NCBI GenBank assembly: GCA_046483985.1
Contig: JAWOCD010000115.1
Span: forward strand, 1 to 64,000
Direction of reading: 5' to 3'
Origin: Promethearchaeia archaeon
GTDB taxonomy: Archaea > Asgardarchaeota > Lokiarchaeia > Sigyniarchaeales > SOKP01
DNA: 64,000 bases
The position numbers were made by a program, and so were the translations under genes. The notes beneath the pieces were generated by a model. The model was not told the DNA's origin. It made no database searches and was given only the letters and a program-made list of their open reading frames with translations. Of this stretch, positions 1-64,000 are shown piece after piece; position 1 is the first letter of the stretch; every line of letters starts with the position of its first letter.

Positions 1-163
1 TTGTTGTCTCTCTCCATATTTTAATATAGAAATAATTTTTTGATCAGTCTCATCACTGAACCTCATATTATTTATTGTTTGCATGGTAGTGATATATATA
101 GCTTTTTGTGAAGCTCTGGGCGTCAAGAAATGTGAGAGGGCGATGGCAGTCTGACGGGATCAT

Positions 164-328
164 ATGCGAGTCCACTCCAGGAGTCCATTGACGACGTTGA
201 TGATAGACATCTTTGATCGCGACAATGAAGTACCAGATGAGTCAGTTAATGAAGCCGTTTACCAGGATGTCAAAGGGGATTCTTCTGACGAATTATCCGA
301 CATCAAGAAGAGATTGGGATATACTTAA
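164..328 (+). CDS. Small acidic ORF (54 aa), possibly foreign or the remnant of a longer gene
   Basis: Hand translation MRVHSRSPLTTLMIDIFDRDNEVPDESVNEAVYQDVKGDSSDELSDIKKRLGYT*. It lies in a locally GC-richer segment and is below the ORF-track length cutoff. Confidence 0.3.
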   Translation: MRVHSRSPLTTLMIDIFDRDNEVPDESVNEAVYQDVKGDSSDELSDIKKRLGYT

Positions 329-431
329 ATGGCAAATAGATGAGATTGATGTCGATTCAAGCGTTGAAATAACCTATAAGATTAAGGGATCTGGAGATTA
401 TCACCCACGTGACCTCGAATTATCCTATTAA
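315..431 (+). pseudogene. Orphan 3' end of a gene (beta-rich C-terminal fragment)
   Basis: The last 38 codons of ORF 213..431 (WDILKWQIDEIDVDSSVEITYKIKGSGDYHPRDLELSY) look protein-like and are followed by a T-rich terminator. The upstream part of that ORF is an alternative frame of 164..328. Confidence 0.4.
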
Positions 432-484
432 ACGAGACCTAAATTTTTTTTATTTTTATTGAAAATCTTTTATTTAGATCATTT

Positions 485-516
485 TGAGAAAAATGAATCT
501 TGAGAAAAATGAATCT
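485..516. repeat. Perfect 16-bp tandem duplication TGAGAAAAATGAATCT x2 upstream of ileS
   Basis: Read directly at 485-500 and 501-516. Confidence 0.9.
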
Positions 517-596
517 AAAAATTCTTAATAAATTAACTCCTTTTAGAATTATTAAGATAAGTTTAATTAAGATATCACACCTTCTGATGATTTTAT

Positions 597-3500
597 ATGA
601 ATTTACCCGAAGAGGAACAGAAGATATTAGATTATTGGTCTGATATTTCTATATTAGAATTAATTATAAACGCTGACAAGCCGAAAGGGCGGTATCAATT
701 TACCGAAGGTCCTCCCACCGCCAACGGTCTACCTGGAATCCACCATGTTTATTCCAGAAGCATTAAAGATATTATCTTACGCTTTAAATTTATGGAAGGA
801 TATTGGGTACCGAGAAAAGCAGGATGGGATACACATGGATTGCCCGTTGAGTTAGAAATAGAGAAAGAATTAGGACTTAAAACCAAAAAAGACATTGTGG
901 ATTATGGAATCGCTGAATTTAATGAAAAATGCAAATCAAGTGTCTTTCGATATGTAAAAGAGTGGGAAAAACTCACGGAAAGAATGGCCTTCTGGCTAGA
1001 TATGGATAACCCATATATAACTTGTGAAAATTATTACATTGAATCTGTGTGGTGGTCTTTAAAACAAATTTTTGATAAGGATTTAATCTATAAAGGACAT
1101 AAAATCGTTCCGTTTTGTCCTCGCTGTGAAACTTCTCTTTCTTCTCATGAACTTGCTCAAGGGTATGAGTCGGTTACCGAAGAATCCGTATATGTGAAAT
1201 TTAAACTATTGGATCCCAATTTCGAGGATGTAAAAATTATTGCATGGACAACCACTCCGTGGACACTACTGAGTAACGTTGCTTTGGCAGCGAATGCAGA
1301 CAGTCGCTATTCACTTGTAAAACATGAGGGTGAAAAATTGTTACTCGCAACCAAATTATTGGATACCGTGTTAGGCGAAGGGAATTATGAAAAAATAAGA
1401 GAATTCTTTGGATCGGACCTTCTCTATAAGAAATATGAGCCTTTGTTTCCTTATTTTGAAGATCTCGCGGATGATAATGGATTTGTCATAATCAATGCAG
1501 ATTTTGTTGATACAGAGCCAAGTTCGGAAAACATATCGACTGGCTTTGTTCATATTGCTCCAGCATTTGGAGAAGACGACTATGAAGTAGGAGAAGAATA
1601 TGACCTCCCCCTTGTGCAGCCCATTGATGAGAAGGGTTATTTTGATGATTCAATTCCAGAATTAGAAGGGAAATATTTTAAGGTCCCGAGAGAAAACAAG
1701 GGGAAGGAAGATGTGTGGGACACCGATGAATGGGTAATTGACCAACTGAAAGATATGGAAAAGTTATTAGATACGAGGGAATATACTCACGATTATCCAT
1801 TTTGCTGGCGATGTCACAGAGCTCTTTTGTATTATGCCCGCGAATCGTGGTTTATTGAAATGTCCCGATATCGCTATGAATTATTAGAAAATAATGACAA
1901 AGTAAATTGGGTTCCCAATACAATCGGAGAAGGTCGATTTGGAAATTTTCTTGATAATGTTAGAGATTGGTCCCTATCCCGAGAACGATTCTGGGGAACA
2001 CCATTACCCATTTGGGAATGTACAAACGAGGAATGTGAAAATTTACTTGCAGTGGGATCTTATGAAGAATTAAAAGATCTTTCAAAAGGAAATGTAGAGC
2101 TGGAAGATTATCATAAGCCCATGATAGACGAGGTTATTATCCCTTGTCCTAAATGTGAAAGTGATATGGAAAGAGTTCCCGAAGTTATCGACTGTTGGTA
2201 TGATTCTGGTTCTGCACCATTTGCCCAATATCATTATCCGTTTGAAAATAAGGAGGTAGTGGAAGAAGGAGGCGCATATCCAGTTGATTTTATTGCTGAA
2301 GGTATGGACCAAACGAGAGGCTGGTTTTACACTTTACATTCCATTGCAACCGTTGTTTTCGGACATAATGCTTTTAATAATGTGGTCGTAAATGGAATTG
2401 TTTTGGATGCCGAAGGAAAAAAAATGAGTAAAAGCGAAGGAAATACTATTGATCCTTGGACTATTTTTCATAAATATGGGTCTGATCCACTTCGATGGTA
2501 TTACTATGTGTCTGGGCCACCATATAAAGAGAAACGGTTAAGCAAAGAAAAAGTACGGTATGTGGTATCTCAATTCATCCGAAAATACTGGAATTCCTAT
2601 TTATTATTCTCAAAAAATGCGAAACGATTAGAAGTTACCCCATCTTTAGGATTCGATCCCAACCAATTAGAGAGTAGCCTGGATAAGTGGGCTGTTGCGA
2701 AAATCAACGACTTGGCTATAAATGTGAAAGATCTATTGGATGATTATCTTATTTATGAGTCATCTCAATTAATTCAAGAGTTTGTTATAAATGATCTCAG
2801 CAATTGGTATCTTCGATTGGTACGGGAAAGATTTTTGGAAAGACATCAAGATACATACAATGTCGTTTTCTATATATTTAGTATCTTGGATCGGCTATTA
2901 GCTCCTTATATCCCATTTGTTTCCGAGAAGGTCTTTTTGGAACTGCAGGATACCTTTGGCTATGAAACCGATCTAAAATCAGTTCATATGGCAGATTTTC
3001 CAGAGGGAGATCCAGACCTCGTTGATGAAGAATTATTGAAAGAGATGAACTTTTTAGTGAATTTTGTCCAAGAATTACGGGCCTTGCGAGACAAAGTTCG
3101 TATTAAAATCCGGCAACCAATTAAGGAATATCTTTTACATCTTGATGAGAATAAAATAGAAATTGTTAAAAAATTTGATCATCTCATTAAAAGTGAACTA
3201 AATGTGAAAGAGTTGAACTTTGTCTCGGAAGATAAAGCAAAGGCCTTATACAATGAGGAAATTGTTTTAGATCGTGGAGAGATCGGAAAAACATTTAAAC
3301 AAGACAGATTAAAAATTGAGGAATATCTTAAATCTTTAGGGCCGGATAAATTACGAGAAAAGATCTCCAAGGGGAATTTTACTACGAAGATTGACGGCAA
3401 AGAATTTAAGATCAAGAAGGATTATTTTGACATCGAACAAGAGGCAAAGGAAAACTATGCAGTTAAAAAACTTTCCTACGGAACCATCATAATTAATGGA

Positions 3501-3779
3501 AACCTTAATGAAGGATTATTAAGAGAAGGATTTGCACGAGAATTTATTCGAAATATTCAGAGTATTAGGAAAAAGCTGGAACTGTCACGGTTTAAGGAAA
3601 AAATAATTATTAATTTACTTAGTGACTCAGAAATAAAAGAAATATTGGGAGATTATATACAAGACATTAAAGAGGAAACTGGATGTATAAAGATTGGACA
3701 AGAAAAGAAAGGAGATGAATTCTCCTTTAAGATTCAAGGAGAAGAGATCAATATAGGTGTAGAAGTCAGCGAAGGTTAA
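597..3779 (+). CDS. ileS: Isoleucine--tRNA ligase (IleRS2 type, GIHH signature)
   Basis: EGPPTANGLPGIHH, GWDTHGLPVE, WTTTPWTL editing motif, DWSLSRERFWG, EGMDQTRGWF, KMSKS. Confidence 0.97.
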   Translation: MNLPEEEQKILDYWSDISILELIINADKPKGRYQFTEGPPTANGLPGIHHVYSRSIKDIILRFKFMEGYWVPRKAGWDTHGLPVELEIEKELGLKTKKDIVDYGIAEFNEKCKSSVFRYVKEWEKLTERMAFWLDMDNPYITCENYYIESVWWSLKQIFDKDLIYKGHKIVPFCPRCETSLSSHELAQGYESVTEESVYVKFKLLDPNFEDVKIIAWTTTPWTLLSNVALAANADSRYSLVKHEGEKLLLATKLLDTVLGEGNYEKIREFFGSDLLYKKYEPLFPYFEDLADDNGFVIINADFVDTEPSSENISTGFVHIAPAFGEDDYEVGEEYDLPLVQPIDEKGYFDDSIPELEGKYFKVPRENKGKEDVWDTDEWVIDQLKDMEKLLDTREYTHDYPFCWRCHRALLYYARESWFIEMSRYRYELLENNDKVNWVPNTIGEGRFGNFLDNVRDWSLSRERFWGTPLPIWECTNEECENLLAVGSYEELKDLSKGNVELEDYHKPMIDEVIIPCPKCESDMERVPEVIDCWYDSGSAPFAQYHYPFENKEVVEEGGAYPVDFIAEGMDQTRGWFYTLHSIATVVFGHNAFNNVVVNGIVLDAEGKKMSKSEGNTIDPWTIFHKYGSDPLRWYYYVSGPPYKEKRLSKEKVRYVVSQFIRKYWNSYLLFSKNAKRLEVTPSLGFDPNQLESSLDKWAVAKINDLAINVKDLLDDYLIYESSQLIQEFVINDLSNWYLRLVRERFLERHQDTYNVVFYIFSILDRLLAPYIPFVSEKVFLELQDTFGYETDLKSVHMADFPEGDPDLVDEELLKEMNFLVNFVQELRALRDKVRIKIRQPIKEYLLHLDENKIEIVKKFDHLIKSELNVKELNFVSEDKAKALYNEEIVLDRGEIGKTFKQDRLKIEEYLKSLGPDKLREKISKGNFTTKIDGKEFKIKKDYFDIEQEAKENYAVKKLSYGTIIINGNLNEGLLREGFAREFIRNIQSIRKKLELSRFKEKIIINLLSDSEIKEILGDYIQDIKEETGCIKIGQEKKGDEFSFKIQGEEINIGVEVSEG

Positions 3780-3830
3780 TTCCTAATTTTTATTCTCTTT
3801 TTATATTAATTTTTAACTTGTTTATTACAT

Positions 3831-5252
3831 CTAAATTTTATTTACTAAATTTGAAACTATTTTCTCAGTATCTTTGCACCGTTCTTTTGCTTCCTTTTTG
3901 TTTTTTGCTTCAGAGATAACTCTAATTATTGGTTCAGTATTTGAAGGGTGGATAAGCACAAACCACTTTTCTCCCTCACCAAACCTCAGATCATTCTTTA
4001 CCCTCCTAATATTTTCATAATCCGTTTTTAATCTATTATGAATATCGCTGGTTAATTTTTCAATATTTATTTTCCCCATGTTTACATTTTTTCTAAACGA
4101 ATGATATTGTGGTAATTTTTGAACTAAAAAAGAGATTTTCTTCCCGGTTTCAACTAAGATTTCCACAATTTGAGCTGCAGCATAAATCCCATCACGGGCA
4201 TTATTAAATTTAGGTATCATTACGCCTCCACATGATCCTTCTCCACCAAAAATAATGTTCTTTGATGCTTCATCCATTAACTTGTCCATTTTTTCTGCCA
4301 AATACCGTTCTCCCACAGGTGTTCGAATAACTTTTGCATCGTATTTATGTGCTAATGCTTCAAATCGTAATGATGATGCTAAATTCGTGACAAATATTGC
4401 TTTTTTCCCTTCTCGCTTGAACTGTCTTAAATTATACTCCGTAATTAATGCCAAGCCAATATCTTGAGGATAACATGTTCCATCATTGCCTATTATTGCT
4501 AATCTATCTGCATCGCAATCATGAGCAAATCCGACATCTAAATCTTGTTCTTGCACTGTGATAATCAGATCTTGTAAATTAGGTTCGATGGGCTCAATTT
4601 CTCTCGGATATTTTCCTTTCTGGGTAAAGTCATTATTTATCAATGTAAGCTGGCATCCAAGCGATTCTAAGATTTTAGGAGTTAAATATCTGCCAGCTCC
4701 CGCACCCGTATCTAAAGCTACCCTTAAATTGTTCTTTTTTTTAATGGAAGATATATTGAATTGGTCAAATAATCCCAACTTATATTCAAATATTCCATTT
4801 ATTTTATTTATGCTTCCTTTTTTTTTCTTGTCTATATATTCACTTTGCTGGATTTCCTTGGAGTTTAATATTTGAAAAATTTCTTCCAATTCAGAGCTAC
4901 TAAGGAATGTTTTTTCGGAAAGCAACTTAATACCATTCCAATGGGGAGGGTTATGTGATCCAGAAATGATAATCCCCCCTTCAATTTTGTGGAAGTTTTT
5001 AGCGTAAATAATTACAGGGGTAGGAGAGATCTCTAAATCGGTGACATCACATCCTACTTTAAGCAGCCCTTTAATCATCACCTCTTTTAACGGTTCTCCG
5101 CTCGGTCTGGTATCTCTTCCAATAATTACTTCCTTTTCATTTAGCCAGATTCCGAAAGCCATAGCAATCTTCTCTGCAATCTTAAGGGTTAAATCTTCTT
5201 CATATATCCCTCGAATTCCAGATGCAGTGACGATGAGATTATCTTCTTCCAT
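3831..5252 (-). CDS. Phosphohexomutase (phosphoglucosamine mutase / PGM-PMM family)
   Basis: SGIRG, GRDTR, catalytic GSHNP, metal loop DCDADR, GGEGS, SNTEP. The ATG at 5252 is preferred over the track start at 5285, which overlaps the ROK gene. Confidence 0.92.
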   Translation of the reverse strand: MEEDNLIVTASGIRGIYEEDLTLKIAEKIAMAFGIWLNEKEVIIGRDTRPSGEPLKEVMIKGLLKVGCDVTDLEISPTPVIIYAKNFHKIEGGIIISGSHNPPHWNGIKLLSEKTFLSSSELEEIFQILNSKEIQQSEYIDKKKKGSINKINGIFEYKLGLFDQFNISSIKKKNNLRVALDTGAGAGRYLTPKILESLGCQLTLINNDFTQKGKYPREIEPIEPNLQDLIITVQEQDLDVGFAHDCDADRLAIIGNDGTCYPQDIGLALITEYNLRQFKREGKKAIFVTNLASSLRFEALAHKYDAKVIRTPVGERYLAEKMDKLMDEASKNIIFGGEGSCGGVMIPKFNNARDGIYAAAQIVEILVETGKKISFLVQKLPQYHSFRKNVNMGKINIEKLTSDIHNRLKTDYENIRRVKNDLRFGEGEKWFVLIHPSNTEPIIRVISEAKNKKEAKERCKDTEKIVSNLVNKI

Positions 5253-5268
5253 AATATTCGCCTTTCTA

Positions 5269-6279
5269 TTAAACTGTTGGAACAATTGGATTCTTTTCTA
5301 GTTTATACTTGGCCAAAGCTAGAGCTCCTCTAAGGCCAACTTCGTCTGCAAGGGTAGTCTTTTTTATATTTGGAGGATGATTAATGGTAAATTCAATAGG
5401 ATTTTCCTTAAATTGTTTTTGAATCGGAGGAAGGATTTGATCCCTGTCTTTCATCATAGCTCCTCCCAAATACACGGATTTACAATCATAAAAATTATTT
5501 ACTAACCCTATTCCCACCTTTGTATAAAAGATACAATCATTCACCACTTTTTGGGAAAGCTTGTCTCTTTTTTTCGCTGCCAAGAATACTTCTTTTGCAG
5601 AAATCTTAGACTTGTCATTATCGACCATGTTCATTAAGATTTTGGAATCTAATTCGCCTTCTTCCAGGAATTTCAAGGTTCTGTTTTTTACCCCCGTCCC
5701 AGAACTGAACACTTCCCAACACCCCTTCGCACCACAATTACAGCGAATATCACTTTTTGGTTCAACCTTTCCGTGTCCGATCTCTGCTGCATTTCCCTCT
5801 TTTCCAAGCAGTAATTTCCCGTTACAAATCACTCCGCCTCCGATACCCGTTGAGAGGGTGATGTAGACTAAATTGTCCTTTTCTTGTTTAGTCGCTTCGA
5901 AATAATGAACTCCTAATACCGCCGCATTACAATCATTAATTATATTTATCGGAATTTCTGGAAATTCTTTTCCTATTGGTGCTTTCAAGGGGATACGTTT
6001 AAATCCAAGATTTGCATTGTTGAAGACTTCTCCTTTTTCCATGTCTAAAGGACCTGCAGAGGCTAATCCAATACTATGAAGTTGATCTTTGGTCAGATCC
6101 AGTTCTTCTATTAGTTCGTAAAGGAGAGTACAAATAGACGTGCTTATTGAATATTTATTTTCTTTTAGATTTGGAGTTGTTTTCACATGTATTTGTTCTT
6201 TATCTAAATCTAAACTGCTTAACGCAACTCGTATCCACGTTCCTCCCACGTCAATTCCCGCAATATATTCATTTACCAT
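5269..6279 (-). CDS. ROK family sugar kinase (glucokinase-like)
   Basis: GIDVGGT, INDCNAA, STGIGGG, EIGH and the CNCGAKGCWE Zn motif. Confidence 0.93.
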   Translation of the reverse strand: MVNEYIAGIDVGGTWIRVALSSLDLDKEQIHVKTTPNLKENKYSISTSICTLLYELIEELDLTKDQLHSIGLASAGPLDMEKGEVFNNANLGFKRIPLKAPIGKEFPEIPINIINDCNAAVLGVHYFEATKQEKDNLVYITLSTGIGGGVICNGKLLLGKEGNAAEIGHGKVEPKSDIRCNCGAKGCWEVFSSGTGVKNRTLKFLEEGELDSKILMNMVDNDKSKISAKEVFLAAKKRDKLSQKVVNDCIFYTKVGIGLVNNFYDCKSVYLGGAMMKDRDQILPPIQKQFKENPIEFTINHPPNIKKTTLADEVGLRGALALAKYKLEKNPIVPTV

Positions 6280-6303
6280 ATTATAGTAAAATAAATGAAC
6301 TAA

Positions 6304-7107
6304 TTAAAAATATTGAATTTTTATGGACTTATCACGAATTTTTTGTTTCATTCGCTTTCTAATCTCTCTTTTTCTTGAATCATCAATTGCATGGACATAA
6401 TATTCTGCGGGTGTTCGCGCGGTTGAATATATTTGCACTTTATCTGGTTTGATCCTCTTAATTGCACGGGCTAAATACGTGATATTATTCTGATTATTAT
6501 TGGACTGAAAATCATCATATGATAGATAGATGAGCGTCTGGATTGCTAGTTTATGCCCATTGGGCAATTCCTTTTTCAGATTAATTAATGAATCTATTAT
6601 TTTTTGAATGGATGGAGTTTCTGGATGAGGCCGATTGGTCCGTTTAAAATCCTCTTTTGTGCCCGCATCTAATTTAGCTAAAATCAATTCAAACTCCTTT
6701 ATTCTCTCTCTAATCTCTTTATTTATTAAAGTACTGGAGTTGGTAAAAAGAGTGAGTTTTGGTTTTTCCCCTTCCCACTCAAAATTTTCACGGACTTTCT
6801 TTGCAATCTGTAGGAAATCGGAGAGATTTTGATTGAGCGTGGGCTCTCCATTATATCCAAAGGTGATTGAATCTAAATGCGGGATATATTTTAAAATTGA
6901 TTTCAGTTCCTTTTGAAATTTCAATCTCGGTTTTATATCTACTCGACAAGAAGGAGGGACTAGTTGATTTTCTTTTATAGATGTCGAACCGATTTCGCAA
7001 TATACACAGTTAAAGGTACATGTTTTGACCTTTGGGAGAATATCGACTCCTAAGGATAAACCCAATCGTCTTGATTTAAAGGGTCCATAGATAAACTCTT
7101 TAACCAT
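6304..7107 (-). CDS. Radical SAM protein (COG0731-like)
   Basis: YGPFKSRRLGLSLG N-terminus, CTFNCVYC, GEPTL, TNSS, KLDAG. Confidence 0.88.
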   Translation of the reverse strand: MVKEFIYGPFKSRRLGLSLGVDILPKVKTCTFNCVYCEIGSTSIKENQLVPPSCRVDIKPRLKFQKELKSILKYIPHLDSITFGYNGEPTLNQNLSDFLQIAKKVRENFEWEGEKPKLTLFTNSSTLINKEIRERIKEFELILAKLDAGTKEDFKRTNRPHPETPSIQKIIDSLINLKKELPNGHKLAIQTLIYLSYDDFQSNNNQNNITYLARAIKRIKPDKVQIYSTARTPAEYYVHAIDDSRKREIRKRMKQKIRDKSIKIQYF

Positions 7108-7263
7108 TTTAATCTAAAGAGTAATTGAGTCCATAAGTGTTTATTTAAAAATAAAAAGTTCTCTTTGTTATTCTAATTATTATTAATATCTTGGAGGAGA
7201 ATGATTTGTATTAATATTAAAAAAAAGTATATAGTTATTAAATTTTAAGACAGTTCCAACTAT

Positions 7264-7863
7264 TTAATATTTACTTGCCTTTCTTTCGGGCATTCCGCTA
7301 ACTTTCGATAATGGATCGGCGAATATGACAATCAATAGAATAACTACTGAAATAAAGTGGGGCCATCGAAGCGGAATTGAGCCAATCCAAAAGAACAGAC
7401 AACTCCAGAATCCGAGAAAAATGGTAAACCCTCGAATGTCATTTCCAGTCTTTAAGAAATAAAGCGGAAAAGATTTCCATTTTTCCAAGATTTTAACTCC
7501 AGCTTTTGTCATTAAGGGTGTAGCAATTAAAGTGAAATATACGTAAAACTGAAGCAAATACAGACCAATAAACGTCCAAGCAGAGAAATTTATACCCCCT
7601 GGGGCGAAGTTAATAATATTTAAGTTCGTAAAGAATAATACTAAACTCCAGATCATCCCCCAGATCCCAACTCCTAAGGTTAAGTAGTCATACACATCAT
7701 TATATCCTACGTTTGCCATGGAATCCTCAAATTTCTGTAATCCGCTTTTGACTTTCTTTTTGGGTTTTTCTTCTGTTGGCTTTTTCTCCATCGTTGGTTT
7801 TTCTTCTTCCGTTGGTTTTTCTTCTTCCGTTGGTTTTTCTCCTTCTGACATTTTTTTTCTCAA
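7264..7863 (-). CDS. Hypothetical membrane protein (~4 TM) with N-terminal EEKPT repeats
   Basis: Hydrophobic segments after a charged, repetitive N-terminus. Confidence 0.75.
   Translation of the reverse strand: MRKKMSEGEKPTEEEKPTEEEKPTMEKKPTEEKPKKKVKSGLQKFEDSMANVGYNDVYDYLTLGVGIWGMIWSLVLFFTNLNIINFAPGGINFSAWTFIGLYLLQFYVYFTLIATPLMTKAGVKILEKWKSFPLYFLKTGNDIRGFTIFLGFWSCLFFWIGSIPLRWPHFISVVILLIVIFADPLSKVSGMPERKASKY
7762..7845 (-). repeat. 18-bp coding minisatellite, (E)EEKPT, about 4.5 copies
   Basis: Protein EGEKPT-EEEKPT-EEEKPT-MEKKPT-EEKP; repeated CGTTGGTTTTTCTTCTTC on the + strand. Confidence 0.85.
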
Positions 7864-7955
7864 AATATTATTGTTTAATTAGTTTATAACTTAAATCGAA
7901 TATATTTGTATTTAAATTTTTACAGATATAATTTAGATTATCATTAATAATAAAA

Positions 7956-8735
7956 TTATGGGTTTTTAGAGAGATTGGTAATAAACTTCTCAATTTCTTT
8001 ATTCACTTTCTTGGGTTGTTCAAGCATTACCATATGACCCGCTTTTCCTATAACCTTTAATTGGGCATCCTTAATTTTCTGCTTGAAATATAGAGAATAT
8101 TTTTTTGGGGTGAGTTTGTCCGCATTTCCAACTAGTATGAGAGTGGGAACATGAATTGATGTGGTCTTATCCATCGTATCAAAATCATCGCATATTTTAA
8201 AGTCTCTATAGATTATATCGGGGTCGAGTTCTTGCGTTTTTTCTACATATTTTGTTTTTATTGATTGGTTTGTTTCTCTGTAGAATGCAGCAATTGGGAT
8301 TGATTTCAAATATGCCTCAAAATCACCCTTCAATGAATTTAGAATAAACTCGTTTACTCTTAATTTCGAGCCGGTAGCACATAATATTAAACCACCCACA
8401 TCATCTGGATATCGGTAATAGAAAGATTGAGCGACGGCACCGCCGAGGGAATGGCCTGCTAAAATTAGATGCTCTGATTTTAGTTCTGTTTGAAATTTTT
8501 TAATTATTTTTATATATAGGTCCATAGAATTTTTTGAAAACTTTTCCGAGTTTCCATGACCCGGAAGATCGATGGCAATTAAGTCGAGGTTTATCTTTAA
8601 TGAGTTCAATTGCTCTTTCCAGACTTCTGAAGTTTCACCCGATCCGTGAATAAATAGGAGGACAATACTACTTTTTCTTAGTTTACGCTTGGTCCTATAA
8701 AAGATATTATGTTTTTTGAATTTAAAATAAGGAAT
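7956..8735 (-). CDS. Alpha/beta hydrolase; probable non-canonical ATT start at 8735
   Basis: GHSLGG nucleophile, DLPGHG, catalytic D (ADKLTP) and H (AGHM). The frame is open 42 codons upstream of the track TTG and includes FIHGSG, with no ATG/GTG/TTG before the upstream stop. Confidence 0.85.
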   Translation of the reverse strand: MPYFKFKKHNIFYRTKRKLRKSSIVLLFIHGSGETSEVWKEQLNSLKINLDLIAIDLPGHGNSEKFSKNSMDLYIKIIKKFQTELKSEHLILAGHSLGGAVAQSFYYRYPDDVGGLILCATGSKLRVNEFILNSLKGDFEAYLKSIPIAAFYRETNQSIKTKYVEKTQELDPDIIYRDFKICDDFDTMDKTTSIHVPTLILVGNADKLTPKKYSLYFKQKIKDAQLKVIGKAGHMVMLEQPKKVNKEIEKFITNLSKNP

Positions 8736-8823
8736 TAACCTTCACCATTGCGAGTCTTATAAAATAAAAAAGAAAAAATAATTAAATAACTTATATGAAT
8801 TAAATATCTTAGGTTGAATAATA

Positions 8824-10170
8824 GTGACTAACGTGTATATCGCCGATTCAAAGGAGAGCATACAGGCAGCGACAGACAAGATACTGAACCAAATCAAAGA
8901 TAAAACGGGTTCTATTTTAAAGAGCTCCAGAAAGGTGTATATAAAAATAAACGGGATCGATTTTAAAAAACATTGTTATACCTCTCCAGAAGTATTGGAA
9001 TCAGTAATAAAATATTTCAAAAGAATTGGAGCACGTGAAGTATATGTTATGGAAAATTCGACACAATCCAACATGACACGCGTGGTTTTTGCAGTTAATG
9101 GCTATAAAAAGATTTGTAAAAAACACGGGGCTAAGATCCTATATTTAGACGAGGAAGACTCAAAAGTCTATGAATTTAAAGGAAGCCCTTCAGCGCAGTT
9201 GGCTCCCAAAGGTTATCAATTAAAAACTCTGAAATTGCCTGAAACGGTAGTTAAAATAATGGAAAACCGGGATGAAATTACCTATATAAATCTTCCTAAA
9301 TTAAAGACCCATTCAATGGCAGTCGTTACACTAGGCATTAAAAATCAATGGGGATTTCCGCAGCATGGGTCGCGGGGGAAAGATCATAATTATAACCTTC
9401 ATGGGAAATTGGTTGATGTGTATGAATATATTCAACCAGATATCACCCTCATAGACGGAACAGAGGGAACTATTCACGGCCACTATCCACCGACCGCCTT
9501 TGAGGATGAGTTGGTTATTCCATTTAATATTCTTATTGGGGGGACGGATACCTTATCGGTTGATGTGGTCGGAGCACGTATTTTTGGTTTGTCCATAAAT
9601 GAGGTTCCTCATCTAAAAATTGCTCAAGAACGAGGTTTAGGAGAGGGTAACTTGGATAAGATTGAAGTGATGGGGAAAGATTTGAGTCAGTATGATAAAA
9701 AATATGACTGGCATCTATTGCAGAGATTTCCGGAAAACGTAAAACTGGTGAAAGGAACGGAGTTATTGTGCAGAGAAGGATGTTTAAATAATAGTTTAGC
9801 GTTATTACAAGTGTTGGCATATGATTATCCGGACAAGTTCCATGGAGATTGGTTTATTGTTATGGGAAAAGGTCACGATGAGGATATTGCGAAAAGGTTG
9901 GAGCACGAAGGATATACAAAAGGGTTGGTCTCCGGTGAATGTGCAATTGAAGAAGTCGGTGAGAAATTACGTGATAAATTTGGTAAAAAGCACGTCTACT
10001 ACTCAACGGAGTGTAATAATCTTGCTCAAACTGCCACCGCTATGTTTAATCTTAGTGGGGTTAGTGCATTAGATTTATTCAAAGGGAAGATCTCTCTATT
10101 AAAAATGATATTTCTCTTGATTGCAGGAAAACTTCATGGTTCGAAAGCCCGAATACCTTCTGTCTTCTAA
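8824..10170 (+). CDS. DUF362 domain-containing Fe-S protein
   Basis: INLPKLKTH, TLGIKNQWG, PDITLIDG, SVDVVG, plus a C-terminal CREGC...GEC...C module. Confidence 0.85.
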   Translation: MTNVYIADSKESIQAATDKILNQIKDKTGSILKSSRKVYIKINGIDFKKHCYTSPEVLESVIKYFKRIGAREVYVMENSTQSNMTRVVFAVNGYKKICKKHGAKILYLDEEDSKVYEFKGSPSAQLAPKGYQLKTLKLPETVVKIMENRDEITYINLPKLKTHSMAVVTLGIKNQWGFPQHGSRGKDHNYNLHGKLVDVYEYIQPDITLIDGTEGTIHGHYPPTAFEDELVIPFNILIGGTDTLSVDVVGARIFGLSINEVPHLKIAQERGLGEGNLDKIEVMGKDLSQYDKKYDWHLLQRFPENVKLVKGTELLCREGCLNNSLALLQVLAYDYPDKFHGDWFIVMGKGHDEDIAKRLEHEGYTKGLVSGECAIEEVGEKLRDKFGKKHVYYSTECNNLAQTATAMFNLSGVSALDLFKGKISLLKMIFLLIAGKLHGSKARIPSVF

Positions 10171-10234
10171 TCAAATGCTTCAAAAGAAAAGAAATAACTT
10201 ATTTAAATCATAAAAAATAAAAAGAAATATATAT

Positions 10235-17912: not shown

Positions 17913-20024
17913 TTATTTGTTTAAGAAAATATATTTATGGGCGATATCGCGTTTGTCATGTCCTGCAAGAAGATGAATATGTTTGATAGTTTTAAGCGAA
18001 TCCCGATTAAAATTATTAAGGGGAACATAGACTATTTTTCGATGCTTTACTCCTGCCATTGAGTAAAAATATTTACGAGGGGCGCTTTTCGCAATATAGA
18101 CAATGTATTTTTCCTTTGAATTCAAAATTGCGGCCTTGAGTAGCCGTTCCGCTTTATTTTTACAATCCTCGTATTGATAATCCATATATTCGCGAAAAAC
18201 CTCATGAATGAAGGTGGGCGGGTAAATAGAGAGCAAACCCCCCACTTCTACGTGCGAGATTCCAGGACCAACCAAATAGTCGCCAGGATTGGTGGTGTAT
18301 AACACTAAATTACTTTCTTTTTTGTGTTCTGCATACCAATTGAATTTATGAGGATATTTTTCCTTTTTTCCATCATCTTTATCAAAAATCACGACTAAGG
18401 TATCGATCCGTCCTTGAATTTTCTGTTCATTTTTCACATAAATTTTTTGTTCATACGCCCATTTTCGAATAGTCTCCTTAATGGCAATCCCATCTTTTAA
18501 ACTGGACTTAAATTCTTCAATCCGAACTCGTTTACTTTTCAGATTCTTTAGGGTTTTTTTACGAATAAATTCGAAATAATCCTCTTCGAGTTTATCTTCG
18601 GGGGGATAAGAAACAGCACGCCATTTATTCTTTTCCCATTCTTCTCTCCATTCCCCTTCGTATTTCTCTTCGGGCCGTTTTTCCATGGGGATCTCATCTT
18701 TTTGGGAATAAGGGTAAGGATGTCTGCGCCGGAGGCGAACGAAGTGACCATCGGGTGTCATCCCTCCAAGGGCACTTAAATCCATTGTTTCAAAATCTTC
18801 GCTCTCATCATTAAATGGATATTTCGTTGCAATCTTATAGACCTTCCAAGCGTAATCATCGTCCACAATATTTTTGGCCGTAACCAATAGCTGATATAAT
18901 CGGGGCAAGAGCATCTCATTTATGAGCGTCAGATTTCTTGAATATTGGAATATGTTCTTAAAGTTATGAAAGTTGATAAATTCTTTAAATTCTTTCTCAT
19001 AATCTTCCTTAGCTTTTAGGAAAATCTCTCGAATATGATGCTTTTTATTATAGGATCTAATGGTTTGAAAGAGCTTAGATGGATCTTCAATTTGTTCGAG
19101 CTGAGTTTTAGAATATTTATCTCGAAAGTTTATCCATTGATATGTATGATAGGGAATTTCTTTCAATAGATAACGGGCATCGGAATTTTTAATATTATAG
19201 ATTTTAACATATTTAAAGGGAACCAGATCCACATTCACGCTTTCGATCTTTTCCGGGTGCTCCAAATAATATTTAATCGATTTCCAATGGGCCATTCCAA
19301 CAATCAACAAGATTCGATTGTACAATGGCATCATCCGCAATAAATTGGATGCCATATATTTCTCCCGTAAAATATCTTTTTCTATATGTTTTAATTTTTC
19401 ATCACTTTTTTTTGGACCTCCTTTTCTTGATTGCTCTCGTTTTTTATATTTTTCAAGCGCTTTCTCGGTTTTTACTTGCTTTTCTTCGGCTTGTTGTTGC
19501 ATTTTTTTTTCTTTTTTCCTTCGAAGTATTACTTTTTCAAAATATTCTTGAAGCGATACTTTATCTTCAATCGTTAATTTTTGTTCACGGTATTGTCTAT
19601 ATTGAGCCTGGTTAGCGATAATTTTGTAAAACTGGGGTAATCCAATTTTATTGATTGAATAGTCATCGGGAAGTTTTCCGACTGGGGCTTTATAGGTTTT
19701 CAAGGATAAGTCAATAAATTCTACGGGAACATTATATTCTTGTCCCATTCGAATCCCTTCGATAATAGAATCAGAGGGGTCTATTGGTATAAAATTTAAT
19801 AACTCCGGGGAGAGACTATCGGCATAGGCAATGAGTGAAAGATAGGGGAGCCTATTAACCCCTTCTATAACTTCCTCACGGATATTACTCGGTAGCTCCA
19901 CAGCGATAAGGTCTGGAAATACCTTAAAATAATTGGCACGAACTATTTTGGCGAATTCAACCCGCGAATGAAAGGTGGGAACAACATAAATATTTTTATA
20001 TTTTATAAAAGTCGGTTTGGTCAT
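17913..20024 (-). CDS. MoxR-partner protein: TraB/ChaN/YehM(DUF5682)-like N-terminus and possible degenerate VWA-like C-terminus
   Basis: PDLIAVELP, REKYMA, ILLIVGMAHW motifs; directly downstream of a MoxR-type ATPase. Confidence 0.6.
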   Translation of the reverse strand: MTKPTFIKYKNIYVVPTFHSRVEFAKIVRANYFKVFPDLIAVELPSNIREEVIEGVNRLPYLSLIAYADSLSPELLNFIPIDPSDSIIEGIRMGQEYNVPVEFIDLSLKTYKAPVGKLPDDYSINKIGLPQFYKIIANQAQYRQYREQKLTIEDKVSLQEYFEKVILRRKKEKKMQQQAEEKQVKTEKALEKYKKREQSRKGGPKKSDEKLKHIEKDILREKYMASNLLRMMPLYNRILLIVGMAHWKSIKYYLEHPEKIESVNVDLVPFKYVKIYNIKNSDARYLLKEIPYHTYQWINFRDKYSKTQLEQIEDPSKLFQTIRSYNKKHHIREIFLKAKEDYEKEFKEFINFHNFKNIFQYSRNLTLINEMLLPRLYQLLVTAKNIVDDDYAWKVYKIATKYPFNDESEDFETMDLSALGGMTPDGHFVRLRRRHPYPYSQKDEIPMEKRPEEKYEGEWREEWEKNKWRAVSYPPEDKLEEDYFEFIRKKTLKNLKSKRVRIEEFKSSLKDGIAIKETIRKWAYEQKIYVKNEQKIQGRIDTLVVIFDKDDGKKEKYPHKFNWYAEHKKESNLVLYTTNPGDYLVGPGISHVEVGGLLSIYPPTFIHEVFREYMDYQYEDCKNKAERLLKAAILNSKEKYIVYIAKSAPRKYFYSMAGVKHRKIVYVPLNNFNRDSLKTIKHIHLLAGHDKRDIAHKYIFLNK

Positions 20025-20094
20025 CTATCTCAAGCACTTCCCTTCAGTACTATGAAAATTAACGGAATGGGATTTCTCCTCCTTTTTTTTGAAA

Positions 20095-20985
20095 CTAAAA
20101 CCGAAGTGCGTCTGGAATGTCAGATTCCTTTTCTTTAACTTTTACCTCTTCGTCAGGGCAAAATTGGATCGCGCTTTTTTCCAACACTTTTTCTAAAGAA
20201 CTCTTAAAATCCTCAATCACTAAATCTTTTGGGTTTTTCCCATGGAGTTTTTGATTCTTCATATAATACCTGATAATATTAATCCCATCTCTGGCCACAT
20301 AGGGTTGTTTTTTTTGATGAGATTTTTGTAAAAAGTCGGTGCAATATTCTACCACCTCTTTTGAAGCAAATGGCACATTATATTTAAGGATCTCCATCTC
20401 ATCAGCTTTATTGGGAAATTCCACATATATTTTGGGATTCAACCTCGATTGGATATATTCGGGGAGTTCATAGGTGCTGCTGTCGCTATTCATCGTCACA
20501 CACATTCGAAAATCTTCATGAGCGTAAATCCGAATCCCTGCAATTATCGAATCAACATACCTCCTCCGATCCATTAGCGGCGCCAAGGAAGCCCAACTCT
20601 TCTCCGACATCCTATTGGCTTCATCGATGAGACAGACCCCGCCTTTTATCATTGCAGACACTAATGAGCTAGCTACATAGGTGATTTTATTGTTACCCGA
20701 GATCACGGGACTTATCAATAGGTCTTCCGGTCGGGTATCCATAGTTGCTTGAAAAATATAAACTGGTTTTCCTAAACGCTTTCCAGTGGCGTATGCTAAA
20801 GTTGTTTTCCCGACACCCGGCTTACCCAAGATTCTTGGATTTAGAGGGATATCTCCTTCCTCAATAATCATCCATGCTGCTTTTAACATATCTACATAAG
20901 ATTCATCCCCGATCCACTCTAGGTCAATATCTGCTGGTTCGGAAAGAGTCAGTTCTACTCCGGAAACCTTTACTTCTTCTGGCAT
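20095..20985 (-). CDS. MoxR-like AAA+ ATPase (AAA_5)
   Basis: Walker A GKPGVGKT, Walker B CLIDEANR, sensor TMN, arginine finger QSRL. Confidence 0.9.
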   Translation of the reverse strand: MPEEVKVSGVELTLSEPADIDLEWIGDESYVDMLKAAWMIIEEGDIPLNPRILGKPGVGKTTLAYATGKRLGKPVYIFQATMDTRPEDLLISPVISGNNKITYVASSLVSAMIKGGVCLIDEANRMSEKSWASLAPLMDRRRYVDSIIAGIRIYAHEDFRMCVTMNSDSSTYELPEYIQSRLNPKIYVEFPNKADEMEILKYNVPFASKEVVEYCTDFLQKSHQKKQPYVARDGINIIRYYMKNQKLHGKNPKDLVIEDFKSSLEKVLEKSAIQFCPDEEVKVKEKESDIPDALRF

Positions 20986-21193
20986 TCTGATTCCACTCTT
21001 AAATCTTGCTGTTCAACTTAGAATAATTTATGTATCTTGATCATTATAAGAAAAATAAGAAATAAGAAATTTCGCATAAAGCCATTTAACTTGTAAACAA
21101 AATTTTTTAAAAGGGCAAGAAGGATATTAAACATAAAAAATAAAACATTTTAATAATTCAATAATAGCTATATTAAACTGAGGTTTAAAGAGT

Positions 21194-21631
21194 ATGCAAA
21201 GTACTGAAGGAAAAATTGGAAGAGTTATTGTAGGCAAAGCAGAACCTGGGGAGGATTTAATCGATGTTGTCACGGAATTGGTGAAAAAGCATGAGATTAA
21301 AGGCGGGTTAATAAATATAATTGGAGCATTTGAAAAATTAACTATTGGATATTTCGATTTAGATACTCAAGAGTATCTCTATAAAACATTTGATGAAAAT
21401 GTGGAACTCCTTCCAACGATGGGAAATATCTCGTATAATAAGGAAACCGGGGAACCTATCATTCATCTACATACAATGGTCGGAAAGAGCAATTATAGCA
21501 TAATGGGCGGTCATTTAAGCCAGCCTTCGATAATCTCTGTCACCGGGGAAATTTTTATCTATGAATTTGACAAAAAAATCTACCGCTCCGTGGATGAGAA
21601 GTTTGATCTTACTCTTCTGGATCTGGAGTAA
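21194..21631 (+). CDS. PPC/DUF296 domain protein
   Basis: PGEDL, IGA, GNIS, IHLH, GGHL, TGEI. Confidence 0.9.
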   Translation: MQSTEGKIGRVIVGKAEPGEDLIDVVTELVKKHEIKGGLINIIGAFEKLTIGYFDLDTQEYLYKTFDENVELLPTMGNISYNKETGEPIIHLHTMVGKSNYSIMGGHLSQPSIISVTGEIFIYEFDKKIYRSVDEKFDLTLLDLE

Positions 21632-21761
21632 GTTCAGACTCCCTTCTTAATGGAAAAATAAAATATAAAAAATGTGAATCATAGGTAATATTACCTAAAC
21701 TATCATTGGAAAGGAAAAAAGAAAAAGATACTCAAGATATATATTTTTTCAGCAAGCTGAA

Positions 21762-22325
21762 ATGATCGGAGAATATAAAGGAACCGTAAGTAATAAAGTA
21801 GTTATTGCCTTACTTCAAGCATATCACGATTTGCTTGATTTTGATGGGATGAGATCTATTTTGAAGGAGGCAGAAATGCGGGAATTAATCCCAATTCGAG
21901 AGATTAATGCCAAAGAAAAGATCAGCTTTTTTAAGTTTAAAAAGATCATTTCGGCCCAGAATATGCTGCTCTATTGCGCTACCGACCTCCTGTATCAAAT
22001 CGGGCTTAAATTCTCCTTTTATCTTTTCCCGTTCGGCGAGGGATTCGAATATATAATAAAACAAATTGATAAATTGATAAAAACAGATTGGATTGTGGAA
22101 ATTGTTGAAAAACGACGTAATTTTTTTAAGGTGAAAGTCAGAAATTGTGTTTTTTGTTCGGAGATCGGAGTTGATTGTAGCCTTTTTTATGGTTTTTTAG
22201 TGGATAGTCTCCGAAAATCATTACCAAGTAATTATGAAATATCCTATAAAGTTAAAGGAGAGCATTTAGCTCCCAACGAGTCGGGACATAATAATTTTAC
22301 TATTATTCTTAGTATTAATCCATAA
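21762..22325 (+). CDS. V4R-domain-like protein
   Basis: Helical N-terminus, LYQIG, then KVRNCVFC...CSLFYGFL (V4R/HNOX/Bet3 superfamily pattern). Confidence 0.65.
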   Translation: MIGEYKGTVSNKVVIALLQAYHDLLDFDGMRSILKEAEMRELIPIREINAKEKISFFKFKKIISAQNMLLYCATDLLYQIGLKFSFYLFPFGEGFEYIIKQIDKLIKTDWIVEIVEKRRNFFKVKVRNCVFCSEIGVDCSLFYGFLVDSLRKSLPSNYEISYKVKGEHLAPNESGHNNFTIILSINP

Positions 22326-22494
22326 TCAGAATTTATAAATACTACAAAATAGAAAGATTAACTAGAAAGAGTTTTCATATCAAATCTTTAAAAAATAGAT
22401 TAAAAAATTAAATACATCAAAAATTAATTATAAAACATAAGAATATTGTAAAAAGAACTATACTTTACTATTTTCATATAAAAATTAAAATTAG

Positions 22495-23058
22495 GTGAAA
22501 AAAACTGTGGGAAATACCGAATTACGCGAGTTTGTATTTAAAATAGTTATTCTCGGTGACGCAGCAGTTGGAAAAACCTCGCTTATTAACCAGTATATTG
22601 AGGAATCCTTCAGCGAATCATATAAACCAACTTTAGGTGCGAATATCGTGAGGAAGGATGTGATGTTGGACGAGATGGACGCTAAGGTCCGTTTGATTAT
22701 GTGGGACCTAGCTGGCCAAGAAAAGTATTCTGTGATTAGATCTATGTACTTCCAAGGCTGTGTAGGTGCATTATTAGTCTACGATGTCACACGATTTAAT
22801 ACTTACGAAACCATTAATTCTCGTTGGTTAAAAGATTTTCAAAAATACGTGAAAAAGGAGGGAGCCTATATCCTTATTGGAAATAAGATAGATTTGGAAG
22901 ATAAGCGAGTAGTGAGTCTTGAACAAGGAGAAACTCTTGCAAATGAGATTAACGCAAGTGACTTTATAGAAACCAGTGCAAAAAATGGCGATAATGTAGA
23001 AAAAGCGTTCAAAAATTTAGTTCTTAAAATTCTGAAAAATGTAGAAGGAATCGATTAA
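22495..23058 (+). CDS. Rab-like small GTPase
   Basis: GDAAVGKT, YKPTLG, WDLAGQE, GNKID, ETSAK; no C-terminal Cys motif. Confidence 0.95.
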   Translation: MKKTVGNTELREFVFKIVILGDAAVGKTSLINQYIEESFSESYKPTLGANIVRKDVMLDEMDAKVRLIMWDLAGQEKYSVIRSMYFQGCVGALLVYDVTRFNTYETINSRWLKDFQKYVKKEGAYILIGNKIDLEDKRVVSLEQGETLANEINASDFIETSAKNGDNVEKAFKNLVLKILKNVEGID

Positions 23059-23344
23059 TTCCTCCAGATACATTTTGTAAGTTTGCTATTCTTTCTTTTG
23101 AAAATAAATTTCCTTTTTGATAAATCCTTTGTGAAGATCTGTTTTTAATCTTTTTATAGATACTTACATTTCCTCCGGATTTCTAATAATTAGATGTCAT
23201 TTAAAAACGAGATCTGATCGATTCGTTAATTCATAAGTGCACGGGAACCTATTTTAGAGACCAAGAATAAAAGTGAAGGATTTCTAAGAGCGGATATAAT
23301 TTACCATAAGGAAATTTTAAATCAATTAAGGTCTATATTAAAAT

Positions 23345-24496
23345 ATGAAAGAGTTGAATCGAAAAGTAAAACAAGCGCCCCGTTCACAAATTCGTGAATT
23401 ATTTGATCTTGCCGCGGGAAGGAGCAACGTCATAAGTCTCGGGATCGGCCAACCTGATTTCGATACCCCCGAACCAGCAATTCAAGGAAACATTGAAGCC
23501 CTAAAGTCTGGCATTACCACGTATGCTCCAACAAAAGGGGTTCCGGAATTACTGCAGTTGGTGGAAAATAAATTAGAAACTACCAACAATATTAACTGTG
23601 ATTGGGAGCAAAATATAATCATCACGAACGGAGGAAGCCAAGCCATTACTCTTGCTTATGCTTCCATTTTTAATCCAGGCGATGATCTGCTCCTTTTTTC
23701 ACCGAATTTTCTCTCATACTATTACTGTAGTCTCTTCTACGGGGTAAAAACAATTGAAATTGAACGAAACCATGATTTTAGCCCGAATATTGAACAATTA
23801 AAAAGTTCAATTACAGAGAACACGAAAGCCCTTTTAATTAATTCTCCGAATAATCCCACTGGGTACGCCTTTAACAAAGAGGAATTAAAAATACTGGTTG
23901 ATATAGTGAAGGATAATGACTTGTATCTCATAACTGATGAGGTCTATGAAAATTATTATTATGATAGACTCGAACATCTGAGCCCGGCGTCCTTGGATGG
24001 GATGTTTGACCGAACTATTACTGTAAATGCAATGAGTAAATTATACTCCGCAACTGGATTTCGATTAGGATATGCGGTGGCGAGAAAGGAAATTCTGGAT
24101 TTAATGGAAAAATACCACCAATACACAGTTGCAGGTACGAACCACGCTGCGCAATACGGGTTTATTGAAGCGCTTAAAATGGATACTAGCTTTTTTGATG
24201 ATATTGTCCAGCGATATGAAGAGCGCAGAGATTTTGTTTACCAACGACTTAAGGAGATGGATTTTGATGTGATTAGGCCCCGAGGCGCCTTTTATATTAT
24301 GCCCTCCGTAAAAAAGTTTGGAATTACAGGTGCAGAATTTTCGGAAAAGCTTATGAAATCTAAGGCTGTTGCTGTAGTACCAGGAGAAATATTCGGCTCA
24401 TCGGCTGAAGATAGAATACGTGTATCCTACGCGCTTGAGAAACCAAAATTAGCAGAAGCAATGGACAGAATTGAAAGCTTTATTCAATCCTTATAA
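23345..24496 (+). CDS. Class I/II PLP aminotransferase (AspC-like)
   Basis: GQPDF, NSPNNPTG, DEVY, SKLYSATGFRLG. Confidence 0.93.
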   Translation: MKELNRKVKQAPRSQIRELFDLAAGRSNVISLGIGQPDFDTPEPAIQGNIEALKSGITTYAPTKGVPELLQLVENKLETTNNINCDWEQNIIITNGGSQAITLAYASIFNPGDDLLLFSPNFLSYYYCSLFYGVKTIEIERNHDFSPNIEQLKSSITENTKALLINSPNNPTGYAFNKEELKILVDIVKDNDLYLITDEVYENYYYDRLEHLSPASLDGMFDRTITVNAMSKLYSATGFRLGYAVARKEILDLMEKYHQYTVAGTNHAAQYGFIEALKMDTSFFDDIVQRYEERRDFVYQRLKEMDFDVIRPRGAFYIMPSVKKFGITGAEFSEKLMKSKAVAVVPGEIFGSSAEDRIRVSYALEKPKLAEAMDRIESFIQSL

Positions 24497-24517
24497 CATA
24501 AATTCTTATCTATTTTT

Positions 24518-26797
24518 TTATTTATAGAAATCCGCTTTTACTTCTTGAATATTTCGTGATTCAGTGATTTCTTTCGCCATTTGTTCGTAACGTTCAATCA
24601 TACCGGAGGTCAACGTAGATTGAATTTTTTCCATCGCTTTTTCAAAATACTTGTATTCAATTTTAGAGAGTTCAGTCATTTTATCACGGATTGCCTCCAT
24701 TCCAGCTTCACGGCATAAGTTTTCTATGTCAGCACCGCTAAATCCTCCCGTTTTGCGGGCTATCTTTTTTAAAGAGATATTTTCGGCCAGAGGCATATCT
24801 CGTGTATGAACTTTTAGTATCTTTACTCGCGCTTCAAAATCAGGTGCATCAACATAAATTAATCGATCAAACCGCCCTGGGCGTAATAAGGCCGCATCCA
24901 CCATATCTGGTCGGTTGGTGCTGGCAATAACCACAATTCCTTGCCTTTTCTCAATTCCATCAAGCTCGACTAAGATTTGATTTACGATCGAAGCAAATGT
25001 TTGGGTGTTTTGATACTCGCTTCTGCCAGTTGTAACCGCATCGATTTCATCAAAATAAATAATAGATGGAGCCGCTTGTCGGGCTTTTCGAAAGATCTCC
25101 CGCACAGTCTTTTCACTTTCTCCTACCCACTTTGAGAAGATTTCAGGACCTTTAATAGATATAAAATTAGATTCACTTTCGGTTGCTACCGCTTTAGCGA
25201 GTAAAGTCTTCCCACAGCCTGGCGGGCCAAATAACAGAATTCCGTTTAATGGTCGAATTCCCGCCTTTTTAAATAATTTTGAATATTTTAATGGCCATTC
25301 TACCGCTTCTATCAGTTCATCCTTTGTTTCTTCTAACCCCCCTATTTCATTCCATTCCACATTCGGCACTTCTACCATAACTTCTCGCATCGCGCTGGGA
25401 TCCACCATATTTATTGCTTGCAAGAAGTCTTCGCTTTTAATATTTAGTTCTTGAATCACAGTACTGGGGATGGGTTCGTCTAAATTTATTTTAGGTAAAA
25501 TTCGCCGTAACGCAAACATTGCAGCCTCTCGACAAACAGCCATAATATCTGCTCCTACAAATCCATGACTAATCTCTGCGTAATGGTCAAGATCCACATC
25601 TATTTCTAAAGGCATTCCTCTCGTATGAATCTGGAAAATCTCCTTTCGGGCGTTAGTATTGGGAACTTCAAATTCAATTTCACGATCGAATCGTCCGGGT
25701 CTCCTCAAAGCTTCATCAATTGAATTGATTCTATTGGTAGCACCTATGCAGATTACCTCTCCCCTCCCTCGGAGTCCGTCTAAGAGAGATAATAATTGAG
25801 ACACGACCCTTCTTTCAACCTCTCCGGTAACATTCTCTCTTTTGGGAGCAATTGAATCTATCTCATCAATAAAGATAATAGATGGGGCATTCTCCTCCGC
25901 CTCATTAAATAACTCTCTAAGGCGTCCTTCACTGGCACCATAAAACTTAGACATTATTTCGGGTCCATTAATGGAAATAAAATAAGCGTTTGACTCTTGG
26001 GAAACTGCTTTCGCCATTAAGGTCTTTCCAGTTCCGGAAGGTCCGTGGAATAATACTCCCTTTGGTGGGTCAATGTTCAAACGATGAAATAATTCGGGAT
26101 GCTTTAGAGGTAATTCAATCATTTCCCTTATCCTTTGAATCTCATCAGTTAGTCCTCCTACGTCATCATATGTGACGATTTCCCCTGAAACATTTAAAAC
26201 AGCGACCCTTTTATTAATTTTAATAGATGTACTTTTTGAAATCTTCACAATCTGATTACTTGGTTTTGCGTTTTCAACAATTAAGCGAAGTGTCCCTCCG
26301 AGAGTTGTTCTTTTTGATCCTTTTTGGGGAAATGGCAACATCTTCATTATTTCATCAAATGGACTACCATCGTCCTTTTTTACAAAAGACCCCGTGATAT
26401 CAACGATATCGCCGACCACTATTGGCTTGTCAAAAAGTTTTCCTTTAATCAATTCTGCTTGTTTTTTAATGTCTCCAATTGGTTTCGTGGGAGTTAGAAC
26501 TACTTCTTCCGCAGGATAAACTGTGGCTAATTTCACGGTAACATATTCACCGATGGTTGCGCCAGCATTTAATCTATCGATACCCCCTAACGAGATAGTA
26601 CCCTTTCCTTTATCTTCCATACTTGCAACTGCAATACCCGCAGTCATCTTTTTCCCGTGAATCTCCACTATATCTCCTGTACTAATCTTTAACTCTTTCA
26701 TAACATTCGCATCGATATAGAATAAACGGCGCCCACTTCGGCTTTTATCTAACCGTTCAATTTTCAATTTAACATTTTCTTCTTGATCTTTCGACAT
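24518..26797 (-). CDS. cdc48: Cdc48/VCP family AAA+ ATPase
   Basis: N domain plus two AAA modules ([13 protein letters not shown] and [13 protein letters not shown]), RRPGRFD, C-terminal HbYX tail (FYK). The ATG at 26797 is preferred. Confidence 0.95.
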
Positions 26798-26909
26798 TTT
26801 TAAATTCCACAGAATTGAGAAAAACACTTAATTTTTTGATATTCTAATGTAAAAAAGTAACCATTGCTTATTTTATTTTGCGTTATTGAATATTAGAAAC
26901 GAGAGGATT

Positions 26910-27728
26910 TTATCCTTCGTTGATCTCTATACTTAATATTTTTCTTAAATAGTTTTTAAATCTAGCAGATATATTAGAGACTTCAAAAGGCTCATTAATA
27001 TGTTCCTTAACAAACCTTTTTCTGAGTTTTAGAAGTTTAGCCTTTTTTTTCTTGTTTCGGTTCTTTTGTAGGAGTTCTCCAATGATTTTTCTTGTTTTTT
27101 CCTCTAAAGTCTCATTAAATCGTTGGTTATTCGCTTTTTCTTTATCTATGGGTTCCTTCTTGTTTGGCCCAAGGGTTAGCTCTTTTTTTATTTTGTTCAT
27201 TAATTCTTCATAGTTGATCTCGATTTTTTGTGCACGTTCCATATTGATCTTCAAAATTGGTTCTTCCCAAGAATAATTAGTGAAAGAATCAAATTTCTGG
27301 TTGATATCTATAATTAAATCGTTAGGAATGGGCTCCCCACGCGCTTTATTCCATTCTAAACAAGTTTCTAAAGGGGTATTCATATGAATTATGAAAGCTT
27401 TTTTATTTAATTGGTTAGCAATGGATTTTAAATCACGCCGCATACTAGTATAATAATTTAAGTCATCAGAAATAACAATCTTTCCTTTTTTGAGTTCTTT
27501 TTCAACCTTTTTTAGGTTTAATTCTCGAACCTCTGATTCTTTTTCAAAATCAAAAGTTCCAGGGGCTATTTCTTCCCTTATCTTGTCTGGATCAACAATA
27601 CTGATCTCTTTATTAGGCTTCTCTGTATCTTCCTCCAAATATTTCTTTAATTCTTCACTAAAAGTGGATTTACCTGAGGCGGGCAATCCAGTTACAATCA
27701 CTAAAAAATTAGGAATTTTTTCCTTCAT
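26910..27728 (-). CDS. pstK: L-seryl-tRNA(Sec) kinase / Kti12 family P-loop kinase
   Basis: VTGLPASGKST, DKIR, DDLNYYTSMR, CLEWNKARG, YSWEEP. Confidence 0.8.
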   Translation of the reverse strand: MKEKIPNFLVIVTGLPASGKSTFSEELKKYLEEDTEKPNKEISIVDPDKIREEIAPGTFDFEKESEVRELNLKKVEKELKKGKIVISDDLNYYTSMRRDLKSIANQLNKKAFIIHMNTPLETCLEWNKARGEPIPNDLIIDINQKFDSFTNYSWEEPILKINMERAQKIEINYEELMNKIKKELTLGPNKKEPIDKEKANNQRFNETLEEKTRKIIGELLQKNRNKKKKAKLLKLRKRFVKEHINEPFEVSNISARFKNYLRKILSIEINEG

Positions 27729-27738
27729 GTCATTTATT

Positions 27739-28008
27739 TTAATTCTTAGACATTTTTTTGGTTAATTCTTTTTTTCTTGCTTTTGAAAAAGATTTAATCT
27801 CCATTTCTCTTTTCATAGCAGCACTACGATCCATATATGTTTCAAAGTATCTCAATTCTATTTTTTCTTTTCCCCGACAATATTTGGCACCTTGCCCACT
27901 TTTATGCTCTTTTATTCGCCGGAGCAGATTATTGGTGTAACCTGTATAAAATGTCGTTTTTCCGTTTTTTGCTGTAGTTTCTAAGATATATACGTAAAAA
28001 ACCGACAT
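27739..28008 (-). CDS. GIY-YIG nuclease (UPF0213)
   Basis: YVYIL, FYTGYT, RRIKEH, GAKY, AMKRE. Confidence 0.92.
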   Translation of the reverse strand: MSVFYVYILETTAKNGKTTFYTGYTNNLLRRIKEHKSGQGAKYCRGKEKIELRYFETYMDRSAAMKREMEIKSFSKARKKELTKKMSKN

Positions 28009-28205
28009 CTTCTCTATCTTATATTAATATTTTAAATATTTATTTTTTTAGGAGTTCCTCCGAAGTTATGTGAAATAATGAATTAGCAAATAATTAAAAA
28101 TTTGGAACTATTTTTAAAAAACTATAAAATTTCGTGCATATTTATTTATCTTAATTAAGAAAATTATAATCAGATTAAGTAATACTCATTTATAGGTGCA
28201 TTAAT

Positions 28206-28850
28206 ATTCCTCGCGGGATCTTTTTGATAAAATGGAGTGATATCGTTGGAGGTACAGTGTATATGAAATATCCGGAAGACTTAGAGATCCCAGAGAATGT
28301 AGTTCAGCAGATACAAATATCACACGATTTCATTGAATCAAACATAACCATCAAGGAGGAGAATTGGAATTCTTTATCCTATTCGAATGAAAATAAAGAG
28401 ATAGTTAGTGTTTTAGTATTGGACCGGTTTGATGAGGCTTCGGACTATAAATCAATTTTAGAAGAATTTAGTAATGAATTAGACATGGATTTAACAGAAG
28501 AGGAACTGGAGGAGCGATTGGAAAAGTTTTTTAAATCAAGTTTGAATGCTTTTCGGGCCAGAGACGAGGTGATATCTAAGCTCAGTAATGAACTGGCAGA
28601 TTTGAAAAACTTTGAATATGAAATCAATAAGAAAATTGAATTTCTCACTTCCAAGAAATTTCTTGATGTTAAAACTAAGATAATGCTTCTTTTATTAATC
28701 CATGAGGAGTTAAGTTTTGACCACATTAAAGCCAGAATAGAGACCAGCGAGAGATGGCTCACAAAAGTGATAAAAAAGCTGGAGAGAATGGATTTAATTG
28801 ATTCACATAAGAGGAAAGATGAAGATAAAAAGTACTACCTTACTTTCTGA
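28206..28850 (+). CDS. uDENN/longin-like N-domain, coiled coil and winged-helix protein; probable ATT start at 28206
   Basis: (I)PRGIFLIKWSDIVGGTVYMKYP resembles the first beta-hairpin of uDENN-type longins; the C-terminus is wHTH-like (LTKVIKKLERMDLI...YYL). Confidence 0.65.
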   Translation: MPRGIFLIKWSDIVGGTVYMKYPEDLEIPENVVQQIQISHDFIESNITIKEENWNSLSYSNENKEIVSVLVLDRFDEASDYKSILEEFSNELDMDLTEEELEERLEKFFKSSLNAFRARDEVISKLSNELADLKNFEYEINKKIEFLTSKKFLDVKTKIMLLLLIHEELSFDHIKARIETSERWLTKVIKKLERMDLIDSHKRKDEDKKYYLTF

Positions 28851-28979
28851 TTATTTTCAACATAAGGGATGAAATACTTATTTTGTTATGAAATCTTTAT
28901 CTATCTAACTTAATTTAATCTTAAAATTGTATTAGGAATTAGCCTAATTGAATTCAAAAAACTAATTGTGTGAGCCAAT

Positions 28980-30113
28980 ATGAACATTTCAGAAGAAGAG
29001 AAAAAAGAAGTTCTTAAAGTTCTGGAATCTCAACTGCTGAGTTCTTTAGCAGGGGAAGTTGTTAAAAAATTTGAAAAAGAATTTGCCGATTACATGGGTG
29101 TTGACCATGCAATTGCGGTCAATTCGGGAACTGCTGCTCTACATACTGCAATAACGTCTCTCGATATAGGAACTGGTGATGAAGTGATAGTTTCACCCTT
29201 TACATTTATCGCAACGGCTTCGTCAGTACTTCAGAATAATGCAATCCCAATATTTGCCGATATTGATGAGAAAACATATACCTTAGATCCCGAATCCGTC
29301 AAGGAACACATAACGGATAAAACAAAAGCTATAATCCCCGTTCATTTGGCGGGTATTGCAGCAAACATGGACCCGTTGATGGAGATTGCCCAAGATTATA
29401 ACCTTTTTATTATTGAAGATGCTTGTCAAGCTCACGGCTGTGAATATAAAGGTCAGAAAGTGGGTTCTTTAGGACATATAGGGACTTTCAGTTTCTATCC
29501 CTCAAAGAATATGACAACTGGAGAAGGAGGGATGATCACGACAAATGAAAAAAGTATTGCCGAACAATCCCGCTTAATCCGCCATCACGGTGAGCCATCG
29601 TGGTATGTCTATAACCGGCTAGGTTGGAATTATCGCATGACTGAAATCCAAGGTGCAATTGGTCTGATTCAACTTAAAAAACTGGAGGGATTTGTAAAAG
29701 ATCGAAATAAAAAGGCGCGGATTCTCACAGATGCCATAGAGAAAATTAAGGGAATAGACCCGCCGTTTGTACCGGACTATTGTCAACCTGCCTTTAATTA
29801 CTGGATTGGAAGAATCCATCCAAACGTAATTGGTATTGATAAAGAACAATTTTTAAAAAAATTTGACCGCAGTAAAGTTTTATATCCAAAACCCCTCTAT
29901 GAAACAAAATTATTTCAAGAAAAGGTTGCTTATCCCCATGGATGTCCTTGGTCTTGTCCCTATTATGATAAAGAATTAGATTATTCCACTATTGAGTTAC
30001 CAGTGGTGGAAAGAGTGACCCGTGAAATATTTGCATTGGATGTTCATTCAAGAATTTCGGATGAGGTATTACGGGAAAATATAGAGATTATGCGAAATCT
30101 CGGTAATAAATAA
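28980..30113 (+). CDS. DegT/DnrJ/EryC1/StrS aminotransferase
   Basis: NSGTAAL, FTFIATA, EDACQAHG, SFYPSKNMTTGEGG. Confidence 0.94.
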   Translation: MNISEEEKKEVLKVLESQLLSSLAGEVVKKFEKEFADYMGVDHAIAVNSGTAALHTAITSLDIGTGDEVIVSPFTFIATASSVLQNNAIPIFADIDEKTYTLDPESVKEHITDKTKAIIPVHLAGIAANMDPLMEIAQDYNLFIIEDACQAHGCEYKGQKVGSLGHIGTFSFYPSKNMTTGEGGMITTNEKSIAEQSRLIRHHGEPSWYVYNRLGWNYRMTEIQGAIGLIQLKKLEGFVKDRNKKARILTDAIEKIKGIDPPFVPDYCQPAFNYWIGRIHPNVIGIDKEQFLKKFDRSKVLYPKPLYETKLFQEKVAYPHGCPWSCPYYDKELDYSTIELPVVERVTREIFALDVHSRISDEVLRENIEIMRNLGNK

Positions 30114-30305
30114 AAGACTCTTTATACTAATACTTTAGAATTGAAACCAAATAAACAATAACAGCCCCAATTTTCATGCAGGTTTCCGTTATTAATGCTC
30201 GCTTTTTCATTTTCCTCATTCTATTATCCAACATTTAAGAGTTACCTTTTGAATCCCTTTGTAACATTCTCATAATTGTCTAATAATACTTAGATAATAC
30301 TCTAT

Positions 30306-30713
30306 TTGAAAATAAATGAGTGGTCTATTTTAAATATGAATCGTTCTCTTAAAAAAAGAAAGTTTATGCAACTGTTCGAATTAGTTTCGAGTAATGCCGA
30401 TTTTAAAACACAACAGCATCAATCAGATGTTAATAGGCAAAAAGAATCAAACCTTAGAAAGATGTTTAAGTTATTAAATGATTTAAACCTTAAAAATGAA
30501 AATCGCTATATTCTTTGTAATTTTATTGACCAATACAGTGATATCTTAGAATATGAAGGAGATATTTATATGGATAACGCCGAGAAGTCAGTTGATCAAA
30601 TACAAGAACTCGCCCTAACTCGAGCCAAGCAGCATGAGATAATGGATTTTCTTTATGACGAATATAGCACATGTGTCCAAGCAATTAGTCAAAAAAAGGA
30701 ATTTCAATTCTAA
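30306..30713 (+). CDS. Hypothetical protein
   Basis: 135-aa ORF; start position uncertain. Confidence 0.6.
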   Translation: MKINEWSILNMNRSLKKRKFMQLFELVSSNADFKTQQHQSDVNRQKESNLRKMFKLLNDLNLKNENRYILCNFIDQYSDILEYEGDIYMDNAEKSVDQIQELALTRAKQHEIMDFLYDEYSTCVQAISQKKEFQF

Positions 30714-30789
30714 AATAATTTTTAAAATCTTTCTTTTTATTATTTTCCCGCAATATAAAACTAAGGAAAGAAAAAAATAAAACAAAAGT

Positions 30790-31422
30790 TTAGATAAAAG
30801 TTAAATCTTGATACTCTGATTCTGATGGAAACTTTTTTGCTAAATCCAATTTCCGGATTTCTTTGTTCAATTTTAACACAGCATCTCGCACCACTTCTTT
30901 CTTCTTTGCGCCGGTGCATACAATTCGTCCCGTGCTAAAAATGAGAAAGACTGTCTTAGGGTCTTGCATGCGATAGATTAATCCTGGAAATACCTCAGGT
31001 TCGTACATTGCAAATTCCATAACTATGGCAGCCATGTTTAGATCTACATTGGTATGCAAATCGCCCGATGCCACTATATTTTGAATAGTTATTTCTGGAT
31101 TTTCGAGGTCAATTCCTGCCTTTTTTATGTTATCTAATACTTGATCGACTACCGAGGGGGCTTCTGTTGCCTTTCGAAGGCCAGTTACTACCATTTTTCC
31201 CGTACTAAAAATAAGGATAGTAGCTCTGGGCTTTTCAATTCGCATAACTAATCCTGGAAATCGGTCTGGATTATATTCTACTTCTGGGTGTTTGCCAGCT
31301 ATCTGAGTAAGATCGATTTTGTCATCTATTTTTACTTCGACAGTTGCTACTACATTCTCAATCTTATAGTCTAAATCAGACTCATCAAATTCAACTTCAT
31401 TCTCATTATTTTCATTACTCAT
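30790..31422 (-). CDS. tbp: TATA-box-binding protein
   Basis: Two repeats: IENVVA...YNPDRFPGL...IFSTGKMVVTG and IQNIVA...YEPEVFPGL...IFSTGRIVCTG. Confidence 0.98.
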   Translation of the reverse strand: MSNENNENEVEFDESDLDYKIENVVATVEVKIDDKIDLTQIAGKHPEVEYNPDRFPGLVMRIEKPRATILIFSTGKMVVTGLRKATEAPSVVDQVLDNIKKAGIDLENPEITIQNIVASGDLHTNVDLNMAAIVMEFAMYEPEVFPGLIYRMQDPKTVFLIFSTGRIVCTGAKKKEVVRDAVLKLNKEIRKLDLAKKFPSESEYQDLTFI

Positions 31423-31641
31423 ATAAAAATCAACTAATATTTAATTCATATTCATCTTTTTAGAAAGAAAATTTCTTTTTAAAGCGCTTTTATTTTTATA
31501 AGTAATGATCCTTTATAAAAGACATTTATAAAAAATCTAAAAAACTTTTTAAAGAAAGGCTTTGAATCAATGCTTATAAGTTTTATTGATTTTTGGACAA
31601 AAAGAAAGAAGTAAATGGATTTAACTTCTTAGATTTTACGA

Positions 31642-32166
31642 TTAGGAAATCTTTTTTACTATTTTTTCTGTAAGATTGATGAATGCATCCTCTACATTTT
31701 TTCCCGTCTTAGCTGAAGTAAAGATCATGTCCATGTTATATTTTTCTGCAAATTCTTTCGCTTCTTCTTCTCCGATTTTGATTTGGTTTTTTAAATCAGA
31801 TTTGTTGCCCACCAGTAATAATGGTTGATCTCCTCGGGCTTTTTTAAAACTGTTTACCCATTCATCAAGTTTTTCAAATGATTTTGTATTTGTCCGGTCA
31901 AAAATTAATAAACCACCATTCGCACCTTCTAAATATAAACTCCTTAAAGACTTGAAACTCTCTTGCCCTCCTAAATCCCAAATCTGGGCGGATACTTCTC
32001 CATAATTTTCCAACTCCATCTCCTTTTTCAATAAGTTAACGCCTAGAGTGGCTTTATAATCTTCTCTGAATTTATCTTCCAGAAATCGGTAGACCAAGCT
32101 AGTCTTCCCCACAGCAGCCTCCCCGAGCATAGTTAACTTAATAATAAATCTGTTCTTCTCTGCCAT
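31642..32166 (-). CDS. Rab-like small GTPase
   Basis: GEAAVGKT, YKATLG, WDLGGQE, GNKSD, TSAK. Confidence 0.95.
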   Translation of the reverse strand: MAEKNRFIIKLTMLGEAAVGKTSLVYRFLEDKFREDYKATLGVNLLKKEMELENYGEVSAQIWDLGGQESFKSLRSLYLEGANGGLLIFDRTNTKSFEKLDEWVNSFKKARGDQPLLLVGNKSDLKNQIKIGEEEAKEFAEKYNMDMIFTSAKTGKNVEDAFINLTEKIVKKIS

Positions 32167-32282
32167 ATCTTTTCAACTATTTTCAATTTCTTGTTAATAT
32201 AAATTTAATAAAGCAATATTATTAATAATTTTTCTAAAAACCTTATCTTATTTCAAATAAATTCGACCAAAAATTCTAAAAC

Positions 32283-32693
32283 TTAAATTCCTTCTTGGCT
32301 CTTAACTAAATAGTTGAACAAGTAATATCCGAAAATGAATGTGATCACCGTAAGTATAATGCCCACAATGAAAAAAAGCCGGTTAAAAAATATCAAGCTG
32401 AACGAGCCCAGACTGACAACTAAAAATGCAATAAAAAATTGGTAACCTTTTTTGGCCCAGAAATTGATTTTATTTGCCTCCTTTCCGATGATCTCTCGCT
32501 TTTCCTCAGGAAGTTTTTCAAAACACTCTTTGCAATATAGGCCATATTTGCCCGCAATCACTGCACATTTCAAGCACACTTCCCTCGCACAGATATCACA
32601 TGTTTTGAAGGCTGATTTGATATATTCTTGTTTACAGAGGGGACATTTCCTCAGCTTTGCTCGCAAAACCTCGTCTTCATTAACAAATGACAT
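32283..32693 (-). CDS. 8-Cys FYVE/rabphilin-type zinc finger with a C-terminal TM hairpin
   Basis: CxxC-x11-CxxC-x4-CxxC-x10-CxxC, followed by a charged helix and two hydrophobic segments. Confidence 0.7.
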   Translation of the reverse strand: MSFVNEDEVLRAKLRKCPLCKQEYIKSAFKTCDICAREVCLKCAVIAGKYGLYCKECFEKLPEEKREIIGKEANKINFWAKKGYQFFIAFLVVSLGSFSLIFFNRLFFIVGIILTVITFIFGYYLFNYLVKSQEGI

Positions 32694-32809
32694 TTTTTTG
32701 TGATTTTTTTAGTTTTTGAAAAATTAATATCGCTACTAAATGTGGTTAGTTAATAAAATAAAAAGAGATAAAAAAGTATATTGGTAATAAGTTAAAAGAA
32801 AATTTCGCA

Positions 32810-33289
32810 TTATTCTTCTTGAAATACTATCATAAATTCGCAATAATCTTTTTGCGTCTGAAGGGTGCAATTTAACTCTTGAGCGAAGCAGTGAATATTA
32901 CTCACTTTTTCGACAATCCCCGCTAACAATCCTGCTTCGAATGAGCAAAAATTCCCTTCGGTTTTGATGCCCGTGCCAATCAGATCTTTTATTGAGGAAT
33001 GTCCTTTTAATCGTAATTTTAAAATTTCTTCTGAACTCTGGGTTATTGTTGCTTCCCCAATATGATATTGATTAATAATTTCTTTCAATTTTCTGGGGAT
33101 TTGGGTAACCTCCTTTACCTTTCCCACATTTAGTATAGTCCCAAGTTCATGCCCCAAGTAATAGAAAATTGCTTCAAGCTGATGACCCAAGGCAAGAAGG
33201 GCGGCTAACTTCATATCTCCTATCTCTTTATCCTTTGCTAAATACTTTTTCATTTGGCTTAAAATCTTGCTTAATAATTGTCGGTCCAT
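32810..33289 (-). CDS. V4R domain protein
   Basis: YYLGHELG, CSFEAGLLAG, ELNC, YCEF: classic V4R signature. Confidence 0.88.
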   Translation of the reverse strand: MDRQLLSKILSQMKKYLAKDKEIGDMKLAALLALGHQLEAIFYYLGHELGTILNVGKVKEVTQIPRKLKEIINQYHIGEATITQSSEEILKLRLKGHSSIKDLIGTGIKTEGNFCSFEAGLLAGIVEKVSNIHCFAQELNCTLQTQKDYCEFMIVFQEE

Positions 33290-33332
33290 ATTTTTTTCAC
33301 ATTTTTTTTATTTAGTAATTTTTATACTTTTT

Positions 33333-33614
33333 TTAGATTTGTACTGAGGAAATAAAACCATACAAAATGGTGTCTACGATATCTTCTTTTTGGATATTTA
33401 CCGATAATCGTTTATCAGCAATGATTAAGGTTGGAACGGTATGAACGTTATATTTTTCGGTTAGTTTTCTGTTTTTTTCTATATCGATTTTTTGAATTTG
33501 CAATTTCTTTCCGAACATTGAAATATTAACCTTTTTAAGCATTTCTTCCACCGGTCGACAAGAAATACAATGTTTTGATGAGAAAAATAATATCTTCGGG
33601 TAATTTTTTGACAT
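33333..33614 (-). CDS. Thioredoxin-fold protein
   Basis: HCISC (CxxC), IDI, NVHTVPTLII (cis-Pro loop). Confidence 0.88.
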   Translation of the reverse strand: MSKNYPKILFFSSKHCISCRPVEEMLKKVNISMFGKKLQIQKIDIEKNRKLTEKYNVHTVPTLIIADKRLSVNIQKEDIVDTILYGFISSVQI

Positions 33615-33631
33615 GCTCTTGAATTATACAG

Positions 33632-34177
33632 TTAAGTCTCTTTATACAATTCATATAATTTTTCAATTATTGACCGAAACGCTTTAAAGACGCCTTCACC
33701 CGTTTTCGCTGACGTCTTATAATATCCCAGAAAATCGCGTTTATCCACTATAGATTGAACTCGCTCATCATTCAGTTCCTCCTCATCGACTAAATCTATT
33801 TTATTCCCAAATAAGACAGCTGGTTGATCTCCGCAATGCTTCATAAATTCATCATGCCATTCGCTTATATGCATATAACTTTCTTCATCTGTATGTGAGA
33901 ATACGATGATTGCTGCCTTGCTCCCCTTAAAGAACGTCCCGCGCATAAATTCAAACTCAGACTGACCGGCTATATCCCATAAAAACAACTTTACATTATC
34001 GCCATTTATATCCTCCTCATATTTCGAAAACTGAGCGCCAAGTGTTCTAATATAATCCTTTTGAAAGGTTCCTTGCGTGTATTTCTTGATCAGAGAGGTC
34101 TTGCCCACAGCGCCATCTCCTATTATGGTTATCTTAAAAACGTAGCCTCTTTCATTATCTTGCTCTATTTTGCTCAT
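33632..34177 (-). CDS. Rab-like small GTPase
   Basis: GDGAVGKT, YIRTLG, WDIAGQS, GNKID, KTSAK. Confidence 0.95.
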   Translation of the reverse strand: MSKIEQDNERGYVFKITIIGDGAVGKTSLIKKYTQGTFQKDYIRTLGAQFSKYEEDINGDNVKLFLWDIAGQSEFEFMRGTFFKGSKAAIIVFSHTDEESYMHISEWHDEFMKHCGDQPAVLFGNKIDLVDEEELNDERVQSIVDKRDFLGYYKTSAKTGEGVFKAFRSIIEKLYELYKET

Positions 34178-34512
34178 TCAATCATTCCTATTTGAAGTAA
34201 TATTTATTATACTAGTTATAGGTTGAATAATTACTTAAAATTTTATCTTATCCGAAAAAATATTTATTAAATGGCTATGTGCTTTAGCAGCATTGGTATA
34301 GCCCCGTATCCAGTCTTCGGCTTTTTCGTGAACGATTTTGAAGGATTGAAACCGATTTCAATTTGTTTAGAGAGAAAATTAATCGTTCGGAGCTTTCTCG
34401 CACTTTAGTGATAAAACGTGTTAAGATTATCTTTCTAAAGATCTAAAAATGATCTTATTAAATGATAAGTAGTTATAAAAAATAACAGAATAAAAAGATA
34501 TATGAATAGATA

Positions 34513-35001
34513 ATGACAGTTTTGGATGGAATCGAACGGATTATTGAACAGTTTTCCCAACAAAATCTTACAATTGCATTTGCGGAATCATGTACTGGAG
34601 GGTTCCTCAGCCATATGATTACGAATGTATCCGGATCCTCAATGGTATTTGACAGAGGAGTAGTGAGTTACAGTAATCAAGCAAAAATGGAAATCCTTAA
34701 TGTAAATTCAGAGAGTATAGAGAAAAATGGTGCTGTGTCCCGTTCTGTCGCGTATCAAATGGCAAATAATATTCGTGATCTCTCTCATGTGAATATCGGG
34801 ATCGGTGTCACTGGTATTGCGGGACCCACGGGCGGAACTCCTGAAAAGCCGGTTGGTTTAGTATTTATTGGATTTTCTACCCAGATTAAGAACGATATCA
34901 ATACTTTCGTAGACCGTTATGTCTTTAAGACCTCCCGAATCGGATTTAAAAAGAAGGTGTTGCGGAAAGTGCTTTCTTTTTTGGAAGAGTTTATCTCTTA
35001 G
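34513..35001 (+). CDS. CinA C-terminal / PncC NMN amidohydrolase
   Basis: AESCTGG, SGSS, YSNQAK, GAVS, TGIAGPTGGTPEKPVG. Confidence 0.93.
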   Translation: MTVLDGIERIIEQFSQQNLTIAFAESCTGGFLSHMITNVSGSSMVFDRGVVSYSNQAKMEILNVNSESIEKNGAVSRSVAYQMANNIRDLSHVNIGIGVTGIAGPTGGTPEKPVGLVFIGFSTQIKNDINTFVDRYVFKTSRIGFKKKVLRKVLSFLEEFIS

Positions 35002-35005
35002 AGGA

Positions 35006-35374
35006 TTAAACTACCACGCCCCTAAAGGGCGATGGATTCGTAATTCATCGAGAATCGCCGACCCAGATAACATCGGTCCCCCTTAATCTTTCCCCTGGTC
35101 AATGGAACTTTTCCTATTCCCTCCTCTAAGGTCAGTTTTCCCGCCGAAAAACCTCTAAAAAGTCATTTAAAGTTAAGTTTTAGAAGGAATCTTCGCCTTG
35201 TTAAATTATCTTTTCCCTATCTTCGATACATTCAGCGAGCGTTTCCTTATAGTCTTTAAACTGTGGATGGGACGCGAATTTCTCGGGAAGTTTACCGCGA
35301 TCGCCAGTCAGCGACCATTTGAGGGTCTGTCGGGCTTGACCCAATATGTCCAGATCTTTTCTGACTGGTATTAA
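35006..35374 (-). mobile_element. IS200/IS605-family right-end remnant (end hairpin, reRNA-like region and 3' stub of an ORF)
   Basis: Subterminal hairpin CCACGCCC-CTAAA-GGGCGATGG. The - strand ends ...CGATGAATTACGAATCC...CTTTAGGGGCGTGGTAGTT, like TnpB element ends. A start-less ~57-codon frame runs 35374..35201. 62/73 nt are identical to 53158-53230. Confidence 0.7.
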
Positions 35375-35440
35375 TTAAATTTTTAAACGAATAAATCCAA
35401 ATATTTTTTGTATAAACACTATTTAGAGGATGATAAAAAT

Positions 35441-36640
35441 ATGGATAATTATTGGTTCTTTGGGAGTCCTTTGATTTGTTTCGGACAAAACTCTTTAAAG
35501 TTCTTGCAAGATGTACCTGGAGAAAAGGTTTTCATAGTAACTGATCAATTTATTGAAGAAAATTTACTCGTTAATGTTACTGAAAAGTTAGATGAATATG
35601 GTAAGGAGTATGAAGTATTTGCTGAGGTGTTACCAGATCCACCAGAGGAAATTGTTCAAAAGGGTGTAAAACTCTGTAATGGGTATGATCCTGACCTGAT
35701 CGTTGCCGTAGGAGGGGGCTCGACAATGGACACCGCCAAGGCCATCTGGGTGTTGTATGAGCGGCCGGAATTGAATCTGGACGATATTCACCCTTTTAAA
35801 GAGCTAGAGTTAGGGAAAAAAGCAAAAATGATCGCCATCCCCACCACAAGCGGTACTGGAGCTGAAACTACATGGGCTGTTGTCATAACTCGGACAATGC
35901 CGGACGGCCATGAAGTAAAATTAGAACTTGCAAATCGAGATGTTGTTCCAACTTATGCGATTTTGGACCCCGTGTTTACCTTAAGTTTACCCCCTAATTT
36001 GACCGCATCCACCGGATTTGATGCTTTAGGTCATGTGTATGAGGGACTTATCTCGGAATTTAAGAATGATTTTTCTGACGCCGTTGGTTTAAAAGCAATT
36101 GAATTAATTCAAAAATACTTGCCAGTTGCCTATGAAGACGGAAAAAATGTAAGAGCCCGGGAGGCACTGCAAAATGCTGCATCCTTAGCTGGACTATGTT
36201 TTGGGAATTCACAAGTGATTATGGGGCATGCAATTGCGCATGCGCTTGGGGCTGTATTTCATAAACCTCATGGACTTTGCGTGGGAGTCGTTCTTCCTTA
36301 TATTCTTCAGTATCAAATTAATGATACCGAGCATGACTTCCAAAAGAAACTCTTGGCAAGAACGGCAAAAAAATTAGGGATTGCCAAATGGGCTGATGAT
36401 GATCAGACCGCGGCTGAAAAGATAATCGAAGATATTGAATCTTTACAGGACAAAGTAGATTTTCCGAAAACTCTTGCCGACTTGGATATTTCTAGAGAAG
36501 ATTTTGATGAAAAATTGGACCTTATAGTGGAGACCACATTAGAATCGGGTTCGGGAGAAATGTCTGTAAGACCAGCCGACGCAGACGATTATCAGAAAAT
36601 TCTAAGTTATGCATTTGAAGGAAAAAACATAGATTGGTAA
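35441..36640 (+). CDS. Iron-containing alcohol dehydrogenase
   Basis: GGGSTMDTAK, PTTSGTG, DALGH, HAIAH, HGLC. The ATG at 35441 follows GAGGATGA. Confidence 0.94.
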   Translation: MDNYWFFGSPLICFGQNSLKFLQDVPGEKVFIVTDQFIEENLLVNVTEKLDEYGKEYEVFAEVLPDPPEEIVQKGVKLCNGYDPDLIVAVGGGSTMDTAKAIWVLYERPELNLDDIHPFKELELGKKAKMIAIPTTSGTGAETTWAVVITRTMPDGHEVKLELANRDVVPTYAILDPVFTLSLPPNLTASTGFDALGHVYEGLISEFKNDFSDAVGLKAIELIQKYLPVAYEDGKNVRAREALQNAASLAGLCFGNSQVIMGHAIAHALGAVFHKPHGLCVGVVLPYILQYQINDTEHDFQKKLLARTAKKLGIAKWADDDQTAAEKIIEDIESLQDKVDFPKTLADLDISREDFDEKLDLIVETTLESGSGEMSVRPADADDYQKILSYAFEGKNIDW

Positions 36641-36655
36641 TGAGGTGAAAAAGAA

Positions 36656-37126
36656 TTGACCGAAGATGAACTTATAGACAAAGCTAAGCATCTCTATCGA
36701 GTTGGTTTGTCGCGTTTTCTCTTTCTGGCAATTAATTATATGAAAGGGACAACTAAATTAAAAAAAAAGTTAAAAAAGAAAGACCTTTATTTTCGATTAG
36801 TTTTAGAAGCGACTGATTGGCCAAACCCCACAGTATTGTTATTTAAAGACCATAAAATCTTAGCTCTCCCTATGTCGCCAGAGGATGCAAATAATTCGGA
36901 TATGTGGGATATGAAGGTTATAGGAGAGGCACGAGATTTTTTAGAATACTTTATGGGAGGTCATGCGATTCTTCCGATTTTATTAGGGAAAGTGAAGGTT
37001 AAGGGACTACTCAAATCAATAAAAGTACTGTGGTTTATTAATCTTTCCTTGGATTTTTTTTCCACCAGACAAACTTTTTCCTATGCAACCTTCCACAAAC
37101 TTCGAAAACCTGCCAGAGTAATCTGA
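36656..37126 (+). CDS. SCP2 (sterol/lipid carrier)-like protein
   Basis: ILPILLGKVKVKG C-terminal SCP2 motif; GAGGTG Shine-Dalgarno before the TTG; 15 bp after the ADH gene. Confidence 0.7.
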   Translation: MTEDELIDKAKHLYRVGLSRFLFLAINYMKGTTKLKKKLKKKDLYFRLVLEATDWPNPTVLLFKDHKILALPMSPEDANNSDMWDMKVIGEARDFLEYFMGGHAILPILLGKVKVKGLLKSIKVLWFINLSLDFFSTRQTFSYATFHKLRKPARVI

Positions 37127-37195
37127 AAATAAGATTTTTTAATTTTTTTCCTACTATAAAACTTTCAGATATCATTTTGAAGAGGTAAAGAATAT

Positions 37196-37657
37196 ATGGT
37201 CGTCCGGGAAGCGGGTATCATGTTTCGAGGATTTAGTTTAATCAATGCGAAATATCATCAAACTCAACCCGACAAGGTTGATAAAGATCTACGAAGTAGT
37301 TTGATTACGGCACTGTTGAATTTTTGTGAAGGTGCCTTTTCTACTGTTAATGTAGAATATTTTGTTCTTAAAAAATTTTCAATAGCATTTACAAAATCAA
37401 AAATCCAATCCGCGGATTCCGAGCACCCCGAAGATCTTGTTGTATACGTAATTTTTAATAGGGAGAAGAATACAGAGAAATTCATTCATAAGGTACTTCA
37501 ACCTCTTTTAGAATCTATTGCCCATAAATTTATCCAAGAGAACGAAGGGAAAAATCTATCCGAGATCACGCAGTTTCAATCATTTCGCTCTACATTAGAC
37601 AACATTTTCGGCGACTTGAACAAGACGGTAGATAGTAAGTTTGAAAGCATTTTTTAA
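37196..37657 (+). CDS. Longin-like domain protein
   Basis: VREAGIMFRG...DKDLRSSLITALLNF...VEYFVLKKFSIAF pattern. Confidence 0.6.
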   Translation: MVVREAGIMFRGFSLINAKYHQTQPDKVDKDLRSSLITALLNFCEGAFSTVNVEYFVLKKFSIAFTKSKIQSADSEHPEDLVVYVIFNREKNTEKFIHKVLQPLLESIAHKFIQENEGKNLSEITQFQSFRSTLDNIFGDLNKTVDSKFESIF

Positions 37658-38613
37658 ACTTTGTTTTGGGATTTTAGATACCATAAAATTATAGGAAGGG
37701 CAAGCGTTGCATCTATAATTACAGTTGAATATTGTGCTTTTTTATTTACCTTTCCCCAAGATATAGCTTCTCTCAATGTTGCACCACTCAGTCCTCCGGG
37801 TTCTGGTCGATCCATTGTTATCTGAATTGCATAAGAAGCCGATGTGGGGCAGAATTGAAGAGATTGCATGATAAAATTCTTCGGAACACCCCCACCGATG
37901 ACACAAACTCCTGCTTTTTCAGCATCCCAAGCCAAATCAACCATCTGGAGCATATCTTTAAAATGATCTAAGTTTAGTTTCCGATTATGAAACCCCAGTT
38001 GCAATGCTAATCCACAATCTGTAAAGGCAGGACAAAAGATAGGTACATCCTTTTCAGCGCATATCTTTAAAATTGATTTTGAATTCTCTGGCAATTGAGA
38101 ACCGAGATATTTAAGGAATTTACTGACGGGCATTGTTTGGTCGGGAATTTCTAATTCAGCGATAAAATCTTCAATCCCTTCATAAACTCTGTTGGGAAGA
38201 AATACATCATAGATACGATTTAAATTCTTATCGTGGAGATTAGAGTCGTTTAAATTATCAATATCTATATCGCCTTGAAGATGATGAAACCCTAATGTTT
38301 CTGCAATATCGTGAGTTAAGTTAGCACCAGTAGAGACCAACACGTCTATAAATCCTTCCTCAATATAGTCATGAATGATCCCTTGCATTCCCGCTGGTAC
38401 CAATGCTCCAGCAAGACCAAAAAAGATTACACAATCCCTTTCATTATTCATCTTTTCATAAATTTTACAAGCATTTGCCAATCGCTTCGCATTAAATCCC
38501 GTTCCTTTAAGTGAGTCAATAAGATCTGCAATATCGGAGTCTTGCTCTATTTTAAATTGATTGACATCTTTAAGATGTTTTTTAACTTCTTTTTTATCCA
38601 CCAATATATACAC
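37654..38613 (-). CDS. dys: Deoxyhypusine synthase
   Basis: GFNA, STGANLTHD, IFCPAFTD, GGGVPKN, GGLSGA and EAISWGK with the catalytic Lys. Confidence 0.95.
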   Translation of the reverse strand: MYILVDKKEVKKHLKDVNQFKIEQDSDIADLIDSLKGTGFNAKRLANACKIYEKMNNERDCVIFFGLAGALVPAGMQGIIHDYIEEGFIDVLVSTGANLTHDIAETLGFHHLQGDIDIDNLNDSNLHDKNLNRIYDVFLPNRVYEGIEDFIAELEIPDQTMPVSKFLKYLGSQLPENSKSILKICAEKDVPIFCPAFTDCGLALQLGFHNRKLNLDHFKDMLQMVDLAWDAEKAGVCVIGGGVPKNFIMQSLQFCPTSASYAIQITMDRPEPGGLSGATLREAISWGKVNKKAQYSTVIIDATLALPIILWYLKSQNKV

Positions 38614-38631
38614 GTTTTTATTAAATTTGTT

Positions 38632-39537
38632 TTATAATTTATCTGAAATAAAGGAAATAAATTCAATAATCGTTTTTGCTGCCAAATTACAAGTTAAATT
38701 ATTATGATCCAAATTAGGGGCAACTTCTACGAGATCAAATCCTATAATATTAACATTTTTGACCAATTCTCGAAGAATTTGCCATAATGCTCTATAAGAA
38801 AGCCCGCCGGGGATTGGATAGCCCGTACCTGGTGCATTAGAGGGATCTACCACGTCCACATCAATTGAAACATAGAGGGACTCGATATCATTCTGGGTAA
38901 AGAAATTTATGATTTGAGTGCCATACTCTCTTAACCCAAGCTCAGACAGCTTATAGGCCGGGAGATAACAAATATCCTCTTGCTTTGCATTATCTAATTC
39001 AATATTATCAATATCTCTGCAACCAGCTAATAAAAAATTATCATTATTTATGTATTCCAGCTCATAGACATTATGTGAGACTGTTGCATGGGAGTATTCT
39101 TTTCCATCCCATTCTTTATAAAAATCAAGATGTGCATCAAAGAAAAGCGCCCCAAATTTCCCCTTCTGCGCATATCTATCTCCTATCGCTTTCACCACGG
39201 GATAGCTGCAAAAGTGATCTCCTCCGATCATAACGGGTATGAGTTTTTTTTTACTTTCATAAATCCGTTGAATAAACGCCTCAATCTCTTTAAGATTTTG
39301 TTTTAAATTGGCTTTTTCTATTTCAATATCCCCGATATCTGACACGTTCAATTTAAAAATATCTTTACCCAATTCCGTTGTAAAACCTATATTTTGAGAG
39401 ACTTTTCTTATTGATTCCGGTCCAATTTCAGAGTTTGGCAGAGATATAGTTGATAATTCGTCCCAAGGTATTCCAAAAATTACAAATTCCGTAGAAGGAT
39501 CTATACAATCTCCAAAATCAAAAAAGGTCGAATTCAT
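38632..39537 (-). CDS. speB: Agmatinase (ureohydrolase family)
   Basis: GPESIR, GGDH, DAHLD, SHAT, SIDVDVVDP, PGGL, DLVEVAP. Confidence 0.88.
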   Translation of the reverse strand: MNSTFFDFGDCIDPSTEFVIFGIPWDELSTISLPNSEIGPESIRKVSQNIGFTTELGKDIFKLNVSDIGDIEIEKANLKQNLKEIEAFIQRIYESKKKLIPVMIGGDHFCSYPVVKAIGDRYAQKGKFGALFFDAHLDFYKEWDGKEYSHATVSHNVYELEYINNDNFLLAGCRDIDNIELDNAKQEDICYLPAYKLSELGLREYGTQIINFFTQNDIESLYVSIDVDVVDPSNAPGTGYPIPGGLSYRALWQILRELVKNVNIIGFDLVEVAPNLDHNNLTCNLAAKTIIEFISFISDKL

Positions 39538-39569
39538 ACTAAGGCAATCTCTATTTTGTATTTAAAGTT

Positions 39570-41285
39570 TTACATTTCTTTAAGCACTTCTATACCCAAC
39601 AGATTCAATCCGCACTTTACAACAATTTGCACACATTTAATCAAATATAATCGAGATTTTTGAAGTTCCTTATTATTTGAAATAACAGGGCATGAACTGT
39701 AAAACGAATTAAATTCTTGGGTAAGATCTAGTAAATATTGGGGGATTAAATGAATGTTATAATTATCGGCTGCTTCTTGGACGATCTCTGGGAAGTAATT
39801 CAGTAATTTAATTACCCGTAGTTCTTTTTCATGGGTTAATAATTGGAAATCTACCGTTGATTGAACATCTAATTCTGACTTTTCAATAATTGATTGTATC
39901 CGTGCGTAGCAATATTGGATATATGGTCCGGTTTCTCCTTCAAAAGAAATACTCTCTTCTGGATTAAATACAAAATCCTTCATAGGATTGAATTTCAAAA
40001 TAAAAAACCTTAATGCCCCCATTCCGATAATTTCTGCCCGTTCCAATTTTTTTTCATCAGATAAATCGGGATACCGTTTATTGACCTCCTCATAAGCTAT
40101 AACTTTCATTTCTTTGACCAGATCATCGGCATCGACCACTTTCCCCTCGCGGCTTTTCATTTTTCCCTCTGGTAAATTGATCATACCATAGGATAGATGA
40201 TATTTCTCTTTTGTATAACCCAGCATTTCTAATACGGCAAACAACTGTTGAAAGTAGAGACGCTGTTCATTCCCGACGATGAAAATTGACTTATCATAAT
40301 CAAAATCCTCCTTCTTTAAGTGAGCCAAGTAAACATCTTGGGTTATATATATGGAGGTCCCATCGCTTCGTAATAATACCTTATCCGGTAAATCATATCT
40401 CTCATTTAAATTCGCAATTATGGCTCCATCTGGTCTTTTTGTAAAGATACCCCCTTCAAGTCCTTTTAGAATGAGTTTTTTGCCTTTATAATAAAAATCT
40501 GACTCGTAGTATTCTTTATCAAAGGTGATATCAAATTTTTTATATGTTTCTTGAAATCCCTCCAAAGCCCATTGTCTCAGTTTTTTCCAGAGCTTCCTCA
40601 CTTCGGGATCCTTTTCTTCCCACAGACGTAATAATTCTTTAGCTTCCTCTTCTATAGATTCATTTTTTTCTTTCATTTTACTATATTTCACATAGTAATC
40701 CCCTACAAAATGGTCAGGTTTTTTGTCTGGTTTTTTATTATCCCCCCATTTTTTGTAAGCGAGCATACTTTTACAGATATGGATCCCCCGATCATTATTC
40801 AGGTTTACATCAAACACTTTATGCCCATTATATTTTAAGATTCTCGAAAGTGTGCTCCCAATTAACATATTTCGGACGTGTCCTAAATGTAAGGGCTTAT
40901 TTGTATTGGGAGCGGGATATTCGATAACTATTCTCTGGGGAGCAATTTTACTTTCTCCCGCTTGAATATTGATCCGTCCATAATCTCCCCGAAATTTAAA
41001 AATATTTTTCAGAATGATCTCCTTTTTTACTCTGAAATTAATATATGCCCCTTCAGCAACGATTTCCTCAAAAAACTCGGGATATTCTAACTTTTCGATC
41101 ATATTCTCTGCAATTTCAACGGGATTTTTCTTTTCATATTTTGCTAATTTGAAAGTCGGAAAGCCATAAGTATATTCAATTCCCGTAGGTGGTTGTTCAA
41201 TGATTTTCTGAATCTCTTCATGCGATAGATAAGAAATATGCTCATTTAATATCTGTGCAATAGTTTTTTTATTGACGAGAGTCAC
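39570..41285 (-). CDS. argS: Arginine--tRNA ligase
   Basis: PNTNKPLHLGHVRN, RSDGT, KMKSREG, GETGPYIQY. Confidence 0.97.
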   Translation of the reverse strand: MTLVNKKTIAQILNEHISYLSHEEIQKIIEQPPTGIEYTYGFPTFKLAKYEKKNPVEIAENMIEKLEYPEFFEEIVAEGAYINFRVKKEIILKNIFKFRGDYGRINIQAGESKIAPQRIVIEYPAPNTNKPLHLGHVRNMLIGSTLSRILKYNGHKVFDVNLNNDRGIHICKSMLAYKKWGDNKKPDKKPDHFVGDYYVKYSKMKEKNESIEEEAKELLRLWEEKDPEVRKLWKKLRQWALEGFQETYKKFDITFDKEYYESDFYYKGKKLILKGLEGGIFTKRPDGAIIANLNERYDLPDKVLLRSDGTSIYITQDVYLAHLKKEDFDYDKSIFIVGNEQRLYFQQLFAVLEMLGYTKEKYHLSYGMINLPEGKMKSREGKVVDADDLVKEMKVIAYEEVNKRYPDLSDEKKLERAEIIGMGALRFFILKFNPMKDFVFNPEESISFEGETGPYIQYCYARIQSIIEKSELDVQSTVDFQLLTHEKELRVIKLLNYFPEIVQEAADNYNIHLIPQYLLDLTQEFNSFYSSCPVISNNKELQKSRLYLIKCVQIVVKCGLNLLGIEVLKEM

Positions 41286-41447
41286 TTGTTAAGCACCTTT
41301 TCAATCTTTTTTAGTTAAAAATAATTTAATTATTTTGAATTGTAAAATCTAGAATTATGAAAAAGATAAGTATAATGAGAAAAATAATTAATTATAGTTC
41401 AAAAAATTTAACTAATTCGAAAGAAACAATTAGGAAAGGAAGAAAAA

Positions 41448-42653
41448 ATGTCATTTGAACAAGAAGCAAGAGAAAACTTCCCCGATTGGCCTATCTACGA
41501 TGAAAGGGAGATAGAGGCATTAAAAGATGTGATTGAGTCTGGTAATTGGTGGATCGGTTCACCTGCAGTTCCTAAAGGAGATAACGTATGGAAGTTCCAA
41601 GAAGAATTTGCTGAGTTTCAGGAGGCGAAAAATGCAATTGCAGTGATTAATGGAACCGTCGCGATTGAAGCTGCTCTATTGGCTTTGGACATTGGATTGG
41701 GAGATGAAGTGATCGTCTCCGATTATACATTTGTTGCATCTGCGAGTGCTGTGGTGGCTACCAACGCAGTTCCTGTTTTTTGCGATATCGATCCGGAAAC
41801 CTTAGTGATGGACGTTGATCTGGTCGAAGATTTGATAACCAAGAGAACAAGGGCTATTGTTCCGGTCCATTTGGGAGGAAATCCCGTCGAAATGGAACGT
41901 TTAATGGAAATTGCTGAGAAATATGACCTAAAAGTGGTGGAGGATTCTTCTCACGCGCATGGGTCTCGCTATAAAGGAAAAAGAGTAGGAAATTTCGGAG
42001 ATGCTGGTACGTTTAGTTTTCAAGCATCAAAAGTATTAACTGGAGGAGAGGGGGGTATGATTATCACGAATGACGATGAATTAGCCGATCTTATCTATTC
42101 AGTGGTTGATTGCGGCAGGAAGAAGGGCGAGTATTTTTATAAACATTTTCGGTACGGCACTAATTACCGAATGACGGAATATCAAGGTGCAGTACTCCGT
42201 GCTCAATTGAGGAAATTCCCAGAACAACATAAGTTACGAAATGAGAACGCCCAATATTTGATGGAAAGGCTTAACGCCATAGATGGAATCAGGGTTATGA
42301 AACCCACTTCGGGAACCGAAGAGATCGGGTGGTATGTATTCCCCATTGTTTTTGACCCCGAGAAATTTGGAGGGATAACCAAAGAACAGTTTTACAAAAA
42401 ATTAAATGAAAACGGCATACCCGCAGATGATTGTTATCCCCCGTTACACGGACTTACGTGCTTTAGAGAAGTTGATCTGCGCAAAGGAATTGATTACAGT
42501 AATGCAAACTGGGGCGGAGAGAAGAGTAACCATGAGAATTTCCCCGTTGTTTCAGATATTTACTCTCGAAGCGTGGAATTTCCACATGAAATGCTGTTAG
42601 CCTCAAAAGAAAAGCTAGATGAAGTGGTCGATTTCATTCAATCCTTAAAGTAA
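41448..42653 (+). CDS. DegT/DnrJ/EryC1/StrS aminotransferase
   Basis: NGTVA, YTFVASA, EDSSHAHG, SFQASKVLTGGEGG. Confidence 0.93.
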   Translation: MSFEQEARENFPDWPIYDEREIEALKDVIESGNWWIGSPAVPKGDNVWKFQEEFAEFQEAKNAIAVINGTVAIEAALLALDIGLGDEVIVSDYTFVASASAVVATNAVPVFCDIDPETLVMDVDLVEDLITKRTRAIVPVHLGGNPVEMERLMEIAEKYDLKVVEDSSHAHGSRYKGKRVGNFGDAGTFSFQASKVLTGGEGGMIITNDDELADLIYSVVDCGRKKGEYFYKHFRYGTNYRMTEYQGAVLRAQLRKFPEQHKLRNENAQYLMERLNAIDGIRVMKPTSGTEEIGWYVFPIVFDPEKFGGITKEQFYKKLNENGIPADDCYPPLHGLTCFREVDLRKGIDYSNANWGGEKSNHENFPVVSDIYSRSVEFPHEMLLASKEKLDEVVDFIQSLK

Positions 42654-42728
42654 TTTTTTCTTTTACTTCTCATTAATAGGCAAAATAATATAAGTTTCCA
42701 TAATCATAATGTAAAATGTAAACACATC

Positions 42729-43274
42729 ATGACTAAAAAGAAATTTTTGGATGGACAAGTGGAAGTGGTTGTTGGAGATATCACCGAGGAAAAGGTGGAT
42801 GCAATCGTGAATGCGGCAAATTCTTCATTAATGGGAGGAGGAGGCGTTGACGGAGCAATTCATCGGGCTGGTGGTCCGGCGATTAAGGAAGAGTGCAAAA
42901 AAATTAGGGATGAACAATATCCGGATGGACTTCCAACGGGAAAGGCAGTAATAACTACGGGTGGACGCTTAGAACCAAAAGTCATCCATACAGTTGGTCC
43001 CGTATATCAGAGTAGTGATTCTCCAGATAAAGAGCTGGCTGCTTGTTATAAAAGTAGTTTAAAGGTTGCAGCAAAAAATGATTGTCATACGGTATCTTTT
43101 CCCGCGATATCTACGGGCATATACGGATTTCCTAAAGTTAAAGCTGCAGAAGTGGTCTCCAAGACTCTAAATGAAACTTTACCCAAATATGATGAAATTG
43201 ATATAGTTCGTTTAGTCTTTTTTGCAGAAAATGACGCAAGAGTCTTCTTAGAAAATTGTCAATTTTCAAGTTAA
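42729..43274 (+). CDS. Macrodomain protein (MacroD/YmdB-type ADP-ribose hydrolase)
   Basis: GDIT, AIVNAANSSLMGGGGVDGAIH, VIHTVGP, FPAISTGIYGFP. Confidence 0.95.
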   Translation: MTKKKFLDGQVEVVVGDITEEKVDAIVNAANSSLMGGGGVDGAIHRAGGPAIKEECKKIRDEQYPDGLPTGKAVITTGGRLEPKVIHTVGPVYQSSDSPDKELAACYKSSLKVAAKNDCHTVSFPAISTGIYGFPKVKAAEVVSKTLNETLPKYDEIDIVRLVFFAENDARVFLENCQFSS

Positions 43275-43309
43275 CTATTATGTTCTGAATTCATTGAGAT
43301 ATTAGCAAA

Positions 43310-43492
43310 ATGAAAGTCCGTTTTCGATTGGTGGGAGTCCCCCCTAAAGAGGCTGTGAAAGAAATTGAAATAGACCCTGAAATGACCGTAGCGGAGGTCA
43401 AAGAGAAGATAATAGAAAAATTTAATTTGCAACATAATATGGATATTAATTTAATAGATTCGGTTAAGGACAACAAATCAAAAAAAAGATAA
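43310..43492 (+). CDS. Truncated ubiquitin-like (beta-grasp) protein without C-terminal GG
   Basis: MKVRF...KEIEIDPEMTVAEVKEKIIEKFNL matches ubiquitin beta1-beta2-alpha1 (cf. TLEVEPSDTIENVKAKI); ends in KSKKR. Confidence 0.6.
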   Translation: MKVRFRLVGVPPKEAVKEIEIDPEMTVAEVKEKIIEKFNLQHNMDINLIDSVKDNKSKKR

Positions 43493-43505
43493 AGAGAATT
43501 TTCTC

Positions 43506-44288
43506 CTAATTATTAAAGGCATCTTCCCAATCCTTTGCGTTCCGCACTTCCTCGATTGCATTTTTTACCCCTTTTATTTGTTTTGCCCTTATGGCATTAG
43601 AGAGTACATAGCTTTTATTCATAACGCCGATGATCCTCTTTGTGGTGATTTTATCTTCTAAATAACTGAAAGAACGAAACACTTGGGTTTCCAATTCATT
43701 TCGCGGAGCGCCTCTCGTAGCCAAGGTCACAAATTTCTCAAGAAAAAATCCTTGAAGAGGGACCTCACATCGTGTTTTCCAAAGTCTCATCAACTTGAGA
43801 ATATTTGTCCTTTTTTTTTCTTTGATATCTTCATCAAAAGCCTTGAGACTGTATTCAATGGGTTCTCTCCGGTTAGTATTATAATGTTTCGCAAAACCAA
43901 ATTCAAGATCAATTGGTTTTGCGGGGATTACATCGATATGCAAGTTCGTTTTATATCTGATCTCCCATCCAAGCGTCTTCAAAGTTGCGTTTCTCCATTT
44001 ACTGGTAATCACATCGCCGACTTCAGAGTGGATGTCTGTAATTGATTTCTCTGTTTCCTTAGGATAATAAACAACTAAGTTTATATCGCTATAATCCCGG
44101 ATCATTGTCTCTCTGCTGTAAGATCCGCCGTAATAAAATTCTAAAGGCCCATCGATCTTATCTCTGATTCTATTTTCTACTTCCTTACGTTTTGATTCAA
44201 TATAATTCCGATGCTTAGAAGAGATCTCTTGGGAACTTAACAACTCTCTAAATACCTTTTCAGATTGAGAAATCTCATCCCTTCCCAT
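43506..44288 (-). CDS. cGAS/DncV-like (SMODS/OAS-type) nucleotidyltransferase with degenerate active site
   Basis: YYGGSYSRETMI...SDINLVVY (DxD changed to DxN), HIDVIPA, LKLMRLWK, FFLE, C-terminal WxxxF. Confidence 0.75.
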   Translation of the reverse strand: MGRDEISQSEKVFRELLSSQEISSKHRNYIESKRKEVENRIRDKIDGPLEFYYGGSYSRETMIRDYSDINLVVYYPKETEKSITDIHSEVGDVITSKWRNATLKTLGWEIRYKTNLHIDVIPAKPIDLEFGFAKHYNTNRREPIEYSLKAFDEDIKEKKRTNILKLMRLWKTRCEVPLQGFFLEKFVTLATRGAPRNELETQVFRSFSYLEDKITTKRIIGVMNKSYVLSNAIRAKQIKGVKNAIEEVRNAKDWEDAFNN

Positions 44289-44334
44289 AATAATTGATCA
44301 TTGTTCTTATCCTTAATAATTTTTAACGATCTGC

Positions 44335-44547
44335 GAAAGAAGTCCCCATCCCTTTAGGGTGGGGATGAATTTCGTATTTATACAAACATTTTTATATTTG
44401 GTTTTTGGTATTATCTTAGTAACCAAGTGAATAGAATGGGATACGAACTTGATAAAGGTGCTCATTCGGTGTATTCATTAAACTACCATTACATCTGTTG
44501 TGTAAAATATCGAAGAAAGATTGTTGTGTAAAATATCGAAGAAAGAT
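44335..44547 (+). mobile_element. IS200/IS605 end hairpin with truncated TnpA (Y1 transposase) start
   Basis: Hairpin TCCCCATCCC-TTTA-GGGTGGGGA at ~44343-44365; ORF 44436..44531 MGYELDKGAHSVYSLNYHYICCVKYRRKI is the TnpA N-terminus (HSV...YH...KYRR). Confidence 0.85.
44496..44547. repeat. 26-bp tandem duplication at the tnpA truncation point
   Basis: TGTTGTGTAAAATATCGAAGAAAGAT at 44496-44521 and 44522-44547. Confidence 0.92.
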
Positions 44548-45593
44548 TAATATTCAACTTCTTCGATCTTTCCCGATTCTGCGCTTTGATACATAGCATC
44601 AATAATCTTGAGAATTTTTAGACCGTATTCTCCCGTGGTAAGAGGGTCCTTCCCCTCGCTGATACATTCCATAAACTTTTTAATTTCTTGGGGATACCCA
44701 AAAGTCCACGCTTCTGCGGGCACGGGAAAAGTCCAGCCTACCGTATCGCCCGCTTTTTCCACCGCATAGCCATACCCCTTCTCGCTATATACACTCATCA
44801 GATCGCTAAAGGTTGGCGAGACCTTAATTTGCCCTTCGGTGCCAAAAATTTCAAAGAGCATATCGTACCCTCCCGGAGCAGTCCACGATTCTTCAATGGT
44901 GACTTGGGCATCATTTTCAAAGTACAGAATCCCCACGGCGTTATCCTCCACATCACATGTCCCGAATTCTCCCTTATCGGTTGAAATGTTTTTCGTTTGA
45001 CAGAAAACCTCCTCTACATCGCAGTCTAAATACCACACTAAGCAGGCAATATCATGAATGCCCAGATCCATCAAGGCACCTCCACCAGCTTTTTCTTTTT
45101 TATAAAACCATGCTGAATGGGGGCCAGAGTGCTGTTCTTTTCCCCTACCCATGTAGATATCTCCAACCGCCCCCTCGTCGATAATTTCCTTTGCCTTGCT
45201 GAAGGAGGGGGCATACATATTGTTTTCACAGTAAAAAATTCGTTGATTGGAAGACTTTTCAACATCTATCATTTTTTTTCCCTCCTCTACAGTACGGGCA
45301 AGGGGTTTTTCAACAAGCGCATGCGCTCCGGAGTTCAGTACATCAATAGCTATTTTTTTATGAAGAAAATTCGGCAAACAGACTGAAATAGCGTTACAGT
45401 CCAATTTTAATAAATCCTGATAATCTTTATAGAGTTTTCCCGAGATTTCAAATTTTTTCATAAATTCGCTAGCTTCCTTTTCTATGATTGAAGAAACTCC
45501 CACTATTTCTACGTTGGGAAGTGAATTATATGCGGTTGCATGATGTTCGGCAATAAAGCCAGAACCGATAATTCCTACCTTTAACTCTTTCAT
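44547..45593 (-). CDS. Gfo/Idh/MocA oxidoreductase
   Basis: GIIGSGFIA, VEKPLA, GGGALMDLGIH, VEDNA. Confidence 0.93.
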   Translation of the reverse strand: MKELKVGIIGSGFIAEHHATAYNSLPNVEIVGVSSIIEKEASEFMKKFEISGKLYKDYQDLLKLDCNAISVCLPNFLHKKIAIDVLNSGAHALVEKPLARTVEEGKKMIDVEKSSNQRIFYCENNMYAPSFSKAKEIIDEGAVGDIYMGRGKEQHSGPHSAWFYKKEKAGGGALMDLGIHDIACLVWYLDCDVEEVFCQTKNISTDKGEFGTCDVEDNAVGILYFENDAQVTIEESWTAPGGYDMLFEIFGTEGQIKVSPTFSDLMSVYSEKGYGYAVEKAGDTVGWTFPVPAEAWTFGYPQEIKKFMECISEGKDPLTTGEYGLKILKIIDAMYQSAESGKIEEVEY

Positions 45594-45896
45594 AAAATCA
45601 TTTCCACTTTTCGAATATATTTATTATTTATTTAATTAATTATTCTCTTCTTAATTTATAGTTTTAAGTTGTTTATATCAACTATAAGTTTATAAAAGAA
45701 AGAATTTGAGACGATTATATTGAATCAAAAAAGAATGTTCGTGGAAATGGGCATGGTCGTAGCCCAATATGGGCACAAAAATGTTGTTCTATAGCTGCAA
45801 GAAAAGCAAGAAAGGATCCTATCTCGAACAATTGTGTTCCAGGATTAGTGGAAATTTGCGGCTTAACTCCCGAAGGCATACCTTTTTCGTACTGGA

Positions 45897-46685
45897 TTAA
45901 ATTTTATAGGAATTAATCCTATTTTTTAAGGTTTTTATAAAAATCTCATATATTTTTTTCCCTTTGGATTTTGAGGCTGCCGAGGCATCGCCCATCAATC
46001 CTTGTTCTAACCACAGATTACCACGCGCAAATATTCTCTCCTCTGGAAACTCTGGAAATTCTGTGAGCCCTTCTAATTCAGATTTCCTCACTAACCCAGG
46101 TGCTAAAAAAAGCATCAGAGATGTTTCCAGCTCAGCTGCATGATAAGGTTCGGTTTCGAGGATTGACAAGATTTTTTGTTCTATCTTCCCATCAAAGAGC
46201 CTCACACCAGAGAGGAGATATATATGTGGTAATTTTTCGAATTGCTCTTTCGAAAGTCTTAAAGGGAAATCCCTCTCCTTTCTTATAGCCTCTAATACAT
46301 CGATACATGCCTCTCGTAAAACTGTTGAATGAGAAGTTCCTCCGTGCCAAGTAAAAATTACAATATTTTTTATCTCTTGGGTTGCATAGGAATAGACGAT
46401 ATCATACATGAGAGATTTAAGCGTTTCTACTCTGAATTCCAAAGTACCAGGAAATCCCTGGGTAGTGCGACTCACACCGAATCGAACTGTAGGGCCAAGT
46501 ATAATATCGGTTTCTTTAGCTACGTGCTTGCACATTTTTTCAGCGATAATTCCGTCTGTATTAATTGGTAAATGAGGACCATGCTCTTCGATACATCCAA
46601 TAGGAATTAATACGATAGAATCTTTCTTTTCGGCCATTTCTTGGAACTCCTTCCAGGTCCCCTTCAGATGATTTACATACGGCAT
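45897..46685 (-). CDS. Creatininase family amidohydrolase
   Basis: PIGCIEEHGPHLPINTD, FPGTL, WHGG, HAAELETS. Confidence 0.92.
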   Translation of the reverse strand: MPYVNHLKGTWKEFQEMAEKKDSIVLIPIGCIEEHGPHLPINTDGIIAEKMCKHVAKETDIILGPTVRFGVSRTTQGFPGTLEFRVETLKSLMYDIVYSYATQEIKNIVIFTWHGGTSHSTVLREACIDVLEAIRKERDFPLRLSKEQFEKLPHIYLLSGVRLFDGKIEQKILSILETEPYHAAELETSLMLFLAPGLVRKSELEGLTEFPEFPEERIFARGNLWLEQGLMGDASAASKSKGKKIYEIFIKTLKNRINSYKI

Positions 46686-46714
46686 TAATATCCTCCCTAC
46701 ACTTAAGTATGCAA

Positions 46715-48028
46715 TTATGTTAATCCTAAATTTTCTAATCCCAATTCGTCTTCAGCATATCGTTTCAACGCTTGCCATTGACTCTTTTTTGTTCCAAAAT
46801 ACTTGAATACCGCGATTCCTAATCCAAAATCAAAAGCTCGCATTTGTTTCAGCATTTCCTCCTTGTTACATTCCACGGAATTAGTTATTGTCAATACGGG
46901 ACTGTTGAATTCATGTGCCCGCTTTTTCATGTTTCGCTTAAAATACCAGAAGAAAATGTCTGCCAATTTACCCCAAAACCAGCCATCATCTCGCGTCCCC
47001 ATTAAGTACGGATATTCCATGGGGGATGCAACATCAAACACCGACGACAATTTTCCCCAATTCTGGCCAATTCTTCGCCTTGAAAACCATTTTCTAGGAC
47101 CTGGTAAGCAGAACCATCCAGTAACGCAATTCCTATCAGCCGATTTAATGGTCCTTTGTAGCTTTTTGCCATAGGTCACGATCGTATCTTCCCGAAAATC
47201 TCGCCATTCGTCACTTTTCAGTAATTTGGGGCTTGATCCATATGTTTCCCGAAATTTACTGACACATCTCTCACAAGTGCATAGGTCGGTAAAACTATGG
47301 TGATATCGAATATAATCTGCAAAAAATGCTTTAATTGGATAATTTTTCACTACTTCCTCGGCGAGGTTTAATAAATAATCTATATGTTCACTATTCGGAC
47401 AGAGGAAACTGGTGAGTGGAATATATCCTTTTCCCCTGGCACTTCTAGCCTTGCCCTTTTCTTCGTCGACTTGCCTTGTTAAAAAGGGGACCTTCTTCTT
47501 ATACTGCTCAAATGATACTCCTTCCGGGAGATCAACTCTCATTTCCCCTTCATTATGAGTCGCAATATCTCCTACCTCATATTTTTTTCCGTCGGCTTTC
47601 CCGGACTTCCCATGAACACTTACCCGTTCTGGGTGCAAATACCCTTGATAAGCATCGTTCATAGAGGTAAAAGATGCCATAATGTGAATATTCCTTTCTT
47701 GTGCGGCATCGCAGAATTCACCTAAAATATCCCGTCCGGTAGGATTCCATCCGACTTGGGTATCCCACATACATGCGCCATCGGTATCCTTGATGACCAA
47801 TCCGAAGACGTTGAAATGACATTCTTGAAGTTTTTCTATGATCTCTATGGGATCTAGTTCCTCCTCAGCAAATTCATAATCAAGTTTGCGAAATCCCTTT
47901 GAACCCCTCACAGGCATTAATCCCATTCCGTAAACCTTTCTGGCACCGAATTGGTTACGAAATTCTTGGACCTTCTTATTGTTTTCCAAGTCAAATGAAA
48001 AATATTCAGACCAATCTATTGTCCCCAT
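46715..48028 (-). CDS. Putative glycoside-hydrolase-like TIM barrel (GHL10/DUF187-like)
   Basis: DILGEFCDAA, LCPNSE, ADYIRY, CTCERC, IGQNW, SPMEY. Confidence 0.7.
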   Translation of the reverse strand: MGTIDWSEYFSFDLENNKKVQEFRNQFGARKVYGMGLMPVRGSKGFRKLDYEFAEEELDPIEIIEKLQECHFNVFGLVIKDTDGACMWDTQVGWNPTGRDILGEFCDAAQERNIHIMASFTSMNDAYQGYLHPERVSVHGKSGKADGKKYEVGDIATHNEGEMRVDLPEGVSFEQYKKKVPFLTRQVDEEKGKARSARGKGYIPLTSFLCPNSEHIDYLLNLAEEVVKNYPIKAFFADYIRYHHSFTDLCTCERCVSKFRETYGSSPKLLKSDEWRDFREDTIVTYGKKLQRTIKSADRNCVTGWFCLPGPRKWFSRRRIGQNWGKLSSVFDVASPMEYPYLMGTRDDGWFWGKLADIFFWYFKRNMKKRAHEFNSPVLTITNSVECNKEEMLKQMRAFDFGLGIAVFKYFGTKKSQWQALKRYAEDELGLENLGLT

Positions 48029-48097
48029 TCTTATTTAATTCACATTTTATTAATGATTATGTATATTATGTATAGATTCTTTTTGTTAAAATATTTT

Positions 48098-49294
48098 CTA
48101 AGAAAATCGCTTACCGAACCCACGATACGTTTTATACTCATCAATAAATTCGCCCTCCTTATAGATATGTACAATATTAAAGCGGGTCAAGGGTTCACCG
48201 GCTTTTGCAAAACGACAAAAGACCGGATCTCCGTGTTCTAATTTCACGGTCTTCGGATCGAACTTAAAGGGCGTTTGAACTTCCCCAAAACCTTCTTCTT
48301 CAAAAGTTTTTAACCCTTCGGGCTTGATGGGGACGGGCGGGGCATTTACTCCAGAACTCACGTATCCTCCAGAAAATGCTGTAACGATATCCGACCGGGG
48401 TTTTCTTACTATCTGCAATGCAAAAAACATTGCTGGGCTAAATTCATCAAGAGAGTCAATTGTATCAAACAAGTGGGATTTAAATAATAAAGATCCGATT
48501 CCGATTTCGGTAGTTGAGTTTTCTCGAGCTGTCTCCTGATAACATCCGGATCCCCCTCCGTTTACTACCTCTGGTTTAAATCCCGCAGATACTAATCCAT
48601 CTATAATTTTTTGACGTAATTGGTTGACATGTTTCCGGGAACGTTTCTTTAAGTAGCGGTATAACAACTTATGGTCCCCCAAGCTTGCGTTCTGTGCTTC
48701 ATATCCCATAATTCCGCGATATTTAAGATTCTTCTTTTTTTCAATTTCCTGGGCAAGGTTTATCACTTCTTGAGGTTGATTGAGCGGGCTCCGATATACT
48801 CCCACATTTTTTCCTAAAAATGTATCTGCTACGTCAATTTCGATGAGGATATCGAGGTTAACATTCATTTTTTCTGCAATTGGTTGTAATACCTTCAAAT
48901 GTTCTACAGAGTCTGCAATAACAGTTATATTTACTCCCTCAACTCCCGCTGCTTTACATGCTTCCTCTGCATCAACGGAGGACATAAAGGGGTATCCCAC
49001 CAAAATATCTTCAAAGTGGTATTTTTCAGCTAAAAAAAGTGCTTCCGCAGAGTTAAAGGCAAATACCCCCGTGACGAAATCCCTTTCTTCTACTTGTTTG
49101 ATGAATTCCGGTACTCGTACACTTTTTGTGCAAACTCTCATTTTTTTATTGATCTTCCGAAGATCTTTTCCGACTTTTTCCAGATTGTGATTAAAGGCTT
49201 TCATGTCACAGAAAGCGAAAGGGATCTTTTTTTCTTTTGTTATACCTCGAACATCTTCATATCGGGATTGAATAAACATCTCTTTATTTTTCAT
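48098..49294 (-). CDS. Fold-type III PLP enzyme (alanine racemase/DSD1-like amino acid deaminase/aldolase)
   Basis: RVCTKSVR, GIMGYEAQ, VNGGGSG, TEIGIGS, GGYVSSG, EGFGEVQTP, AKAGE. Confidence 0.85.
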   Translation of the reverse strand: MKNKEMFIQSRYEDVRGITKEKKIPFAFCDMKAFNHNLEKVGKDLRKINKKMRVCTKSVRVPEFIKQVEERDFVTGVFAFNSAEALFLAEKYHFEDILVGYPFMSSVDAEEACKAAGVEGVNITVIADSVEHLKVLQPIAEKMNVNLDILIEIDVADTFLGKNVGVYRSPLNQPQEVINLAQEIEKKKNLKYRGIMGYEAQNASLGDHKLLYRYLKKRSRKHVNQLRQKIIDGLVSAGFKPEVVNGGGSGCYQETARENSTTEIGIGSLLFKSHLFDTIDSLDEFSPAMFFALQIVRKPRSDIVTAFSGGYVSSGVNAPPVPIKPEGLKTFEEEGFGEVQTPFKFDPKTVKLEHGDPVFCRFAKAGEPLTRFNIVHIYKEGEFIDEYKTYRGFGKRFS

Positions 49295-49416
49295 CTCCTT
49301 TCTTTTTAAATAGTTATCTTAGTTTAAAATATATGACTAAAAGTTTATAAAACCTTAAATTAAATTTTATTTGAAATCGTGTAGCAACAAATAAAAGTAA
49401 TATAAACTATTATCCT

Positions 49417-49968
49417 TTGGGTAATATCGAGGGAAAAATGAAAATGTATGATGACACGTACAAGTTAGTCCTTTTTGGCGATGCTGGGGCGGGAAAAACT
49501 ACTTTAACCCGACGTTTTTTAACCGATCTCTTTAAATCAGATTTGAAAATGACTATTGGCGTTGATTTCCAAGTAAAGGGTCTAGAAATTTCGGGAAAGA
49601 TCGTTAAATTACAGATATGGGATTTTGGCGGTGAAGAACGTTTTCGATTTTTGCTGCCCACATATATAAGGGGAGCAAATGGAGGGATATTCATGTATGA
49701 TATTACCAACTATTCTACCTTGGCACATATTGATGATTGGTTAAATATTATTAGAAGTGAGTTAGATGATTATTTACCTATTCTGGTCGTGGGAGGAAAA
49801 GCAGACCTTTATGAGAACCGAGAGGTATCAATTGAAGAGGGTATAAAAATAGCAAGATCCAGAGAAGTAGAGGGATTTATCGAATGTAGTTCTAAAACAG
49901 GAGAAAATGTAGAAGAATCGTTTGAAGCTATTACAAAAATCATGATGCAAAAGAGCAATCTTATTTGA
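49417..49968 (+). CDS. Rab-like small GTPase with variant G3/G4
   Basis: GDAGAGKT, TIGVDF, KLQIWDFGGEERFR, GGKAD, ECSSK. True start is possibly the ATG at 49438 or 49444. Confidence 0.92.
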   Translation: MGNIEGKMKMYDDTYKLVLFGDAGAGKTTLTRRFLTDLFKSDLKMTIGVDFQVKGLEISGKIVKLQIWDFGGEERFRFLLPTYIRGANGGIFMYDITNYSTLAHIDDWLNIIRSELDDYLPILVVGGKADLYENREVSIEEGIKIARSREVEGFIECSSKTGENVEESFEAITKIMMQKSNLI

Positions 49969-50007
49969 GACTGCTTTTCTTTTACTTTTTATCCACTTAT
50001 TTTCCTT

Positions 50008-50892
50008 TTATCCTTTTTCTTCTTCTTTCTCCTTTTTTCCTTTTCCTTTTTGGCGCTCTTTTTGACGCATCCTAAGATCCGTTCGTCTACTGGAGACCAT
50101 GATCTGAAACTCTAAATCTTTCTTATATTTATCGGCAAAATCTATTAACTCTTTGATGATTTGTTCTTTATCGTATTTTTCATGGATATTTTTTCCTCCA
50201 AACATTGGGATTTCTCCGTAATCTTGAAGAAGGTTCGTTAGATCATTTGGTAAAACATCGGATCTATCTTTTATGGACATTTCCATTCCCTCACACATCT
50301 CGGTATATATCTCTTTTTGGGAGAATTGACAATAGACGCACTTATCACATCGATTTTTCATGATGTGAAGGATGATAAGCCCGACCAAAAATTTAAAATT
50401 TTTAGTGAGGAGTTCGATATCTTTATTATTGCTATATTCCTTCACCAACCCATCCGCCTTTGCATAAATCTTGGCTAAATAGATTGCCCGTATGAAATAG
50501 GGAGGCACAATACAAAATATGCGTGTAAACCAAAAAGGTTGGATGTTAACTGGGGGATCTTCAAAAAAGATGTAATAGACAATTCGTCCATCTCGTTCTT
50601 TATAGAGGGTTGACTCTTTTTTGAGCATATTCAGATACGTAGAGATAGTAGACCGAGCAATATCTTTAAAAAATAATTTATATTGCCCTTCAACTTCAGA
50701 AGTAGTTACCTTTTTTTTCCCCTCAATGTAATAATTTAGAATGATCCCTAAGATCCTGTTTTCATGGAGTCTCCCCGTTTTTATTTGCTTTTCCTCTGCC
50801 TCATCCTCACGAATATAATAGATATCCGCCACTTCTGGTGCAAAATCTTTGACTACGTCATCTAAAATGTCAAGATCGGATTTATCAGACAA
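50008..50892 (-). CDS. Winged-helix domain protein
   Basis: VTTSEV...IARSTISTYLNMLKKESTL...YYI HTH-wing pattern; CDKCVYC motif. Confidence 0.7.
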   Translation of the reverse strand: MSDKSDLDILDDVVKDFAPEVADIYYIREDEAEEKQIKTGRLHENRILGIILNYYIEGKKKVTTSEVEGQYKLFFKDIARSTISTYLNMLKKESTLYKERDGRIVYYIFFEDPPVNIQPFWFTRIFCIVPPYFIRAIYLAKIYAKADGLVKEYSNNKDIELLTKNFKFLVGLIILHIMKNRCDKCVYCQFSQKEIYTEMCEGMEMSIKDRSDVLPNDLTNLLQDYGEIPMFGGKNIHEKYDKEQIIKELIDFADKYKKDLEFQIMVSSRRTDLRMRQKERQKGKGKKEKEEEKG

Positions 50893-51168
50893 GCTGGTAA
50901 AGCTCCACTTATTATTAAATTAATTAATTTAGTAAATACTAATAATTTTTTATGCTAGATAATATTTCCTTTTCCTATTAAAGATCAATATTCAAAGGTT
51001 TTATTTGTTATTATTTAAGAGATAAATCTTTGGGAATATAATACCTATGTTTAATAATTTCATTCTTTTAGAAAATTATGAAAAGAAATTCTTATCAACA
51101 TATAAGGAAATAAATAAAAAAAGCGTAAAAGAAAAAACAAATATATAAAGAAAAATTAGGAAGATTGA

Positions 51169-52998
51169 TTATTCCTTTTTTCCTTCTGAAGGTTCTCCGT
51201 GTTCTTCGATGTATAATGGGTCATTAATCTGAAGAATTCTTCGTTGTACCTTTCCAATCATATTTTTGGGCACCTCATCAATCATTTCCACGTAATATGG
51301 TCGTTTGTAATGCGTCATGTTCTCTTCAGCCCATTCCTTGAGTTCTTCTGGTGTTAAATCGGAATCTTCTCTTAATTCCACCCAAGCTTTGACTGCTTCG
51401 CCGAAATCCTCATGAGGGATACCCGAAACTGCTGCTTCTGAGACGCCCGGGTGTTTCATAAGCAGTTCTTCTACTTCTTTCGGATACACGGAATAACCTT
51501 TGTATTTAATTAATTGTTTCTTTCTGTCTCTGATTTCTATGGTTCCATCTTCGTTCATAAACCCAATATCGCCAGTTAACAGCCATAAGGCATCAGCATA
51601 TTCTTGTATCGTTCTCTCGGTTGCCTCCGGTTTGTCCAAATATTTTAGCATCACTTGGGGTCCGTGAACACAGATCTCTCCCGTATTTTCTTCGCCAAAT
51701 TTAGTATCATCGGGGTCTCCTAAACAAATAGGTCCTTTACTGAAGTCATCAGTTGGCCAAATACCCCATTCAGTTCCAGGGAATGGCATTCCGATCACAC
51801 CAATCGGGCTTTCTCCGAACAAATTTCCTGCACTAACAACAGGAGTCGCTTCAGTTAATCCGTATCCCTCTACAATCCGTCCACCGGTGTTTTCAACAAA
51901 AGCATCCCGTACTGGACGGTGAAGCGGACCTGCACCAGATACACAGAGGTTTAATTTTCCCATGACACCGGGATATTCCTCGAGATCCTTAAATTCCGCT
52001 AATCTTTTGAATAATACTTCCGCACCAGCATATACCAATCCCTCTGGACAATCAAGTTCCTCAATGGTTTCACATAATTCTGCTTGCGAAGGCGGTTTCG
52101 GAAAGAGCATGATCCACCCACCGAATCTCAGCGTGGTATTCATCACCACTGTATGCGCAAAACTGTGAAAAAGAGGAAGGATACCTACACTCCCTAAATC
52201 GGGTGTTTCACCGCCTAACCAGTGCATTGATTGGGTTGCATTTGATACACAATTGAAATGAGTTAAAACAGCAGCTTTGGGAAGCCCAGTTGTTCCCCCG
52301 GTCATAATATATGTCGCGGGGTGAGTTTTTACGTCAATCTCAACCTCGGGCACATTATGAGGGGTATCCAATAAATCCATAAAATCTACGGCTCCTGGGA
52401 TATCCACCTTTCCTTTGGGTATTTTTCCGATTAATTTCCCTAAAAATCGTTTAAATCCGAGTCCATCGGCTAGATCCGCGAGGTTAGTGTAAATTACCTT
52501 TTCAATCGAAGATCTATCCAGGATTTTCCCAATATAAGGGAGTCCAAATTTCTCAGCGGACCCTTGATCAAAGACCGCGTCAAGTCCTATGAGATATTTT
52601 GGTTTGGTTATGTCTAATTGATGCAGAATTTCCATTGGTTTATACGTAGGGTTAATTCCTGTGACAATGGCACCGAGTCTGGTGATTGCATAATATCCAA
52701 TTATGTATTGAAAGCAATTTCCCATGAGCAATGCAACCACATCCCCTTTCTCGACGCCCATGTTTGCAAGTCCGGTTGCTAACGATTTTACATGGTCTTG
52801 AAACTCATTATAGGTCATATAGGTCTCCAAGAACCACATAACTCGGTTCTCACCGTATTTTTCCACTTGTTCATCAAGCATTTCATTTAATGTCTTTTCC
52901 TCAAACTCAATGTTTTTCGGAACGTTCTCTGGCCACCATTTCTTGAACCAGCGTTTATTTTCGTCTACCTGATAATCATCATCTTTTTTTATCGGCAT
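51169..52998 (-). CDS. Long-chain fatty acid--CoA ligase
   Basis: TGGTTGLPK, PLFHSF, EGYGLTE, TGDIG, DRKK, VYPKEVE, PKNMIGK. Confidence 0.93.
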   Translation of the reverse strand: MPIKKDDDYQVDENKRWFKKWWPENVPKNIEFEEKTLNEMLDEQVEKYGENRVMWFLETYMTYNEFQDHVKSLATGLANMGVEKGDVVALLMGNCFQYIIGYYAITRLGAIVTGINPTYKPMEILHQLDITKPKYLIGLDAVFDQGSAEKFGLPYIGKILDRSSIEKVIYTNLADLADGLGFKRFLGKLIGKIPKGKVDIPGAVDFMDLLDTPHNVPEVEIDVKTHPATYIMTGGTTGLPKAAVLTHFNCVSNATQSMHWLGGETPDLGSVGILPLFHSFAHTVVMNTTLRFGGWIMLFPKPPSQAELCETIEELDCPEGLVYAGAEVLFKRLAEFKDLEEYPGVMGKLNLCVSGAGPLHRPVRDAFVENTGGRIVEGYGLTEATPVVSAGNLFGESPIGVIGMPFPGTEWGIWPTDDFSKGPICLGDPDDTKFGEENTGEICVHGPQVMLKYLDKPEATERTIQEYADALWLLTGDIGFMNEDGTIEIRDRKKQLIKYKGYSVYPKEVEELLMKHPGVSEAAVSGIPHEDFGEAVKAWVELREDSDLTPEELKEWAEENMTHYKRPYYVEMIDEVPKNMIGKVQRRILQINDPLYIEEHGEPSEGKKE

Positions 52999-53157
52999 TT
53001 TAAATTTTCACTTTAATTTTTTTTTGAATAATGTTTTAAACTATCCGTTTTGTTATTATAAATTTTAGATTCCACTATTTATATTTTTAATCGATCTTAG
53101 AATTTATATCTTTTATATATATTTTATATATTTGGCAAGTAATCTTTTTCGCTTTCA

Positions 53158-53290
53158 TTGAGTTACCGATGCCCTAAAGGGAGATGGATTCGTAAATTAT
53201 CGAGAATCGCCGACACAGATAACATCGGTCTTTAATCCTCTCCAAACGCCAACCCCGTAGTCCCTACGGTTAGGGATGGACTTGGTTATT
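53158..53290 (-). mobile_element. Short non-autonomous IS200/IS605 derivative (PATE/MITE-like)
   Basis: Homologous to 35006-35078 (62/73 nt). On the - strand it ends in TCAA after the hairpin. A second GC-rich hairpin-like block lies at ~53251-53280. Confidence 0.7.
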
Positions 53291-53420
53291 ATCCATCAAT
53301 TACATCATAGTAGCGCTTCTTTATAAATTTTATAGGTAAAAGAGATAAAAATTAAAACTAACGCAGAAAATAAGAAGTATAAAAAATAAAAAAAATTTAG
53401 ATTAAAATTTGGGCACGAAG

Positions 53421-55487
53421 TTAAATCCGCGCATCTTTCCTCTTCTTGATGAAGATTGTAGCGACTCCAACGAGTCCAATTCCGGCAACTAATAAGATTA
53501 GCGCCCAGAATCCTTTGGCTTCAAAGACCATGTAGACGCTGAAGGTAGGATCATGCCAAATTCCCATTCCCGTGTTTTCACCAAAGTCGGGATAACAAAC
53601 AGCATATACTAATACTTGGAATTCGGCGCTTACGCGCACATCAGAAGCGAAGTCATCTTCCACAGTATCATTTTCCCCTGTATAGGTCTTGTGGGCTTCT
53701 TGCTCACTAGTCCATAAGGCAACAGGTATTGTATTCGTGGTTGCATCATAATCAGTACTCTCATCGCCAGGAGAATTATCACTATCTGAACTATCACTCA
53801 TTGTATATTTCGGTCCAGCAATATCGACAAAATCAAGATTTGCTTCAACCTCATCACTCAGATAATTCCCGATTTGTAATTCCTTGGTCTCATTATTGTA
53901 GTCTTCTTGACCTAATAAAGCTTGGGGATCCTCGGGGTCGGCTGCAGTGTTTTCAACGTTTAAATGGAAATGAAGTACAGTTGATGTGTAGAGGATCGTC
54001 ATATCTAATCCCTCAATATTATTTTCTGTGCTATTACTCATATTCTTCCACGGACCAAAGTTATGTTCTACCTTTACATCTCCTCTTGCTGCCTGCATTT
54101 CAGTTCCATCCGTTCCGGTAATGACATTATCCATTTTTGGTTCAAATTTAAAACCAAAATACATAAAATCGAGTTCATTAGGCTCACTACCCATATAAGA
54201 GTTCAAATCAATACCCAAGGGAATGGCAGAGATATTAACCTGATCGAGTGTCAACCCCCATGAGATTGAATTATCTTCAATTCTTGGCTTTTGAAATACA
54301 AATTCTTCAACGCCTCCTAACATTAGCCGATGAGTGATTTCACTTGTGGTGGGAATTTGTCCAGTTTTGTTTTCCCCGTCATCAGTGTAGGTAACATTTT
54401 CATAATCATCAACGGAAACAACTGAATCACCATTTGAGTCATTATAAAGGAATGCCCCGCTTAAATGATGGGAGAACAAAAAGAATTCAATATCACAGCC
54501 AGAAAAGGCGTCAGCAGGGTTCATATCTTCTCCGTCTAAAAATGCGGAAACATCTATATGAATCTCGAAATTTTTGATCCAGAGTTGAATTAAATCGAAG
54601 GTAAATTGAGTCCAGATTGTTTCTTTAATCTCGCCCTCGTTATAATTTGGCTTTAATAACCACTGCATGCGGCTATCTTTTGTTTCATTTGCAGTCTCTC
54701 TCCAGGATTCAAGTAGTTCATCATCATCATCAATTACACTGCCGTTACCATAATGCCACGTTCGGTTGACATTATAGTTATCATATGGTTCCAATTCGAG
54801 ATTTTGCCATGTAATAGGATTTAGGACAAAGAGTTCATCACCCGTAAATATATCATTAATATGAATTAAGAACCATGATAATGTCGAAGCAGCCTCTTCC
54901 ATTACTTCTTGATCCACTGATTCATTGTTCATTTCCGCTTCCCGAACTTTATTGATCAAATCAATCACTTTTTGAGCTGCATCAATGAAGGATCTATCAT
55001 TGTCCCAAATGATTAAGGTTATCCCAACTCCTTGGGTTAGGGTATAATTCGCCTTTCCTTTCCTTGTTACGTTACAGTACGGCTGATCGTCCAACGCTGT
55101 GGTATTATATTCGTCATTTTGAGGCAAGTAAAATCTATCAGACTCACCATCTTCAAAATCTATTGTCCCGTTTTGCGTTTGAGTTTCGTTAGCACTTAGC
55201 ACAAATACATTATCTAGAGTCTCTTGTTCTTCCAGAGTTAGTCCTTGCATAAAAAGGGTTTGAAAAACTTTTCCGATGAGATTTCCTCCATATCCTAAAG
55301 TGTTAAACATATTTCCGAATCCTCCTGTAAAAGCATCATACATCCCAGCGCCAGCTGCGGGGTCTTCTTCTATGGTATCGTCTTCCTCTTGCCCCATTGC
55401 AAATGTTGGTGCGGCAAGCAAGCCACTCACGAAGAGTACTACAATCATCAAACCTTTAACATTTAATTTTTTCATAATCGGTTTCAC
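53421..55487 (-). CDS. Secreted acidic cell-surface glycoprotein with C-terminal TM anchor
   Basis: N-terminal signal peptide, many NxS/T sequons, DSNGD Ca-loop-like motif, WHDP, then TM helix and KKRK. Confidence 0.8.
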   Translation of the reverse strand: MKPIMKKLNVKGLMIVVLFVSGLLAAPTFAMGQEEDDTIEEDPAAGAGMYDAFTGGFGNMFNTLGYGGNLIGKVFQTLFMQGLTLEEQETLDNVFVLSANETQTQNGTIDFEDGESDRFYLPQNDEYNTTALDDQPYCNVTRKGKANYTLTQGVGITLIIWDNDRSFIDAAQKVIDLINKVREAEMNNESVDQEVMEEAASTLSWFLIHINDIFTGDELFVLNPITWQNLELEPYDNYNVNRTWHYGNGSVIDDDDELLESWRETANETKDSRMQWLLKPNYNEGEIKETIWTQFTFDLIQLWIKNFEIHIDVSAFLDGEDMNPADAFSGCDIEFFLFSHHLSGAFLYNDSNGDSVVSVDDYENVTYTDDGENKTGQIPTTSEITHRLMLGGVEEFVFQKPRIEDNSISWGLTLDQVNISAIPLGIDLNSYMGSEPNELDFMYFGFKFEPKMDNVITGTDGTEMQAARGDVKVEHNFGPWKNMSNSTENNIEGLDMTILYTSTVLHFHLNVENTAADPEDPQALLGQEDYNNETKELQIGNYLSDEVEANLDFVDIAGPKYTMSDSSDSDNSPGDESTDYDATTNTIPVALWTSEQEAHKTYTGENDTVEDDFASDVRVSAEFQVLVYAVCYPDFGENTGMGIWHDPTFSVYMVFEAKGFWALILLVAGIGLVGVATIFIKKRKDARI

Positions 55488-55837
55488 AATTTTTTTTCTT
55501 TAAAATATATATCTTATTTCTATTGATGTTAATTTTGCTTTATAAAAATTTAGCTTCTAATTGAGTAGAATCTTTTTCATTTGACTTCAGTCTTAATAAA
55601 TAAACTAGGAAATGACCCAATAAGGGGTAAATCAGTCATTTAATTCTATTATTACTCCCATTAATTCACAAACGGAGAAATCTAATAGATATAAGAACTC
55701 TTTAATATAACTGATTCGTATCCGTTCGATATTTAAATAGATCTGCCCTATACAGACATTTGCTGGGAGATCATCAGAAATTAGAAAATGTTGGAGCTAT
55801 TGCAAAGAACAATAACACTGTAAGCGAATATTATAAT

Positions 55838-56334
55838 TTAAACATTATCCGAGTCCATCATAGTAAAAGAGTAAGGGAATACAAATATAAATAATATAGC
55901 AAGAATTATCAAGATCTGGACTCCACTAAACCAGGAGAAAGCCGAGACTTGAAGAACAAAAATCGAATCCGTCAACACGATCGAAATCAAATATCCTAAA
56001 AAGTGATTTTTAAAGCCAAGATACTCCCACCTTCCTTGGATAAAGTTGACGAACGAGGGTATGCCCATAATAAAGGATCCGATTTGGTAGAGAAAGGTGA
56101 TTACCTCAAATTCGCCAAATGCAAGAAACAGAAAGAAGAAGAACAGAGGAATTTAAAGGATCTTTACCATATTAGACGCCTTTTCTTTTTCTTATCCGCT
56201 CCCAATTGTTTGTAATTGTTTATTCCCCGATTCTTATGCATAATTAAGAGTGAGCCGAATTCTAAAGAGATAACTAAGTAATAGGACACCGTAAGGATGA
56301 GAGCTAACCCAGCCGACTCTTTTATCCTTGCCAT
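55838..56334 (-). pseudogene. Degenerate partial tandem paralog of 56387..57439
   Basis: SYYLVISLEFGSLLIMHKNRGINNYKQLGADK aligns with SYSLVTALAFGSLGIMYKNHGISDYKQLGIDK. A frameshift and in-frame TAA follow, then IPLFFFFLFL...YQIG...VNFIQG...FKNHFLGYL aligns with the intact gene. Confidence 0.85.
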
Positions 56335-56386
56335 TAATTAACTCGGCGATATAATTAACAAACTGCAGGTTGTTTTTTTGCCGGTA

Positions 56387-57439
56387 TTAAAGATAATCGG
56401 ATTCCAAGGTAAAGAAAGTGTAGAAAAATACAACAATAAATAATCCCGCAGAGAAGAGTAAACTTCCCACCTGAATAAGTTCCGAAACCACGAACTGGAA
56501 ATCCGGAATAAATATAAATTCGGTATATATATCCGAGAACAAAATGACTTTCGCACCCAAAAATATAATTGTAAGCAAATATCCGAAAAAGTAACTTTTA
56601 AAGTTCCTATCTTTACGTTTTCCCTGAATATAGTTCACTAACGAGCCGAGTATCATGATAACCCAACCGACTTGATAGAAAAAGTTTCTAACGGGTAAAT
56701 CTGCCAGCGTAAGAAATAAAAAGAATCCGAATAATGGCACTTCCCCTAATTTTATGAGTTCTATGGTTCTTTCTTTTTCTTTGTCAATACCCAATTGTTT
56801 ATAATCGCTGATACCATGATTTTTATACATTATTCCCAATGACCCAAAGGCTAAAGCGGTAACCAAACTATAGGAAATCTCAAAAATTAAATCCACCATT
56901 GGAAACCATATTTCAAACAAAACAAAAGTTGCTAACTCCAAGTAGTCGGGTAAAATACATATAGAACAAAAAAGAGGGATAAGTGCAGCAAATACCATGG
57001 AGATCTTCGTGGAAAAGGAGACCTTCTCATTAACCGTCCAATCCTTCCGAAAAGTCGTTAATTTCCATGCAATGGATGCAAAACTTAGAATGGAAATGAA
57101 GGGTGTGATTAACGGAAATACAAAAATAATTATAACAAATAATGCATTGATACCGAAAAATGTTTTATAATGTATGGACATCGTTCCGACTTTATTGTCC
57201 ATCGCATCAATTGATTCGGCGGTGTGACCAGCAAATAAAAGTAAAAAAAAGACCCATGAAACGCTAAACACGATGGGACATAATACTTGCAATATCCAAA
57301 AGGTTAGCTCCGGATCAGTACTAAACCATAAAGTGAATTCAACTAAATTAAAAATAATAAAAATAACGATTGGGATTATAAAGATCGATACGAGTATAAT
57401 TAATCGACTCAGTAATATTCCTTTCACTCGTTTTGCCAT
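56387..57439 (-). CDS. Polytopic membrane protein (~9-10 TM)
   Basis: Long ORF dominated by hydrophobic helices. Confidence 0.85.
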   Translation of the reverse strand: MAKRVKGILLSRLIILVSIFIIPIVIFIIFNLVEFTLWFSTDPELTFWILQVLCPIVFSVSWVFFLLLFAGHTAESIDAMDNKVGTMSIHYKTFFGINALFVIIIFVFPLITPFISILSFASIAWKLTTFRKDWTVNEKVSFSTKISMVFAALIPLFCSICILPDYLELATFVLFEIWFPMVDLIFEISYSLVTALAFGSLGIMYKNHGISDYKQLGIDKEKERTIELIKLGEVPLFGFFLFLTLADLPVRNFFYQVGWVIMILGSLVNYIQGKRKDRNFKSYFFGYLLTIIFLGAKVILFSDIYTEFIFIPDFQFVVSELIQVGSLLFSAGLFIVVFFYTFFTLESDYL

Positions 57440-57599
57440 GTTCTATTCCACTCACGCCAATTATTTCTATAATAGTAAGGTAATCGTTATTCCTTATTAT
57501 ATAAAATGATGTTTGACGAGCATTCTTGTTTTTTAATATCAACTCATCGCATAAATATAGATTACCTTATATTATTATTAAAATTACACTTTAATATTT

Positions 57600-57985
57600 T
57601 TTCTTTATTCCATTAATCATTCTTATACCAATACTCCTTTCAGTTTCCCTCACCTACTCGATTCAGGCTCATTGTGAATACTTTCATTGTGTTTTTATTC
57701 CCTTTTCCTATTCCACCGTAAATACCGCGGTTGGCGTTCCGATATACTACAATTTAGTCATCAAAAACCCAAAGAAAATCACCACAAACACTACGGAAAC
57801 TATGACAAACCCAGTAAAGAACTTGATTTGATTCTCTCTGGCAAGGTTCATATCCGAAAATGCCTTTGCCTAACTTATTACCGCAATAGGAATGAAAGCA
57901 TTACACAGCACGAAATAGACAAGCCAACCCAATTGCGACCCGGAGATGCTCAAAAATTTTCAGACCTTAGAGAAGCATAGGCCAT
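57600..57985 (-). pseudogene. Decayed membrane-protein gene (possibly an ABC permease)
   Basis: Hydrophobic reading on the - strand (GWLVYFVLCNAFIPIAVIS*...FFTGFVIVSVVFVVIFFGFL...ERSIGIRMING) interrupted by several stops. Confidence 0.4.
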
Positions 57986-58027
57986 AAAGTTTTTTCTCTT
58001 TTTGAATAACTAAAAGTAATAAATGCA

Positions 58028-58462
58028 CTACAGGAATTCTCCCACAAATTCATCCGATGAGTAGACGGGAAAAATTCCGTTAGCGTCCTTAAAATCCCCG
58101 TCATTGGTTATTAAGCAAGAGGCTTCATTTTGCAAACAACTGGCAATAATAATGCAATCGGGAAGTTTCAAATTCACTCTACTTCTTAATTTACCCGTTT
58201 TGTCCGCTATTGATAGATCTAAGTTTATTATTTCATAATGACTATTCGCATAAAGTGTCGAAATAAATTCCTCTTTTTCTTTAATTTGTCCTTCTTGGTA
58301 ATATTTCACCGTTAATTCTGCGATGATAACTACAGAAACAACCGCATCTAATTTTCCTTGATCGATTGCGTCAAGAATTTTTTTGGAAAATTTAAAGAAT
58401 GGCTTCTCCTTATTTTTTACATTCAAAAAAATATTAGTATCTATTCCAATTTTCATTTCCAT
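58028..58462 (-). CDS. vapC: VapC PIN-domain toxin
   Basis: IDTNIF, IAEL, LPDCII, LITNDGDF. Confidence 0.92.
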   Translation of the reverse strand: MEMKIGIDTNIFLNVKNKEKPFFKFSKKILDAIDQGKLDAVVSVVIIAELTVKYYQEGQIKEKEEFISTLYANSHYEIINLDLSIADKTGKLRSRVNLKLPDCIIIASCLQNEASCLITNDGDFKDANGIFPVYSSDEFVGEFL

Positions 58463-58686
58463 TCTTCTCTTAATTCTTTTTGAAATTTTACGCTATCCAT
58501 CTTCCATTCTTTTTGATTTTGGAGTATATCTGACACATTTTTTGTTCCCGTTTTTCGAATAATGATTTTATCTCCCTTCAAATCGAAAATTAATTTATCG
58601 CCCTTCCTAATTCCTAATTTATCTCTAATTTCCTTAGGAATAGTTACTTGTCCTTTTTCACTTATTTTAGAAGTACCTATTATCAT
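58453..58686 (-). CDS. AbrB/MazE-type antitoxin
   Basis: KISEKGQVTIPKEIRDKLGIRKGD; overlaps the start of vapC. Confidence 0.92.
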   Translation of the reverse strand: MIIGTSKISEKGQVTIPKEIRDKLGIRKGDKLIFDLKGDKIIIRKTGTKNVSDILQNQKEWKMDSVKFQKELREEWK

Positions 58687-59179
58687 GATTCATTCACCTT
58701 TTAATTCTTACATAAAATAAAGAATTCTTTACATATATGCTTTACTTCTATAGGAATAAAAACTTTTTGTCTATTGCCTTGGCCAGATCTTGCTTATTGG
58801 TTTTTTAAGTCTTTGAGAAAAGCGGGATTTCGCTGGTTTGATTATGAGAGAAGGGAAAGTTCCTAATTAACTGATTTTCAAAATAAAGCAAAAGCACTAA
58901 TTCGTCTCCATTTGATTAAGATACTCCGAAATGTTAGTTGATTTGAGAAGATTTTATCAAAATGATCCCAGACCCTCTACGATGACAATGTTGCGGCGAT
59001 AACATTAAATGAATTAATAGATTTTAACAAGAATTTTACTAAGGGTTTCGTCTAAATCAAGGACATCTTAAGATAACCTTAAATATAACGAATAAGACTA
59101 CTAAAACCATGAAAAACTTTTCGAGGAACGTTTTTCGAGGATCATGTGCGACCTGTCCAGTATGCCGAGGAACTAAATT

Positions 59180-60064
59180 TTAATCAAACATTGTTTTTTT
59201 TTCTTGTTCCTTTGCAAGATATTCCTCAATTGCCTCTGCAATTACATTTCTGAGTTTCTTTCGCTCACTTGGATCAATTGCACAAAGATTGAAGCATTTA
59301 TCAATCCCTAACACACGGGCAACTAGCTTTTTATCCATAGCTTTAGGCAAATCTTGCTTATTTGCTATCCCGTAAATTATAGCATCTGGTTTTTGTTTTT
59401 TAATCATGCCCATAAATACACGCTTAGTTTGCAGCACATTCTCTACTGTACTATCTGTGACAAGCAAGATGATATGTGTACCTCTGAGAAGCATTGGCCA
59501 TAATGGGGTGAAACGTTCCTGACCAGCGAAGTCCCATAATAATACATCCGTTTCTTTAATCTTCCCAAATGATTTATACTGAACAAACATCGTTGGCAGA
59601 TAGTCAAGCGGAATGTCGCGACCTTGGATCAGCTTATACATCGTGGTTTTTCCCACACCGCCAAAGCCGACAAGCGCGACTTTTACTTGTGAAAGAAGGA
59701 TCTTTTCCACATGCTCATTCATCTCGTGCATCTTTGCTTTTTCAGTGTTTGGATCACTGATATAATTCAAATAATTCTCTTGCACCACGTTTTTAAACTC
59801 GATGACTTTTTTTTCCAATTCTTCATCTCGCTCATCGGCATCGCTGCATATAACATACAAATATTGTCCCGCAGGTGTATAGGTAAATTTATAATTTCCG
59901 GCTGGTACGGACTTTACATTATTTTCTTGCATCGCTCGAATCATATCGCTCATTGCGCTTAAAAATCCGGAAACCAACGACACATCAACGGGAGTTCGGG
60001 AGAATGAATGATGGTATATGGCTTCTCCAGTTCTAAGCTTAATAATATAGGCGTCTTTTATCAA
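59180..60064 (-). CDS. Longin-domain plus Arf-like small GTPase fusion
   Basis: N-terminal longin-like segment (AYII...LVSGFLSAM), GFGGVGKT, YLPT, WDFAGQERF, ANKQD, CAI. Confidence 0.88.
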   Translation of the reverse strand: MIKDAYIIKLRTGEAIYHHSFSRTPVDVSLVSGFLSAMSDMIRAMQENNVKSVPAGNYKFTYTPAGQYLYVICSDADERDEELEKKVIEFKNVVQENYLNYISDPNTEKAKMHEMNEHVEKILLSQVKVALVGFGGVGKTTMYKLIQGRDIPLDYLPTMFVQYKSFGKIKETDVLLWDFAGQERFTPLWPMLLRGTHIILLVTDSTVENVLQTKRVFMGMIKKQKPDAIIYGIANKQDLPKAMDKKLVARVLGIDKCFNLCAIDPSERKKLRNVIAEAIEEYLAKEQEKKTMFD

Positions 60065-60345
60065 CTTTTTATCCCAATATCCAAAATATATTTTTCGAAA
60101 TTAAACTTTTTTATAAAAGTATATTAACTTTAAGGTTTAAAAATTTTTTAATTTATGTTTTATATATCTGAATTCAATCCCTCTATTTTCAAAATGTAAT
60201 GGAACATAACAAGAATTTTGCTCATTGAAAAAATTAAGATATTGAATAAATCTTCAAAAGGTTTGTTTTGCTGCAAGAATTCGTAGAATGATAAACCTTG
60301 AGCATTTATTAATAAAATAATAAGAACAAAAAAAGATTTTAAAAT

Positions 60346-61122
60346 TTAAATCTTCGCGCCGCAATTAGTACAGAATTCATCATCTGGAGATAGCTTAGCA
60401 CCACAATTGGTACAAACGTCTACCTTCTCTGGTTTCTTTGAGCTTGTGCCGTCAAAATCGCTACTAAAAGAGGGTTCTTCCATGTCTTTAGACTCAAATC
60501 CCTTTGAACTGGATTTATCTTCACCTGGGCTATATTTCAAGCTTCCAATAAAGGCGCCAAAAACCGCACCAACTCCTGCACCTTCTAAGATCGCAGTAGT
60601 CACTGCAAATAGATACGGTAAGTCGGTCAAACCCGTGAGTAATCCGTCAATAATTCCTTGTACCACTGCTTCACCACCCCCAAGAGCGGAACCTAATAGC
60701 CCAGGGATTACAAAGTAAATTGCAATTGCCGGAACTAAATATCCGATTCCGATGGCAATACTTGTAGTCATTCCTCCTACAGGACTATGCGCAAATAGAC
60801 CAGCGGTTATAGAACAACATAATATCCAAGGCACGACCACCGCAATTAAGAGGCTGACATCGTTGGGACGATACATGATACACCAATGTATTGGGAAAAG
60901 AAAAATCATTACCAATCCAAAGAAGGCTTTTCCAATGGTCATAATTAGCTGTCCTCCTTGCGGCATCATACTTTCAAATCCGGTGAGTAGGTCCTCAAAA
61001 TTCTCGATTAAACCTCCTGTTATAGCGCTGGTCAGCCCTAAAAACTGGAAGGAAACAAATGCCATAGGAATTAAGCAGAGCATTCCAGCACAGCCCGAAC
61101 AGATAACGCGTTTAAGACCCAT
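60346..61122 (-). CDS. Membrane protein with C-terminal zinc ribbon
   Basis: Gly-rich TM helices; CTNC...CTNC ribbon. Confidence 0.85.
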   Translation of the reverse strand: MGLKRVICSGCAGMLCLIPMAFVSFQFLGLTSAITGGLIENFEDLLTGFESMMPQGGQLIMTIGKAFFGLVMIFLFPIHWCIMYRPNDVSLLIAVVVPWILCCSITAGLFAHSPVGGMTTSIAIGIGYLVPAIAIYFVIPGLLGSALGGGEAVVQGIIDGLLTGLTDLPYLFAVTTAILEGAGVGAVFGAFIGSLKYSPGEDKSSSKGFESKDMEEPSFSSDFDGTSSKKPEKVDVCTNCGAKLSPDDEFCTNCGAKI

Positions 61123-61380
61123 GAATTAATCACTTAATTTATATTTCCTAATTTAATACTATTCTTAATTAAACTTAAATCAGATTCATATTTTAATATT
61201 TATGTTTTCTCTCTTTTTTTTTTTGAAAATCCTAGAGGCACGGCTCAGAAATTTAACTCAATATGTGTTTATTTTTGTAGAGATTGTTAAAGTGGTGTAA
61301 AAGAAGAAAAAGAAAAGATAGAAAACTGGTCTTTATTAGGAAAACAGGTAAGAAATTAACAAAAACTTCATTTGAAAAAC

Positions 61381-62073
61381 TTATTTTGTGCCGGTTATAC
61401 GTCCTTTATCCATCCTTACCACAGTATCAGCATAATCGACGAGTGCTCTTCGATGAGTTACTACAATACAAGTAGTTTCCAGTTCTTTATTGATTTTTTT
61501 AAGTAAATCCATCACAGATTTTTCCGATTCCGGATCTAAATTACCCGTGGGCTCGTCAGCCAAGAGTACTCTCGGTCTATGAATAATTGCCCTTGCGATT
61601 GCGCATCTCTGTTTTTCTCCGCCCGAAAGCTGAACGGGATAGTGGTCTTTTCTATCTAATAAATTCACATCACGTAAAGCAGCAATCGCCCTATTTTCGA
61701 TTTCCTTTTCGCGCAATACGGTAGGCCATAGTAATGCCTCCACATTCTCAATAGCGGTTAGGGTTTGGATCAAGTTAAAATCTTGAAATACAAACCCAAC
61801 TTTTTGCCGTCGTATTCGACTCAATCTATCCTCGGTGGCACGAGCGATATTTTCTCCATCAAAAATGATTTTTCCCGAATCGGGCAAATCAAGTCCTGAT
61901 AGCATATTCAATAATGTTGATTTTCCACAGCCAGTTGGTCCTTGCACGATAACAAAATCACCGGACTTGATCTTTAAATTGACATCAACCAATGCTCTAA
62001 TAATTGCTCCCGAACGTCTATATTCTTTATTCACATCAATGGCTTCCACCATTGTATCTTTTCTCGATGACAT
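61381..62073 (-). CDS. ABC transporter ATP-binding protein (LolD/MacB type)
   Basis: GPTGCGKST, VFQDFNL, LSGGEKQR, ADEPTGNLD, VTH. Confidence 0.95.
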   Translation of the reverse strand: MSSRKDTMVEAIDVNKEYRRSGAIIRALVDVNLKIKSGDFVIVQGPTGCGKSTLLNMLSGLDLPDSGKIIFDGENIARATEDRLSRIRRQKVGFVFQDFNLIQTLTAIENVEALLWPTVLREKEIENRAIAALRDVNLLDRKDHYPVQLSGGEKQRCAIARAIIHRPRVLLADEPTGNLDPESEKSVMDLLKKINKELETTCIVVTHRRALVDYADTVVRMDKGRITGTK

Positions 62074-62086
62074 TTTTTATTCCTCC

Positions 62087-62653
62087 TTATTCACCTACTT
62101 TTTTAAGTGCTATTATTGGTCGAACTTGCTTAATCTTTTGGCTTGCTACAACTATTGCGAGAATCTGCACTATCAAAAACATTATACAAGTCGCGATGAC
62201 TGGGCTTAAACTTATTAGCGGTAAATCTTTCACAAAATAGGTCGCATTACTGACATTCGCCTCGGCAGCTTGTAAATATCCTAAAATGGCCGCATAGTGG
62301 AATAAAATTTCGAGAACAATGATAAACCCCATTAATGTGGTAAATATGATATTGCTTGCCGCTAATGAATTTATATTTTTATTAGTATATCCAATGCATT
62401 TTAAGGTTGCCCAAGTTCTTCGATTCCTTCTTACAATTAACCAGGCATAGAGAAGGGATAGAAAGATACTAGCCCCCAATGAAATGAGAAACGAGGTAAT
62501 CCCGAATGCATTTCCTCCATTGGCTCCCATGATCAATTCAATAGAATAACTGGTCCAAAAGATTAGTATAGTATACATTAATGTAAATATAACGAAGCTT
62601 TTGGTATTTCTGAGGCTCATGAGTACGCCTTTTTTGTATAATCTTAACGCCAT
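62087..62653 (-). CDS. Minimal FtsX/MacB-like permease
   Basis: 4 TM helices, RRTWATLKCIGY, RPIIALK; 13 bp upstream of the ATPase gene. Confidence 0.8.
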   Translation of the reverse strand: MALRLYKKGVLMSLRNTKSFVIFTLMYTILIFWTSYSIELIMGANGGNAFGITSFLISLGASIFLSLLYAWLIVRRNRRTWATLKCIGYTNKNINSLAASNIIFTTLMGFIIVLEILFHYAAILGYLQAAEANVSNATYFVKDLPLISLSPVIATCIMFLIVQILAIVVASQKIKQVRPIIALKKVGE

Positions 62654-62879
62654 AATTAATTTTCACGTTGTAGTTTTTTCATATCCTTTTCTTATATATT
62701 TAATATTGTTAGTTTATATTTAAATACATTTTTTCTAAGTTCTTAATTTCAAGTTTGAAGCTGTGATTTCTCTGAAAATTTAAATTAACAATTTCTATTA
62801 TATATTATATAAAATTACTATTTTTAATTCTAATTAGTTGATTGAATCATAGGTATTTACATAAAAGAATCGAATAAAA

Positions 62880-63266
62880 ATGTCTGAAATTGAAAAGATT
62901 GTTGATGAGTTGTTGAATGAGGAGCAAAATATTTTTGGCGTTGCGGTGATAGGCAAAGATGGTTCTCTTCTGATGCAAACGGAAAATTGGGATATTACTA
63001 ACGATTTAGAAAAGATAAATGAATTGATAAATTCAGAAGAAGGTATCGGACGCATTGAGATCCAAGGAATCCGTTATATGGTCGTTGAAAATACTCCCGA
63101 ACGTAAAATAGGGACAAATGTAACGGGAAAAGGACACATTATTATCTGTCCGATCCCAGTCGGTGGGTCTGGTGCTTTAGTATCCTATATTAACCCGCAA
63201 GTCGGTCCCCGAGATGCCCTTTTTAATGCCCAAGATTTTGCCAAAAAATTGACCGATGTAATTTAA
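62880..63266 (+). CDS. Asgard (Loki-type) profilin
   Basis: AVIGKDG...QTENW, IQGIRYMVVENT.ERKIGTN.TGKGH..ICPIP.GG.GAL...NP..GPRD matches characterised Loki profilins as recalled. Confidence 0.9.
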   Translation: MSEIEKIVDELLNEEQNIFGVAVIGKDGSLLMQTENWDITNDLEKINELINSEEGIGRIEIQGIRYMVVENTPERKIGTNVTGKGHIIICPIPVGGSGALVSYINPQVGPRDALFNAQDFAKKLTDVI

Positions 63267-63305
63267 AAATCTATTTCTTTCTTTTTTTCCTTTTATTTAT
63301 CTTTG

Positions 63306-64000
63306 TTACTCTCCTATATCGTTATTTAGATCCCAATATTCACCTTGAACACGGAAGACCGCTTCTGTAATTCTGCTTATTTCTTCTTTTATATTTTTAT
63401 TGCTGAAATCAATATTTTCAAATTGTGGTCGAGAATAAGGTTCCCCCAGCAATGCCCTTATGACTGAATGGACACAATACGGTAAGCCTATGAGACTATA
63501 TCCCCCTTCCATTACAAAGGCGATCCTCCCCTTACACACCGTTTCAGCGAGATTTAAGAGATTCTCTGTGAAATCATAGTAACTTTTAGTGGTTAAATAA
63601 CAATTTCCGATGGGGTCTGCATAATACATATCAAACCCACACGCCACAATGATTAATTCTGGATCAAACTCGGTTAATACAGGGGTTAAAATATCAAAAA
63701 ATGATAAAAATACCTCATCATAGGTATTACTGGGGATGGGGAAGTTTATATTTTTCCCCAAGCCTTGACCTTCGCCCCCTTCGTCTATGAACCCAATCCC
63801 TCCCTCCATAAAATCAAACTCATGTATCGAAAAATATAACACGCTTGGATCATCATAAAAATATTGCGATAAACCGTCGCCGAAATGGTCATCTATATCG
63901 ACAATCGCGATTTTCTTCTTTATATTAAGTTTCTCTCGTAAATATAGGATACTGAGGGCAATATTGTTGAAGATACATAATCCCGACGATTTGAGTCGTA
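63306..64000 (-). CDS. Histone deacetylase family (HDAC/AcuC) protein; 5' end outside the window
   Basis: The frame is open to the window edge: GLCIFNN, IVDIDDHFGDG, SIHE, GFD...DP, EGGY. Confidence 0.92.
   Translation of the reverse strand, partial: RLKSSGLCIFNNIALSILYLREKLNIKKKIAIVDIDDHFGDGLSQYFYDDPSVLYFSIHEFDFMEGGIGFIDEGGEGQGLGKNINFPIPSNTYDEVFLSFFDILTPVLTEFDPELIIVACGFDMYYADPIGNCYLTTKSYYDFTENLLNLAETVCKGRIAFVMEGGYSLIGLPYCVHSVIRALLGEPYSRPQFENIDFSNKNIKEEISRITEAVFRVQGEYWDLNNDIGE

Follow-up and report, generated by a model that had tools for sequence, protein, structure and literature searches.

Gene content of the cluster

The cluster lies in a window of 64,000 nucleotides (the whole stretch of DNA that was analysed), and reading of its open reading frames placed five genes and the TBP gene (tbp) all on the minus strand. 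In the direction of transcription these are GTPase A, a Rab-like small GTPase of 181 aa (33632-34177); a short thioredoxin of 93 aa that is dedicated to the cluster (33333-33614); a V4R protein of 159 aa with the V4R/Bet3 fold and a four-cysteine site (32810-33289); an accessory membrane protein of 136 aa with a zinc finger (32283-32693); and GTPase B, a second Rab-like small GTPase of 174 aa (31642-32166). The genes are separated by 17, 43, 116 and 116 bp, and a further 219 bp lead to tbp (30790-31422), a conserved neighbour whose 210 aa product matched the Pfam family TBP (PF00352) at 7.8e-57. The original prediction had described five co-directional genes directly upstream of tbp, coding for two Rab-like GTPases, a CxxC thioredoxin, a Cys-bearing V4R protein and a membrane 8-Cys finger; its ORFs, gaps, strand and domains agreed with ours.

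The genome of the window holds 72 Ras-family matches in 4.06 Mb. Taken alone, two GTPases within 2.5 kb are unremarkable, because chance alone would give about three such pairs. It is the conservation of the neighbourhood, rather than the GTPase pair itself, that stands above chance.

The two GTPases and the thioredoxin

Both GTPases matched the Ras family (PF00071) in Pfam, GTPase A at 4.4e-42 and GTPase B at 2.9e-46, and the motifs GxxxxGKT, DxxGQ, NKxD and SAK were kept in the orthologues of both. GTPase A carries the P-loop GDGAVGKT followed by WDIAGQ, NKID and SAK, and its nearest solved relative is Rab23 (8.8e-39). For GTPase B the nearest solved relatives are Thor-Rab (7ezb, 7e-35), Rab6 and Rab11 (about 1e-34); its switch I sequence TLGVNLLKK and the motif QIWDLGGQ were invariant in 23 orthologues. 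The absence of prenylation cysteines from the two Rab-like proteins, as originally proposed, was confirmed: the C-termini (...YELYKET for GTPase A and ...VKKIS for GTPase B) are free of cysteine and show none of the CC, CxC or CAAX motifs, and no C-terminal cysteine was found in the orthologue alignments of either protein.

The orthologues of GTPase A formed a clean clade of 52 sequences (support 0.88), with none of the other paralogues of the genome inside. GTPase B belongs to a separate orthologous group, and this clade takes in the copies of Promethearchaeum syntrophicum MK-D1 and Lokiarchaeum ossiferum, both cultured Asgard species, in which the gene is found upstream of GTPase A.

The thioredoxin matched PF00085 at 8e-9 (35.9 bits against a cut-off of 23.5) and a Glrx-like family at 2.9e-9, also above its cut-off. 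Comparison of its profile with solved thioredoxins gave matches down to 2e-10. C16, C19 and the cis-proline P61 were invariant in 27 orthologues, and the active site reads C-A/x-P-C in most of them. In the window's own protein it reads CISC instead of the usual CxPC, an observation that we counted against a redox-switch reading of the cluster.

Conservation of the GTPase A-thioredoxin-V4R trio

The genes for GTPase A, the thioredoxin and the V4R protein were adjacent in all 52 species loci, which come from three families of one Asgard order and include those of MK-D1 (DSAG12_02516 and the genes beside it) and L. ossiferum (NEF87_005024). The thioredoxin gene lies between the other two in 50 of the 52 loci and beside both in the remaining 2. 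The V4R protein, mostly a single match per genome, was present in 124 of 134, 14 of 14 and 1 of 1 genomes of the three families, and of the four families sampled in the order, three have the trio almost universally.

Conserved gene order, which had been anticipated for all five genes, was found for part of them. The trio was kept throughout and GTPase B usually lies near it, in variable position and orientation, but in about 46 of the 52 loci the cluster lacks the zinc-finger gene, whose strong orthologues were found in about 10 of 154 genomes, from six genera. Within the window's own family GTPase B and tbp shift and invert jointly, appearing as an inverted unit in many genomes, and the upstream position of GTPase B in the two cultured species departs from the window's order as well. 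The claim of a single conserved five-gene operon was therefore abandoned: the conserved unit is the trio, smaller than the five-gene "operon", and the zinc-finger gene is an optional extra to it.

These findings, including the changes of position and strand of GTPase B, weigh against the mechanism that had been attached to the five-gene arrangement, a proto-trafficking operon in which the V4R protein is a TRAPP/Bet3-like GEF scaffold and the finger recruits unlipidated GTPases to the membrane. Speaking for it, the finger gene, where found, always occupies the interval between the V4R and GTPase B genes, directly after V4R wherever the two share a contig. On the whole evidence, given here and below, we regard this mechanism as unlikely.

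Since all 52 loci are related within one order, part of the trio adjacency is inherited synteny. The whole of it could be explained in this way if the block had no functional coupling and a young clade had not yet broken it up, and in the window's own family the trio has CinA, tbp and DegT as conserved neighbours too. Against this explanation, the flanks are wholly replaced in the family f3, to which MK-D1, L. ossiferum and Harpocratesius repetitus belong: there the trio is intact at 41-48% V4R identity, and none of the window genes searched for (CinA, tbp and DegT) was found within about 6 kb. The trio also stayed together through a swap of its internal order (locus L041) and an inversion of GTPase A (locus L054). 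Its gaps are operon-like (medians of 31 and 55.5 bp), and the background of V4R-GTPase adjacency is low: among the best-scoring 30 Pfam V4R loci from 400 Asgard genomes, a GTPase gene lay within 1.5 kb of the V4R gene in 1. We consider inheritance without coupling very unlikely.

On the same count of 1 in 30 best-scoring V4R loci, a general linkage of V4R and GTPase genes across Asgard archaea was rejected. Independently, an Arf-like GTPase and a V4R protein form a second pair, conserved in 28 of 30 loci, which we counted on the side of the redox-switch reading. A gene combining XylR_N and V4R near a GTPase (contig C6) was rejected as evidence for a general rule, because its occurrence is patchy (8 of 81 genomes) and a GTPase lies nearby in no more than its two closest homologues. 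A search among longer proteins, in itself weak evidence, found no fusion of V4R to a GTPase or a thioredoxin; one candidate fusion (P0157) is an ElbB-like protein with a short N-terminal V4R piece, probably a gene-call artefact. An ORF of 187 aa at 21762-22325, upstream of another GTPase, was not confirmed as a V4R protein; it had no Pfam match and a probability of 0.3 in the V4R-family profile comparison.

Probable transcript boundaries

Within 80 nt after the V4R gene, runs of five or more T were found in 25 of 46 loci, compared with 3 of 46 and 3 of 46 in the two internal gaps, a contrast that is partly an effect of length since the internal gaps fall short of 80 nt. In the window, the AT-rich spacer after V4R (116 bp, 32694-32809, minus strand) contains T6 and T5 runs, and the AT-rich spacer that separates the zinc-finger gene from GTPase B (116 bp, 32167-32282, minus strand) contains T5 runs; oligo-T in both spacers argues against one five-gene operon and against the proto-trafficking mechanism that presumes it. 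The trio is probably one transcript, and the spacer after V4R probably marks its end and the start of the next. A scan of 30.5-34.6 kb for bacterial promoters and terminators, a method unsuited to archaea, gave fewer sites than shuffled sequence.

The V4R protein and its four-cysteine site

The model of the V4R protein (pLDDT 92) has the two-layer alpha/beta V4R fold. Pfam V4R and DUF2507 both matched the protein below their cut-offs. The NCBIfam model for MsvR (methanogen-specific V4R regulator, NF053755) matched at 6.7e-9, with 35.8 bits against a cut-off of 220 and over model positions 118-236 of 236 only; the protein fails the cut-off for full-length MsvR membership, its match being confined to the C-terminal half of the model, and it has no DNA-binding domain. 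Beyond its own compact family, its nearest relatives are MsvR-type. When its profile was searched by sequence against solved structures, MJ1460 alone was returned (E 0.0026), and no TRAPPC3 chain among these structures matched at E up to 1. Structural alignments, with Z-scores of 12-15 over 106-137 aligned residues, placed PoxR (14.8), DmpR (14.0) and MJ1460 (13.9) before the TRAPPC subunits (about 12) and Thor-TRAPPC3 (12.0). In sequence the V4R domain of MsvR is closest, and in structure PoxR, DmpR and MJ1460 are nearer than TRAPPC3.

The alignment with TRAPPC3/Bet3 subunits, which extends to Bet3 of the Ypt1-activating subcomplex (3cue, Z about 12), speaks for the proto-trafficking mechanism, and the closer relationships to MsvR, PoxR, DmpR and MJ1460 speak against it. 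In TRAPP, a longin pair makes most of the Rab-binding surface (PMC10933270). No longin or roadblock gene was seen among the genes looked up in the window cluster and its neighbours, at loci L001-L005 and at the MK-D1 and L. ossiferum loci. The suggestion that the V4R protein is a TRAPP-like Rab GEF scaffold was not supported, given the lack of a longin partner at the inspected loci and a closest relative other than TRAPPC3.

Three cysteines of the V4R protein, C115, C141 and C150, were invariant, and C134 was found in 27 of 28 sequences. Their spacing of 19/7/9 nearly equals the 19/7/8 of Methanosarcina acetivorans MsvR, a correspondence taken from spacing and profile match rather than from a direct alignment. 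In the latter protein the cysteines C206/C225/C232/C240 belong to the V4R domain, where cysteines control DNA binding (PMC3729527), and PMC7278568, citing Sheehan 2015, states that the thioredoxin system returns oxidised MsvR to its reduced state. Thor-TRAPPC3 and PoxR bind zinc through the region that matches the four-cysteine site (PMC10933270), and the site is probably zinc-binding in the V4R protein also.

The zinc could be purely structural, as in PoxR. The V4R cavity would then bind a hydrophobic molecule or a lipid and relay its presence to GTPase A, while the thioredoxin would keep thiols reduced or serve another client. The best structural matches, PoxR and DmpR, are phenol-binding sensor domains, and Tran et al. 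concluded that Asgard TRAPPC3/V4R proteins probably bind ligands, with a zinc site that ties the sheet to a helix and shapes the cavity (PMC10933270). Such a ligand sensor leaves unexplained why the cluster should keep a thioredoxin of its own, with an invariant CxxC, between or beside the other two genes at every locus, and the closest sequence family, the V4R domain of MsvR, is redox-responsive. We hold the ligand sensor to be a doubtful reading, although one with an appreciable share of the probability.

The membrane zinc-finger protein

The product of the optional fourth gene consists of an N-terminal 8-Cys finger, at residues about 13-60, and behind it a hairpin of two hydrophobic helices, each about 21 residues long. 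With eight cysteines invariant in eight sequences and the two helices, its description as a membrane-anchored 8-Cys finger stands. The cysteines are spaced C-x2-C-x12-C-x2-C-x4-C-x2-C-x10-C-x2-C-F, of which the part x2-x12-x2-x4-x2 is what we take, from EEA1, to be the FYVE spacing.

Assignment to the FYVE type, which had also been proposed, was sustained in the cysteine spacing. The best structural matches of the finger model (pLDDT 86) were Rab-effector fingers and FYVE domains, as the proto-trafficking mechanism would have it. All these matches are weak: Foldseek placed rabphilin (1zbd_B) first at E 0.06, with none reaching E 0.001, and Z-scores over about 50 residues ran from 3.8 to 5.8 for the melanophilin SHD (5.8), RIM (5.5), Vps27 FYVE (4.9), EEA1 (4.7) and rabphilin. 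In Pfam, FYVE_2 gave E 0.043 (14.4 bits against a cut-off of 27.2) and FYVE at best E 0.048 among the eight members, far under the cut-offs. None of the phosphoinositide-binding motifs R(R/K)HHCR, WxxD and RVC was found in the finger, and the stretch corresponding to R(R/K)HHCR, SAFKTCDIC in the window, is variable in orthologues. The sub-threshold profiles and the missing R(R/K)HHCR weigh against the proto-trafficking mechanism.

Predicted complex and proposed mechanism

Complex prediction, one of the checks put forward with the original prediction, gave GTPase A and the V4R protein a score of 0.40 against 0.05 for the best control, with one of three runs at 0.01. The runs shared at least 45% of contacts and partner pLDDT was at least 80. 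Among solved complexes 58 of 80 passed the mark applied, and among mismatched pairs 2 of 110; at scores of 0.60 or under, only 7 of the 80 solved complexes, together with both passing mismatches, reached the mark. The prediction is a weak indication of a GTPase A-V4R complex, and it counts to the same small degree for the proto-trafficking mechanism.

The trio, with its four-cysteine, MsvR-type V4R protein, may constitute a thiol/zinc redox-gated GTPase switch rather than a proto-TRAPP; we see the balance of probability on this proposal as about even. The V4R protein, probably a dimer, would act as sensor and as partner of GTPase A. Its Cys4/Zn site would toggle between two forms, one reduced and holding zinc, the other oxidised and disulfide-bonded, and the operon's own thioredoxin would reset it. 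Whether the V4R protein binds GTPase A, or regulates it, would depend on this state, and GTP signalling would thereby become redox-gated. In a minority of genera the membrane-anchored, FYVE-like finger added after V4R may hold one of the two GTPases at the membrane. Gene content, conservation, folds and invariant residues were observed directly, and from them we infer that the site switches with redox state, that the proteins bind and in which direction control runs.

A more specific variant joins parts of the two schemes: a redox-controlled dimer of V4R/Bet3 fold would itself serve GTPase A as exchange factor or as a lock on its nucleotide state, and in some genera the finger would be the membrane receptor of an unlipidated Rab-like GTPase. 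We consider this variant improbable. If true, the links of Bet3 to Rab and of FYVE-type effectors to Rab would predate eukaryotes and prenylation.

Implications for Asgard GTPases

To our knowledge, Asgard archaea have dozens of Rab-, Arf- and Rag-like GTPases, almost none of them with an assigned partner. The trio offers what is rare among Asgard GTPases, a pairing with candidate regulators that can be tested. Because it is near-universal and present in both cultured species, it names three small soluble proteins for interaction tests. Redox gating, if true, would reveal what one ancestral-type Rab-like switch senses; a Bet3-like role, if true, would bear on the origin of TRAPP.

As had been supposed, no published description of the trio or of the five-gene module was found in our literature search, and no main text mentioned the locus tags or accessions. 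PMC10933270 was the only work found that joins V4R, Asgard and GTPase. According to this study, the GTPase genes of MK-D1 generally lie outside operons with roadblock, longin and TRAPPC3 genes, which makes their partners hard to predict (Tran et al. 2024); the trio is an exception to that statement.

Comparison with known systems

The MsvR/thioredoxin system of M. acetivorans is like the trio in having the closest V4R sequence family, a near-identical cysteine spacing and a thioredoxin acting on a Cys-bearing V4R domain (PMC3729527, PMC7278568). The trio V4R protein has no helix-turn-helix, which sets it apart from transcription factors built like MsvR; its partner gene codes for a Rab-like GTPase, in place of DNA as the target, and its thioredoxin is encoded inside the operon of the trio.

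TRAPPC3/Bet3 and Thor-TRAPPC3 (PDB 7YH2/7YH3) share the fold superfamily and the link to Rab-type GTPases, and the four-cysteine zinc site of Thor-TRAPPC3 lies in the same region as the four cysteines of the trio V4R protein. They differ in that no longin subunits were seen in the trio cluster and no TRAPPC3 sequence matched at E up to 1. In MK-D1 the trio V4R protein (WP_147663616.1) is distinct from WP_147663132.1 and WP_147661794.1, the two V4R/TRAPPC3 proteins for which Tran et al. built models.

The Rab-effector fingers of the FYVE and FYVE_2 families (rabphilin/Slp/RIM) resemble the accessory finger in their eight cysteines, FYVE spacing and CxxCF end, and the finger gene lies beside Rab-like GTPase genes. 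The finger protein is distinguished by its own two-helix hydrophobic anchor and its restriction to a few genera, and it matches these families weakly (E at best 0.06 in Foldseek, a Z-score no higher than 5.8 and E 0.04 in Pfam).

In RsrA-SigR and Hsp33, a Cys-rich zinc site is the sensor and thioredoxin is the reset enzyme. Their fold and output are unrelated to those of the trio, and the likeness is an analogy to the redox switching proposed here. The operons of MglA/MglB type likewise combine a Ras-superfamily GTPase with a small non-enzymatic partner; in the trio this partner has the V4R fold rather than a roadblock fold, and a thioredoxin is interposed.

Gene content of the cluster

The cluster comprises six co-directional ORFs on the minus strand: GTPase A (33632-34177, 181 aa), a thioredoxin (Trx; 33333-33614, 93 aa), a V4R protein (32810-33289, 159 aa), a Cys-rich membrane zinc-finger protein (finger protein; 32283-32693, 136 aa), GTPase B (31642-32166, 174 aa) and TBP (30790-31422, 210 aa), separated in this order by gaps of 17, 43, 116, 116 and 219 bp. 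Profile searches agreed with the gene labels originally proposed: both GTPases matched the Ras profile (A, 4e-42; B, 3e-46), TBP its own (8e-57), and the thioredoxin score exceeded the Pfam cut-off. The V4R protein matched Pfam V4R and DUF2507 below both cut-offs and NCBIfam MsvR in the C-terminal half (6.7e-9), and no significant family was found for the finger protein. A C-terminal cysteine is absent from both GTPases.

The window is contig C51 of a 4.06 Mb assembly (97% complete) with 72 Ras-family matches. With that many, chance alone should place about three pairs of GTPase genes within 2.5 kb of each other, and hence the clustering is meaningful only if it is conserved.

Conservation of GTPase A, thioredoxin and V4R

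A search of a large protein collection yielded 346 homologues of the V4R protein at about 70% identity and only 3 of the finger protein. In a survey of 400 genomes of the phylum, V4R was present, mostly as one match per genome, in the window's own family (124/134 genomes) and in two others of the same order (1/1 and 14/14; the latter is f3). It was found in none of four genomes of a further family of the order, nor in the remaining families surveyed, save two marginal matches (~1e-6) in a single family (f33).

Window proteins were placed by tblastn on 52 species loci. GTPase A, Trx and V4R (the trio) were mutually adjacent in all 52, with identical order and strand in 50; V4R and Trx had exchanged places in one locus (L041), and GTPase A was inverted in another (L054). 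These loci include Promethearchaeum syntrophicum MK-D1 (V4R, QEE16686.1 / WP_147663616.1, DSAG12_02516), Candidatus Lokiarchaeum ossiferum (NEF87_005024) and Candidatus Harpocratesius repetitus. In the f3 loci V4R identity falls to 41-48% and the trio is still together; CinA, tbp and DegT were searched for within ~6 kb of it there, and none was found. That the adjacency is pure synteny we consider unlikely. When 128 GTPases were placed in a maximum-likelihood tree, the 52 GTPase A sequences all grouped in a single clade (support 0.88) that was free of other paralogues from the window's genome.

The GTPase B orthologues formed a clade of their own in this tree. Their genes lie directly 3' of V4R in some loci, convergent to it as an inverted GTPase B-tbp unit in others, and upstream of GTPase A in MK-D1, L. 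ossiferum and one more f3 genome; none was found nearby in four f3 loci. The gene-order conservation originally predicted thus holds for the trio, but not for GTPase B, whose position varies, or for the finger gene, which is rare. The best-supported reading is that GTPase B is a second switch, loosely attached to the module.

The GTPase B-tbp pair flips as a single unit between genera, and tbp is duplicated in tandem beside the cluster in some genomes (L050:4542-5902 and L018). In f3, a stand-alone Lrp/AsnC ligand-binding (RAM) domain protein of ~82 aa is encoded 3' of V4R (L039:6564-6812 in MK-D1 and L040:5613-5858 in L. ossiferum, 60% identical to each other); in the same two genomes an MFS transporter gene is located divergently upstream of GTPase B.

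Transcription units

In 46 loci the median gaps were 31 bp (GTPase A-Trx) and 55.5 bp (Trx-V4R). Runs of five or more T, an archaeal terminator signal, occurred in 3/46 gaps of either kind; past V4R, 25/46 loci had one within 80 nt. The internal gaps, being shorter, account for part of this contrast, but per nucleotide such runs are still 3- to 6-fold more frequent after V4R. From these sequence features, the trio is probably a single transcript, and each of the three genes that follow it in the window (finger gene, GTPase B, tbp) probably has its own start. The claim that five genes form one operon could not be sustained: strong finger-gene orthologues were found in ~10 of 154 genomes, and both 116-bp spacers flanking it in the window hold T5-T6 runs.

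The finger gene and its product

The ~10 genomes with strong finger orthologues, out of 154 from the order searched by profile, belong to six genera. The gene lies directly 3' of V4R wherever both share a contig, and at the other loci the interval after V4R is too short to hold it. Given this restricted occurrence, the finger gene is a real but dispensable addition. The orthologue G175:C257:771-1069 is split across two reading frames and may be a pseudogene on its way to loss.

The start codon is ATG in the window (32693) and in L001; the same site reads ATT in L026 (2054) and L048 (6639) and ATC in L055 (6038). In these last three loci no canonical start codon appears until after the conserved N-terminal residues and the first CxxC pair, which suggests near-cognate initiation in this lineage.

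Eight cysteines are invariant in eight finger sequences (C-x2-C-x12-C-x2-C-x4-C-x2-C-x10-C-x2-C-F), followed by two hydrophobic helices with two or three residues between them. The spacers x12 and x4 are those of FYVE domains such as that of EEA1, as is the terminal CxxCF; there is no R(R/K)HHCR motif. Pfam gave sub-threshold matches only (FYVE_2, 0.043; FYVE, 0.048). With the structural model (pLDDT 86), Foldseek found nothing at E 0.001, the best match being rabphilin-3A bound to Rab3A (E 0.06). A second comparison, with Z-scores spanning ~50 residues, matched the melanophilin SHD bound to Rab27B (5.8), the RIM finger (5.5), Vps27 FYVE (4.9), EEA1 (4.7), Slp4 (4.6) and rabphilin (3.8). The modelled finger is FYVE-like in shape, which does not establish FYVE membership.

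V4R protein and thioredoxin

C115, C141 and C150 are invariant in 28 V4R orthologues and C134 is present in 27, the conserved cysteines sitting in the motifs FCSFEAG and CFAQE. The AlphaFold model (pLDDT 92) has the V4R/Bet3 fold, and its structural matches were PoxR (Z 14.8), DmpR (14.0), MJ1460 (13.9), Drosophila and human TRAPPC subunits (12.2 and 12.0), Thor-TRAPPC3 (12.0) and yeast Bet3 in the Ypt1-activating subcomplex (11.9). Foldseek was in agreement, and MJ1460 was the sole match of the sequence profile among solved chains. The family is compact: among 1.84 billion representatives searched, four full-length clusters scored below 1e-40, beyond which scores fell sharply to generic V4R proteins, many with the ~240-aa MsvR architecture.

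The original prediction viewed the cluster as a candidate proto-trafficking operon and V4R as a relative of the TRAPP scaffold Bet3. The shared fold notwithstanding, a proto-TRAPP reading is weakened: TRAPPC3 is a more distant match to V4R than MsvR, PoxR and MJ1460 are, the finger gene is rare, and the inspected loci showed no longin partner.

Five genomes have a V4R match that is extended by 30-40 bases and includes a single in-frame TAA (G167:C148:2903-3406, G270:C53:9873-10385, G267:C13:42562-43077, G242:C273:6201-6713 and G254:C113:20631-21143). Possible explanations are a small insertion, recoding or read-through at this site, and an assembly artefact common to these genomes.

The thioredoxin profile matches classical thioredoxins, and the CxxC cysteines and cis-Pro are invariant in 27 orthologues. 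The active site is mostly C-A-P-C and is C-I-S-C in the window; a proline occupies its third position (CxPC) in 26/27 orthologues.

Linkage of V4R and GTPase genes elsewhere

The window's genome has three Pfam-detectable V4R genes, each beside a co-directional GTPase gene. A second, independent pair, on contig C66 (G000:C66:93415-95191; L057:3413-5192), consists of an Arf-like GTPase (345 aa, with an N-terminal extension of ~170 aa) followed on the same strand by a V4R protein (198 aa). This V4R type was found in 62/81 genomes of the order, with the GTPase directly upstream in 28/30 loci. A co-directional set on contig C6 (G000:C6:3553-5571; L056), adjoining a DNA methylase fragment, encodes an XylR_N+V4R protein (222 aa), a family-less ORF (168 aa) and a GTPase with an N-terminal extension (292 aa); it is patchy (8/81 genomes), with GTPase linkage only in the two closest homologues. 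Across 400 Asgard genomes, a GTPase lay within 1.5 kb at only one of the 30 V4R loci with the best scores. The linkage is therefore confined to certain orthologue groups and is not general to V4R genes, which sets a low background rate for judging the trio.

Elsewhere in the window (21194-23058), a PCC (PF03479) protein, a family-less 187-aa ORF with a CxxC...C motif and a Rab-like GTPase are co-directional; by sequence methods the 187-aa ORF could not be identified as a V4R protein (hhalign probability 0.3).

Predicted binding of GTPase A and V4R

Complex prediction with paired alignments scored GTPase A and V4R at 0.40, against 0.05 for the best control, a result classed as weak support. At least 45% of contacts agreed between runs, with partner pLDDT of at least 80; one run scored 0.01. 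In calibration the mark was reached by 58/80 solved complexes and 2/110 mismatched pairs; at 0.60 or below, it was reached by only 7/80 solved complexes and by both passing mismatches. The prediction makes binding slightly more likely without settling the matter.

Discussion

The best-supported interpretation of the trio is a GTPase module under redox or zinc-thiolate gating. In it, V4R would serve as sensor and as GTPase A's partner, the operon's thioredoxin would reset this sensor, and the membrane finger would be an optional adaptor. A serious rival is that V4R senses a ligand and its zinc is structural. In Thor-TRAPPC3, and likewise in PoxR, zinc is bound via four cysteines of the same region (Tran et al., PMC10933270).

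No published account of the trio turned up in literature searches, as the original prediction had supposed for the module. According to the closest paper, GTPase genes of MK-D1 are generally outside operons with such partners (Tran et al., PMC10933270), and the MK-D1 V4R orthologue of the trio differs from both of the MK-D1 V4R/TRAPPC3 proteins modelled in that study.

For the redox-gated or zinc-thiolate-gated module, the comparison is with MsvR of M. acetivorans, in which C206 governs redox-dependent DNA binding (PMC3729527); when oxidised, MsvR is returned to its reduced form by the thioredoxin system (Sheehan et al. 2015, as cited in PMC7278568). The cysteines of the V4R domain of MsvR (C206, C225, C232, C240) are spaced 19/7/8, and those of the V4R protein of the trio 19/7/9.
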